DNA from: Eubacteriales bacterium
GTDB lineage: Bacteria > Bacillota > Clostridia > Oscillospirales > QAKW01
Direction: 5' to 3'
NCBI GenBank assembly: GCA_045603925.1
Contig: JAZUNB010000105.1
Span: forward strand, 1-46,707
DNA: 46,707 bases
In this document: positions 1 through 46,707 of the stretch, in pieces
Layout: every line of letters starts with the position of its first letter
Position numbering within the stretch: position 1 is the stretch's first letter
Translations under genes and position numbers: made by a program
The notes under the pieces: model-generated
Told to the model about the DNA's origin: nothing
What the model saw: the letters and a program-made list of their open reading frames with translations, nothing else
Databases searched by the model: none

Positions 1-64
1 CAACCTTCCCCAAGACATTCTGGAATTCTATAATACCCTTTGGAATGATCTGAAAAATGCATAA
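1..64 (+). CDS. 3' end of a probable spermidine/putrescine ABC transporter substrate-binding protein (PotD-like), partial
   Basis: Frame from base 2 reads NLPQDILEFYNTLWNDLKNA* (TAA 62-64), resembling the PotD C-terminal helix (Y-x-x-L-W-x-x-L-K), and is followed by a hairpin. Only 20 codons are visible. Confidence 0.45.
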   Translation, partial: NLPQDILEFYNTLWNDLKNA

Positions 65-108
65 AAAAAGGATGTAAAAAAATCGTGGGATTTTTTACAG
101 CCTTTTTT
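63..108. repeat. Palindromic repeat copy 1 / bidirectional terminator-like hairpin
   Basis: AAAAAAGGATGTAAAAAAATC-GTGG-GATTTTTTACAGCCTTTTTT; related copies at 16684-16723 and 17687-17732. Confidence 0.75.
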
Positions 109-425
109 GTTAAAAACGACGAATCATGAAATTGTGCAATAAGCCGAATTGCTATATAAACGCTACCGATATTACAGTTTGAATTCATTACAGCACAAGT
201 TTTTAATAGATCCGGCCTGCTTTTACAGATTTAACGCCATAAACTCTCATATTATGATAAACTTTTTTGAAAATTCAGACAAAACATCATCACAAAAATG
301 TTTTTTATTCAATATAACGAAAACACAAAAATGCAATTTACAAATCCGTTTTTTTCCATTAACATAAAAATAGAAGAATGAAGAGGTGGATCATTCTCTA
401 AAAATATTTCAAATGAGGTGATAAT

Positions 426-1975
426 ATGAAAAGTTCCATCAACAAAAGCATATCCACACTGACAATTTTATTTATGATGTTTTCTTGCCTTGTTTTTGTG
501 CACCCTCCTCATGTCGAGGCTAGCACCATTACATTGTATCCTACAAGTTATGCTTATTAAAACCAGCTCCATATTGGACTTGTTCCCCATTTGATGAATT
601 CTCAACCACTCAACAAGTAACGATTCTAGAACGCGATTACGATTTTTTCTATGTAGAGTATATAAAAAATGGGCAAACACGACGAGGGTATGTCTCAATG
701 TCACACTTCAACTCTACCGATTATCACGGATATCATTGGTGCAATCACACTCACTTTACTCCCGGCTACAATAATTCAGGAAACACTATAACTACCTATT
801 ATACTCCTTCAGGTTCTGTTTCTTCTGGTTCTATCGATGGTGATGAAGGCATTAATTCAAATAAGCCTATCCTCGTATTGCGATATGAAGGTTCCCGTGC
901 ATTTATTCAATATGTAACTAATCCGGGAGCTTCAGGACATGTCTTATATAAACGAGCATGGGTTAACTCAACTTCTATATCTTTATCACAACCAAGTGCT
1001 TCACTCAGTTCTTCGATATACACATTAATAAAAAATGAAAAAACAGGATTATACCTTCAAGTTCAAACAACCTCCTCCGGATATAGCTTATCTGAAGCAA
1101 GCCCAACAGGATATTACGAACAACAATGGCAAATACTCAGATACAACTCCGCCAATGAGGGATACTACTATAAAATTTATAATCCAGCGTACAATCTCGC
1201 GTTAGAGGTCGATCACAAAACTGCAGTCGTCGAAAACCAAATCAAAGTGTCTACATTAAATTCCCCAAATAAAGCACAAGAATTTTCAATCAAGTATGTA
1301 ACATCAAATACATATAAACTACTCACACGTTGTAGCGGTTATTTTATGACTGTAGAAGGCGAAGGGACTATCACTCAAGAAAAACAAACCGGAGCCAGTA
1401 ATCAAAATTGGGTCTTTGAATTAATGGACAAATACTGGCTCAATTCATATAGAAATTTAACCGAATCCAATGGAAAAAAAGTTTTTCCATATTATATTGA
1501 CACAAGTAATTCCACCGGTATTGGCACACTTGACTTTACTGTTTCACAGGTACAAACTGCAGCGGAAAATTGGAATAATATCAATGCAAATATTCAGTTG
1601 GTTCGCGTTTATAATGTTAGTGATGCTTTAATACGTATACAAGCGCGTGCAATTACGGATGGATTGGCAGCAACATCTCCAAATACTGGTGATTTAGGAG
1701 GATCCTGGGATTATGTTGTGATACGGATCAACACGAACCGTTCCTCTGAACTTACCCCAATGACCAATGAACAAAAGATAAAACTATTATGCCATGAATT
1801 AGGCCACGCTCTCAAACTCCAACACCCGTATGGAGAAGGTGCGGCTGGACGTGTTGTATATAGTGTCATGTGCCAAGGCATTTTTTCAAATACCGACAGC
1901 CAAAACTATCATAAAATTGCCAAATCACCTACTGCATATGATATACGAACAGCAAAAACAAAGTGGGGAGGTTAA
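426..1975 (+). pseudogene. Secreted zinc metalloprotease (signal peptide, 2x SH3b-like, ricin-B lectin, M10/matrixin-like peptidase) split by a 1-nt frameshift near 555-560; may be intact in vivo if the shift is an assembly error
   Basis: RBS GAGGTG (415-420) and ATG 426 give MKSSINKSISTLTILFMMFSCLVFVHPPHVEA|STITLYPTSYAY* (TAA 558-560). The frame of ORF 698..1975 is open from 524 and reads ...LKPAPYWTCSPFDEFSTTQQVTILERDYDFFYVEYIKNGQTRRGYVSMSHF. Ricin QxW/F repeats: EQQWQI, AQEFSI, NQNWVF. Zinc motif HELGHALKLQH (1793-1825) and Met-turn SVM. Confidence 0.75.
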
Positions 1976-1979
1976 AAAT

Positions 1980-2744
1980 ATGAAAAAACGATTTATATTC
2001 ATCATCACGCTTTTACTTTGCACTTTTCTTTGCGGATGTAGTTCTTCTATTATAAGTTTTGGAAAGCCGATAGAGCTCAGTCATTTTGATATTGTAGAAG
2101 TTTCTGCTCTTTCTGATGATCGGATCATTTATGATTCTTTAGCAGACAGGCAAGAACACCTGCGTTTGGATTATAATATTGTTTTTCGCGGAAAACTGGA
2201 TGGAAAGCGCATTGCATATGCTGATGAGAGCGGCGAAGGGTTTCCGGATTTCACCTATTTTGAGACACCCATTAGGGTATTAGAGGTCTTCTATGGTGAT
2301 GTACAAACAAATGACATCGTTCTGCTTTGCGAAGATTTCTTTATTGGAATAAATGAAAATAAAGAAGAGTTTTTGGGATGCTATGAAAACCGTCCTTTCA
2401 TCGAAGAAGGAAAAGAATATCTTTTTATTCTCAATAATATGCCGAATCTTCCGGCAAACAATGGAGAAAAACTATATTGTAGCGAGCAAAGTATTTATGC
2501 AATTACTGACTATGACACATTTAAACAAGAAGCCCATTCAGGAAATTCTGATGCAAAAATCGGATTGGAGGCAATTGACTACTACATCAATCAAGATACA
2601 CCCGATCTTCAAGTAGATGTAGAAAAAGAAACTCAGAAAATGATTCAAGCGAATGGAAAAGATGCCATAGTACTTACGGAAGAGCAGCAAACACTGCTAA
2701 ACAATATGGTTGAACAATACGGAGAAAAAAACAATAATGCATAA
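1980..2744 (+). CDS. Lipoprotein with TIMP-like/OB-fold motif pattern
   Basis: RBS GGGAGG just upstream; ATG 1980 in frame with ORF 1830..2744; MKKRFIFIITLLLCTFLCGC lipobox; pattern YDSL...IVFRGKL...TPIRVLEVFYG...IEEGKEYLFIL. Confidence 0.8.
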   Translation: MKKRFIFIITLLLCTFLCGCSSSIISFGKPIELSHFDIVEVSALSDDRIIYDSLADRQEHLRLDYNIVFRGKLDGKRIAYADESGEGFPDFTYFETPIRVLEVFYGDVQTNDIVLLCEDFFIGINENKEEFLGCYENRPFIEEGKEYLFILNNMPNLPANNGEKLYCSEQSIYAITDYDTFKQEAHSGNSDAKIGLEAIDYYINQDTPDLQVDVEKETQKMIQANGKDAIVLTEEQQTLLNNMVEQYGEKNNNA

Positions 2745-2745
2745 G

Positions 2746-2779
2746 AAAAACAGGGTTGCTTTCGCAACGCTGTTTTTTT
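2746..2779. terminator. Bidirectional intrinsic terminator between convergent genes
   Basis: AAAAACAGGGTTGC-TTTC-GCAACGCTGTTTTTTT hairpin with A and T tracts on either side. Confidence 0.75.
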
Positions 2780-3593
2780 AATCTTCAATACCCAATTCGG
2801 CAAGGTCGATGGTGATACTGCCGATGCCGCCATCGATCTCCACCCACGCTTCGCCGGTTCCGTATACGGTACCGTTCTTCATGGGCTCGCCGCGGTAGGT
2901 GGCTTCGCCAACGCCCTTATCCAAGCGGATGCTATAGGCTTCTGGGTCGATCAACATAAGATCCACCTTCCCGATTCCGCAGTCAATTTGGCTTTTGCCG
3001 GTCAGGCGGGCGGTGAAGTTCAGTTCACCGACTCCCAGATCCATATCCAGATTTTGGATCGTACTATCCTGCAGGATAATTTGCCCTGCTCCACCGTCAA
3101 TTTCGGCCTTTTGGGAGACCGAAAGATCGGCAAGCACCGTTTTTCCTGCACCAAGGCTCAGATCCAGCTCCCCGATCTGCAGACCGGAGAGTTCGATCTC
3201 TCCTGCGCCGCCATCGATCTCAACCTCCTTCAGAAGCCGATCCCGAGGCAGGCAGACGGTCAAGGTACCGCCCTCTCTTTTCAGCCAACCGGCAGGGCGC
3301 TCGGTAATCACCAGGCGGGTTCCTTTTTCCACGCAGTTGATATACGGATTATCGGTTTCTACCGAAAAGGCGGAGCCGATCTTAACGGAAAGTTTTACGC
3401 CGGTTACATCGATCTCCAATTCATCGATAAAATCGCTGACGGTCTTGCTCTCTTGGGAGGGCACAGAGGAAGAAAGATCTTCCACCAACACAATGCCGCC
3501 CAGCAGCTTCAGCCCGCCGCCCACAATGCCGACGATGATGGCGATGGCAAGGGCCAGCGCCAGATATTTTACAATTCTTTGGGCGGTATTCAT
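2778..3593 (-). CDS. DUF4097-like (putative adhesin) beta-strand repeat membrane protein
   Basis: Start likely MNTAQRIVK (ATG 3593, overlapping the upstream stop); N-terminal TM helix; repeated [EV]IDGGxG / LxLGxG units. Confidence 0.8.
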   Translation of the reverse strand: MNTAQRIVKYLALALAIAIIVGIVGGGLKLLGGIVLVEDLSSSVPSQESKTVSDFIDELEIDVTGVKLSVKIGSAFSVETDNPYINCVEKGTRLVITERPAGWLKREGGTLTVCLPRDRLLKEVEIDGGAGEIELSGLQIGELDLSLGAGKTVLADLSVSQKAEIDGGAGQIILQDSTIQNLDMDLGVGELNFTARLTGKSQIDCGIGKVDLMLIDPEAYSIRLDKGVGEATYRGEPMKNGTVYGTGEAWVEIDGGIGSITIDLAELGIED

Positions 3594-4270
3594 TTGAGAT
3601 CCGCACCTCCGAAGAGGCACCAGCCGGTGACATAAACGGTGGGGGCATTCTCCCCTGCGTTTTTATGCTTATTGCTGACGCCGCCGAAGATGGAGGTGGT
3701 TGCCACCTTTACATTGACATTCTCGGGCAGCAATACATCGATACCGCCGAAGATGGCAGAGACCTTTACCGCCGCATCTTTCGTGATAATGGCTTCCCGA
3801 AGATCGCATTTCATCCCGCCGAAAACGACATTGAGCTCGACCCCTTCGAAGATCACACCGGAATAGTTCAGATCCTGGCCGGAAAAGACCGCGCCGTATT
3901 CCTGGAAGGCGCCGCTTTCCGCCTGCACGCGGGCATAGCCTTCTCTGGCCTTTTTATCGGAAAAGGGCTTGAAGATCATCCGCGCGCCGATGATGATAAT
4001 AACAGCAGGAACCAGCAGTTTCCAAAGCAGATCAAAGGCGATCCAATCTTGGCAAGCGGCCAGCAAACTGACACCGAGGGCAATACCAAACAGATTGCCG
4101 GTCTTATCCGCCTCGGTAAACAAACCAATGGCGCAGGGGACGATGATAAAGAGGGTCCACCAACCGTCAAACAACAGATCAATATGGGCAATTCCCAATA
4201 CATTCAGCGCCAGAACAACGCCTACTGCAATGAGGATCACGCCCCAAACAATGTTTTTACCTTGTTTCAT
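3590..4270 (-). CDS. LiaF-like cell-wall stress response membrane protein (TM bundle plus DUF2154-like beta domain)
   Basis: Four N-terminal TM segments (WWTLFIIVP...); C-terminal repeats AVFSG, VVFGG, AIFGG, SIFGG, LFGG. Confidence 0.75.
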   Translation of the reverse strand: MKQGKNIVWGVILIAVGVVLALNVLGIAHIDLLFDGWWTLFIIVPCAIGLFTEADKTGNLFGIALGVSLLAACQDWIAFDLLWKLLVPAVIIIIGARMIFKPFSDKKAREGYARVQAESGAFQEYGAVFSGQDLNYSGVIFEGVELNVVFGGMKCDLREAIITKDAAVKVSAIFGGIDVLLPENVNVKVATTSIFGGVSNKHKNAGENAPTVYVTGWCLFGGADLK

Positions 4271-4279
4271 CGCAAATTC

Positions 4280-5230
4280 CTACCTTTCTATATAATTTTC
4301 AAAATACACTTGCTTCACCCGAAAGACCTTCTTATTTAAATAAGAAAGAAAATGCTCCTCGGGCAATTTGAATTCCAAAGAATAAGCATAGAGTGCCTGG
4401 TGCTTAAAGGGCAGGCCGCGGTTCAGGGAGGCGGTGCCGTATTTCAGGTCGCCTGCCACCGGATGGCCGATGGAGGCCAGGTGGGCGCGGATCTGATGGG
4501 TGCGGCCTGTTACCAGCTCCACCTCCAAAAGAGAGACGCCCTTTCCTTCCTTTAACACCCGATAGCGGGTAATGATCTCCTTAAAGCCTTCTTTTTTGGT
4601 TTTGGAGATCTCCACTTTATTTTCCTTGGGATCCTTTTTCAGCCAACCCTTTAAGGTGGCTTGCTTTTTTTCAAAGGTACCTAATGCTAAGGTGAGATAC
4701 CGCTTTTCTACCTGACGGTATTTCACGATCTCATAAAGGGCCCTTCCTGCCGCCGCATTTTTGGCAACGATGACGATGCCGCCTGTATTCTGATCCAGAC
4801 GGTTGCAAAGGGCGGGGGTAAAAGAGGCTTCCGCCTCGGGATCATAGTCGCCCTTTTCATAAAGATAGAGCAACACATGGTTGATGAGGGTATCGCGGCT
4901 GCCATGGGTATCGGCATGGACGGGAACGCCCGCCTTTTTATCCACCAGCAGCAGATTCTCATCCTCATAAACGACAGACAGCTCCGGGCGATAGCCGATG
5001 GCGCGAAAATCCTCGCTTTTTGCGGTGAAGAATTCATCGTTGATATACATCTCCACCACATCGCCCACCGAAAGGCGGGTATTGCCCTCGGCCCGCTTGC
5101 CATTGACCTTAATGGCTTTTTTTCGCAAATATTTGTACATCAGCGACGGGCTTAAATTGCCCGCCGCTTTTTGCACAAATTTATCCAGACGCTGGTCCGC
5201 ATCGTTTTCGGTAATCACAAATTTCTTCAT
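4280..5230 (-). CDS. RluA/RluD family pseudouridine synthase with S4 domain
   Basis: QRLDKF S4 start, catalytic NRLDQNTGG, TGRTHQIRAHL, GDLKYG. Confidence 0.93.
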   Translation of the reverse strand: MKKFVITENDADQRLDKFVQKAAGNLSPSLMYKYLRKKAIKVNGKRAEGNTRLSVGDVVEMYINDEFFTAKSEDFRAIGYRPELSVVYEDENLLLVDKKAGVPVHADTHGSRDTLINHVLLYLYEKGDYDPEAEASFTPALCNRLDQNTGGIVIVAKNAAAGRALYEIVKYRQVEKRYLTLALGTFEKKQATLKGWLKKDPKENKVEISKTKKEGFKEIITRYRVLKEGKGVSLLEVELVTGRTHQIRAHLASIGHPVAGDLKYGTASLNRGLPFKHQALYAYSLEFKLPEEHFLSYLNKKVFRVKQVYFENYIER

Positions 5231-7872
5231 TCAAACCGCCAAATCATCTTTTTATATGCCGGCTTCTTCCCCAAGAACCACCGATACCAGAAGGCCTTAA
5301 AGGGATTGGTCTTACGGAAGGTGGCTACATTGAGGCTTTCCGCATAAAGCACCACTGCATCCCGCTCCTCTTCGGTAAAGGAGAGGTCGGAATAGATGGC
5401 CTTTTGCAGGAGAGGTACGATGGGGGTCAAGGGATAATGGGCCAGATAGAGGTTATCGGCTCTCTTGGCAAAGTCTTCCAACAGCTCGCCCTCAAAGAAC
5501 TTAAAGCCCCGCATCTGCATCAGCCGCAAGATCACATAATAGGCCTTACGCACCGCAACATCGGGGGGAAGACGCCGCAGCTCCTGCATCGTCTTCCGAT
5601 GGAGCGCCAAGGCGATCAGATAAATGCCCACCAATACGGCGCAACTGCCGAAGACCAGACCGATGATCAGCAGGATCTTACCCAGATTGGAGCTGATATC
5701 GGTAAAGGTATTGGTTTCTTTTTCCTCTTCGGGCAGAGTGGGATCGGGAAGATCATTGGAATACTTGATATAATCGGGATCGTCGATATACACAATGATC
5801 ACATTGGGCTTGATCTCGTTTTCCTTATTCTCGTCTACCAGCTCCAGAAGGTAATAGTTCCGATCGCCGCCGTAGCCGGGGGTAGGCTCAAAGGTGACCC
5901 AACCCATACCGTCGAAATAAACCTCGACCCAGGCATGGTAGTTATGGTCAAAGAGCACCACACCGTAGTTATCCAGATCGTTGAACTGAGGCTGGGCATA
6001 ATAGCCGGTCACCACTCTGGCGGGGTAGCCGAGGGTCCGCACCATAGAAACCATGGCGGAGGCAAAGAGGGTGCAATAGCCCTCCTTCTTCTCATTTTCA
6101 TAGAGGAAATATTCCAGATAATCATAGGCGGTCGCCTCGGTACCGTCGGCATAGGTCAGCCGCTGGCGGGCGGTGGAATAGGAATAATTGGTTCTTAAGT
6201 ACCGCTCGATGGACTGCACCCGCTCCAGCTTGGTGTTATAAGGCGCGCTGATCTCATTGGCCAGCTTTCTTACATCCTTACGCACCGCATCGGGAACCTC
6301 GGTATAGTTGCGCTGCACAAAGGCGCTGTATTCCGCCTCCATCCGCAGAAGAGGATCGTTATTATAATGCTTGCTGCGCATCTGAATATACTGCTTCTGG
6401 GTGGCATCAAAATTGGTCAGGAACACATTGCTGGTCCAGACGGGAGAGGTCACCTGGAACATATAGGAGCGATCCTCGGGATCATCGTTATGCATCAGGA
6501 TGGTATCGCCCTCGCGGGAGAGGTCATCATAATCGCTGACCGGTCCCTGGGTCACCGTACCCTTGGGCAACGCCAGAAGGTCACTGACCTTATACTGGGG
6601 ATAAACGGTGATATTATCGTTGATATATCCCTGCTCCTCGCTCTCGACGGCATCAAGACCCGCCTTCAGAGGATCTCCGTTGGGGGCGGTCCAGCGCAGA
6701 TAATTATAAAGCTGGGTATACTCGCAGAATTCATAGTCGATCCGCGCTTCCATATCCTCCAGAAAGGCCCCATCGGGGATAGCCCAGCCCTTCTCGGTAA
6801 ACTCCCGGGTGGTACGGAACCGCAGATAGATGGGCGTATCGGTCTTGCTGGTAACGCCTAATACCGAAAGGCCGCGGAAGGTGGGATAGGTCATGGAAAG
6901 GGTCTCCCCCTCCTCCATATAGCCGGCCACATTCAGTTGCTTTTCATAGCGGGCGCGGAAAACGGTATTTCCCACATCCTGGGCAAACTGATCGATGGCC
7001 TCCCGCACCTGCTCCAATTGGAGAATGGGGCGGCTATAGATAAAGGCGGCAGTCCCCATGGTGATGACCAGCATCACACCGGCAATGATCATACCGAAAG
7101 AGCCGTGCCCCGCCGCAAATTCCCAGCGCTGGGCAGTGGTCAGCTTCTTTTTGGTCTTTGCCTTCTTTTCTCTTTTCTTGAATACATTCTTCCAGCCGCC
7201 GGTACGGATGCTTTGCACTACGCTCTGCCCATAGCACCCGATCAGCGCCGAAAGGAAGAGGCTGAAGGCTGCATAATGAGGCACAATACCGTAAGTAAAG
7301 AAGGGGATCATCCCCACCATGGCCACTCCATAAGGGATCAGCATAGGGATCCGGCGGAAAAGCGCCAGCGCAAAGAAGACCGCCGCAATCAGGCTCAAGA
7401 GGATCACTGCAGTATAAAAATGACGGGACAAGATCACGGGGTTTTGCAAAATATCCGTCAGATCCATGGTCATCTTATCCAGATGGCCGGTATAGCCCGC
7501 CTGCGTTCCCAAGCGGTAGATAACATAGTTATAGCAGACCACCAGAGACTGCCCCATGGAACGGTACAGCGGGAAGCTGATGGGATAGGCGATCAGCGAA
7601 AGGCCTGCAATTCCGCCCAAAACACCGAAAAAGACCCGTTTATACCAAACCAGGAAGATCATCAGCGCAAAGGCAACAGCGGTGATCAAAACAGTTGCCA
7701 CTGCAGGAATGCCCATATCCAGGGCGGTGGTATTACAAAAGAGATAGCCCAAAAGACCTGCATAGAGAAGCAGGATCTCCATCAGGATCCCAAAACGGCG
7801 GTTATCGTTCTTAAACTTGATCCGCGGCTCCACCGGAATGGGCTTGATTTTTTTATTTTCGTTTTTTGTCAT
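5227..7872 (-). CDS. Multi-pass membrane transglutaminase-like domain protein (TgpA-like)
   Basis: N-terminal TM helices; GYCTLFASAM (Cys), PARVVTGY, HAWVEVYFDGMGWVTFEPTPG (His, acidic residue); C-terminal TM plus DUF4129-like tail. Confidence 0.88.
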   Translation of the reverse strand: MTKNENKKIKPIPVEPRIKFKNDNRRFGILMEILLLYAGLLGYLFCNTTALDMGIPAVATVLITAVAFALMIFLVWYKRVFFGVLGGIAGLSLIAYPISFPLYRSMGQSLVVCYNYVIYRLGTQAGYTGHLDKMTMDLTDILQNPVILSRHFYTAVILLSLIAAVFFALALFRRIPMLIPYGVAMVGMIPFFTYGIVPHYAAFSLFLSALIGCYGQSVVQSIRTGGWKNVFKKREKKAKTKKKLTTAQRWEFAAGHGSFGMIIAGVMLVITMGTAAFIYSRPILQLEQVREAIDQFAQDVGNTVFRARYEKQLNVAGYMEEGETLSMTYPTFRGLSVLGVTSKTDTPIYLRFRTTREFTEKGWAIPDGAFLEDMEARIDYEFCEYTQLYNYLRWTAPNGDPLKAGLDAVESEEQGYINDNITVYPQYKVSDLLALPKGTVTQGPVSDYDDLSREGDTILMHNDDPEDRSYMFQVTSPVWTSNVFLTNFDATQKQYIQMRSKHYNNDPLLRMEAEYSAFVQRNYTEVPDAVRKDVRKLANEISAPYNTKLERVQSIERYLRTNYSYSTARQRLTYADGTEATAYDYLEYFLYENEKKEGYCTLFASAMVSMVRTLGYPARVVTGYYAQPQFNDLDNYGVVLFDHNYHAWVEVYFDGMGWVTFEPTPGYGGDRNYYLLELVDENKENEIKPNVIIVYIDDPDYIKYSNDLPDPTLPEEEKETNTFTDISSNLGKILLIIGLVFGSCAVLVGIYLIALALHRKTMQELRRLPPDVAVRKAYYVILRLMQMRGFKFFEGELLEDFAKRADNLYLAHYPLTPIVPLLQKAIYSDLSFTEEERDAVVLYAESLNVATFRKTNPFKAFWYRWFLGKKPAYKKMIWRFE

Positions 7873-9022
7873 ATTCCAACTCCGATAAAGTCAATACTGT
7901 CATATGGTCTCCGCGGGGGCTTTCGGCGGTGGGACGCACCACCAGATAATTCAGCCGACAGTTCACACCGCGGATATAAGGCTCCATGGCCCGCTCCAGC
8001 TCCTCGGTGGGGCAGGAGGTAATGAGATAAAGAGCGCCCCCCTGCAGGGCGGAAAAATCCACCTCGCTTAAGGTCTGCTCAATGGTGCCTGCCTCCATCA
8101 TAGGAGTCATCTTAAAGCGATCCTGCGCCAGGATCTGCTCCTCTGGGGTTGCGATATTCTGCTGGCAGAGCATACTCTCATAATTAGGGTAGCCCAAAGT
8201 ACAGCGCACCCCTTCCTCCGCCAGCGCCGCGCTGACACGGGCAGTGATCTCCACCACGCAATCGGTCAGGTGGCGGTTGACCAGTTCCTCTTCTTCATAG
8301 GGGAAGAGATCCGATAGGATCATCACATTATCGCAGGCATTTTCCCAATAGGTCTTCACGATCATCTTCGCCAGACGGGCGGAAAGCTTCCAATGGACCT
8401 GCCGCAGGGTATCATATTCATTGAATTCACGGATTCCTGCCATATCGCCGTTATAGCGGGTCTCTTTGCCGCCGGCGGTCACCGCGCTTTCCTGCTCCAT
8501 GCTGGTAACATCCATAGGGATATTGCCGCGCAGGTTGCGAGGCTCCACCACCACAGTACGCACTACGCCGATCTTCCTCTTAATACTGAAGAGGCGCAGG
8601 AAATCATAAAAGACCACCTTCTCGGCCCCCACCTTATAAAGCCCCCGCACATCGAATTTCAGCGGGATCTCCAGGGCGGTGGTGCCGAAGGCACGGTAAT
8701 GGACAAAGGAATAACCGGGAACCGAAGCGTTGCCGCTGTCGTTATTTACCCGAAACAGGAATTTCATCATAGGCAGCATCACCGGTGTTTTGCTCTTCAC
8801 GGTAATGGGCAGATAGAATTCCTTCAGGCGGGTCTGACGGGAGGCGACCTCCCCCACCTCCACCTTCACCAACGCCAGGCTGACCAAAAGGCACAGCAGC
8901 GAGATCAGCGGGATCAGCAGGACCACCGCCAGGGTGAACAGAGAGATGGAATCAAACAGCGCCTGCGAGAAGATAAACGATGCGATCAGCAACGCCAGAT
9001 AAAAAATTCTCGAACGCGTCAT
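7853..9022 (-). CDS. DUF58 domain protein
   Basis: GIREF...DTLRQVHWKLSAR...MIVK motif; lies between MoxR and transglutaminase genes. Confidence 0.88.
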   Translation of the reverse strand: MTRSRIFYLALLIASFIFSQALFDSISLFTLAVVLLIPLISLLCLLVSLALVKVEVGEVASRQTRLKEFYLPITVKSKTPVMLPMMKFLFRVNNDSGNASVPGYSFVHYRAFGTTALEIPLKFDVRGLYKVGAEKVVFYDFLRLFSIKRKIGVVRTVVVEPRNLRGNIPMDVTSMEQESAVTAGGKETRYNGDMAGIREFNEYDTLRQVHWKLSARLAKMIVKTYWENACDNVMILSDLFPYEEEELVNRHLTDCVVEITARVSAALAEEGVRCTLGYPNYESMLCQQNIATPEEQILAQDRFKMTPMMEAGTIEQTLSEVDFSALQGGALYLITSCPTEELERAMEPYIRGVNCRLNYLVVRPTAESPRGDHMTVLTLSELEYDKKRK

Positions 9023-9036
9023 ATTTTCAAATTTCC

Positions 9037-9996
9037 TTACTTAACGATAGGTGCCTTCACGGCATTTTTCAGTTCTGCCAGCAGTGCATCGGCGGTCATC
9101 CGCTCGATCTTCGCCTCGGGAGCCAGCATAATACGGTGGGAAACAATGGCCTCATACATATCGCTGACATCCTTGGGGGTTACATACACTCTGCCGTCCA
9201 GCAAGGCATTGGCGCAAGCGGCACGCATCAGCGCCAGGGACGCACGGGGAGAAGCCGCCAGAGCCACCATGGCATTGCCGCGGGTGGCGCAGACCAGCTC
9301 CACAATATAATCCAACACCGCGGGATCCACATAGATCTTCTCCACGGTCTTCTGCATCTCCACGATCTCCTCGGGGGTAGAAACAGGCTCCACGGTGGAA
9401 AGAGGATTAATGCCATGGCGATCGCCGATGATCCGCGCCTCTTCCTCCACCGAAGGATAGCCCATGGACATCTTCATCAGAAAACGGTCCAGCTGCGCCT
9501 CGGGCAGGGGATAGGTACCTACATAGCCCACCGGGTTCTGGGTAGCCACAACCATAAAGGGCTGGGGCAACGGATAAGTAACACCGTCTACCGTTACCTG
9601 GCGCTCTTCCATGACCTCCAGCAAGGCAGACTGGGTCTTGGGAGAAGTACGGTTGATCTCATCGGCGATGAGAATATTGGTCATACAAACGCCGGGCTTG
9701 AAGACAAACTCACCGGTCTTGGGATCGGGAGCGGTAAAGCCGGAGATATCGGTGGCCATAACATCGGGGGTGAACTGCACCCGCTTGGAGGAAAGGCCGG
9801 TAGCCTTAGCCATGGCGGAGGCGGCGGTGGTCTTACCTACACCGGGAACGTCTTCGATCAGAATATGGCCCTTGGACAGCAGGCAGACCAGCAGCAGGCG
9901 CAGCTGCTCCTCCTTACCCACAATGACCTTCTTCATCTCTTCGGTGATCTTCTGGCAGAGCATCTGCTCTTTTTGAACGTTTTGCAATTTCTCCAT
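9037..9996 (-). CDS. moxR: MoxR family AAA+ ATPase
   Basis: EDVPGVGKT Walker A, RVQFTPD, ADEINR, ATQNP, PLPEAQLDRF, SPRAS. Confidence 0.93.
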   Translation of the reverse strand: MEKLQNVQKEQMLCQKITEEMKKVIVGKEEQLRLLLVCLLSKGHILIEDVPGVGKTTAASAMAKATGLSSKRVQFTPDVMATDISGFTAPDPKTGEFVFKPGVCMTNILIADEINRTSPKTQSALLEVMEERQVTVDGVTYPLPQPFMVVATQNPVGYVGTYPLPEAQLDRFLMKMSMGYPSVEEEARIIGDRHGINPLSTVEPVSTPEEIVEMQKTVEKIYVDPAVLDYIVELVCATRGNAMVALAASPRASLALMRAACANALLDGRVYVTPKDVSDMYEAIVSHRIMLAPEAKIERMTADALLAELKNAVKAPIVK

Positions 9997-10042
9997 GGGG
10001 GTTCTCCTTAATATATTGAAATTTATATTTTTGCAATTATAT

Positions 10043-10071
10043 ATTATATATTAATAATGGCTTCCTTGCAA
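10043..10071 (-). promoter_or_regulatory. Sigma-A-type promoter of the moxR operon
   Basis: Minus strand TTGCAA (10071-10066), 17 bp spacer, TATAAT (10048-10043). Confidence 0.65.
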
Positions 10072-10086
10072 TCCATTTTTTAAAAA

Positions 10087-10103
10087 TGTAATATAAATGT
10101 TAC
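10087..10103. promoter_or_regulatory. WalR-type (OmpR family) direct-repeat box
   Basis: TGTAAT-ATAAA-TGTTAC matches TGT(A/T)A(A/T/C)-N5-TGT(A/T)A(A/T/C). Confidence 0.55.
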
Positions 10104-10175
10104 ATTTCCTTGGCAAATTCACCAAAAAACACTTCCGTTTTTTGGAAAGAAAAAATATTTGTGCAACCTTCCCTG

Positions 10176-10223
10176 TTGACTTTCGGAGCACTTTTGTTAT
10201 AATAGTTAATTAGTTAACTAATT
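10176..10223 (+). promoter_or_regulatory. Promoter and palindromic operator of the marR-ABC operon
   Basis: TTGACT (10176-81), 16 bp spacer, TGnTATAAT (10198-10203); perfect palindrome AATTAGTTAACTAATT at 10208-10223 over the likely start site. Confidence 0.7.
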
Positions 10224-10244
10224 TAGTGTTTCGGGAGGACATCC

Positions 10245-10694
10245 ATGAAAAAATGCAATATTCAAAATGCGCCCCCTTCTATGCTGATCAATGAGATCTC
10301 CAAATTGCTCAGTGATCGGATGCGGCGGCGCACCGAGGCCATGGGCATGGCCGACGGTTGGCGGCGGGTGCTCTTTCACCTTGCCCATAATGATCATCTC
10401 ACCCAGCTGGAGCTGGCCAGGCGCACCCATCTTTCCACCCCTGCGGTCAGCGTGACCCTGCAAAAAATGGAAAGTGAAGGCCTGGTGGAGCGGCGCAACG
10501 ACCCCGCCGATCAGCGGGCCATTCTGGTATCGCTGACCGAAAAGGGCCATGAGATGGATCGCTTGGTGATCGAGGCCATCCGCCAGAATGAAAAAGAGAT
10601 GATGTGTAATATTACACCGGAAGAATTGGCATTGGTACGCCCTATTCTGGAAAAAATGTATCGCAACCTTGCGGGAGAGGAGGAGCAAAAATGA
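10245..10694 (+). CDS. MarR family transcriptional regulator
   Basis: LTQLELARR...AVSVTLQKMESEGLVER...DQRAILVSLTEKG winged HTH; RBS GGAGG. Confidence 0.92.
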   Translation: MKKCNIQNAPPSMLINEISKLLSDRMRRRTEAMGMADGWRRVLFHLAHNDHLTQLELARRTHLSTPAVSVTLQKMESEGLVERRNDPADQRAILVSLTEKGHEMDRLVIEAIRQNEKEMMCNITPEELALVRPILEKMYRNLAGEEEQK

Positions 10695-12415
10695 AGCTGA
10701 TCAAATACTTAAAGCCCTATTGGTTCTGGGCGGTCCTCACCCCTCTCACCATGATCGGCGAGGTGACCGCCGATCTCTGGCAGCCCAAGCTGATGGAAAA
10801 GCTGGTCAATGAAGGCGTTTTAAACGGGGATCAGCAATTATTGCTCTCGGTGGGCGTCCTGATGCTGCTGACAGTGGCTCTGGGCGGTCTTTCGGGCACC
10901 TCCTGCTCGGTCTTTGCCAGCCTTGCCTCTCAGAATTTTGCCTGCGATCTGCGCAAGGATGTTTTCAAGCGCACCATGGGGCTATCTTTTCAGCAGACCG
11001 ATCAGTTTACCACCGGCTCGCTGATCACCCGTATGACCAATGATATTACCCAGATGCAGCATTTTGTGCAGCAATGCCTGCGGATGTTTGTACGCAGCGG
11101 GATGATGTTTATCGGCGGCATCATTATGATGCTGACCCTCCATTCCCGCTTCGGTCTCATCCTTCTGGCGGCGCTCCCCGTTCAGCTGATCATTATGGCA
11201 CTGGTCTTAAAGGCGGTAAATCCCCTTTACGCCAAGGTGCAGAAAAAACTGGACCATGTCAATAATGTAATGCAGGAGAATGTGGGCGGCGCGCGGATGG
11301 TCAAGGCCTATGTGCAGGAGGAGCGGGAAACGGCCCGCTTTAATTCCGCCAACGACGATCTCACCGAGACCAACCTGAAGGTGGCGCTGATCGTTGCGCG
11401 GCTGTCTCCCCTGCTTTCCATCATTATGAATGTTTCCATCGTCGCGCTGATCTATCTGGGCGGTCTTGAAGTGATGGCAGGGGCCATGGAGGTGGGTACC
11501 ATTATGGCGGCCATTACATATAACACCCAGGTGCTTCATTCGGTGATGATGGTCAGTATGATGTTTCAATCCATCGCCCGCGGACGGGCCTCCGCCAAGC
11601 GGTTGCAGGAGGTTCTGGAGACCTATCCGGTCATCGAGGGCGGTACTTATGCCCCCGAGACTCTGGGAGAGATCGCTTTAGACCGCATTGCCTTCCATTA
11701 TCCCGGCTTTGAGGGGCGCCATATACTCAACGACCTTTCCCTGACGGTTCACCCCGGCGAAAATCTCGCCATTCTGGGTGCCACCGGCAGCGGAAAATCC
11801 TCCCTGATCCATCTCATTACCCGCTTTTATGATGTAACCGAAGGGGAGATCCGCATCGGCGGGGTTCCCATCAAGGATTTTGATCTCACCGCCCTGCGGG
11901 AGAAGATCGCGGTGGTCTTGCAAAAGAGTGAGCTTTTCAGCGGAACCGTCAGCGAAAACATTCGCTGGGGCAAGCCCGATGCCACCGAAGAAGAGATCCG
12001 CCACGCGGCAGAGATCGCCCAGGCGGCGGAATTTATCGAAGGGATGCCCGAGCAATATGAAACGGTGATCGCCGAGAAGGGCGCCTCCCTCTCCGGCGGG
12101 CAAAAGCAGCGGCTTTCCATTGCCCGCGCCCTGGTACGCAAGCCGGAGCTGCTGATCTTCGATGACAGTACCTCGGCTCTGGATCTTGCCACTGAGGGGC
12201 GGCTTCGCGCCGCCATCCGCGCGGAGATGAAGGGAACCACCCTCATTACCGTTGCCCAGCGGATCGCCAGCGTAAAGGACTGCGATCGGATCGTTGTTTT
12301 GGAAGACGGCGGCATCGCCGCCATCGGCACCCACGAAGAGCTTTTGAAAAACAGTCCTGTTTATCAGGATATCTATCAATCCCAGACCAAGGAAGGAGGT
12401 TTGATCGATGGCTGA
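10691..12415 (+). CDS. ABC exporter, fused permease/ATPase, subunit 1 of a heterodimer
   Basis: TM domain; GATGSGKS, LSGGQKQR, degenerate Walker B (FDDS) and switch (AQR). Confidence 0.93.
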   Translation: MKLIKYLKPYWFWAVLTPLTMIGEVTADLWQPKLMEKLVNEGVLNGDQQLLLSVGVLMLLTVALGGLSGTSCSVFASLASQNFACDLRKDVFKRTMGLSFQQTDQFTTGSLITRMTNDITQMQHFVQQCLRMFVRSGMMFIGGIIMMLTLHSRFGLILLAALPVQLIIMALVLKAVNPLYAKVQKKLDHVNNVMQENVGGARMVKAYVQEERETARFNSANDDLTETNLKVALIVARLSPLLSIIMNVSIVALIYLGGLEVMAGAMEVGTIMAAITYNTQVLHSVMMVSMMFQSIARGRASAKRLQEVLETYPVIEGGTYAPETLGEIALDRIAFHYPGFEGRHILNDLSLTVHPGENLAILGATGSGKSSLIHLITRFYDVTEGEIRIGGVPIKDFDLTALREKIAVVLQKSELFSGTVSENIRWGKPDATEEEIRHAAEIAQAAEFIEGMPEQYETVIAEKGASLSGGQKQRLSIARALVRKPELLIFDDSTSALDLATEGRLRAAIRAEMKGTTLITVAQRIASVKDCDRIVVLEDGGIAAIGTHEELLKNSPVYQDIYQSQTKEGGLIDG

Positions 12416-14240
12416 GCAAAGACCCTCTCCTGTTCAGACCGCCATCCGTCCCGGTCGGCGGGGGCCCATGATGCAGGTGGAAAAGCCCAAGGATATGAAG
12501 GGCACCCTCAAGCGCCTCATCGGCTATATCGGCAAGGATTGGAAAAACTTCCTGCTCCTACTGCTGGTGACCCTTTCCATTACCGGCGCCAATCTTTTGG
12601 CGCCCTCCCTTCAGCAAAAGGCCATTGATGCTCTGGAGGTGAACCTCACCGGCAAGCTTCTGATGATGCTGGGGCTGATGCTGATCACCTATTTCTTTCA
12701 GGCGGCGCTGACCTGGCTGCAGGCGGTGGCTTCCGCCCGCCTCTCCCAAGGAACCGTACGCATTATGCGCAAGGATCTCTTTGCCCGCCTGGTGCGTTTG
12801 CCCATTCGCTATACCGATACCCACAATCACGGCGATATTATGAGCCGCATGACCAACGATGTGGAAAACATTTCCGTTTCCATCAGCAGCTCCATCGCTT
12901 CTCTTTGCTCCAGCGTCTTGATGGTGGTGGGTTGCTTCATTATTATGATCGGCTACTCTCCCCTGCTGGCGTTGGTCAGCACCACCACCATTCTGCTGAC
13001 CCTTCTGGTCTCTACCTTTATCACCAAGTTTATGCGGCGTTTCTTTGTACGCCAGCAACGGATCCTGGGCGAGGTCAACGGCCAGGTAGAAGAGATGGTG
13101 GCAGGCTATCGCACGGTGGTGGCCTATAACCGCCAGAAGCAAGCCATTGCGGAGTTCAACGCCACCAGCGACCGCCTCAAAAAGACCGCCATCTATGCCA
13201 ACGCCATCGGCGGTTTTATGGGGCCGGTGATGAACTTCATCTCTAATGTGGGCTTCTTACTGATCACCATAGTGGGCGGTTATCTGGCCAGCTTACCTTC
13301 CGATCATCTGCTCTTTATCTCGGTGGGTACCATTCAGGCCTTTATCCTTTATTCCAAGCAATTTTCCCGCCCCATCAATGAGATCGCCAACCAATATGCC
13401 GCCATCCAGACCGCCATTGCAGGCGCAGAGCGGATCTTCGATGTGATGGACAGCGAGCCCGAGCACGACGGCGGCGATCCCTCCTTCAAGACCGAGCAGA
13501 TCCAAGGTGCTCTTTCTTTTAAGAATGTGGACTTTTCCTATGTGGCCGGCAAGCAGGTGTTAAAGGACTTTAACCTGGAGGTGGGCGCGGGGCAAAAGGT
13601 GGCCATTGTGGGCGCCACCGGCAGCGGAAAAACAACGGTGGTGAACCTGCTGACCCGCTTCTATGATATCGACGACGGGCAGATCACCGTAGACGGTACC
13701 GATCTCACCGCCATTTCCCGCAGCAGCCTCCGAAAGGGCCTGGCCATTGTTTTGCAGGATACGGTGCTCTTCTCCGATACCATCGCCCGCAATATCAGCT
13801 ACAGCAAGCCCGAAGCCACGATGGAGGAGATCGAGGCGGCCGCCCGTATGGCAGGGGCCGATCGGTTTATCAAGCGGCTGGAAAAAGGCTATGATACCAT
13901 GCTGACCGAGGGCGGCGCCAACCTTTCTCAAGGCCAACGGCAGCTTCTGAATATCGCCCGCGCAGTCTTGGCGGATCCGCGGATCCTGATCCTCGATGAG
14001 GCCACCTCTTCCGTAGATACCCGCACCGAGGCGCGGATCCAGAAGGCGATGGTGGCGCTGATGGAAAACCGCACCAGCCTCATTATCGCCCACCGCCTCT
14101 CCACCATCCGCGATGCGGATAAGATCGTGGTCATCGACCACGGACAGGTGGTGGAGGAAGGCAACCACGACGAGCTGCTGGCCCAAAAGGGAACCTACTA
14201 TAATCTCTATCAGTCCCAATTTGCAGGCATTGCAACATAA
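12408..14240 (+). CDS. ABC exporter, fused permease/ATPase, subunit 2 of a heterodimer
   Basis: GATGSGKT, LSQGQRQ, LDEATSSVD, IAHRL. Confidence 0.93.
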   Translation: MAEQRPSPVQTAIRPGRRGPMMQVEKPKDMKGTLKRLIGYIGKDWKNFLLLLLVTLSITGANLLAPSLQQKAIDALEVNLTGKLLMMLGLMLITYFFQAALTWLQAVASARLSQGTVRIMRKDLFARLVRLPIRYTDTHNHGDIMSRMTNDVENISVSISSSIASLCSSVLMVVGCFIIMIGYSPLLALVSTTTILLTLLVSTFITKFMRRFFVRQQRILGEVNGQVEEMVAGYRTVVAYNRQKQAIAEFNATSDRLKKTAIYANAIGGFMGPVMNFISNVGFLLITIVGGYLASLPSDHLLFISVGTIQAFILYSKQFSRPINEIANQYAAIQTAIAGAERIFDVMDSEPEHDGGDPSFKTEQIQGALSFKNVDFSYVAGKQVLKDFNLEVGAGQKVAIVGATGSGKTTVVNLLTRFYDIDDGQITVDGTDLTAISRSSLRKGLAIVLQDTVLFSDTIARNISYSKPEATMEEIEAAARMAGADRFIKRLEKGYDTMLTEGGANLSQGQRQLLNIARAVLADPRILILDEATSSVDTRTEARIQKAMVALMENRTSLIIAHRLSTIRDADKIVVIDHGQVVEEGNHDELLAQKGTYYNLYQSQFAGIAT

Positions 14241-14245
14241 ATTGC

Positions 14246-14276
14246 AACCCCCGCGCCAAGCGCGGGGGTTATTTTG
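14246..14276 (+). terminator. Intrinsic terminator
   Basis: AACCCCCGCG-CCAAG-CGCGGGGGTT followed by ATTTTG. Confidence 0.75.
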
Positions 14277-14289
14277 TTGAAATTAACAG

Positions 14290-14318
14290 TTGACGAACCT
14301 TTATTGTTTTAGTACAAT
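14290..14318 (+). promoter_or_regulatory. Sigma-A-type promoter of thrCB
   Basis: TTGACG (14290-95), 17 bp spacer, TACAAT (14313-18). Confidence 0.6.
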
Positions 14319-14350
14319 AAAGTATATATTTTTTAATGGAGGCACTTTTT

Positions 14351-15832
14351 ATGCTTTATCAGAGCACCCGCAGTAAAGATTATACCGCCACCGGCCCCGA
14401 GGCGATCCTGCAAGGCATCGCGCCCGACGGTGGGCTTTATATGATCTCCGATTTTTCGAAGATCCGATTGGATTGGAAGGAGCTTCTGGATTTAGACACC
14501 ATTCCCATGGCCGCCAAGATCCTGCAGGCTCTTTTGCCCGATTTCACTCCCGAGGAGATGGACGAGCTGGCCAAAAAGGCTTATTGCGGCAAGTTTGAGA
14601 CTGAGGATCTGACTCCTCTGGCTCAGGTAGGCGACCGCTATGTATTGGAGCTGTTCCGCGGCCCCACCAGCGCTTTTAAGGATGTGGCGCTTTCCATGCT
14701 GCCCCAGCTGATGACCGCCTCCCGCAAGAAGACCGGGATGAAGGAGGATATTGTGATCCTCACCGCCACCAGCGGCGATACCGGCAAGGCGGCTCTGGAG
14801 GGCTTCCACGATGTAGACGGCATCAAAATCATGGTCTTCTTCCCCAACAACGGTGTAAGCGCGGTTCAGCAGGCCCAGATGGTGACCCAGACCGGCAATA
14901 ATGTGGCGGTTGCCGCCATCAACGGCAATTTCGACGATGCACAGACCGGTGTGAAAAAGACCTTCGCCGCCGCGGCAGAAGACAGCGCGCGGCTCAACGG
15001 CGCCGTTCTCTCCTCCGCCAACTCCATCAACATCGGTCGCCTGGCTCCCCAGGTGGTCTACTATTTCAAATCCTATGCCGATCTGGTACGGGAAGAGGTC
15101 ATCAAGGTAGGCGATAAGGTCTCCTTTGTGGTTCCCACCGGCAATTTCGGTGATATCTTAGCCGGCTATTTCGCCAAGAAATTGGGTCTGCCGGTGGAGA
15201 AGCTGATCTGCGCCTCCAATGAGAACAAGGTTCTTACCGATTTCCTCAACGAAGGCGTTTACGATCGCAAGCGCCCCTTCTACAAGACCACCTCTCCTTC
15301 CATGGATATTCTGGTCTCCAGCAATCTGGAGCGGTTGCTCTTTATGATGAGCGACTGCGACAGTGACTTAGTGGCTTCTCTGATGAAGCAGCTCAACGAA
15401 GAGGGCAAATATCAGGTGCCTGCCGAAATGCTGGAGAAGATCCAGGCAGAGTTTGGCGCAGGCTTCTGCGACGATGCCGAAACGGCGGTTGCCATCCGCA
15501 AGGTCTGGGAGACCTACGGTTATCTGATGGATACCCATACCGCCGTTGCCTGGGCAGTCAGCGAGGAATACAAAAAGACCGCAAAGGAGCCGGTGATCGT
15601 ACTTTCCACCGCTTCTCCCTTTAAGTTCCCCCACGCGGTGCTCTCTGCTCTGGGCGAGACCCCCGCAGAAAATGAATTCGACTGCCTGACCCAGCTTTCC
15701 GCCCTCAGCAACCTGCCCATTCCCAAGAATTTAAGCGGGCTCAAGGATGCCAAGGTCTTGCACGATACGGTGATCGAGAAGGAAGCGCTCATCGACTTTG
15801 CGCTGAACAAAGCGGGTCAGAAGGTATGGTAA
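14351..15832 (+). CDS. thrC: Threonine synthase
   Basis: MLYQSTR start after GGAGG; ELFRGPTSAFKD (PLP Lys), TATSGDTG, SANSINIGRL, PTGNFGD. Confidence 0.95.
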   Translation: MLYQSTRSKDYTATGPEAILQGIAPDGGLYMISDFSKIRLDWKELLDLDTIPMAAKILQALLPDFTPEEMDELAKKAYCGKFETEDLTPLAQVGDRYVLELFRGPTSAFKDVALSMLPQLMTASRKKTGMKEDIVILTATSGDTGKAALEGFHDVDGIKIMVFFPNNGVSAVQQAQMVTQTGNNVAVAAINGNFDDAQTGVKKTFAAAAEDSARLNGAVLSSANSINIGRLAPQVVYYFKSYADLVREEVIKVGDKVSFVVPTGNFGDILAGYFAKKLGLPVEKLICASNENKVLTDFLNEGVYDRKRPFYKTTSPSMDILVSSNLERLLFMMSDCDSDLVASLMKQLNEEGKYQVPAEMLEKIQAEFGAGFCDDAETAVAIRKVWETYGYLMDTHTAVAWAVSEEYKKTAKEPVIVLSTASPFKFPHAVLSALGETPAENEFDCLTQLSALSNLPIPKNLSGLKDAKVLHDTVIEKEALIDFALNKAGQKVW

Positions 15833-16680
15833 AGATCCGCGTTCCCGCAAGCTCTGCCAATTTAGGGCCGGGGTTTGATAGCTTCGGCATCGCCCTCTCC
15901 CTTTATAACGAATATACCTTTGAGCTTGCCGATCATCTGGAGATCATCGGCTGTCCGCCGGAATATTCCGACGACCGCAACCTCTCTATCATTGCATTTA
16001 AAGCCACCCTCAAGGTGATGGGCAAGCCCTATACCGGCGTGAGGATGACGGTGGATGCCCATATCCCCTTCTGCAGTGGCTTAGGCTCCAGCGCCGCCAC
16101 CATTGTGGCCGGTGCCAAGGGTGCCAATGCACTCTACGGCAATCCCCTTTCCAATGATGAATTGTTGCAGATCTGCAACGCCATCGAAGGGCACCCCGAT
16201 AATGTAGCCCCCGCGATTTACGGGGGGATGACGGTTTCGGTGGTGCAAAACGGAGTTGCCTACTGCGTACAGTATCCGGTGGATCCGGCGCTGAAATTTG
16301 TGGTGATGACGCCGGACTTTGAATTGGCTACCAAGGAAAGTCGGCGGGTACTGCCCCAGATGATCAACCGCCAGGATGCCATTTATAATCTCTCCCACGC
16401 AGGGCTTTTGCCCAAGGCTCTGGAATTGGGCGATGAGCGGTTGATCCGCCTTGCGGTGCAGGATCGGCTCCATGAGCCCTATCGCCGCCCGCTGATCACC
16501 GACCTTACCTTGGTGGAAAAAGCGGTCAATGATCTGGGCGCCATCGCCTTTTGCATCAGCGGCGCAGGCCCTACCTGTCTTGCCATCACCAAGGATCCCG
16601 ATTTTGCCGAAAAGCTGAAAAATGAGCTTTATACGCCCCACAGCAATTGGAGCATCCGCGAATTGGAGATCGCAAAATAA
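15826..16680 (+). CDS. thrB: Homoserine kinase
   Basis: PASSANLGPGFD, GLGSSAA, EGHPDNVAP, SGAGPT GHMP motifs. Confidence 0.95.
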   Translation: MVKIRVPASSANLGPGFDSFGIALSLYNEYTFELADHLEIIGCPPEYSDDRNLSIIAFKATLKVMGKPYTGVRMTVDAHIPFCSGLGSSAATIVAGAKGANALYGNPLSNDELLQICNAIEGHPDNVAPAIYGGMTVSVVQNGVAYCVQYPVDPALKFVVMTPDFELATKESRRVLPQMINRQDAIYNLSHAGLLPKALELGDERLIRLAVQDRLHEPYRRPLITDLTLVEKAVNDLGAIAFCISGAGPTCLAITKDPDFAEKLKNELYTPHSNWSIRELEIAK

Positions 16681-16683
16681 ATT

Positions 16684-16723
16684 AAAAGGCTGTAAAAATC
16701 CAAGGATTATTACAGCCTTTTTT
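16684..16723. repeat. Palindromic repeat copy 2 / terminator
   Basis: AAAAGGCTGTAAAAATCC-AA-GGATTATTACAGCCTTTTTT. Confidence 0.75.
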
Positions 16724-16784
16724 GATGGCGATCCGTTTTATGGGACATCCAATGATGTATAATAAAAGACAAAGGAGTGATCCG

Positions 16785-17687
16785 ATGAAAAAAACTTATC
16801 TAAAATCCTTCAAACTCCCCTCTTATGAAGAGGAAAAGTATTATCTGGCCGATGTAAAACTGAATTGCTATAATAATTTTTATCCCTTCGATACCCTGCC
16901 TTTGGCCTTTCGGAATCTGGAGTTTTTTCCGCTGACCATTCTCTATGGCGGTAACGGTTGCGGGAAAACCACCATTTTAAACCTGATCGCCGAAAAGCTG
17001 GGGATCGGGCGAAGCACCAGGATCAATAAAAGCAGTTTTATGGATCCTTATCTTGGCCTCTGCCGCTATAAGATGGTGGAAAGCCCCACCGTTGCCAAGA
17101 TCATTACCAGCGATGATGTTTTTTCCAATATTTTTCTCACCCGCGAAAAAAACGAGATCATCGATAAAAACCGCGATGAAATGCTGGAGCTCAGCGATAT
17201 GTGCAACACGCCGGGGATGCAGATCAAGGATATTATGGGCGATCTGGTGGGCGAAGAGCGGTGGCTGGATCATCTTGATACCTTGCTGACGGTGACCTCC
17301 GCAAGAAGAATGACCAAATCACGCTTCGCCAGAGAAAACGCGGGAAGAAATATCATCGGCAAGTCAAACGGGGAAACCGCGCTGGATTATTTCTATTCCA
17401 ACATCCAGGAGCGCGGTCTGTACCTTTTGGACGAGCCGGAAAACAGCCTGTCGGCTGTATATCAGCGGCAATTGGCGAAATATCTTTATGATTCTGTACG
17501 CTTTTTTGATGCCCAATTGATCATTGCCACCCATTCGCCCTTTATGCTCAGCATTCCGGGCGCAACGATCTATAATCTGGATTCGGAAGAATTCTGCCGG
17601 ACCGAGGATTGGACCACCTTGGAAAATATGATCGAATACTACCGATTATTTGATCAATATGCAGAGCATTTTGCGGATCACTGCTGA
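16785..17687 (+). CDS. Stand-alone ABC/AAA_21-type ATPase of unknown function
   Basis: RBS AAGGAG, ATG 16785; GGNGCGKT Walker A, KSNGE signature, LLDEPENSLS Walker B, IIATHSPF switch; no permease partner. Confidence 0.85.
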   Translation: MKKTYLKSFKLPSYEEEKYYLADVKLNCYNNFYPFDTLPLAFRNLEFFPLTILYGGNGCGKTTILNLIAEKLGIGRSTRINKSSFMDPYLGLCRYKMVESPTVAKIITSDDVFSNIFLTREKNEIIDKNRDEMLELSDMCNTPGMQIKDIMGDLVGEERWLDHLDTLLTVTSARRMTKSRFARENAGRNIIGKSNGETALDYFYSNIQERGLYLLDEPENSLSAVYQRQLAKYLYDSVRFFDAQLIIATHSPFMLSIPGATIYNLDSEEFCRTEDWTTLENMIEYYRLFDQYAEHFADHC

Positions 17688-17732
17688 AAAGGGCTGTAAA
17701 AAAATCAACGATTTTTTTCCATTCCCTTTTTT
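17687..17732. repeat. Palindromic repeat copy 3 (degenerate right arm) / bidirectional terminator
   Basis: AAAAGGGCTGTAAAAAAATC-AAC-GATTTTTTTCCATTCCCTTTTTT. Confidence 0.65.
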
Positions 17733-18216
17733 ATTCTTTTGATTCCTCTTCCGGCTCCTCCTCGGGCTCTTCCTCGGAAACCACCCGATTGACGGTGATC
17801 TTCACCGTTTCGTTGCCTTGGCTGAACATCAGCTTCATCTTATTGGCATTGACCCGTTCATAGCGGTATACATAGATGGTTCCTTCCTCGGTAGTGAGGG
17901 TGAAGGAATCCTTATTGGCGGTAAATTCGCCGGAGACCACCGTATCACCGTTGGCAAGGATAAACTGATCCTCCTCCGCATCAAAGGAGATGGCAAGAGA
18001 TTTACTCTCCCAGGAGCCATCCATCCAATCGTCGCTGAAATAAAAGTTCAGATACCAGACCAGAACAGCGGTTGCAACAGCCACCACCGCGCCTAAAATA
18101 ATGACCCACCATGCCCATTGGGGCAGCTGCTTTTTCGCCTTGGGGCGCCCATAATCGCAGCGGGGGCAGATCTTCTCTTCATTTTCAAATTCGGTACCGC
18201 ATCGTTGACAAATCAT
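17731..18216 (-). CDS. Zinc-ribbon single-pass membrane protein, hypothetical
   Basis: MICQRCG...ICPRCD (CxxC...CxxC), one TM helix, beta-rich domain, acidic tail; RBS GAGG. Confidence 0.75.
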   Translation of the reverse strand: MICQRCGTEFENEEKICPRCDYGRPKAKKQLPQWAWWVIILGAVVAVATAVLVWYLNFYFSDDWMDGSWESKSLAISFDAEEDQFILANGDTVVSGEFTANKDSFTLTTEEGTIYVYRYERVNANKMKLMFSQGNETVKITVNRVVSEEEPEEEPEEESKE

Positions 18217-18230
18217 CGTTCTTACCTCGA

Positions 18231-18262
18231 AAAAAAGCCGCCTCAAAGAGGCGGCTTCTTAT
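18231..18262 (-). terminator. Intrinsic terminator after ftsZ
   Basis: AAGCCGCCTC-AAA-GAGGCGGCTT hairpin with a U-tract on the minus strand. Confidence 0.7.
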
Positions 18263-18268
18263 TTGAAA

Positions 18269-19357
18269 TTACTCGCCTAAATTTGCGAAGAGATCCAGAA
18301 AATTCAGATCGTCTTCTTCCTCGTCCTTCTTCTCTTCATCCAAAGAGGGGAAGCCCAGCTTGGGCTCTTCGGCGATGACACCGTTGGCTGCCTGCTTGCC
18401 GGTGGGGAAGCCGGTGGCGATCACCGTAACAATGATCTCATCCTCCAGATCGTTATTGAGCGCAACACCCCAGATGATATTGGCATCGGGATGGGCCGCC
18501 TGCTCGACCATACGGCTGGCTTCGTCTACCTCGTCCATTCCGATATCGGGAGAGGCGGTGATATTGAAGATCACACCGGTAGCGCCATCAATGGAGGTTT
18601 CCAGCAGGGGGCTGGAGATGGCCATCTCAGCGGCCTTGACCGCCTTATTATCACCGGAGGCACGACCGACACCCATATGGGCATTTCCTGCATCCTTCAT
18701 GATCTTATGCACGTCGGCAAAGTCCACATTGACCAGGCCGGGGATCAAGATCAGATCGGAGATACTCTGAACACCCTGGCGGAGCACATCGTCTGCCACC
18801 TGGAAGGCATTGAGCAGAGTGATCCGCTCGGTGGATACATCCTTGAGCTTTTCATTGGGGATGATAATGAGGCTGTCCACATGCTGGCGCAGCTTTTCAA
18901 TGCCCGCCTCTGCGGTACGCATCTTCATACGACCCTCAAAGCCGAAGGGCTTGGTAACGATGGCAACGGTCAGGATCCCCATATCCTTGGCGATCTCGGC
19001 GACCACAGGGGCACTGCCGGTACCGGTACCCCCGCCCATACCGGCGGCGATAAAGACCATATCGGCGCCCCGCAGGGTGGCCTCGATCTCTTCGCGGTTT
19101 TCCAAAGCGCTGTTTTCACCAACCAAGGGATCGCTGCCTGCGCCCTTGCCCTTGGTGAGCTTTTCGCCGATCTGCAGTTTGGTGGTAGCGGCAGATGCCT
19201 CCAATACCGGCTTATCGGTATTGACCACCACAAAATCCACACCCTGCACACCGGAACGGATCATCCGATTTACTGCGTTACAGCCACCGCCGCCGCAGCC
19301 GATCACCTTTATATTTACAACGCCCTCGGCGCTTTCGGTATACATGAAGCTTGCCAT
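18269..19357 (-). CDS. ftsZ: Cell division protein FtsZ
   Basis: GCGGGGCNAVNRM, tubulin signature GMGGGTGTG, NVDFADV. Confidence 0.97.
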   Translation of the reverse strand: MASFMYTESAEGVVNIKVIGCGGGGCNAVNRMIRSGVQGVDFVVVNTDKPVLEASAATTKLQIGEKLTKGKGAGSDPLVGENSALENREEIEATLRGADMVFIAAGMGGGTGTGSAPVVAEIAKDMGILTVAIVTKPFGFEGRMKMRTAEAGIEKLRQHVDSLIIIPNEKLKDVSTERITLLNAFQVADDVLRQGVQSISDLILIPGLVNVDFADVHKIMKDAGNAHMGVGRASGDNKAVKAAEMAISSPLLETSIDGATGVIFNITASPDIGMDEVDEASRMVEQAAHPDANIIWGVALNNDLEDEIIVTVIATGFPTGKQAANGVIAEEPKLGFPSLDEEKKDEEEDDLNFLDLFANLGE

Positions 19358-19416
19358 TATACGAAACCTCCAACAATTTTTTATAAGCGATTTTTTCGCG
19401 GAATACTCTTAGTAAT

Positions 19417-19445
19417 ATTTTAATATTATTTAAGAATAATTGCAA
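19417..19445 (-). promoter_or_regulatory. Own sigma-A-type promoter of ftsZ
   Basis: Minus strand TTGCAA (19445-19440), 17 bp spacer, TAAAAT (19422-19417). Confidence 0.5.
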
Positions 19446-19505
19446 GGGTTTTTTCTATAATTTACAAGAAATTCATGGAAAAGGCCAACAGGGGCTCATC
19501 AAGCT

Positions 19506-20213
19506 TTAATAATTCTCCACCGGTCGATTATTACAGAGGATCTCATTGACGCGGCGGGCGGCCTCTCCCTCCAATTCCGCCCAGCAGTTTGGCTTATGGC
19601 AGAGAATATAGGCCTTCTCATCATAGCCGCTATGAAAATAAGGCACTCCATCGATCCAAAGACGCGTATGGGTCGGGTATTCGGGGCAATCCTTTTGCCA
19701 CTTTGCCTCGTTCAGCAATTGCAACAGCTCTGCCCTAAGGCTTGGGGACAGCGGCAGGGCATCCGCCTCGGTTTGGGTAAATTGAGCGATCTTCACCTCC
19801 GAGGTCGGCGTTCCAACGGGCTCCTTCTCCCACCAAATGTTCAGATAGCGCTCCAAAAGGGCATTCAGCTCTGCAGTTTCATCAAGAGTCAGATGCAAGG
19901 AGCCCTCTTCGTGGAGGATCTGATCCTTTTCATAGATGGAGATATAGCAAAGTGCATCGGCGTTTCGCAGATACAAATGCCCCTCAAGGGCGCCGCCGCT
20001 CTTTCGAAAACGCTGATCCAGCAAGGAAAGCACCGCTTTCCCATCCTCTTCCGAAAGGGTTACCCATTCCGCCTTCTCCGGCTCATCAAAGGCCAAAGCG
20101 AGCTCCACCGGCGCCTTGGGATCAAAGGGCGGATCATATAGAAAGGAGTCTTCTGCCTTTGCGCAGCCGGAAAGGAGCAGACAAAAAAGCAATAGCCAAA
20201 TGATTTTTCTCAT
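19506..20213 (-). CDS. Lipoprotein with two copies of a shared unnamed domain
   Basis: MRKIIWLLLFCLLLSGC lipobox; RBS AAGGGAG. Confidence 0.8.
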   Translation of the reverse strand: MRKIIWLLLFCLLLSGCAKAEDSFLYDPPFDPKAPVELALAFDEPEKAEWVTLSEEDGKAVLSLLDQRFRKSGGALEGHLYLRNADALCYISIYEKDQILHEEGSLHLTLDETAELNALLERYLNIWWEKEPVGTPTSEVKIAQFTQTEADALPLSPSLRAELLQLLNEAKWQKDCPEYPTHTRLWIDGVPYFHSGYDEKAYILCHKPNCWAELEGEAARRVNEILCNNRPVENY

Positions 20214-20227
20214 ACCATGCTCCCTTC

Positions 20228-21505
20228 TCAGTTCAACTCATAATAGTGAGTCTGCTCATAGTGCCGTTCGCCTGCATGGAATAAAAAGGTATACTCCAAT
20301 TTATAAGCGCCGTCTTTTTTGACCAAGCGGGCATAGGGCGGATGATAATCGGTGATCCCATCACCGTATTCCGCCCTGAGGCGATTTTCTTCGGGAGCGA
20401 TCACCGTATCATACGATAAACCCTCCAATAAGGCGGAATCAAAGTCGGAATAATCCTCAGAATCCAGATTTGTTCGGGCGACGGTTCTGTCGGCAATCGT
20501 CACATAGAAACTGACCACCGGCCCTTGCACAAATGCATCTTTCCCATAGCGACTGCGGAAAAAGACCCGCCACCAAATGCCGCCGTTGGCGGGTTCCACC
20601 CGCAACAGTTCAAATTTCTCCATATCGGTGCCAAAAAGGTCGGCACCATACTCTCTTGCCAGCAATGCCGCCTCACCGGGCGGCAGATAGGTGCCCTCCG
20701 GATAACAATTACTGCCGTTATACTTTTGAAGCAACGGCAAAAGTTTTTGCTCTTCCCATTCAGTCAAGCACAAATTTTGGATCGCACCCTCTTTGGAGAT
20801 GCGGTGAAGGCAACCGCAAAGACTACCGTCTTCTGCCCAACCAAAGCTGTACCAGGTCTTGCGGCTCAGTTCACGATAGGGAAATTGGGCGGTATGGCGG
20901 CAAGCAGTCGCCCCATCGTTCCACCGCTCTTCGGTGAAGGAACCGTCAATCTCCCCAAACTCCCGTTCACTGAATGCATCATATTCTTGATCAATATGTA
21001 AAAACAGATATTTCCCCAGGATCTCATTGACCTTGCCTTTGATCTCCTCGCCCAGTTCAACGCTATGGGCATCCTCGCCGTACATGGTCAGCGCACCGCT
21101 TTCGGGGGCATAACCAAGCCGCAACTCTCCAATATACAGAATCAGGGACGGATAGAGATCCATCGCCTCCCACTGCCATTCCTTTTGATTAAAAAGCGCA
21201 ATAAGAGCCGACTTATCTTCGGGATCTATCACCTGCAGATCCAAGCATTTAGGGTGATGATGCTCCGCCGTCATAGTCTCAAAAGGAATATCCCGAATTT
21301 GAAAATCTTCCTCTTTGGGTGACTCCGTATGTTCATTTTCATCGGTGGAAGTGTTCGGTTCAACAGACGGAGCCGTCTGCTGTAACTCTTGCGTTTCCTG
21401 CTTGCCGACCTGAAGATCCGGCGCAGCGGCCTCATTCATAGGTGCTTTACAGCCGGAAAGGAGCAGGCAAAAAAGCAATAGCCAAGAAATCACTCGTTTC
21501 TTCAT
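20228..21505 (-). CDS. Lipoprotein with low-complexity linker, two shared-domain copies and an extra C-terminal region
   Basis: MKKRVISWLLLFCLLLSGC lipobox; RBS GGGAGG. Confidence 0.8.
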   Translation of the reverse strand: MKKRVISWLLLFCLLLSGCKAPMNEAAAPDLQVGKQETQELQQTAPSVEPNTSTDENEHTESPKEEDFQIRDIPFETMTAEHHHPKCLDLQVIDPEDKSALIALFNQKEWQWEAMDLYPSLILYIGELRLGYAPESGALTMYGEDAHSVELGEEIKGKVNEILGKYLFLHIDQEYDAFSEREFGEIDGSFTEERWNDGATACRHTAQFPYRELSRKTWYSFGWAEDGSLCGCLHRISKEGAIQNLCLTEWEEQKLLPLLQKYNGSNCYPEGTYLPPGEAALLAREYGADLFGTDMEKFELLRVEPANGGIWWRVFFRSRYGKDAFVQGPVVSFYVTIADRTVARTNLDSEDYSDFDSALLEGLSYDTVIAPEENRLRAEYGDGITDYHPPYARLVKKDGAYKLEYTFLFHAGERHYEQTHYYELN

Positions 21506-21527
21506 GGTAAAAGGCCTCCCTTCTTAT

Positions 21528-21890
21528 TTATTCATCCAGATATTTACAGATGATCTCTTTCAACTGTTTCTCTTCTTCCTCGGAAAGCTCACGGATATGA
21601 TCATTGGATTTAATATGAGTTCCCGAATATATAAAGCTTTGCTCACCAATACGGATCATTGCCTCACCGATGCACCAGCAGTCCCCCTTTTCCCACCGTC
21701 CTTTTTTCAGGATCGCGACCACGATCTGCTTCTCTTCCTCGGTTAGTTCATACGAAAAAGAAGCAACCTCCGGGTTATGATCCGCTTTACATACGGTCAT
21801 CGGAGCAGAACCGCCGATCCGCGGGTGATAGCAACCGGCCAACACCAAACAGGTGCAAATCAAAAGCAAAATCGCCCTGCTTTTCTTCAT
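21528..21890 (-). CDS. Small lipoprotein with one shared-domain copy
   Basis: MKKSRAILLLICTCLVLAGC lipobox; RBS AAAGGAGG. Confidence 0.8.
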   Translation of the reverse strand: MKKSRAILLLICTCLVLAGCYHPRIGGSAPMTVCKADHNPEVASFSYELTEEEKQIVVAILKKGRWEKGDCWCIGEAMIRIGEQSFIYSGTHIKSNDHIRELSEEEEKQLKEIICKYLDE

Positions 21891-21917
21891 AGCGAGGAGC
21901 CTCCTTTCTCTGTTTTC

Positions 21918-21978
21918 ATTTTAGCAATTACAGCGGAAGGTGACAAGGGCTTTTAGGAAAATGTAACATAACTGTAAT
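21918..21978 (-). promoter_or_regulatory. Promoter of the lipoprotein trio with an upstream WalR-type box
   Basis: Minus strand TTGTCA (21946-41), 17 bp spacer, TAAAAT (21923-18); plus-strand TGTAAC-ATAAC-TGTAAT at 21962-21978. Confidence 0.55.
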
Positions 21979-22028
21979 ATAACTCGGTCACCTTCACCAA
22001 AAAATGCTTTTTCTTTTTGGTTTAAATA

Positions 22029-22066
22029 TCCAAAAAAGGCTTCTGCTGATGCAGAAGCCTTTTGGA
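22029..22066 (-). terminator. Intrinsic terminator after ftsQ
   Basis: AAAAGGCTTCTGC-TGAT-GCAGAAGCCTTTT hairpin. Confidence 0.75.
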
Positions 22067-22975
22067 TTATTCTTCGTTGGATTCTTCCTCGGTGGACTCT
22101 TCCTTGGGAAGCTCTTCCTCTTCCTTGGCGGGGCGGTAATAGACCCGCTCGGTATCGGAAACATCCACAATGGAGGGCTGGCCGGTGCCGTTTTCATTCA
22201 AGAGATAGGCCGCCAGCTGCAGCTTGGTATCGGTTTGATCCAGGGTACCGAAATCGATGGTCACATGCTCTTTATACAGCACCTTTACATCATAGCGGGC
22301 AAAGAACTGCACCTCGGTCACCGATGACCATTCCAGTTCGGGCCGGGCGGAGAAGCCCTCATACAGCCGCTGCAGAAAACCGGTGTAGTCCACCTCGCCG
22401 AACAGCGCGGTCTCCCCCACCACCAATTCGGTGGCTGTGACCTGGGTCAATTGAGGGATCCCCTCAATGGGAGAGGCGGGAGCGGGGGTCTCCTCGGCCT
22501 CCTCTTCGGCAGGTTCTTCTTCGGGTTCCTCTTCAGGCTCTTCCCTTAGGACTTGAGGAAGGGTAACAAATTCCAGCACCCGATATTCCTCATTGAGCAG
22601 CGCCGCCTCATATTCCCCCATAGGCACCCATACCACCGGCTGATTTTCTTCAACGGTGATGGAAAGGGTATTGGGCAGTTTCCGCTTGATGGTGACCTCC
22701 TTCACATAAGGAAGGGTCTTCATCCGATCGATGACCTCAAACTTATCCAAACGGAACAAATTCTGGCCGATCTTCAGCTCACCCTCGGAGAGAAGTTCAT
22801 CCACCGTATAGCGGGTATTGCCGCTGACCTCAATGGTTTCGGCATTGAAAAAGACGGTCATGGAAAGAACAGCAAGGGTAATGACCATCAGCACAAAGAG
22901 CAGGCTGAAAAAGACCACCTTCGCCTTCTTTTTGCGTTTTCTTTTCCGCTGATAATACCGCTCCACGCTGTTCAT
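22067..22975 (-). CDS. ftsQ: Cell division protein FtsQ/DivIB (POTRA domain)
   Basis: Basic N-terminus, one TM helix, IEVSGN...GQNLF...LPYVKEVTIKRKLPNTLSITVEE; follows murG. Confidence 0.88.
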   Translation of the reverse strand: MNSVERYYQRKRKRKKKAKVVFFSLLFVLMVITLAVLSMTVFFNAETIEVSGNTRYTVDELLSEGELKIGQNLFRLDKFEVIDRMKTLPYVKEVTIKRKLPNTLSITVEENQPVVWVPMGEYEAALLNEEYRVLEFVTLPQVLREEPEEEPEEEPAEEEAEETPAPASPIEGIPQLTQVTATELVVGETALFGEVDYTGFLQRLYEGFSARPELEWSSVTEVQFFARYDVKVLYKEHVTIDFGTLDQTDTKLQLAAYLLNENGTGQPSIVDVSDTERVYYRPAKEEEELPKEESTEEESNEE

Positions 22976-22979
22976 TTCA

Positions 22980-24092
22980 TCACTTCCTTATAAGTTGATA
23001 GATTTCCTGATAGATGGTCTCTGCCGCCCGGGGCAGGGCAAGGGTCATGGCGTTTTTGCTCAAACGCTCCCGTTTGGCGGGATCCACCTTAAGAGAGAGC
23101 ACGAGCTCATAAAGCTTTTCGGCGGAAAGATCCTTTTCCTCCAGAAGGATGGCGCCCTCCCGATCGGAGAGGGAGCGGGCGTTATAATACTGATGGTTAT
23201 GGGTCACATTGGGGGAAGGGATCAGAATGGAGGGCTTCCCCAGGGCGGTCAGCTCCCCTAAAGTAATGGCGCCTGCGCGGCTGACTACCGCATCGGCGGC
23301 CGCCAGATGCAGGGGCATATCATAGAGATAGGGCTGCACCTTGATGGGGCCTTCCTTTTCCACATCGAAGCCCTTTTCTTTAAGCTTTTCGGGCATCCAT
23401 TTCCAGCCCCGCTCGCCGGTGGCGTGGGTATGGTGAAAATCGCCCTGACGATGGTTTTTGGCGATGAAATCCACCATGGCCTTATTGACCTCCAAAGCCC
23501 CAAGGCTGCCTGCAAAAGACAGCAGATAGAAATCCTTTTCCGAAAGACCCAGAGCGGCTCTTGCCTCCTCCCGCTTGGTGGAGAGGATCTCGGCGCGCAA
23601 GGGGTTGCCGGACAGCACCATTTTTTTGGTCTTACCGAAATATTCCTCACTGCCGGGGAAGCTGACAAACACGATATCAGCCTTTTTCGACAGCATCTTG
23701 CTGGTGATCCCGGGATAGGCATTCTGCTCATGGATGCAGGTGGGGATCCCCAATTTCTGGGCGGCCGCCACCACAGGCCCCGAAACATAGCCGCCGGTTC
23801 CGATGACCAGATCGGGCTTGAATTCCCGGATCAGGCGCTTACATTCTTTTTTGGCTTTTAAGTACAGCTCCACCGTTTTCAGGTTATCCAGCGTCAGTTT
23901 GCGGCGGAAGCCCTGAATACGGATGGGATGCAGATCGAAGCCTGCCTTGGCCACCAAGGTCTCTTCGATCTTGCCTTTATTCCCCACAAAGAGGATCTTG
24001 GCATCTTTATTTTTCTCTTTAATGATGGAGGCGATGGCGATGGCGGGATTGCAATGACCCGCAGTGCCGCCGCCGGCTAAGAGTACTCTCAT
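22980..24092 (-). CDS. murG: MurG GlcNAc transferase
   Basis: GGGTAGH, GTGGYVS, HEQN, GSLGA, SRAGA, HQYYNA. Confidence 0.96.
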   Translation of the reverse strand: MRVLLAGGGTAGHCNPAIAIASIIKEKNKDAKILFVGNKGKIEETLVAKAGFDLHPIRIQGFRRKLTLDNLKTVELYLKAKKECKRLIREFKPDLVIGTGGYVSGPVVAAAQKLGIPTCIHEQNAYPGITSKMLSKKADIVFVSFPGSEEYFGKTKKMVLSGNPLRAEILSTKREEARAALGLSEKDFYLLSFAGSLGALEVNKAMVDFIAKNHRQGDFHHTHATGERGWKWMPEKLKEKGFDVEKEGPIKVQPYLYDMPLHLAAADAVVSRAGAITLGELTALGKPSILIPSPNVTHNHQYYNARSLSDREGAILLEEKDLSAEKLYELVLSLKVDPAKRERLSKNAMTLALPRAAETIYQEIYQLIRK

Positions 24093-25237
24093 TCTTTGAT
24101 CTCCATTCTTGAATAGCGGGATACCGACAGCACCACCGTCATTTCAAACAGCAGGATCAACAGCGAGGTGCCGCCATAACTGAAGAAGGGAAGGCTGATA
24201 CCGGTAGGGGGCAGAGAATTGGTGACCACCGCAATATTGAGGATGGTCTGAACCGCAAGATGGGACATAATGCCCACCACTAAAAGGGAACCGAATTTAT
24301 CCTGAGCGTGATAGGCGATAACAAAGCCCCGCCAGATCAGCAATACAAACAGAATGATCACCATCATGGCGCCCACAAAGCCCAGCTCCTCGCAGACAAT
24401 GGCAAAGATATAGTCGTTTTGCGGCTCGGGAATATAGAGATGCTTCTGGGTAGACTGACCAAGACCCACACCCAAAAGGCCGCCGCTGCCGATGGCATAA
24501 AGGGATTGCAGGGTCTGGAAGCCCGCGCCGGTGGGATCGGCCTCGGGATGGAGCCAGGTCTCAATTCTTCCCTTGGCATAAGGGGTAAGGATCGCAAAGC
24601 CGGCAAGGCCTGCGGCACCGGAAAGACCGATGCCCAAGAACCATTTGAGGTTTACACCGCCCACAAACATCATCACAGCGCCGATGCAAAAGATCAGAAT
24701 GGCGCCGGAAACATGGGTCTCCACCGCCACCAAGCCGCAAACAGTAAGCAACGCGGCGGCAGGCATCAAAAGACCTACCTTAAATTCCTTCATCCGCTTG
24801 TAATTGGCGGCCATATAGGCGGCAAAGATCAGGATCAGCGCGAATTTTGCAATATCACTGGGCTGGAACTGAATTCCGAAATTCAGCCAACGGCGGGCAC
24901 CGTTGACCTTAACACCGACGCCGGGGATCAAGACCAGGATCAGCATGATCACCGATACCCCGAACAAAGGGATGGAAACGCGGCGCAACGCGTGATAATC
25001 AAAGATATACGGCAGAGCCAGCATCATAGCCACACCAAACAGCGCAAAGAGCAGCTGACGCTTGATATAATGATAACTGTCGCCGTACTTATGAAGGGCG
25101 CTGACATAGCTGGCAGAGGCCAGCATAATGAGACCGAAGGTCAGAAGGCAGAGCACCAGGATCAGAAAGACCAGGTCGATACTGCCTGCTTCGCCCTTTT
25201 TCACAAACCATTTACTTCTTTTCTTTTTTGTTGCCAA
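24089..25237 (-). CDS. ftsW: SEDS family peptidoglycan polymerase FtsW/SpoVE
   Basis: NGARRW, FQPSD, PEPQNDYIF, EELG, PTGISLPFFSYGG; TTG start. Confidence 0.93.
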   Translation of the reverse strand: MATKKKRSKWFVKKGEAGSIDLVFLILVLCLLTFGLIMLASASYVSALHKYGDSYHYIKRQLLFALFGVAMMLALPYIFDYHALRRVSIPLFGVSVIMLILVLIPGVGVKVNGARRWLNFGIQFQPSDIAKFALILIFAAYMAANYKRMKEFKVGLLMPAAALLTVCGLVAVETHVSGAILIFCIGAVMMFVGGVNLKWFLGIGLSGAAGLAGFAILTPYAKGRIETWLHPEADPTGAGFQTLQSLYAIGSGGLLGVGLGQSTQKHLYIPEPQNDYIFAIVCEELGFVGAMMVIILFVLLIWRGFVIAYHAQDKFGSLLVVGIMSHLAVQTILNIAVVTNSLPPTGISLPFFSYGGTSLLILLFEMTVVLSVSRYSRMEIKE

Positions 25238-25254
25238 AGGGCTTCACCTCCCCA

Positions 25255-26268
25255 TCAGACATTAAAATAGCGATAATAGAACATTCCCCAAAGGGCCAAA
25301 AGACAACCGACGGCGCTGATGGCGGTAAAGACCGAAACGATCTTGACCTCCGACCAACCGCACATCTCAAAATGATGGTGGATGGGGCTCATTTTAAAGA
25401 GCCGCTTGCCGTGGGTCAGTTTATAATAGGTCACCTGCAACACCACCGAAACACCCTCGATCAGATACATAATACCGCCGATGAGGATGAAATAAGGCAT
25501 ATCATAGGCCATGGCCAGAGCCACCACCGCGGCGCCCAGAAAGAGAGAGCCGGTATCGCCCATAAAGACCTTGGCGGGATGGAAATTATAGATCAAAAAG
25601 GCCAGCAGTCCGCCGGTGAGGGCGGCGGCAAAAATCGTGATCCCTGTGTTATTATTCCCTGCGGAGAGGAAAAATCCAACCACAATGAAGGAAATCACAT
25701 AGGGCAGGGAAACGCCGGTGACCAGGCCGTCCAGACCGTCGGTGAGGTTCACCGAGTTCACAAAGAAAAAGAGGAAGGGGATCATCAGCAAAAAGTAGAA
25801 ATAATAAAGATGGATGCGGATATTGAGATAGGGGATAAAGATGGCCTCGGAGATGACATTGGTGGCATAAAGCCCGCCCAAAAAGAGCGCCATCAACAGC
25901 ATCAGCGGCAGGGTCTTTTGCAATACCGAAAGACCCTTATTGCGCTTTTTGACCACCTTAATGTAATCATCCAAAAAGCCTACCAGCCCGCAAAGGGTCA
26001 CAAACCCGACACACATCAGCAGGCGGTAATCCCCCTTCATGATCTCGGGGATGGCAAGCACCATCGTCACCAAAAGGGTGGGGATGATAAAGATCAGGCC
26101 GCCGATGGTGGGAGTACCCTCTTTGGTCTCCTTATGCCAGGAGGGACCGATCTCCAGAATACTTTGGGAGCATTTCAGCTTCCGAAGCCAGGGTAAGATC
26201 CAGGGCGCCAGCAGCAGCGCCAGCAGAAAGCTTGCGGCAAGAGCCGTTAAAATCAGCCAACTATTCAT
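25255..26268 (-). CDS. mraY: Phospho-N-acetylmuramoyl-pentapeptide transferase
   Basis: GTPTIGG, GFLDDY, NLTDGLDGL, FMGDTGS, PIHHHFE. Confidence 0.96.
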   Translation of the reverse strand: MNSWLILTALAASFLLALLLAPWILPWLRKLKCSQSILEIGPSWHKETKEGTPTIGGLIFIIPTLLVTMVLAIPEIMKGDYRLLMCVGFVTLCGLVGFLDDYIKVVKKRNKGLSVLQKTLPLMLLMALFLGGLYATNVISEAIFIPYLNIRIHLYYFYFLLMIPFLFFFVNSVNLTDGLDGLVTGVSLPYVISFIVVGFFLSAGNNNTGITIFAAALTGGLLAFLIYNFHPAKVFMGDTGSLFLGAAVVALAMAYDMPYFILIGGIMYLIEGVSVVLQVTYYKLTHGKRLFKMSPIHHHFEMCGWSEVKIVSVFTAISAVGCLLALWGMFYYRYFNV

Positions 26269-27602
26269 CTTCTCATCCTTTCTTTTAAGCCATCGGCATA
26301 GGCGCGGAAGCCCATGGAATTGGAGGCCTTAAACAGCACCGTATCGCCGACCTTGATGATCTCTTCCAAAAGCGCGGGAAGCTCTTGCTTTTCCGCGGTG
26401 TAAAATTTCACCATCTGGGCGGGAAGGGCAGCATAAAGGGTCTTGGCGGCTTTGCCGACCGCGATCACAACATCGATCCCCATTTCTCCGCAGAAGGCGC
26501 CCACCTGACGGTGACCTTCCTCTTCATAGGAGCCCAGCTCAAACATATCGCCCAATACCGCCACTCTTCTTCCCTCTTTGGCGGCCAAGACCTTTAAGGC
26601 GGCCCGCATAGAATCGGGAGAGGCGTTATAGCTATCGTCAATCACGGTAACACCGCCTACCGTTTCGGTAAATTGACGGGTGCCGTCGCCGCTGAACTGC
26701 TCCAATCCTTCCTTGAGAAGGCGGGGGTCTACTCCTAAAAGGTGACCCACACCGAAGGCGGCAAGGGCGTTCATGATCTGATGCTCCCCTTCGGTCTGCA
26801 GAGCGATCTCCAGAGACCCTTCGGGATAGCAAAGGGTAAAGCGATTATTCTCAATTCCTTCCGCCCGATAGTCATTATGGGGCGAGAGGCCGAAATAGAC
26901 GCAATTCTTTTGAGGGCGGGCACCGTAGAGCAACGGTTCATCGCCGTTTAAGAGGGCTTTGCCCCCCTCGCCCAAAGCATCCACCAGCTCCAATTTGGCT
27001 TTGGCAATATTTTCGCGGGTCTTTAAAAGCTCCAGATGAGCAACACCGATATTGGTGACCACCGCGATATGGGGGGTGATAAACCGAGTAAGATAATCGA
27101 TCTGACCCAAGCCCCGCATTCCCATCTCGATCACCGCCGCCTGATCGGTATCGGCAACGGCAAGACCGGTGAGGGGAACGCCCAGCTCATTATTCATATT
27201 GCCCTTGGTTCCGCTGACCTGAAGGGCGGGAGAGAGCGCCGAGAGGATGAAATTTTTGGTGGTAGTCTTCCCCACACTGCCCGTCACTCCGACAATTTTC
27301 GCGGGGCACTCCCTCAGATGGGCCTTTGCCAAAAGCCCCAGGGCGAAACGGATATCCTCTACCTGAAAGTAGGGATTCTTTAAGCCGGTCGGTTGGGGCT
27401 CGGTGCCCAAAAACACAATGTTTTCATAGGTTTGATCTAATGACGGGATAAAGGAATGACCGTTGACCCGCTCCCCCGCAATGGCGGCGAAAAGGCAGCC
27501 TGCGCCTGCTTGTCGGGAGTCGGTCACCACCCGCTCCAGGGGAAAATCCACTGAAGGAGCAGGTTTATTCAATGCATTTGCTACAATACGAACACTCAGC
27601 AT
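26265..27602 (-). CDS. murF: UDP-MurNAc-tripeptide:D-Ala-D-Ala ligase
   Basis: TGSVGKTT, NNELGVP, EMGM, DDSYNASP, LGDMFELG, KASN. Confidence 0.95.
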   Translation of the reverse strand: MLSVRIVANALNKPAPSVDFPLERVVTDSRQAGAGCLFAAIAGERVNGHSFIPSLDQTYENIVFLGTEPQPTGLKNPYFQVEDIRFALGLLAKAHLRECPAKIVGVTGSVGKTTTKNFILSALSPALQVSGTKGNMNNELGVPLTGLAVADTDQAAVIEMGMRGLGQIDYLTRFITPHIAVVTNIGVAHLELLKTRENIAKAKLELVDALGEGGKALLNGDEPLLYGARPQKNCVYFGLSPHNDYRAEGIENNRFTLCYPEGSLEIALQTEGEHQIMNALAAFGVGHLLGVDPRLLKEGLEQFSGDGTRQFTETVGGVTVIDDSYNASPDSMRAALKVLAAKEGRRVAVLGDMFELGSYEEEGHRQVGAFCGEMGIDVVIAVGKAAKTLYAALPAQMVKFYTAEKQELPALLEEIIKVGDTVLFKASNSMGFRAYADGLKERMRR

Positions 27603-29023
27603 CGGTCAATAAATTCCTTTACGATCTCTTTTTCATCAAAATGGATCTTGGTCTTGCCCAAAATCTGATAATCCTCATGCCCTTTTCCTGCCAAAAGGAT
27701 CAGATCATCGGGGCGGGCATTTTGAATGGCATAGCCGATGGCCTCCTTGCGGTTTTCGATGACCGCATAGGGCATTTCAGTCCCCTCCAGACCCACTAAA
27801 ATATCCCGAATAATGGCGGCGGGATCCTCTGTACGGGGGTTATCGGAGGTCACAATGGCGAAATCGCTGTATTTGGCCACCACCTCCGCCATTTTAGGGC
27901 GCTTGGTCTTATCCCGATCGCCGCCGCAACCGAAGAGGGTCACGATCCGCCCCTTGGCATAGCCGCGGATGGTGGTGAGAATATTCTCCAGAGCATCGGG
28001 GGTATGGGCATAATCCAGCATTACCGAATAGGGAAGTCCCTCGGTGATCACCTCGGCGCGGCCCGCCACCTTGGGGATTTGATTCAGACCCTTGATGACC
28101 TCCTCAAAGGAATAGCCCGCCGAAAGCAACACCCCTGCGGCGCAAAGGGTATTATGCACCGTAAACAGGCCGGGGGTGGAGACCTTTACCGAAGCGGATC
28201 GATCCTGATACGTAAGGGTATAGGAGACTCCCGAAACATCCACCGCAATATCGGTGGCGGTGAGGTCTGCTTTTTCCTCAGCGGAATAGGTCATTCCACC
28301 GTATTCTGCGGCAAATTCTCTGCCGCAGGCATCGTCTAAATTAAAGACCGCCTTGCCTGCCATCTCAAAGAGACGAGCCTTAGCCGCCTTATAATTTTCC
28401 ATGGTTTTATGATAGTCCAGATGGACCTGGGTCAGGTTGGTAAAGCCTGCGGCGGCAAAGGGGAGGCTATCCACCCGCCGCTGATGCATGGCTTGGGAAG
28501 AGACCTCCATCACCACCGTTTGCACCCCTGCATCCGCCATTTTGCGGAGCAGTTCAAAGAGCTGATAGGGCTCGGGAGTGGTGAAGGCGGCGGGAAAAGA
28601 CTCGCTGCCGATCTGATTACATACAGTGCCGATCAGCCCCGCCTTAATGCCCATTCCATCTAAGATACTCTTTACAAATTGAGTCGTTGAGGTCTTACCG
28701 TTGGTACCGGTGACCCCTAAAAAGGTCATTTCCCGCTGGGGATGGCCGAAGAAATTGGCCGAAAGCTGCTGAAAGGCCATACGGGTATCCTCCACCAGAA
28801 TATGAGGAACCTCCGCTTCGGTCTCATGCTCCGCCAAAATCACCGCGGCGCCCTTTTGGGCGGCAGAAGCGGCGAAAAGATGGCCATCCGCCGTTTCTCC
28901 CGCAATGGCGGTAAAGAGGAAGCCTTCCTCCACCTTGCGGGAATCAAAGGCAATGCCGCTGATCTCCCGATCAGCCCATTCGTTCTTGGTATGAATTCCT
29001 GCCAAAAGTTGAGATAACAGCAT
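27596..29023 (-). CDS. murE: UDP-MurNAc-dipeptide:meso-DAP ligase
   Basis: Start MLLSQLL after AAGGAAGG; TGTNGKT, TTPE, MEVSSQ, DYAHTPD, GCGGDRD, DNPR (meso-DAP-type motif), GKGHE. Confidence 0.95.
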   Translation of the reverse strand: MLLSQLLAGIHTKNEWADREISGIAFDSRKVEEGFLFTAIAGETADGHLFAASAAQKGAAVILAEHETEAEVPHILVEDTRMAFQQLSANFFGHPQREMTFLGVTGTNGKTSTTQFVKSILDGMGIKAGLIGTVCNQIGSESFPAAFTTPEPYQLFELLRKMADAGVQTVVMEVSSQAMHQRRVDSLPFAAAGFTNLTQVHLDYHKTMENYKAAKARLFEMAGKAVFNLDDACGREFAAEYGGMTYSAEEKADLTATDIAVDVSGVSYTLTYQDRSASVKVSTPGLFTVHNTLCAAGVLLSAGYSFEEVIKGLNQIPKVAGRAEVITEGLPYSVMLDYAHTPDALENILTTIRGYAKGRIVTLFGCGGDRDKTKRPKMAEVVAKYSDFAIVTSDNPRTEDPAAIIRDILVGLEGTEMPYAVIENRKEAIGYAIQNARPDDLILLAGKGHEDYQILGKTKIHFDEKEIVKEFIDRC

Positions 29024-29039
29024 TGTTTTTCCTTCCTTT

Positions 29040-31268
29040 CTACATACTGGATACGCCCTCGGAGCTATTGGTCCGAATGGTGATGACCGTACCGGGGGCA
29101 ACCATTTCCCCTGCGGCGGGAGACTGGGAGATAACCAGGGCGGTGGCTTCGGTATTGCCGTTGCCCACCACTCTTACATTCAGCCCCTCCTGCACAATGC
29201 GGTTGGAGGCGCCTGCCACCGAATAATCCACAAGATTGGGAACGGTGATGTTCTTGGAAAGGCTTGCATCGCCGGTATAAAGAACCATGGTACCGCTCTG
29301 GGGCATGGTGGTGCCGGCGGCGGGGCTTTGGGCGGTAACGGTATCGCCGTTGCCCTTGATCTTATATTTGATCTCCTTATCAATGAGATCTGCCTCCACC
29401 TCAGCGAGGGGGCGATCCACATAGGAGGTGATGGCCACATCCAGAGTCTCCAGCTCTTCGGCGGTATACTGGGGCTGAACACCCAGATAAGGCAGGATAT
29501 CGCTTAAAATATCACCGGCCACGGGGGCGGCGATGATACCGCCGTAGATCTCCCCGTTGCTGGGGCTATCCAGCAGAACCAAAATGGCATATTCGGGATC
29601 GTCGGCAGGGGCAAAGCCGATGAAAGAAGAGATATAGTTCTTCACACCGGTTGCTACATAATCGTCGATCTTCTCGGAGGTACCGGTCTTACCGGCCACA
29701 CGGTAGCCCTTTACATAGGCATTTTTACCGGAGCCTACCGATACCACCTCTTCCAAAAGATCACAGACCAGCGCGCTGGTCTCCGCCGAGATCACCTGCC
29801 GCTTGGACTGGGTCTCAAAGCTCTTGACCACCTTTTGAGAACCGTCCTCCTGGGTCTCGGTAATCTCTTTGACCACATGGGGAGTCACCAATGTTCCGCC
29901 GTTGCTGGCAGCCGCTACTGCGCTGATCATCTGCAGAGGCGAGATCTTAAAGTTCTGACCGAAGGAGGCGGTAGCAAGCTCTACCTCCTGGAAGGTAGAG
30001 AACCAGATGCCGCTGGCTTCGCCTGCAAGATCCACACCGGTCTTTTCGGTAAGCCCGAAGTTCTGAAAATATTCATAGAAGGTATCGGCGCCGACCGTAG
30101 CACCGATGGTAATAAAGGCAGGGTTACAGGAATTCTGAATAGCCTGAGAGAGGGTCTGATGGCCATGACCGCCGGATTTCCAGCAACGGATGGTACGGTC
30201 GGCCACGCGGATATAACCGGGGCAGGAATAGGTATTATTGGTGGTGATCAGGCCCTCCTCCAAGGCCATGGAAAGGGTGATGATCTTGAAGGTAGAACCG
30301 GGCATATAGGTGTCCACCGTACATTTATTCCGCCAGATCTTATTGCGGGCGGCATTGGTCGCAGTCTCCAGTTCTTCCCCCGCAAGCCCCTCCAGAGAGG
30401 TCTGCATCATGGCGTCGGTGATCTCATAATAACGGTTGGGATCATAATTGGGCAGAGAGGCCATTCCCAGGATCTCGCCGGTCTTTACATTCATAACGAT
30501 GCCTGCGGCGCCCTCCAGACATTGCTGCTCTTCTCTTGCCTCCTGAAGATGCTTCTCCAGATAATACTGCACCGTTTCATCGATGGTCAGTACTACATTT
30601 TTACCGTCTTCGGCGGCAACATAGGTCTCATATTCATAGGGCAGCTCGGTACCCACCGCATTTTTGGCGGTGATCATTTTACCGCCGGTGCCCTGGAGAT
30701 ACTCATTATAGATGGATTCGATGCCGTCCAGACCCACATTATCGGTACCGGTAAAGCCCAAAATATGGCAGGCAAGGCTGTTATAGGGATAATACCGCTT
30801 GGTATCCTCCACCAGATGGATGCCCTTCAGATCATTTTCATCGATAAAGGCACGCACCTGATCGGCTACATCCGATTCGATACGGCGCTTGACCAGCTCA
30901 TAATAATTGGATTTTTGAGTCTTTTCGTAAACGCTTTGCTCATCCACCCCTAAGATCTCCGAAAGACCGCGGGCGATCAGGCGGCAATTGGCTTCATCCT
31001 TATCCACGGAATTGGGAGCAATATAAACGGTCTCCACCTGAGCGGAAACAGCCAGTTCCTGATAATTACGGCTGTAAATGGTGCCGCGCCGGGCCGCAAG
31101 GGTGGTATCCATCGTCTGCTGGCTGATGGCCTTGGTCTGATAATAGGTATAGTTGACGATCTGATAATTGACCAGCACGCCTGCCAGCCAAAGCAGCAGT
31201 GCTACTGCGAAAATCGCCAGCATAACGGTGCTTCTTGTTACCATCGATCTGCTCGGTCCTTTGCCCAT
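29040..31268 (-). CDS. Class B penicillin-binding protein (FtsI/SpoVD-like) with two PASTA domains
   Basis: RRGTIYSRN, RYYP, PGSTFK (SxxK), SCN (SxN), KTGTS, C-terminal QSPAAG repeats. Confidence 0.93.
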   Translation of the reverse strand: MGKGPSRSMVTRSTVMLAIFAVALLLWLAGVLVNYQIVNYTYYQTKAISQQTMDTTLAARRGTIYSRNYQELAVSAQVETVYIAPNSVDKDEANCRLIARGLSEILGVDEQSVYEKTQKSNYYELVKRRIESDVADQVRAFIDENDLKGIHLVEDTKRYYPYNSLACHILGFTGTDNVGLDGIESIYNEYLQGTGGKMITAKNAVGTELPYEYETYVAAEDGKNVVLTIDETVQYYLEKHLQEAREEQQCLEGAAGIVMNVKTGEILGMASLPNYDPNRYYEITDAMMQTSLEGLAGEELETATNAARNKIWRNKCTVDTYMPGSTFKIITLSMALEEGLITTNNTYSCPGYIRVADRTIRCWKSGGHGHQTLSQAIQNSCNPAFITIGATVGADTFYEYFQNFGLTEKTGVDLAGEASGIWFSTFQEVELATASFGQNFKISPLQMISAVAAASNGGTLVTPHVVKEITETQEDGSQKVVKSFETQSKRQVISAETSALVCDLLEEVVSVGSGKNAYVKGYRVAGKTGTSEKIDDYVATGVKNYISSFIGFAPADDPEYAILVLLDSPSNGEIYGGIIAAPVAGDILSDILPYLGVQPQYTAEELETLDVAITSYVDRPLAEVEADLIDKEIKYKIKGNGDTVTAQSPAAGTTMPQSGTMVLYTGDASLSKNITVPNLVDYSVAGASNRIVQEGLNVRVVGNGNTEATALVISQSPAAGEMVAPGTVITIRTNSSEGVSSM

Positions 31269-31361
31269 TTTTTGCTCCTTTCCGAAAAAAATTCTCTCTT
31301 TAAAATTGCAAATAGAGAGTAAGAAAAAATTTTTTCCTACTCTCTTTTACATATCACTTGA

Positions 31362-31748
31362 TCAGCTGAGATATTCCACAAGAATGTTAAATTCCTGTAC
31401 CACACCGTCCCACCAGCTATCGCCTGCAGGCTCATCCTTGATGATCTCAACCGTGTCATCGGTCAGCAGGTTGATGGTCTGGATCTGATAGTTTTCAATT
31501 TTGATCATTCCCAGCTCTTCGGTGGCGATCCGCTCGATCTCGTCCATGGAATTCTTGCGGTCGATGGAGACCTGAAGCGCTCCCGCTTCACCCTCCAGAC
31601 TGCTCAGTTCTCTTTTGGCGGCAAGCAGGTCGCTGGATACCTCATTGAGAGCAATGTGGCTATACAATAAGTAGCCGCCCATTACCAAAAATAAAGCAAT
31701 GCACAAGACGGCGGACAACCGAATGCCGGGCATATGAAATTTTTTCAT
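31362..31748 (-). CDS. ftsL: FtsL-like cell division protein
   Basis: TM helix, coiled coil, IERIATEELGM; canonical position between rsmH and the PBP. Confidence 0.75.
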   Translation of the reverse strand: MKKFHMPGIRLSAVLCIALFLVMGGYLLYSHIALNEVSSDLLAAKRELSSLEGEAGALQVSIDRKNSMDEIERIATEELGMIKIENYQIQTINLLTDDTVEIIKDEPAGDSWWDGVVQEFNILVEYLS

Positions 31749-31767
31749 TGGGGGCTACCTCTACTTT

Positions 31768-32703
31768 CTACTTCTTTTCGCAAATTCGAAGCTTTGCGGG
31801 CTTGGAGCGGTTATTCACCGCCAGCTCCTCCGCCGAAGCGGTAATGGGCTTATGGGTGATCTGCTTCACAACAGGCTTTCTGCCGCAAACGCAGATGGGT
31901 AAATTCTTATCGCAGATACATCCCGAGGCAAGATCGGCAAACACTGTTTTCACAATGCGATCCTCCAGGGAATGGAAGGTCATCACCGCGATCCGCCCGC
32001 CGGGCTTTAAGACCGCAACCGCATCGCGGATGGCTTGCTCCAAGATCCGAAGCTCGCCGTTGACCTCAATGCGGATGGCCTGAAAGGTCCGCTTGGCGGG
32101 ATGCTTATTGCCATAGCGCTCCTTTGGGGGAAAGACCTTTTCAATGATCTCGGTCAGCTGACCGGTGGTCTCGATGGGAGCCTCCTCCCGCTTGCGGCAG
32201 ATGGCGGCGGCGATTCTTGCGCTTTGCCGCTCTTCTCCGTAGCGATAGAAGATCTCGGTCAGCTGCTCTTTGGTATAGCCGTTTACCACCTGATAGGCAT
32301 CGAGGGGATTCTCCCGATCCATCCGCATATCCAAGGGGGCATCAAACCGATAGGAAAAGCCCCGGCTCTCTTCGTCCAGCTGGAAGCTGGAAACGCCCAG
32401 GTCAAACAAAATGCCGTCGATGGCGGGGATGCCTTGCTCCTCCAGGACCCATCGCAGGGCGGAAAAATTCGATTTAACGGCGCGGAAGCGCTCGCCGAAG
32501 GGAGCAAGACGCTCACCGGCCGCTTTCAGGGCATCCCGATCTTGGTCGATTCCGATCAGATACCCGCTCTTTAACTCTTTGGCAATGAGGCTGCTATGGC
32601 CGCCGCCACCCAAGGTGGCATCCACATAGATCCCATCGGGCTTGATATTCAGCCCGCGGATACATTCCTCTGCCATTACACTGTAATGAGAGAACTCCTT
32701 CAT
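31768..32703 (-). CDS. rsmH: 16S rRNA C1402 N4-methyltransferase
   Basis: DATLGGGGHS, FDLGVSSFQLD, PLDMRMD, FQAIRIEVN, FHSLEDR. Confidence 0.96.
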   Translation of the reverse strand: MKEFSHYSVMAEECIRGLNIKPDGIYVDATLGGGGHSSLIAKELKSGYLIGIDQDRDALKAAGERLAPFGERFRAVKSNFSALRWVLEEQGIPAIDGILFDLGVSSFQLDEESRGFSYRFDAPLDMRMDRENPLDAYQVVNGYTKEQLTEIFYRYGEERQSARIAAAICRKREEAPIETTGQLTEIIEKVFPPKERYGNKHPAKRTFQAIRIEVNGELRILEQAIRDAVAVLKPGGRIAVMTFHSLEDRIVKTVFADLASGCICDKNLPICVCGRKPVVKQITHKPITASAEELAVNNRSKPAKLRICEKK

Positions 32704-33128
32704 CAGAAGTCCACTTCATCCATGGTCGCCATAATATCCTTGGTTTCCATTTTCTGCATCATATCATTGAACCGATCGGGATTCCAGATCTCGATGCGGT
32801 TGCCGTTACCGATGAGCATCACATTGCCTTCAATGGCCGCCAGCTTCCGCAAGGGCAGAGGGATCTGCACTCTTCCCTGCTTATCGGCGGTCACATCGGT
32901 TTTATAAGGATTAAAGAAATGGCTGATAGCCAGCCCCTTGGACATGGGCAGCTGAGAGATCTTATTCTGCAGGATCAGCCATTCTTCCGGAGTCAGTATA
33001 TACACGCAACCTTCCAGGCCTTGGGTCAATACCAGATCGCTTCCGGTCTGCTCCTTCATTTTCTTGGGCAGGATCACTCTTCCCTTTTCATCTACAAACA
33101 GTTCGAAATAGCCGGTTAAGTATGCCAT
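32703..33128 (-). CDS. mraZ: Transcriptional regulator MraZ
   Basis: Start MAYLTG after AGAGGAGG; two DxxGR motifs (DEKGRV, DKQGRV), RIEIW. Confidence 0.92.
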   Translation of the reverse strand: MAYLTGYFELFVDEKGRVILPKKMKEQTGSDLVLTQGLEGCVYILTPEEWLILQNKISQLPMSKGLAISHFFNPYKTDVTADKQGRVQIPLPLRKLAAIEGNVMLIGNGNRIEIWNPDRFNDMMQKMETKDIMATMDEVDF

Positions 33129-33155
33129 GTATACACCTCCTCTCGCTCTTTTTCT

Positions 33156-33229
33156 CCACTTAGACACCATTTGGCACCCACTTGGATGCCACTTCATTTA
33201 AATTATAGCAAAAAAATCAAAAAAATCAA
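33156..33229 (-). promoter_or_regulatory. dcw promoter with four MraZ-type GTGG direct repeats
   Basis: Minus strand AAGTGG-N5-AAGTGG-N5-AAATGG-N5-AAGTGG (33194-33156), just downstream of TGnTATAAT (33207-33202); TTGATT lies 16 bp further upstream. Confidence 0.7.
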
Positions 33230-33250
33230 TAGTTTTTTGATAAAAATATA

Positions 33251-33285
33251 AAAAAATCCCACCGATTTTCATCGGTGGGTTTTTT
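33251..33285 (-). terminator. Intrinsic terminator ending the nrd operon
   Basis: CCCACCGAT-TTTC-ATCGGTGGG hairpin flanked by A and T tracts. Confidence 0.7.
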
Positions 33286-33304
33286 CTTGATTTTATACGG
33301 TTTT

Positions 33305-33913
33305 TCAGTCTTCGTAACGGCTGCGAATAAAGTCGGCGGTGGCCTTTGCCAATTTTTTCATCTCCCATTCGGTGGAGTTGATGATCAGATCATAGCCATC
33401 CCGCTGACCCCATTTACTGCCGGAGACCAGCTCGCGGGTCTGAGCGCGGTATTTATCGATCCGCTTGATATTACGCTTCATTTCTTTTTCGGAGAATTCC
33501 TTTTCCTTGCCTTCGGCCCGCTCCATACAACGGCGGACCCGCGCCGAAAGATCGGCGCAAACAAAGATGCGGAAGGGTTTTTCCTCTTTTAAGATCACAT
33601 CGGCATCCTGGCCGATGATGATACAGTCCTTTCCCTCCTTCACGATCTCCTCCAACACCTCTTTTTGAGCGATCAGTTCATTGGTATGGATGGCATGCTC
33701 ATCGGCGAAGGAATGATGAAAAGCAAGAGGAAAGGTGCGCCATGCATGAAAAGCAACAGCGCTCTCCACATAACCGGAGGTATGAGCTTTTTTCTCGGCA
33801 ATGGCGTCCATGATCTCCTGATCATAGTAATCAAAGCCCAGCTCGTCTGCCAGGCGCCTGCCCAGCTCGCGACCGCCGCTGCCGAATTCGCGGCCAATGG
33901 TAATGATCTTCAT
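33305..33913 (-). CDS. Cytidylate kinase-like family protein
   Basis: IITIGREFGSGGRELGRRLA P-loop; DKYRA...YDLIINS. Confidence 0.85.
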   Translation of the reverse strand: MKIITIGREFGSGGRELGRRLADELGFDYYDQEIMDAIAEKKAHTSGYVESAVAFHAWRTFPLAFHHSFADEHAIHTNELIAQKEVLEEIVKEGKDCIIIGQDADVILKEEKPFRIFVCADLSARVRRCMERAEGKEKEFSEKEMKRNIKRIDKYRAQTRELVSGSKWGQRDGYDLIINSTEWEMKKLAKATADFIRSRYED

Positions 33914-33916
33914 GGT

Positions 33917-34822
33917 TTAATCCTCCAGGGAATCTAAATAGGCGCCTGCCGCAAGGCCGGCAACCGCGCCATCGCCTGCGGCGGTGGCCAGCTGACGGAT
34001 CTGCTTGACCCGACAGTCGCCGGCGGCAAATACGCCCTCGCAGGTGGTTTTGCAATCTTCACCGGCCAGAATATAACCGGCTTCATCCAGCGCCACCAAG
34101 GGGCGATAAGGCTCATTATTGGGCTGCTGCCCGATGGCAATAAAGAGGCCGTCTGCCGTCAGGGTCTCTTTATGATCCCCGAACTGCACCTCCAGGCCCG
34201 TCAGGTGATCCTCTCCCAAAAGGGCGCTGACCACTCCGCCGGTACGAACGGTGATATTGGGAACCTTTTTCATCCGCTCCATCAGCACCGGCTCCGCGCG
34301 GAAACCGTCCCGACGGTGGATCAGCGTTACGCTCTCGCAAAGCTCCGCCAAAGAAAGCGCCGACTGCACCGCGGCGTTACCGCCGCCCACGACTGCCACC
34401 TTCTTATTCTTATAGAAGGCACCGTCGCAGACTGCGCAATAGGAGACCCCTGCCAGCTCCTCTTCCCGCGCCACCCCCAAATGGCGGTGGGCGGCGCCGG
34501 TGGCGAGGATCAGGCATTTGGCTTCATATTCATCCTCATCGGTGGTGCGAACCAGGAAGCCGCGGTCGGTCTTCTCGACCCCGTTGACCTCCACCGGCTC
34601 GATCATCCCGCCGAACTCATAGACCTGCTCGGCCAAGCGATCGGCATATTCCACCCCGCTGATGCCATAGAGGCCGGGAAAATTTTCAATGCGGGCGGAG
34701 GCGGTGATCTGCCCACCCAATGCGGTGGACTCTAAGATCAGCGCCTTCTTCCCTGCCCGCAGCAGATAAATGGCTGCGGTCATTCCGGCGGTTCCGCCGC
34801 CGATAATTAAAGCATCAACCAT
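33917..34822 (-). CDS. trxB: Thioredoxin-disulfide reductase
   Basis: GGGTAG FAD motif, SYCAVCDG redox CxxC, VGGGNAA, HRRD, FAAGD. Confidence 0.9.
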   Translation of the reverse strand: MVDALIIGGGTAGMTAAIYLLRAGKKALILESTALGGQITASARIENFPGLYGISGVEYADRLAEQVYEFGGMIEPVEVNGVEKTDRGFLVRTTDEDEYEAKCLILATGAAHRHLGVAREEELAGVSYCAVCDGAFYKNKKVAVVGGGNAAVQSALSLAELCESVTLIHRRDGFRAEPVLMERMKKVPNITVRTGGVVSALLGEDHLTGLEVQFGDHKETLTADGLFIAIGQQPNNEPYRPLVALDEAGYILAGEDCKTTCEGVFAAGDCRVKQIRQLATAAGDGAVAGLAAGAYLDSLED

Positions 34823-37202
34823 TGACGCTCACCCGCTTGGTAAAGGAGCGGATCTCCGATGCATTGGTCATCTTCTCGATGCCGCCATCACTCTCCACAA
34901 TGAGAGTGGGAGCCTTGGTGACCTGATAGCCGTCTACCAAAGCGCGGTTGGCGGGATCCTCAGCATCCAGCTTCACATAAGCGATCCCGGCCTGATCCAG
35001 CATGGCGGTTGCCATCTTGCAATTGGGGCAGGTCTTGGTGGTGAAGAGCAACACTCTGTTGCCGCCTACCACCTCGGGCTCTGCATCCGAGCAGCCGCAG
35101 CCGCAAGCATGGTTGGTGGGCATTTTGATCTGCGCAATGGTCTGATCGTAGAGTTTACGATCTTTAAACTCCTGAGCCTTACCGTCGTTCCAGTTCTGAA
35201 CGGGGCGGTAGTAACCAGTGATCCGGCTGTAGACCTCGGTATTTTCACCGCAATGGGGGCAGGTATACTCCTCGCCGGTGATATAACCGTGGTTCTTACA
35301 AACGGAATAGGTGGGAGACATGGAATAATAGGGCAGGCGATAATTGTCTGCGATCTTCTTCACCAGGTTGGCCGCCGCCTTCCAATCGGGCAGCTTCTCG
35401 CCCATATAGGCATGGAATACCGTACCGGAGGTATAGAGGGTATGAAGCTCATCCTGAAGATCCAGAGCGGTAAAGATATCCTCGGTATAGCCCACAGGCA
35501 GGTGAGAAGAGTTGGTGTAATAGGGAGTACCGTCCATATTGGCGGTAATGATGCCGGGGAAACGGCTGACATCGTGCTTAGCCAGACGGTAGGAGGTGGA
35601 CTCGGCGGGAGTTGCCTCCAGGTTATAGAGATCGCCGTACTCCTCCTGATAATCGGAGAGGCGCTCTCTCATATGGTTCAGCACATCCTTGGCAAACTGC
35701 TGACCCTCAGCGGTGGTCAGGTTCTTCTTCAGCCAGCAGGCATTGAGGGCGGTCTCATTCATACCCACCAGGCCGATGGTGGAGAAGTGGTTATCAAAGG
35801 AGCCCAGATATCTCTTGGTATAGGGATACAGACCCTCATTCAGGAACTTGGTAATAACGGTTCTCTTGATCTTCAAAGAACGGGCAGAAATATCCAGCAG
35901 CTTATCCAGGCGGGCATAGAACTCTTCCTCGGTAGCAGACTGATAAGCGATGCGGGGCAGGTTGATGGTTACAACACCCACCGAACCGGTGGACTCACCG
36001 GAGCCGAAGAAGCCGCCGGACTTCTTACGCAGTTCGCGGAGATCCAGACGCAGGCGGCAGCACATACTGCGGACATCGCTGGGCTCCATATCACTGTTTA
36101 CATAGTTGGAGAAATAGGGAGTACCGTATTTGGCGGTCATCTCGAAGAGCAGTTTATTGTTCTCGGTCTCGGACCAGTCGAAATCACGGGTGATGGAATA
36201 GGTGGGGATGGGATACTGGAAGCCGCGGCCGTTGGCATCGCCTTCGATCATGGTCTCGATGAAGGCGCGGTTGATCATATCCATTTCCTTCTTGCAATCG
36301 CCGTAGGTGAAGTCCATTTCCTTCCCGCCGACGATGGCAGGCAGATCCTTCAGATCTGCGGGAACGGTCCAATCCAGGGTGATATTGGAGAAGGGAGCCT
36401 GGGTACCCCAACGGCTGGGGGTATTGACACCGTATACAAAAGACTGAATGCAGTTCTTTACTTCCCAATAGGAGAGGTTATCCACTCTTACAAAGGGAGC
36501 CAGATAGGTATCGAAGGAGGAGAAGGCCTGAGCGCCCGCCCATTCATTCTGCATAATGCCCAGGAAATTGACCATCTGATTGCAGAGGGAAACCAAATGC
36601 TTGGCGGGAGCGGAGGTGATCTTACCGGGAACACCGCCCAAGCCTTCCTTGATCAGCTGCTTCAGAGACCAACCGGCGCAATAACCGGTCAGCATGGAGA
36701 GATCGTGGATATGAATATCGGCGTTGCGATGAGCATCGGCGATCTCGCCGTCATAGATCTCGCTGAGCCAATAATTGGCGGTGATGGCGCCGCTGTTGGA
36801 GAGGATCAGACCGCCTACCGAATAGGTAACGGTGGAGTTCTCCTTCACACGCCAGTCGGTAACATTTACATAACTGTCTACCAGGGACTTATAATCCAAG
36901 AAGGTAGACTTCAGGTTACGCACCTTTTCTCTTTGCTTACGGTAAAGGATATAAGCCTTGGCAACATCGGCATAGCCGGATTCGCTCAATACTTCCTCCA
37001 CACTGTCTTGAATATCTTCTACTGCGATCTTCCCGTCTTTGACCTTGGGCTCGAAATGAGCTGTCACCTTCAAAGCCAGCAGATCGATCACGCTGGGATG
37101 AGATGCCTTATTCTGGGCATCGAATGCCTTTTGGATGGCAACGCTGATTTTTGCAATGTCGAAATTTGCTTCGGATCCGTCTCTTTTAATTACGCTATAC
37201 AT
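34815..37202 (-). CDS. nrdD: Anaerobic (class III) ribonucleoside-triphosphate reductase with N-terminal ATP cone and C-terminal glutaredoxin-like domain
   Basis: VIKRDG ATP cone, HIHDL, YCAGWSL, SMCCRL, EATPAES, Zn motif CKNH...CPHC, glycyl-radical motif SRITGYY, then FTTKTCPNC...KAPTL. Confidence 0.93.
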   Translation of the reverse strand: MYSVIKRDGSEANFDIAKISVAIQKAFDAQNKASHPSVIDLLALKVTAHFEPKVKDGKIAVEDIQDSVEEVLSESGYADVAKAYILYRKQREKVRNLKSTFLDYKSLVDSYVNVTDWRVKENSTVTYSVGGLILSNSGAITANYWLSEIYDGEIADAHRNADIHIHDLSMLTGYCAGWSLKQLIKEGLGGVPGKITSAPAKHLVSLCNQMVNFLGIMQNEWAGAQAFSSFDTYLAPFVRVDNLSYWEVKNCIQSFVYGVNTPSRWGTQAPFSNITLDWTVPADLKDLPAIVGGKEMDFTYGDCKKEMDMINRAFIETMIEGDANGRGFQYPIPTYSITRDFDWSETENNKLLFEMTAKYGTPYFSNYVNSDMEPSDVRSMCCRLRLDLRELRKKSGGFFGSGESTGSVGVVTINLPRIAYQSATEEEFYARLDKLLDISARSLKIKRTVITKFLNEGLYPYTKRYLGSFDNHFSTIGLVGMNETALNACWLKKNLTTAEGQQFAKDVLNHMRERLSDYQEEYGDLYNLEATPAESTSYRLAKHDVSRFPGIITANMDGTPYYTNSSHLPVGYTEDIFTALDLQDELHTLYTSGTVFHAYMGEKLPDWKAAANLVKKIADNYRLPYYSMSPTYSVCKNHGYITGEEYTCPHCGENTEVYSRITGYYRPVQNWNDGKAQEFKDRKLYDQTIAQIKMPTNHACGCGCSDAEPEVVGGNRVLLFTTKTCPNCKMATAMLDQAGIAYVKLDAEDPANRALVDGYQVTKAPTLIVESDGGIEKMTNASEIRSFTKRVSVNG

Positions 37203-37230
37203 CTTTTCCTAATCCTCTCTATCTATATTT

Positions 37231-37860
37231 TTATTCCACAAAGTTTTCTTCGAAGCACTCCAGCCAAGCCCGCTTGAGCAGCTCCTTGCCGGCGTTCTTG
37301 GCGTGAACACCGTCGGTAGCCCAGTCCCCATCGGGGTATTGGGCAACCGCCTCATCAAATCGGGTCAGCATATCCACAAAGGGCAGGCCGAATTTTTCGG
37401 CGATCCCCTTGGCGGCTGCTGCCTTTTCCTCCACACCGGAGCGGAATTCTTCCCATTTTTCCTCGGTGGCGGTGCCCTTGATCACATAGGGGCCGATGAT
37501 CATGATCTTGATATCGGGCAGAGCCTCTTGGATCTCCCGCAGCATCATCTCATAAAGCAGTTCATACTTTTCGGTGGAAACGCCATTTTGATGGTTGACC
37601 TCATGCCATACATCGTTGACACCGATCATAATGCTCATCATATCCGGCGCCAGATTGATGATATCCTTTTTAATACGGGCATAAACATCCACAATACGGT
37701 TGCCGCTGATGCCTTTATTGATGCATTCATATTGACCGGGATACTCCCCACACAGATAGCAACCCACCAGATTGGCATAACCGCCGCCTAAACTATAAAA
37801 GCTCTCGCGGTTTCTGCCGCAATCGGTAATGGAATCACCTTGAAATAAGATCCTTTTCAT
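37231..37860 (-). CDS. SGNH/GDSL hydrolase
   Basis: FQGDSITD, KGISGN, IGVND, DGVH. Confidence 0.9.
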   Translation of the reverse strand: MKRILFQGDSITDCGRNRESFYSLGGGYANLVGCYLCGEYPGQYECINKGISGNRIVDVYARIKKDIINLAPDMMSIMIGVNDVWHEVNHQNGVSTEKYELLYEMMLREIQEALPDIKIMIIGPYVIKGTATEEKWEEFRSGVEEKAAAAKGIAEKFGLPFVDMLTRFDEAVAQYPDGDWATDGVHAKNAGKELLKRAWLECFEENFVE

Positions 37861-38550
37861 TTAATCTACCCCTCTTAATTCTGCAACGGGAAGGATCTCC
37901 TGTACTGCCTTGAGATATTGGTGCATCTCCGCGTAGGTAGGCGCAGTCAGCGCCTTGGGCACCTGCTCGGAGGGCTTGAACTGCTGCAGGAAATAGCGCT
38001 TGGCGCCTTGAAGCCACTCGGCGATGGCGCGCAGCTCCTCTTCCCCATGGTATTCGCTGACAACGGTGGTACGGAATTCATACTCCACCTTGCCGCTCTT
38101 TAAGTATTCGATGCTCTCCCGAATGGCCGCAAGATCCAGCTTTAAAAAGCCGACCGTCTCGCCGTAGCGCCCGGGCGCATTCTTCACATCCATGGCCACA
38201 TAATCCAGAAGCCCTTCCTCCACCAACGCTTTTAAGCGCTCGGGGAAGCAACCGTTGGTATCCAGCTTCACCCCATAGCCCATCTCCTTGATCTTACGGA
38301 TCAGGGCAGGCAGCTCCCGCTGCATCAGCGGTTCCCCGCCGGTAAAGCAAACTCCGTCCAACAGCCCCTTGCGGCTCTCTAAGAAGGAAAGAAGCTCTTC
38401 CTCCTCCATCAGCGGCTCTGCAAGGCCCTTGGCAAGGGCAAAATTATGGCAAAAGGGACAGCGGAAGTTACAGCCGTTTAAAAAAACCGTGCAAGCGGTT
38501 TTGCCGGGAAAATCCAGCAAAGTCAGTTTTTGCAGGCCTGCAATGGTCAT
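37861..38550 (-). CDS. nrdG: Anaerobic RNR activating radical-SAM protein
   Basis: Start MTIAGLQK after AGGAGG; CNFRCPFCHN, TGGEP, KLDTNG, EFRTT. Confidence 0.92.
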   Translation of the reverse strand: MTIAGLQKLTLLDFPGKTACTVFLNGCNFRCPFCHNFALAKGLAEPLMEEEELLSFLESRKGLLDGVCFTGGEPLMQRELPALIRKIKEMGYGVKLDTNGCFPERLKALVEEGLLDYVAMDVKNAPGRYGETVGFLKLDLAAIRESIEYLKSGKVEYEFRTTVVSEYHGEEELRAIAEWLQGAKRYFLQQFKPSEQVPKALTAPTYAEMHQYLKAVQEILPVAELRGVD

Positions 38551-38564
38551 TTTCGGTTCCTTCC

Positions 38565-38685
38565 TCCTATATCTTGTGGTCGCCATAGTGGTGCAGATAA
38601 CATTCTATCACAAGATATAGTCGATGTCAATACAAAAAGACACAATATCTTTTGTTTTTATTTTTTTCAAAACACAACATATAGT
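38565..38685. promoter_or_regulatory. Four NrdR boxes
   Basis: CCTATATCTTGTG (38566-78), CACAAGATATAGT (38609-21), CACAATATCTTTTG (38641-54), CACAACATATAGT (38673-85); the last three are 32 bp apart. Confidence 0.8.
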
Positions 38686-38732
38686 AATACTAAAATTCAT
38701 GAAAATTGACCAATTTCTTCATTATTATATAT

Positions 38733-38768
38733 AAAAAAGCCTCCGTTGCGGCTTGCAACGGAGGCTTA
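38733..38768 (-). terminator. Intrinsic terminator
   Basis: AAGCCTCCGTTGC-GGCTT-GCAACGGAGGCTT with a U-tract on the minus strand. Confidence 0.75.
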
Positions 38769-38779
38769 TAAAACCTTAT

Positions 38780-38944
38780 TCAGTCCTCGGATTCTTCGGT
38801 AAAATCGGTCTCAAAGGAAAGATTTGCAGGGGCGATCTGAGCCTTTTTCTTTTCCAGATGCTTCAGCACCAAAAGAACGGTTGCAACCGCGGCGGCTACC
38901 GCCAAAATAACCGATACCAATACAATGATCTGATTCTTCTTCAA
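38780..38944 (-). CDS. Small single-pass membrane protein, hypothetical
   Basis: TTG start after AAAGGGG; KKNQIIVLVSVILAVAAAVATVLLVLKH TM helix, acidic tail; followed by a terminator. Confidence 0.6.
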   Translation of the reverse strand: MKKNQIIVLVSVILAVAAAVATVLLVLKHLEKKKAQIAPANLSFETDFTEESED

Positions 38945-38994
38945 TGAGAACACCCCTTTCTTTTCTTTCAGTTTATCATAGGAAGGATAAAAAA

Positions 38995-39432
38995 TCAATC
39001 CCGTTCTTTAAAAATTAAGAATTGATAGAGCAGGAAGCAGGCGATCTCATATAAGGCCTGCAATATATATTTGATGACCATGGCATAGCCCAGCCAAGAG
39101 GCTAAAAAGAGGGTCAGATAATTGACAGCCAGGGTCAATACCACCAGGCTCATAAAGGCGATCATTCCCTGGCGGGCGGTATAGAAAAAGCCGCTGCCCC
39201 CTTCGTTATAGGCCCAATATTTCAATACGGTAAATAAAATGAGATGCCGAAGGGCAAAAGCAAGGAGCTCTCCGCCGGAGAGAAACCGCTTCAGCAGAAA
39301 TTCCAAAAGGCCGGTCACCAAAGCGGCAATGATATACCGCAACACCTCGGTGCGGTGGGCCATCAGATAATCATAAAACCGATCCGCCGCCTCATGGGGC
39401 TTGCGGGTCTTCAAAGACTTTGCCAAAACCAA
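38995..39432 (-). CDS. GtrA-like four-TM membrane protein
   Basis: EVLRYIIAALVT...FLLYQFLIFK pattern typical of GtrA-like proteins. Confidence 0.55.
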   Translation of the reverse strand: MVLAKSLKTRKPHEAADRFYDYLMAHRTEVLRYIIAALVTGLLEFLLKRFLSGGELLAFALRHLILFTVLKYWAYNEGGSGFFYTARQGMIAFMSLVVLTLAVNYLTLFLASWLGYAMVIKYILQALYEIACFLLYQFLIFKERD

Positions 39433-39485
39433 TCACTTCCTTTTTATATAGTATAGCACACCCGCGAAAAAAAGGAAACCTTTAT

Positions 39486-39514
39486 TTGACTTTTTCTTTT
39501 GAAAAGAGTATACT
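39486..39514 (+). promoter_or_regulatory. Sigma-A-type promoter of mrp
   Basis: TTGACT, 17 bp spacer, TATACT. Confidence 0.6.
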
Positions 39515-39549
39515 ATCCAAGACTATCAATTCAAAGGAAGTGTTTTAAA

Positions 39550-40374
39550 ATGGGTTGCACCCACGATTGCGGAAGCTGCTCCTCCAACTGTGCAGGAAAC
39601 GCAAAAGAAAAAGAAAGCCTCATCGAAAAGCCCCACGACCTGACCTCGGTGAAAAAGATCATCGGCATTGTCAGCGGCAAGGGCGGAGTCGGCAAAAGTA
39701 TGATCACCTCCCTGATGGCGGTTGCCATGCAGAGAAGAGGATATAAGACCGCCGTTTTAGATGCGGATATTACCGGCCCCTCCATCCCCAAGGCCTTCGG
39801 TCTTTCGGGCAAGCGGGCGGAAAGCGACGGAACTGCCATCTATCCGGTGGAATCCAAGATGGGGACCCAGATCATGTCGCTGAATCTGCTGCTGGAGGAT
39901 GAGAAGTCCCCTGTTGTTTGGCGGGGACCGGTCATTGCCGGCGCTGTCAAGCAGTTCTGGACCGATGTGGTGTGGAATGATGTGGATTATATGTTTGTGG
40001 ATATGCCTCCCGGCACCGGGGATGTTCCTCTTACGGTATTCCAATCCCTGCCGGTAGACGGGATCATTGTTGTGACCTCTCCCCAGGATCTGGTCTCTAT
40101 GATCGTGACCAAGGCGGTGAAGATGGCCAAGATGATGAATATTCCTATTTTGGGCATTGTGGAAAACTACAGTTATCTGTCCTGCCCCGATTGCGGCAAG
40201 AAGATCAACGTTTTCGGCGAGAGCCATGTCCATGAGGTTGCCGAGCAAAACGACCTTACGGTTCTAGCCCAGCTGCCCATCGATCCCGAATTAGCATCCC
40301 TTTGCGATAAAGGGATGATCGAGCTCCATGAATGCGATGCCTTGGAGGCCATTGCCGATCAATTGGAAAAATAA
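39550..40374 (+). CDS. mrp: Mrp/NBP35 (ApbC) Fe-S cluster carrier ATPase
   Basis: N-terminal CTHDCGSCSSNC, SGKGGVGKS, DADITGPS, WRGP, DMPPGTGD, CPDC. Confidence 0.92.
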   Translation: MGCTHDCGSCSSNCAGNAKEKESLIEKPHDLTSVKKIIGIVSGKGGVGKSMITSLMAVAMQRRGYKTAVLDADITGPSIPKAFGLSGKRAESDGTAIYPVESKMGTQIMSLNLLLEDEKSPVVWRGPVIAGAVKQFWTDVVWNDVDYMFVDMPPGTGDVPLTVFQSLPVDGIIVVTSPQDLVSMIVTKAVKMAKMMNIPILGIVENYSYLSCPDCGKKINVFGESHVHEVAEQNDLTVLAQLPIDPELASLCDKGMIELHECDALEAIADQLEK

Positions 40375-40382
40375 TCTTTTTT

Positions 40383-40413
40383 AATAACCACCCGCAAGGG
40401 TGGTTATTTTTTT
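40383..40413 (+). terminator. Intrinsic terminator
   Basis: AATAACCACCC-GCAA-GGGTGGTTATT followed by a T tract. Confidence 0.8.
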
Positions 40414-40451
40414 CTCTTTTGCCAAAACTAAAGAGAAAGGAGTTGATTGGC

Positions 40452-41315
40452 TTGAACATTCCATCGGATCTGATGATCGAGCAATTGGAGATGGCGAAAA
40501 TGGCCCTGCCCAAGGGCATCCGCAACGAAGTAAAAAAACGGAAGCACTGCACCCTCACCGAGGTGATCATTGAAGATCAGGAGGGCGCCGAGGCCCTGGG
40601 GCGGGAGATGGGGCGCTACCTGACCTTAGAAACCGAAAAGACCTACGAGATCGGGGAGCCTGCCTTTGAGGAGATCGCAGGAATTCTGGCGGAGCGGCTT
40701 CACACCATGCTGGGAGAGAAAAAACGGGTCCTGATCTTAGGCATCGGCAACCCCAACATTACCCCCGACAGTCTGGGCGCCAAAACGGTGGAGCGGCTGA
40801 TGGTGACCCGCCCCCTCTCGCCTCTGCCCAAGCATTATACCGCGGTCAGCGCCGCCACCGCGCCGGTCTATGGCATCAGCGGCATCGAAAGCGCGGAGAT
40901 GGCCCAGGGGCTGACCCGTGTTTTACAGCCGGAGGCAGTGATCCTCATCGATGCTATGGCCACCGGTACCCTGGAGCGCCTTTGCAAGACCATTCAATTG
41001 GCCGATTCGGGGCTGACCCCCGGCGGCGGGGTGGACAACGCCCGCAAGGAGATCTCCGCCGCCACCTTAGGAGTCCCCGTTTTCTCCATCGGAATGCCCA
41101 CGGTGGTGGATTGCCGGGTTTTGCTCCGTCATGTACTGGCAGATGAATGGGAACAATACGGTGTAAAATTACACCCCTATGAAGAAAGCCTCATTGCCAC
41201 CCCTCGCCAGATGGAGGCCGCCACCGATATGGGCGCCAAGATCATTGCCTTTGCCCTCAACAAGGCCCTCCACGGAAATTTATCCACCGAAGAGATCTTA
41301 AAGTATTTATACTGA
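40452..41315 (+). CDS. gpr: Germination protease (SASP-degrading endopeptidase)
   Basis: TTG start after AAAGGAG; GRYLTLE, GIGNPNITPDSLG, ILIDAMA, TIQLADSGLTPGGGV, LGVPVFSIGMPTVVD; lies upstream of spoIIP. Confidence 0.88.
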   Translation: MNIPSDLMIEQLEMAKMALPKGIRNEVKKRKHCTLTEVIIEDQEGAEALGREMGRYLTLETEKTYEIGEPAFEEIAGILAERLHTMLGEKKRVLILGIGNPNITPDSLGAKTVERLMVTRPLSPLPKHYTAVSAATAPVYGISGIESAEMAQGLTRVLQPEAVILIDAMATGTLERLCKTIQLADSGLTPGGGVDNARKEISAATLGVPVFSIGMPTVVDCRVLLRHVLADEWEQYGVKLHPYEESLIATPRQMEAATDMGAKIIAFALNKALHGNLSTEEILKYLY

Positions 41316-41331
41316 CGGGCGGGCATATTCT
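41305..41331 (+). promoter_or_regulatory. Possible sigma-E promoter for spoIIP
   Basis: ATT, 16 bp, CATATTCT resembles the ATa-N16/18-CATAcanT consensus. Confidence 0.35.
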
Positions 41332-41345
41332 TTTATAGAAAGGAT

Positions 41346-42377
41346 GTGACCCCTAAGATGCAAAAATGGATAAGCATTCTGCTGGCGGTGGTTCTTTGCC
41401 TCACCGGTGGATTTTTTTGGAAAAGCTGGCTGCCGGAGGTGGCGGAATTCACCCTGCGGACCGCGGGCGGCCGATCGGCGCGGCAGATGACCCTTACTCT
41501 CTTGAAATATACCGACCCCCTGATGCGGGAGATCGGGCGGTATATGGTACCGGAGTTTACCGAATCGCTGAACGAAAGCTTTTTATATTTTGCCAAGGCG
41601 CAGGCGGAAGAGGAATTGCCCGAGGATGACTCAGTCAAGGCTGCCAATCTTTCCGCTCTTTCGGGCACCTACCATCAGATCGACGGCACCGCAGTGGCCA
41701 ACGCCACCGACTATGATATTACCGCCCAATTAAATGCCGCTGTTGAGATGCCCGTCTTTACCCCCGGGGCGCCTGCCATCCTCATTTATCATACCCATAC
41801 CACCGAATGCTATCGCAACAGCCAAGGCATCAGCAATACCCCCGATGAGAGCCAAAATGTGGTGGCGGTGGGCAAGGCCATGAAGGCCGTCTTTGAGGCG
41901 GCGGGCTACCCCACCATCCATCTGACTGAGATCTATAACGAGGATTTCGGTAACGCCTATACCACCTCTCGCGCCGCAGCCGAAAAGATCTTAGAGCAAT
42001 ACCCCACCATTCAGGTGGTTTTAGATATCCATCGGGATGCCATCAGCAGCAACGGCATTGATTACTACCCCGTAACCGAAGTAAACGGGCGGCAGGCGGC
42101 GCAGATCATGCCGGTTTGCGGTACCGATGCCAAGGGGCTTTCCCATCCCCATTGGCGCAAAAACTTTACTTATGCCCTCGCCCTCTCCCGCAAGATGGGC
42201 GCCCTTTACGGGGAGCTTTCCCGACCGGTCAATCTGCGGCGGGATCGGTTCAATACCCATTTTACCCCCTATTCCCTGCTTTTGGAGGTGGGCAGTGCCG
42301 CCAACACCTTAGAGCAGGCGGTCTACGGCGGAGAGCTGACCGCCAAAGCCATGATCGCACTATGGAATAATTCTTGA
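41346..42377 (+). CDS. spoIIP: Stage II sporulation protein P (amidase/endopeptidase)
   Basis: ILIYHTHTTECY, LDIHRDA, LLLEVG...NTLEQA; GTG start. Confidence 0.9.
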   Translation: MTPKMQKWISILLAVVLCLTGGFFWKSWLPEVAEFTLRTAGGRSARQMTLTLLKYTDPLMREIGRYMVPEFTESLNESFLYFAKAQAEEELPEDDSVKAANLSALSGTYHQIDGTAVANATDYDITAQLNAAVEMPVFTPGAPAILIYHTHTTECYRNSQGISNTPDESQNVVAVGKAMKAVFEAAGYPTIHLTEIYNEDFGNAYTTSRAAAEKILEQYPTIQVVLDIHRDAISSNGIDYYPVTEVNGRQAAQIMPVCGTDAKGLSHPHWRKNFTYALALSRKMGALYGELSRPVNLRRDRFNTHFTPYSLLLEVGSAANTLEQAVYGGELTAKAMIALWNNS

Positions 42378-42402
42378 TTATGGAAAAAATTTGTACTATA
42401 AT
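42374..42402 (+). promoter_or_regulatory. Sigma-A-type promoter of iscS-thiI
   Basis: TTGATT, 17 bp spacer, TATAAT. Confidence 0.6.
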
Positions 42403-42431
42403 GTAAGTACTAACGTATTAAGAGGTATAAA

Positions 42432-43544
42432 ATGATCTATTTAGACAACAGCGCCACTACCCGCCCCTATGAGGCGGTAACGGCGCTGATCGCCAAGGAG
42501 GAGCAGGAGCACTTTGCCAATGCCTCCGCCCTCTATGCCCCTGCCATCCGCTCCGAGGAGGGGATCCGGGCGGCAAAGACCGCCATCGCCGCCGCTCTTC
42601 ATTGCGCTCCGGATGAGGTATTGATCACCACCGGCGGCACCTATTCCAATAACTTTGCCGTAATCGGCGGCGCCCTTGCCCGCAAGCGGATGGGCAATCG
42701 GGTGGTACTGACCAAGGTGGAGCATCCCAGCGTTTACGCCTGCGGGGCGGTTTTGGAGGAGCAGGGCTTTGAAGTCCTCTATACCGATCCCACCATAGAG
42801 AGCATCGGTGAGGCCATCAACGAAAAAACGGTGATGGTGGCGGTGATGATGGTCAATAATGAGATCGGCCAGCATCTGCCGGTAGAGCGGATCGCAGGGA
42901 TCATCAAGCGCAAAAAAGCGCCCGCTCATTTTCATATCGACGGAGTGCAGGCCTTCTGCAAGATCCCAACCAATGTGCAGACCTTAAAATGCGACAGTTT
43001 TTCCATCTCCTCCCATAAGATCAAAGGCCCCAAGGGCATCGGCGCCCTTTATCTCAAAAAAGGGGTGCGGCTGAAAAACATCTTAGTGGGCGGCGATCAG
43101 GAAAAAGGAATGGTTCCCGGCACCTATAACAGCCCTGCGGCGGCAGGCTTTGCCAAAGCCATTGAGCTTTACCGCGGCGAGGATCTTTCCCGTTTTGAAG
43201 CCCTGCGGCAGCGGTTTCTCGCGCGGGCAGCGGAATTGCCTTTTCTGCAGATCAACTCCCCTGCCGACGGTGTCCCCTATATCCTCAATATCTCTACCAT
43301 CGGTTACTTAGGCGAGAATGTTTTGCATTTTCTCGAGGAAAAAGAGATCTATGTTTCCCAAGGCTCTGCCTGCTCCTCCAAAAAGGCGCGCAGTCATTCG
43401 GTTCTGGGGCGGCTGGGTCATAATGAGCAGACCGTCATGGGGGCCCTGCGCATCAGCTTCGGCATTGAAAACACCTTGGAAGAGGTGGATACCCTGATGG
43501 ATGCCCTCTCGGAGGTCCCTGCAAAAATCCAGAAACTATATTAA
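42432..43544 (+). CDS. Cysteine desulfurase (IscS/NifS family; ThiI sulfur donor)
   Basis: IYLDNSATT, VNNEIG, DGVQ, SSHKIKGPKG (PLP Lys), GSACSS. Confidence 0.93.
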   Translation: MIYLDNSATTRPYEAVTALIAKEEQEHFANASALYAPAIRSEEGIRAAKTAIAAALHCAPDEVLITTGGTYSNNFAVIGGALARKRMGNRVVLTKVEHPSVYACGAVLEEQGFEVLYTDPTIESIGEAINEKTVMVAVMMVNNEIGQHLPVERIAGIIKRKKAPAHFHIDGVQAFCKIPTNVQTLKCDSFSISSHKIKGPKGIGALYLKKGVRLKNILVGGDQEKGMVPGTYNSPAAAGFAKAIELYRGEDLSRFEALRQRFLARAAELPFLQINSPADGVPYILNISTIGYLGENVLHFLEEKEIYVSQGSACSSKKARSHSVLGRLGHNEQTVMGALRISFGIENTLEEVDTLMDALSEVPAKIQKLY

Positions 43545-43560
43545 GGAAGTAAAAAACACC

Positions 43561-44724
43561 ATGCAACAAATGATTTTGGCAAAATGCGGCGAGATCGTAT
43601 TAAAGGGTCTCAACCGCAGTTATTTCGATCAGGTCTTATTGAAAAACATCAAGGATTCCCTCAAAGGACTGGGGGCTTTTGATATCCGCCTTGCCCAATC
43701 CACCATCTACATTCAGTCTTTGGAAGAGGCCGATATGGATGAGGCCTATGAACGGATCAAAAAGGTCTTCGGTCTGGCGGCGGTCTGCAAGGCCTATATG
43801 TGCGAGAAGGATATGGACTCCATCGCCGCTTTGGCAAGAGAATGCCTTGCCGATACGATGGAGGAATTCAACACCTTCAAGGTGGAAGCCAAGCGCAGTG
43901 ATAAGCGGTTCCCCTTGAAATCCCCCGAGATCTGCAATGAGATCGGCGGCGTTCTTTTAGAGACCTTCCCCCATCTTCGGGTGGATGTGCACCATCCCGA
44001 GGTGACCGTTACCGTGGAGGTGCGGGACTTCGGGGCATACATCCATGCAGTAAGAGAGCCCGGTGCCGGCGGAATGCCCTATCGCTCCAACGGCAGCGCC
44101 GCTCTCCTGCTCTCCGGCGGCATCGACAGCCCTGTTGCGGGCTATATGATGGCCAAGCGGGGCGTCAAGCTGACCGGCATCCATTTCTTCAGCCCGCCCT
44201 ATACCGGCGAGCGCGCCAAGCAGAAGGTTCTGGAGCTGGCAAGCATTATGCGTAATTACTGCCCCGCCATGAAGGTGGCGGTCGTGCATTTTACCGAGGC
44301 TCAGGAAGCCATCCGCGACCATTGCAAGGAGGAATTCTTCACCGTGATCATGCGGCGGATGATGATGCGGGTGGCGGAAAAAATCGCCTACAAGCGCCAC
44401 TGCGGCGCGCTGATCACCGGCGAAAGCTTAGGGCAGGTGGCTTCCCAGACCATGGACGCTTTGCACCTGACCGACAGTGTGACCGATGCTCTGATCCTGC
44501 GCCCGCTCATCGGCATGGATAAAGAAGAGATCGTTAAGATCTCCCGTAAGATCGGAACCTTTGAGACCTCCATTCAGCCTTATGAGGATTGCTGCACCGT
44601 TTTCACCCCCAAGCATCCCCGCACCAAGCCGGTTTTGCGGGATATCCTCAAGGAAGAAGCCAAGCTGGATATTGAAGGCTTGGTGGAGCGCTGTATGGAA
44701 CGAATCGAAATTGTGGAGGAATAA
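43561..44724 (+). CDS. thiI: tRNA 4-thiouridine synthase
   Basis: GEIVLKGLNR, THUMP domain, SGGIDSPVA PP-loop, GESLGQVASQT, EDCC. Confidence 0.95.
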   Translation: MQQMILAKCGEIVLKGLNRSYFDQVLLKNIKDSLKGLGAFDIRLAQSTIYIQSLEEADMDEAYERIKKVFGLAAVCKAYMCEKDMDSIAALARECLADTMEEFNTFKVEAKRSDKRFPLKSPEICNEIGGVLLETFPHLRVDVHHPEVTVTVEVRDFGAYIHAVREPGAGGMPYRSNGSAALLLSGGIDSPVAGYMMAKRGVKLTGIHFFSPPYTGERAKQKVLELASIMRNYCPAMKVAVVHFTEAQEAIRDHCKEEFFTVIMRRMMMRVAEKIAYKRHCGALITGESLGQVASQTMDALHLTDSVTDALILRPLIGMDKEEIVKISRKIGTFETSIQPYEDCCTVFTPKHPRTKPVLRDILKEEAKLDIEGLVERCMERIEIVEE

Positions 44725-44727
44725 CCA

Positions 44728-46374
44728 ATGAAAAAAGCAACCTTTAAAACCCATTTGATCTGCATCATCGGCACCCTGCTGTTTGCTGCAGCCAACTTTT
44801 ATGTGACCCTGCCTGCTCTGAATATCCATTCCGCAGGGCTTCTGGGCTTTATTATCAGCCTTTGCGTATGCTACGGCATTTTGTTTCTGCTGCTGACCGC
44901 CCGGCGGAAGATCACCCAGGTTAAGACGGTCGAGATCAAAGGGCTGAAGGGGATCCCCGCCACTGTGAAGGTGCTGTTGGGCATTATTGCCCTTTGCATC
45001 ATCGTCGGTCTGGTGGGTACCCTTGCAGGCGCCCAGATCTTCAACGCCAAGCGCTATCGGGAGCTTCTGACGGTGGAGGAAGGAAACTTCACCGAGGATG
45101 TTTCCCGGATCACCTATAATAATATCCCCCGCCTGGATTCCGCCTCTGCCATGCGCCTGGGGGATCGGAAGATGGGCGAGCTTTCGGATATGGTCAGCCA
45201 ATTCGATGTGATGGACAATTATACCCAGATCAACTATCAGGGGCGGCCGGTTCGGGTAACACCGCTGGCTTATGTGGATGTCTTTAAATGGCTCTCCAAT
45301 ATGAAGGACGGTGTCCCCGGCTATCTGATGATCGATATGGTGACCCAGGAGGTGGAACTGATCCGCCTGCCCGAGGGGATGAAATATTCCACCGCCGAGC
45401 ATTTCGGACGCAACCTGGCCCGCCATCTTCGGTTCCAATATCCCACCAAGATCTTTGCCGATCAGACCTTTGAGGTGGATGAGAGCGGTACTCCCTATTG
45501 GATCTGCCCCACCTATGATTTTACCATCGGTCTTTACGGCGGTCGGGATATCAACGGCGCGGTTTTAGTCAATGCTGTTACCGGGGAGCATATCTATTAT
45601 GATGTTTCTGCCATTCCCAGCTGGGTGGATCGGGTCTATAACGCCAATCTGATCATTGAACAATATGATTATTACGGTACCCTCATCAACGGTTTCTGGA
45701 ACTCGGTCTTCGCCCAAAAGGACTGCCGCGTTACCACCGACGGTTACAATTATATGGCCCAGGGCGACGATGTTTATATGTATACCGGCGTCACCAGCAT
45801 GGCCGCCGATGAATCCAACATCGGCTTTATCCTTTGCAACCAGCGCACCAAGGAGACCAAATTCTATGGGGTGCCCGGTGCCGAGGAATACTCCGCTATG
45901 AACTCTGCCCAGGGGCAGGTCCAGGAGATGCGCTATACCTCCACCTTCCCCCTCTTGCTGAATATTGCCAATGAGCCCACCTATTTTGTGGCCCTGAAGG
46001 ATGCTTCGGAATTGGTGAAGATGTATGCTATGGTCAATGTGAGACAGTATCAGCTGGTGGTGGCCGCCGATACGGTGGAAGAATGCGAGAAGCTTTATGT
46101 GGAAAAGCTTTATGAAAACAGCATTTTAGAGGAGGTGCCCGAGGACATCTCCGGTCAGACCACCGTTACCGGCGCCATTCAGTCCATCCGCAGTGCGGTG
46201 GTAGGCGGCAATACCTGCTTCTATTATACGCTGGATGCTATGGAAGGCACCTTCGCCTTGAGCGTTGCCACCGATCAACGGGCGGTGATCCTCAACATCG
46301 GCGATACGGTCACCTTCACTTATGACACCAATAAGACCGAAGAGATCATTACGGTTTTGAAGCTGGAAAAATGA
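44728..46374 (+). CDS. Conserved hypothetical membrane-anchored protein with a large extracellular domain
   Basis: Three N-terminal TM helices followed by a long hydrophilic domain (YWICP, PSWVDRVY); host-like codon usage. Confidence 0.8.
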   Translation: MKKATFKTHLICIIGTLLFAAANFYVTLPALNIHSAGLLGFIISLCVCYGILFLLLTARRKITQVKTVEIKGLKGIPATVKVLLGIIALCIIVGLVGTLAGAQIFNAKRYRELLTVEEGNFTEDVSRITYNNIPRLDSASAMRLGDRKMGELSDMVSQFDVMDNYTQINYQGRPVRVTPLAYVDVFKWLSNMKDGVPGYLMIDMVTQEVELIRLPEGMKYSTAEHFGRNLARHLRFQYPTKIFADQTFEVDESGTPYWICPTYDFTIGLYGGRDINGAVLVNAVTGEHIYYDVSAIPSWVDRVYNANLIIEQYDYYGTLINGFWNSVFAQKDCRVTTDGYNYMAQGDDVYMYTGVTSMAADESNIGFILCNQRTKETKFYGVPGAEEYSAMNSAQGQVQEMRYTSTFPLLLNIANEPTYFVALKDASELVKMYAMVNVRQYQLVVAADTVEECEKLYVEKLYENSILEEVPEDISGQTTVTGAIQSIRSAVVGGNTCFYYTLDAMEGTFALSVATDQRAVILNIGDTVTFTYDTNKTEEIITVLKLEK

Positions 46375-46376
46375 TC

Positions 46377-46411
46377 AATAAAGGGCGGTTTTTACCGCCC
46401 TTTATTTTTTT
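46377..46411 (+). terminator. Intrinsic terminator
   Basis: AATAAAGGGCGGT-TTTT-ACCGCCCTTTATT followed by a T tract. Confidence 0.8.
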
Positions 46412-46432
46412 AAAATTTTTTATAAAAACTGC

Positions 46433-46461
46433 TTGACATTTAAAAGAACTTGCTGTATAAT
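46433..46461 (+). promoter_or_regulatory. Consensus sigma-A promoter of the tRNA gene
   Basis: TTGACA, 17 bp spacer, TATAAT, with an AT-rich upstream tract. Confidence 0.85.
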
Positions 46462-46493
46462 AACATTCGTCGCTTGAGGAAAGCGAAAGAGAT

Positions 46494-46569
46494 GCGGGTG
46501 TAGCTCATCTGGTAGAGCGCAACCTTGCCAAGGTTGAGGTAGCGAGTTCGAGCCTCGTCACCCGCTCCA
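46494..46569 (+). tRNA. tRNA-Gly (GCC)
   Basis: GCGGGTG/CACCCGC acceptor stem, anticodon arm CAACC-TTGCCAA-GGTTG, GTTCGAG T-loop, encoded CCA; 76 nt. Confidence 0.97.
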
Positions 46570-46605
46570 AAAGAACGATTGCGAAAGCAATCGTTCTTTT
46601 CTTTT
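46570..46605 (+). terminator. Intrinsic terminator after the tRNA
   Basis: AAAGAACGATTGC-GAAA-GCAATCGTTCTTT followed by a T tract. Confidence 0.85.
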
Positions 46606-46707
46606 TACAAATAAAAAAACCGCCGACCGAAGGGCAGCCCTTCGCAAGGAAGAAGCGGTTTTGAGAGCATCTTTTCCGCCCAAACAAAACAAAAAATCCC
46701 CGTAATG

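Follow-up and report, generated by a model that had tools for sequence, protein, structure and literature searches.

What does a protease gene gain from a lipoprotein gene that follows it directly? The question is raised by a two-gene cassette at the contig end of the window, i.e. the whole stretch of 46,707 nucleotides that was analysed. An earlier note on this DNA had read the pair as a bacterial counterpart of the matrix metalloproteases and their tissue inhibitors (TIMPs). For the pair, the analysis yielded the domain content, a resemblance in fold, an adjacency that is conserved among relatives, and a predicted interface of high score. The lipoprotein is probably a dedicated partner that blocks the protease in a mobile two-gene cassette; binding, inhibition, cleavage and target, and with them the role of the lipoprotein as an inhibitor or immunity protein, are what we infer. 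The features of the cassette are the following:

426..560, plus strand: 5' part of gene 1 with start codon, Sec-type signal peptide (MKSSINKSISTLTILFMMFSCLVFVHPPHVEA...) and in-frame TAA at 558-560
524..1975, plus strand: body of gene 1 in another frame, 483 codons, stop at 1973-1975
551..973, plus strand: two small all-beta segments, weakly SH3b-like (body residues about 10-58 and 75-150)
1001..1426, plus strand: ricin-type beta-trefoil lectin (body residues about 160-301), by Pfam PF14200 and structure search
1430..1972, plus strand: metzincin catalytic domain, M10-like (body residues about 303-483)
1793..1825, plus strand: zinc-binding motif HELGHALKLQH (body residues 424-434) with Lys for the consensus Gly
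1862..1870, plus strand: Met-turn SVM (body residues 447-449)
1980..2744, plus strand: gene 2, lipoprotein of 254 residues, stop at 2742-2744
1980..2039, plus strand: signal peptide with lipobox LCGC; Cys20 (2037-2039) is the predicted lipid anchor, read from the sequence
2115..2618, plus strand: OB barrel of the NTR/TIMP kind, flanked by helices (residues 46-213), in the predicted structure
2619..2741, plus strand: helical extension at the C-terminus (motif L-T-x-E-Q-x-x-L-x-x-M-x-x-Q-Y-G), present in most, not all, relatives
2755..2780, no strand assigned: terminator-like hairpin, T-runs on both strands, closing the cassette

Domains and reading frame of the protease gene

Judged by its sequence, the protease is an M10-like metzincin whose nearest known representatives are serralysin and karilysin. 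Zinc-binding motif and Met-turn are both present at the places given by the earlier note. The three histidines and the Glu of the HExxHxxGxxH consensus are found in gene 1, and the Lys that replaces the Gly is common to eight of the nine relatives covering that stretch (alignment A1). H424, E425, G427 and H428 are invariant in two family alignments (A1 and A3), H434 shows the same invariance in A3 and comes close to it in A1, and S447 and M449 of the Met-turn are kept in at least 90 % of the relatives. A search of the family profile against PDB sequences led to PrtC/serralysin (E 1.6e-5 to 5e-5), karilysin (6.7e-5) and MMP-8 (0.11); the same database gave no match to the single protease sequence. 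For the metzincin domain, Foldseek found serralysin (E 5e-6, 24 % identity), and the NCBIfam model Zn_serralysin matches gene 1 at 1e-4, far below its cut-off.

M10A enzymes carry a cysteine-switch prodomain, and M10B enzymes an RTX C-terminal domain and a Met-turn Tyr. On reading the sequence, a PRCG-type motif and a prodomain are absent from gene 1, whose N-terminus is of the lectin type; the protein ends 34 residues past the Met-turn, which reads SVMCQG without a Tyr. From the former assignment to the matrixins the M10-like metzincin is retained, and the narrower placing in M10A is not supported: Pfam Peptidase_M10 (PF00413) gives no match to the window protease at E ≤ 1, and the cysteine-switch prodomain is missing. 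The same Pfam family matches six of ten relatives (best E 0.0013), and its cut-off is passed by five of the 13 partner-linked, more distant proteases that were scanned.

The three-lobed ricin-type lectin proposed for the region ahead of the catalytic domain was recovered by several methods. Pfam RicinB_lectin_2 (PF14200) matches in three stretches (E 2.3e-16, 60.7 bits, cut-off 25.6), a structure search aligned 130 of the residues 161-301 to the beta-trefoil 3vsf_A (Z 19.5, rmsd 2.4), and the family profile found ThreeFoil among the PDB sequences (E 7.4e-12). The two SH3b-like segments that had been suggested are weakly supported. Pfam SH3_3 matches four of six N-terminal segments, at best with E 0.0023 and below the 27-bit cut-off, and this for the first segment only. 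Both segments consist of all-beta strands in the protease model (pLDDT 48-92). An SH3 entry was absent from the results of the profile search against PDB sequences, and in the fold search with the entire protease the listed rows were filled by trefoils.

Gene 1 had also been taken for a continuous reading frame from 426, and this does not hold. The frame opened by the ATG at 426 has 44 codons and ends at 558-560, and the body lies in a different frame with its earliest in-frame ATG at 698; the sequence therefore reads as a signal-peptide part (426-557) and a body (524-1975). Because intact relatives in the family alignment read through the junction in a single frame, a one-base change of frame is placed between 524 and 560. 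The relatives of the body share 36-52 % identity over 69-98 % of the query. Programmed frameshifting at 555-560 was considered; no slippery heptamer is seen there, and the relatives keep one frame throughout. The gene could truly be a pseudogene, or the assembly could be in error here.

With the protease frame broken in this contig, only the lipoprotein may be functional. It is almost an even question, leaning slightly to the negative, whether the cassette is a decaying relic here, in which the protease is a pseudogene, nothing is secreted and the lipoprotein is an orphan protector or a gene being lost. Besides the frame change, interrupted protease genes elsewhere point in this direction (L030 with in-frame stops, L018 with one stop and two ORFs, and probably L046), each of them adjoined by an intact lipoprotein gene. 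However, the source is a draft assembly of 156 contigs, so that a one-base error is possible, the public DNA runs (n = 2, contigs, low depth) do not cover positions 300-647, and the body continues without further stops across its 483 codons.

The lipoprotein and its predicted complex with the protease

The ATG of gene 2, preceded by GGAGG, lies 4 nt past the stop codon of gene 1. That its product is a lipoprotein with a characteristic set of strings was read correctly from the beginning: besides the lipobox LCGC, the strings YDSL (51-54), IVFRGKL (67-73), TPIRVLEVFYG (96-106) and GKEYLFIL (144-151) are all present. A full HMMER search yielded 31 relatives, and a word-index protein search returned just gene 2 itself among 203 candidates. 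In public records the family goes under the label 'hypothetical protein'. No Pfam family matches gene 2 at E ≤ 1, none of the 31 relatives matches Pfam TIMP (PF00965) or NTR (PF01759) at E ≤ 0.01, and PDB sequences gave no match at E ≤ 10. Cys20 is kept in at least 90 % of the relatives and is the sole conserved Cys, a conserved Cys pair being absent from all 31. The tether between this Cys and the barrel is unconserved and varies from about 10 to more than 120 residues. Because of this variation it is excluded that the mature N-terminal Cys binds the zinc as that of TIMPs does; the residue is the predicted lipid anchor.

The predicted structure of gene 2 (pLDDT 91.4, pTM 0.86) bears out the suggested OB fold of the TIMP/NTR kind. 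Foldseek ranks complement C345C/NTR domains and TIMPs highest (C3 C345C domain E 4.5e-4, TIMP-1 1.1e-2). A wide search with a Foldseek-independent aligner placed NTR-type modules in all of the first 11 rows (Z 7.5-5.8), with generic OB folds at Z ≤ 5.7, so that the top NTR row is only about 2 units higher. This top match, N-TIMP-3, is aligned over 116 of 121 residues (rmsd 3.4; model 46..213 to TIMP 1..121), and its Z of 7.5, being below 8, falls within the range typical of this aligner for models without a true match. TIMP residue 1 pairs with model residue 46 in all eight TIMP rows. A protein-language-model search, taken as a lead only, gave TIMP/NtA/NTR as the nearest named clusters (0.76-0.80), and Foldseek against viral structure predictions found no match at E ≤ 0.001.

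Both the Z value and the lack of a Pfam TIMP or NTR sequence match would suit two neighbours without physical interaction, the likeness to TIMPs being that of a generic OB fold. This reading is nonetheless hardly credible in view of the complex predictions, in which the pair scored 0.88 (0.89, 0.88 and 0.86 in three runs) and the best control 0.01. In the calibration of the predictor, 58 of 80 solved complexes and two of 110 mismatched pairs attained the mark used for such scores, counts that are approximate for this analysis because own alignments were used. The runs have at least 87 % of their contacts in common, with a partner pLDDT of at least 88.

A confident interface over the active-site cleft, as expected by the earlier note, was thus obtained in the modelling. 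The lipoprotein is predicted to sit over the zinc site of the protease, with 134-136 contacts. On the protease side the interface comprises H424, E425, H428, Q433, H434, 451-453 and the upper-rim segment 375-392; on that of the lipoprotein 41-50, 82-93, 117-123, 152-157 and 167-170. Residues 41-50 are placed in the cleft by the model, where they run along the upper-rim strand of the protease (D47/R48 with L381-A383) and are unconserved in distant relatives. E118, which belongs to the predicted interface, is nearly invariant in the 31 relatives, and its position is acidic in most of 16 first-copy partners. The complex predictor may echo the many solved TIMP-MMP complexes.

Pairing, arrays, orphans and mobile DNA

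The neighbourhood survey, in which homologues had been expected to co-occur with M10-type peptidases, met this expectation. The protease query gave 16 related protease loci, two of them cut by contig ends, and in 11 of the 14 testable loci an ORF of the lipoprotein family lies directly after the protease on the same strand (E ≤ 7.3e-5); one further locus matches by second-round profile only (E 9e-8). The start of the lipoprotein ORF is found between -55 and +19 nt relative to the protease stop (16 pairs measured). Searched from the lipoprotein side, a metzincin is located directly upstream in six of the 18 loci retrieved from the order sample, and directly upstream or fused in five of ten in the phylum sample. 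Within the order the pairing occurs in several families, and it extends to another class of the phylum and to a Selenomonadaceae MAG; small M10 and partner pairs in large Bacillota genomes match the profile of the gene 2 family. There is also a natural fusion, a 367-aa protein with an M10 domain (30.8 bits, cut-off 24) and an OB domain (E 2.2e-16). Adjacency that is kept over such distances and the existence of the fusion both argue against neighbours without interaction. Contig scans with the protease alignment confirmed two loci among 600 pattern matches in genomes and none among 594 in metagenomes.

Behind a single protease, tandem arrays of two to four divergent lipoprotein copies occur (L027, L039, L054, L061), and lipoprotein-only loci exist in genomes without the protease, e.g. 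in G007 (97 % complete). Since roughly half of the lipoprotein-family loci that were examined have no protease alongside, the family may have other roles.

Lipase-specific foldases and protease prodomains offer an analogy of another kind. The partner could be a private extracytoplasmic foldase or a prodomain acting in trans, which assists the Sec-exported protease in folding and is released or degraded afterwards. We consider this quite improbable. It would agree with a protease that has no prodomain and lectin-type N-terminal modules, a co-oriented partner gene 4 nt downstream, a predicted interface that, like a prodomain, lies over the active site, and the one natural fusion of protease and partner. 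However, arrays of three to four divergent copies and the persistence of the lipoprotein where the protease is missing or broken are unexpected for a foldase, and PotA, a lipoprotein of Tannerella forsythia, made no contribution to the secretion or maturation of prokarilysin according to the accessible text of its description (PMC9890683).

The preferred reading takes the two-gene cassette to be horizontally mobile. At the hairpin 2755..2780 the GC content rises from 0.37 in the cassette to about 0.52. Phage or integrase genes were not seen within the first 5 kb of the window, nor a CI/Cro switch at the cassette. By tblastn, gene 2 and the catalytic domain found no match in 50,697 phage records, and two small partner-linked metzincins found a 27-residue match to the zinc motif and one irrelevant match only.

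Proposed mechanism and comparison with known systems

According to the preferred reading, the product of gene 1 would be secreted by the Sec pathway and would bind glycan or cell wall through the weak SH3b-like segments and the ricin-type beta-trefoil, and its C-terminal M10-like metzincin would act without a prodomain. Gene 2 would be closely coupled to gene 1 in translation, and its lipoprotein would be held by a tether on the outside of the membrane. There it may dock its TIMP-equivalent edge, composed of residues 41-50 just before the barrel and the loops 82-93, 117-123 and 152-157 with E118, over the zinc site and so block the protease. The lipidated Cys would have no part in inhibition. 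An initial cut of the tether by the protease near residue 46 is conceivable, comparable to that of Tim by Mtz in the Listeria system discussed below, and would leave a TIMP-like free N-terminus. By blocking the protease the lipoprotein would shield the surface of the producer itself, and in strains with the lipoprotein alone it may protect from the proteases of neighbours.

A wider and quite speculative idea is that these cassettes form a contact-independent system of antagonism among gut Clostridia. Lectin-guided metzincins would attack the envelopes of neighbours, TIMP-fold lipoproteins would serve as immunity proteins, diversified in arrays and kept as orphans, and the protease may activate its inhibitor by a cut of the tether at about residue 46. 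If true, this cut would create a free N-terminus exactly at the position of TIMP Cys1, and the mechanism of animal TIMPs would have a bacterial counterpart or ancestor. The Listeria pair is the only bacterial metzincin/TIMP-like pair studied at the bench. The gene 2 family offers natural variants for a test of inhibition, namely intact pairs, arrays, orphans and one fusion, and the predicted interface with its nearly invariant acidic residue is a concrete target for mutation. Should inhibition be borne out, a family of clostridial lipoproteins that lacks annotation would gain a function, and an origin of the inhibitor role of the TIMP/NTR fold before the animals would become testable.

Small beta-barrel inhibitors encoded beside an M10 metzincin are also known from the serralysins. 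AprI/Inh (MEROPS I38) guard the envelope of the producer; they are eight-stranded, periplasmic and soluble and inhibit through an N-terminal trunk. The AprI/Inh fold gave no match to the gene 2 model. These inhibitors are mentioned in the discussion of the Listeria study (PMC8235301).

The closest published system is the Mtz-Tim pair of Listeria monocytogenes (LMRG_00713/00714; Boichis et al. 2021), followed by the potempins, and a pair of this kind has thus already been described. As far as the accessible text of that paper goes, Mtz cleaves Tim and removes about 50 N-terminal residues; the phenotypes, with sensitisation to lysis, require both proteins and active Mtz, and the pair aids phage-mediated lysis (PMC8235301). 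Tim is a substrate of Mtz there, and inhibition of Mtz is not shown in the accessible part of the study (PMC8235301). In both systems a secreted metzincin is followed directly by a co-oriented partner gene (here with a gap of 4 nt), this partner being a lipoprotein for which a TIMP-like fold is predicted (here by the lipobox LCGC and the model). The Listeria-type pairs recur across Gram-positive bacteria, tied to mobile DNA (PMC8235301), and Tim, too, has an N-terminal tether, of about 50 residues, in front of its TIMP-like part. There are several differences. Mtz is small and has the canonical HExxHxxGxxH/D, whereas gene 1 has SH3b-like and ricin-lectin modules and Lys for Gly. Gene 2 has an extra C-terminal helical part and belongs to a family with tandem arrays and orphans, and the CI/Cro switch or phage genes of the Listeria system are not seen at the cassette. 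Figure S1 of that paper, which compiles Gram-positive Mtz-Tim pairs, may already include relatives of the gene 2 family (PMC8235301).

The cassette may accordingly be a processing module of the Mtz-Tim type, an explanation to which we give a small, though not negligible, chance. The lipoprotein would then be mainly a substrate, and the released TIMP-like fragment, alone or with the protease, would remodel or weaken the wall, at which the SH3b-like and lectin modules would aim the protease. Apart from the trimming of Tim and the need for both proteins with active Mtz, the tether-proximal residues 41-50 lie in a substrate-like manner along the upper-rim strand in the complex model, TIMP residue 1 pairs with residue 46, and the low GC of the cassette (0.37 against 0.52) is as expected of a mobile element. 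On the other hand, phage genes are absent beside the cassette in the window and tblastn found no match in the phage records; tandem arrays and orphans without a protease are unexpected for a substrate, and contacts spread over four loops are far larger than a cleavage site. A dedicated blocking partner remains our preferred reading.

Potempins of Tannerella forsythia (PotA-karilysin; Ksiazek et al. 2022) resemble gene 2 as OB-fold lipoproteins genetically linked to a secreted peptidase. In the accessible text they are described as five-stranded OB-barrel lipoproteins, anchored in the membrane and co-transcribed with secreted peptidases, including an MMP-like metzincin, which guard the surface of the producer; barrel loops are wedged into the cleft of the active site, where Asp64 binds the zinc (PMC9890683). 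The potempin genes lie upstream of the peptidase whereas gene 2 lies downstream, the proteins have 98-132 residues as compared with the 254 of gene 2, and their place is the outer membrane of a diderm species of the Bacteroidota (PMC9890683). No potempin structure is among the matches listed for the gene 2 model, and a structural likeness to PotA, PotC or PotD may yet exist.

In structure, the best matches of the gene 2 model are the animal TIMPs and NTR modules (N-TIMP-1/2/3, complement C345C, agrin NtA, PCOLCE NTR). Unlike these, gene 2 has neither a Pfam TIMP or NTR match nor any conserved disulfide, and where TIMPs begin their barrel with a free N-terminal Cys, it has a lipid anchor on a variable tether. 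Common to both are the OB barrel with flanking helices, aligned over nearly the entire N-TIMP domain, and a similar strand pattern (a hydrophobic-basic strand, then ...V.KG...), and it is the same edge of the barrel as in TIMPs that is predicted to face the protease.

The low-GC cassette and its broken first gene

The window, 46.7 kb long, is a complete contig of a draft assembly that totals 1.9 Mb in 156 contigs. Its first 2.75 kb have a GC content of 0.31-0.40 vs about 0.52 elsewhere in the window and comprise two genes on the same strand, with a hairpin marking their end:

426-560, forward strand: signal part of gene 1, a secreted lectin-bearing metzincin
524-1975, forward strand: body of gene 1 (483 codons; residue numbers refer to it)
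1980-2744, forward strand: gene 2, a lipoprotein of 254 residues
2755-2780: hairpin with T-runs
2778-4270, minus strand: two overlapping ORFs directly past the cassette

The start of gene 1 at 426 is preceded by GAGGTG and followed by a typical signal peptide, which ends at a stop (558-560); the remainder of the protein lies in a different frame, open from 524 to 1975. The single reading frame from 426 assumed in the earlier note is thus abandoned. Intact relatives of 497-536 residues read through the junction uninterrupted (...TLYPxxYTYVKPAPYW...), so that a one-base frame change has to be placed between 524 and 560. It is either a real pseudogene or an assembly error; the two public runs that cover parts of the region lack 300-647. 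Interrupted protease genes are present in the window and in the related loci L030, L018 and probably L046, the adjoining lipoprotein gene being intact in each. In these three related loci the coding sequence of a protease of the same cassette type (L030 3-1532, L018 1048-2859, L046 2501-4050) contains stops or is divided between two ORFs.

Gene 2 starts, as described before, 4 nt past the gene 1 stop (ATG at 1980) and has the lipobox LCGC. In most loci with flanks the GC content of the cassette is below that of its surroundings. Of the two minus-strand ORFs, one product (280 aa) has repeated 'DGGAG/GxG' strands and the other (226 aa) is a multi-pass membrane protein; together they resemble a host-chromosomal module for the cell envelope.

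The protease and the distribution of the pair

The ricin-type beta-trefoil of gene 1 was recovered by Pfam in three stretches (E 2.3e-16), and the AlphaFold model (pLDDT 84, pTM 0.81) matched trefoil lectins at Z 19.5; the three-lobed lectin of the earlier note is therefore upheld. The two SH3b-like segments are retained as a tentative assignment, the sole basis being SH3_3 matches in four of six segments of the N-terminal 150 residues, all below the cut-off (best E 0.0023). The metzincin motif HELGHALKLQH and the Met-turn SVM are both located in the C-terminal 180 residues, as had been claimed. However, the narrower classification as a matrixin is not borne out: Pfam gave no Peptidase_M10 match to the gene 1 product at E<=1 and weak M10 matches in 6 of 10 family members (best E 0.0013). 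Against PDB sequences the family profile placed vertebrate MMPs (0.11) behind PrtC (1.6e-5), serralysin (4.2e-5) and karilysin (6.7e-5), consistent with Foldseek, which found serralysin at 5e-6 and 24% identity. Furthermore, the product has neither a prodomain nor an RTX domain, and Lys431 (window 1814-1816) replaces the consensus Gly of metzincins (HExxHxxKxxH). This Lys is shared by eight of nine relatives aligned over that stretch; more distant partner-linked proteases have Gly or Ser. On these grounds the gene 1 product is an M10-like metzincin, not a demonstrated matrixin.

Adjacency of metzincin and lipoprotein genes, put forward for survey in the earlier note, was found from both sides. 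Among 16 loci related to the protease, two are cut by contig ends; in 11 of the remaining 14 an ORF of the lipoprotein family lies directly downstream on the same strand. One partner was matched by the second-round profile only, one protease is followed by two tandem lipoproteins without family assignment, and no lipoprotein-family partner accompanies the 233-aa protein of a Rhizobium MAG. A Selenomonadaceae MAG is among the protease loci with a partner. From the lipoprotein side, 32 of 401 genomes of an order sample were matched, many of the weak matches spanning the signal peptide only, and 6 of 18 loci fetched have a metzincin directly upstream. In a phylum sample (9 of 401 genomes, the window's own included) a small secreted metzincin precedes the lipoprotein in 4 of 10 loci outside the window's genome, and one further locus carries a fusion. 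The Pfam M10 cut-off was passed by 5 of 13 partner proteases scanned. One protease relative (P0011 cluster) and one lipoprotein relative (P0022 cluster) are recorded on contigs whose lengths match (160279, 159721, 11652), which suggests one more co-located pair.

Fold of the lipoprotein and its predicted complex

Searches of Pfam, NCBIfam and PDB sequences gave nothing useful for the gene 2 product, and a word-indexed protein search recovered only the product itself. Among 1.84 billion representatives scanned in full with HMMER there were 31 relatives (13 at E<=1e-10), labelled 'hypothetical protein' in public records. All are lipoproteins or anchored some other way and consist of a variable low-complexity tether and a conserved core with an invariant G106 and nearly invariant E118, Y147, Y166 and Y202.

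The AlphaFold model, built with an alignment of relatives (pLDDT 91.4, pTM 0.86), shows a beta barrel at residues 66-174 followed by four helices. The best PDB matches in Foldseek were C345C/NTR domains of complement C3, C5 and C4 (best E 4.5e-4), with TIMP-1, -2 and -3 at about 1e-2 to 4e-2. A Foldseek-independent aligner placed N-TIMP-3 first (Z 7.5, rmsd 3.4, 116/121 residues), then ten further NTR-type modules (C4, C3, C5, agrin NtA, TIMP-1, meteorin, PCOLCE; Z 7.4-5.8), generic OB folds reaching at most 5.7; re-examined Foldseek candidates gave the same outcome. As a lead only, the closest annotated clusters in a language-model atlas were TIMP, NtA and NTR (0.76-0.80). The suggested TIMP/NTR-like fold is thus supported by prediction, and because the structural scores are middling the likeness is regarded as fold-level resemblance, not homology.

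The complex was modelled from residues 298-483 of the protease (catalytic domain) and 21-254 of the lipoprotein (mature form), each with its own alignment. The score was 0.88 (three runs: 0.89, 0.88, 0.86) vs 0.01 for the best control; in the tool's calibration 58 of 80 solved complexes reached the mark, as did 2 of 110 mismatched pairs, counts that apply only roughly here. The runs have at least 87% of contacts in common, with a partner pLDDT of at least 88. The expected interface over the active-site cleft was accordingly predicted: it includes H424, E425, H428, Q433, H434, 451-453 and the upper-rim segment 375-392 of the protease, and 41-50, 82-93, 117-123, 152-157 and 167-170 of the lipoprotein. 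In the model L381-A383, on the rim strand of the protease, are paired with D47 and R48, and E118, being nearly invariant, is the most evident candidate for the residue nearest the zinc. The barrel edge predicted to face the protease is the one with which TIMPs meet MMPs; the predictor may have been aided by the many TIMP-MMP complexes already solved.

A TIMP-like mechanism through the N-terminal Cys was rejected, since a tether of about 10 to over 120 residues separates the lipidated Cys from the barrel and the 31 relatives have no conserved disulfide pattern. TIMP residue 1 aligns to residue 46 of the gene 2 model in eight of eight TIMP rows. In the Listeria metzincin/TIMP-like lipoprotein pair Mtz-Tim, Mtz is reported to cut about 50 N-terminal residues off Tim, whose TIMP-like prediction then sharpens (PMC8235301). 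A cut near residue 46 of the gene 2 product would yield a TIMP-like free N-terminus. The lipoprotein may inhibit the protease, be processed by it, or both.

Arrays, orphans and relation to known systems

Arrays of three to four divergent lipoprotein genes occur at L027 3060-5800, L039 2543-6109, L053 1641-4925 and L054 4200-6806. Three of the four directly follow one metzincin (three copies in L027, four in L039, three in L054); no protease lies close to that of L053. Roughly half of the lipoprotein loci are without an adjoining protease, and a protease query of some nearly complete lipoprotein-bearing genomes (e.g. G007) found none. A second, distant member of the lipoprotein family in the window's own genome (G000:C57:47688-48344; L044 4689-5690; 333 aa; E 2.9e-13 with the first profile, 1.1e-31 with the second) has no metzincin alongside and is preceded by an ORF that is cyclophilin-like by its N-terminal sequence only. 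Several orphan lipoprotein genes adjoin ORFs with ECF-type sigma-factor-like N-termini, judged by eye:

L032 62-574 and 3505-4044
L042 859-1410
L047 2155-2724
L055 3219-3788

The 367-aa secreted protein of L071 (G562:C9, 1399-2502, minus strand) is, by its sequence, a natural fusion of both partners, with an M10 domain (Pfam 30.8 bits, cut-off 24; HEFGHALGLDH at residue 131) and a C-terminal lipoprotein-family domain (E 2.2e-16) having Gln in place of the nearly invariant Glu.

Literature searches led to two relevant systems: Listeria Mtz-Tim, a type of pair stated to occur across many Gram-positive bacteria (PMC8235301), and the potempins of Tannerella forsythia, described as lipoprotein inhibitors with an OB fold, whose genes lie upstream of those for secreted peptidases (PMC9890683). 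In view of these precedents the pairing of gene 1 and gene 2 is real and well supported and belongs to a kind already known. Peculiar to it are, in the protease, the lectin-type targeting modules and the zinc-motif Lys; in the partner, the helical C-terminal extension; and, in addition, the tandem arrays, the orphans and one fusion.
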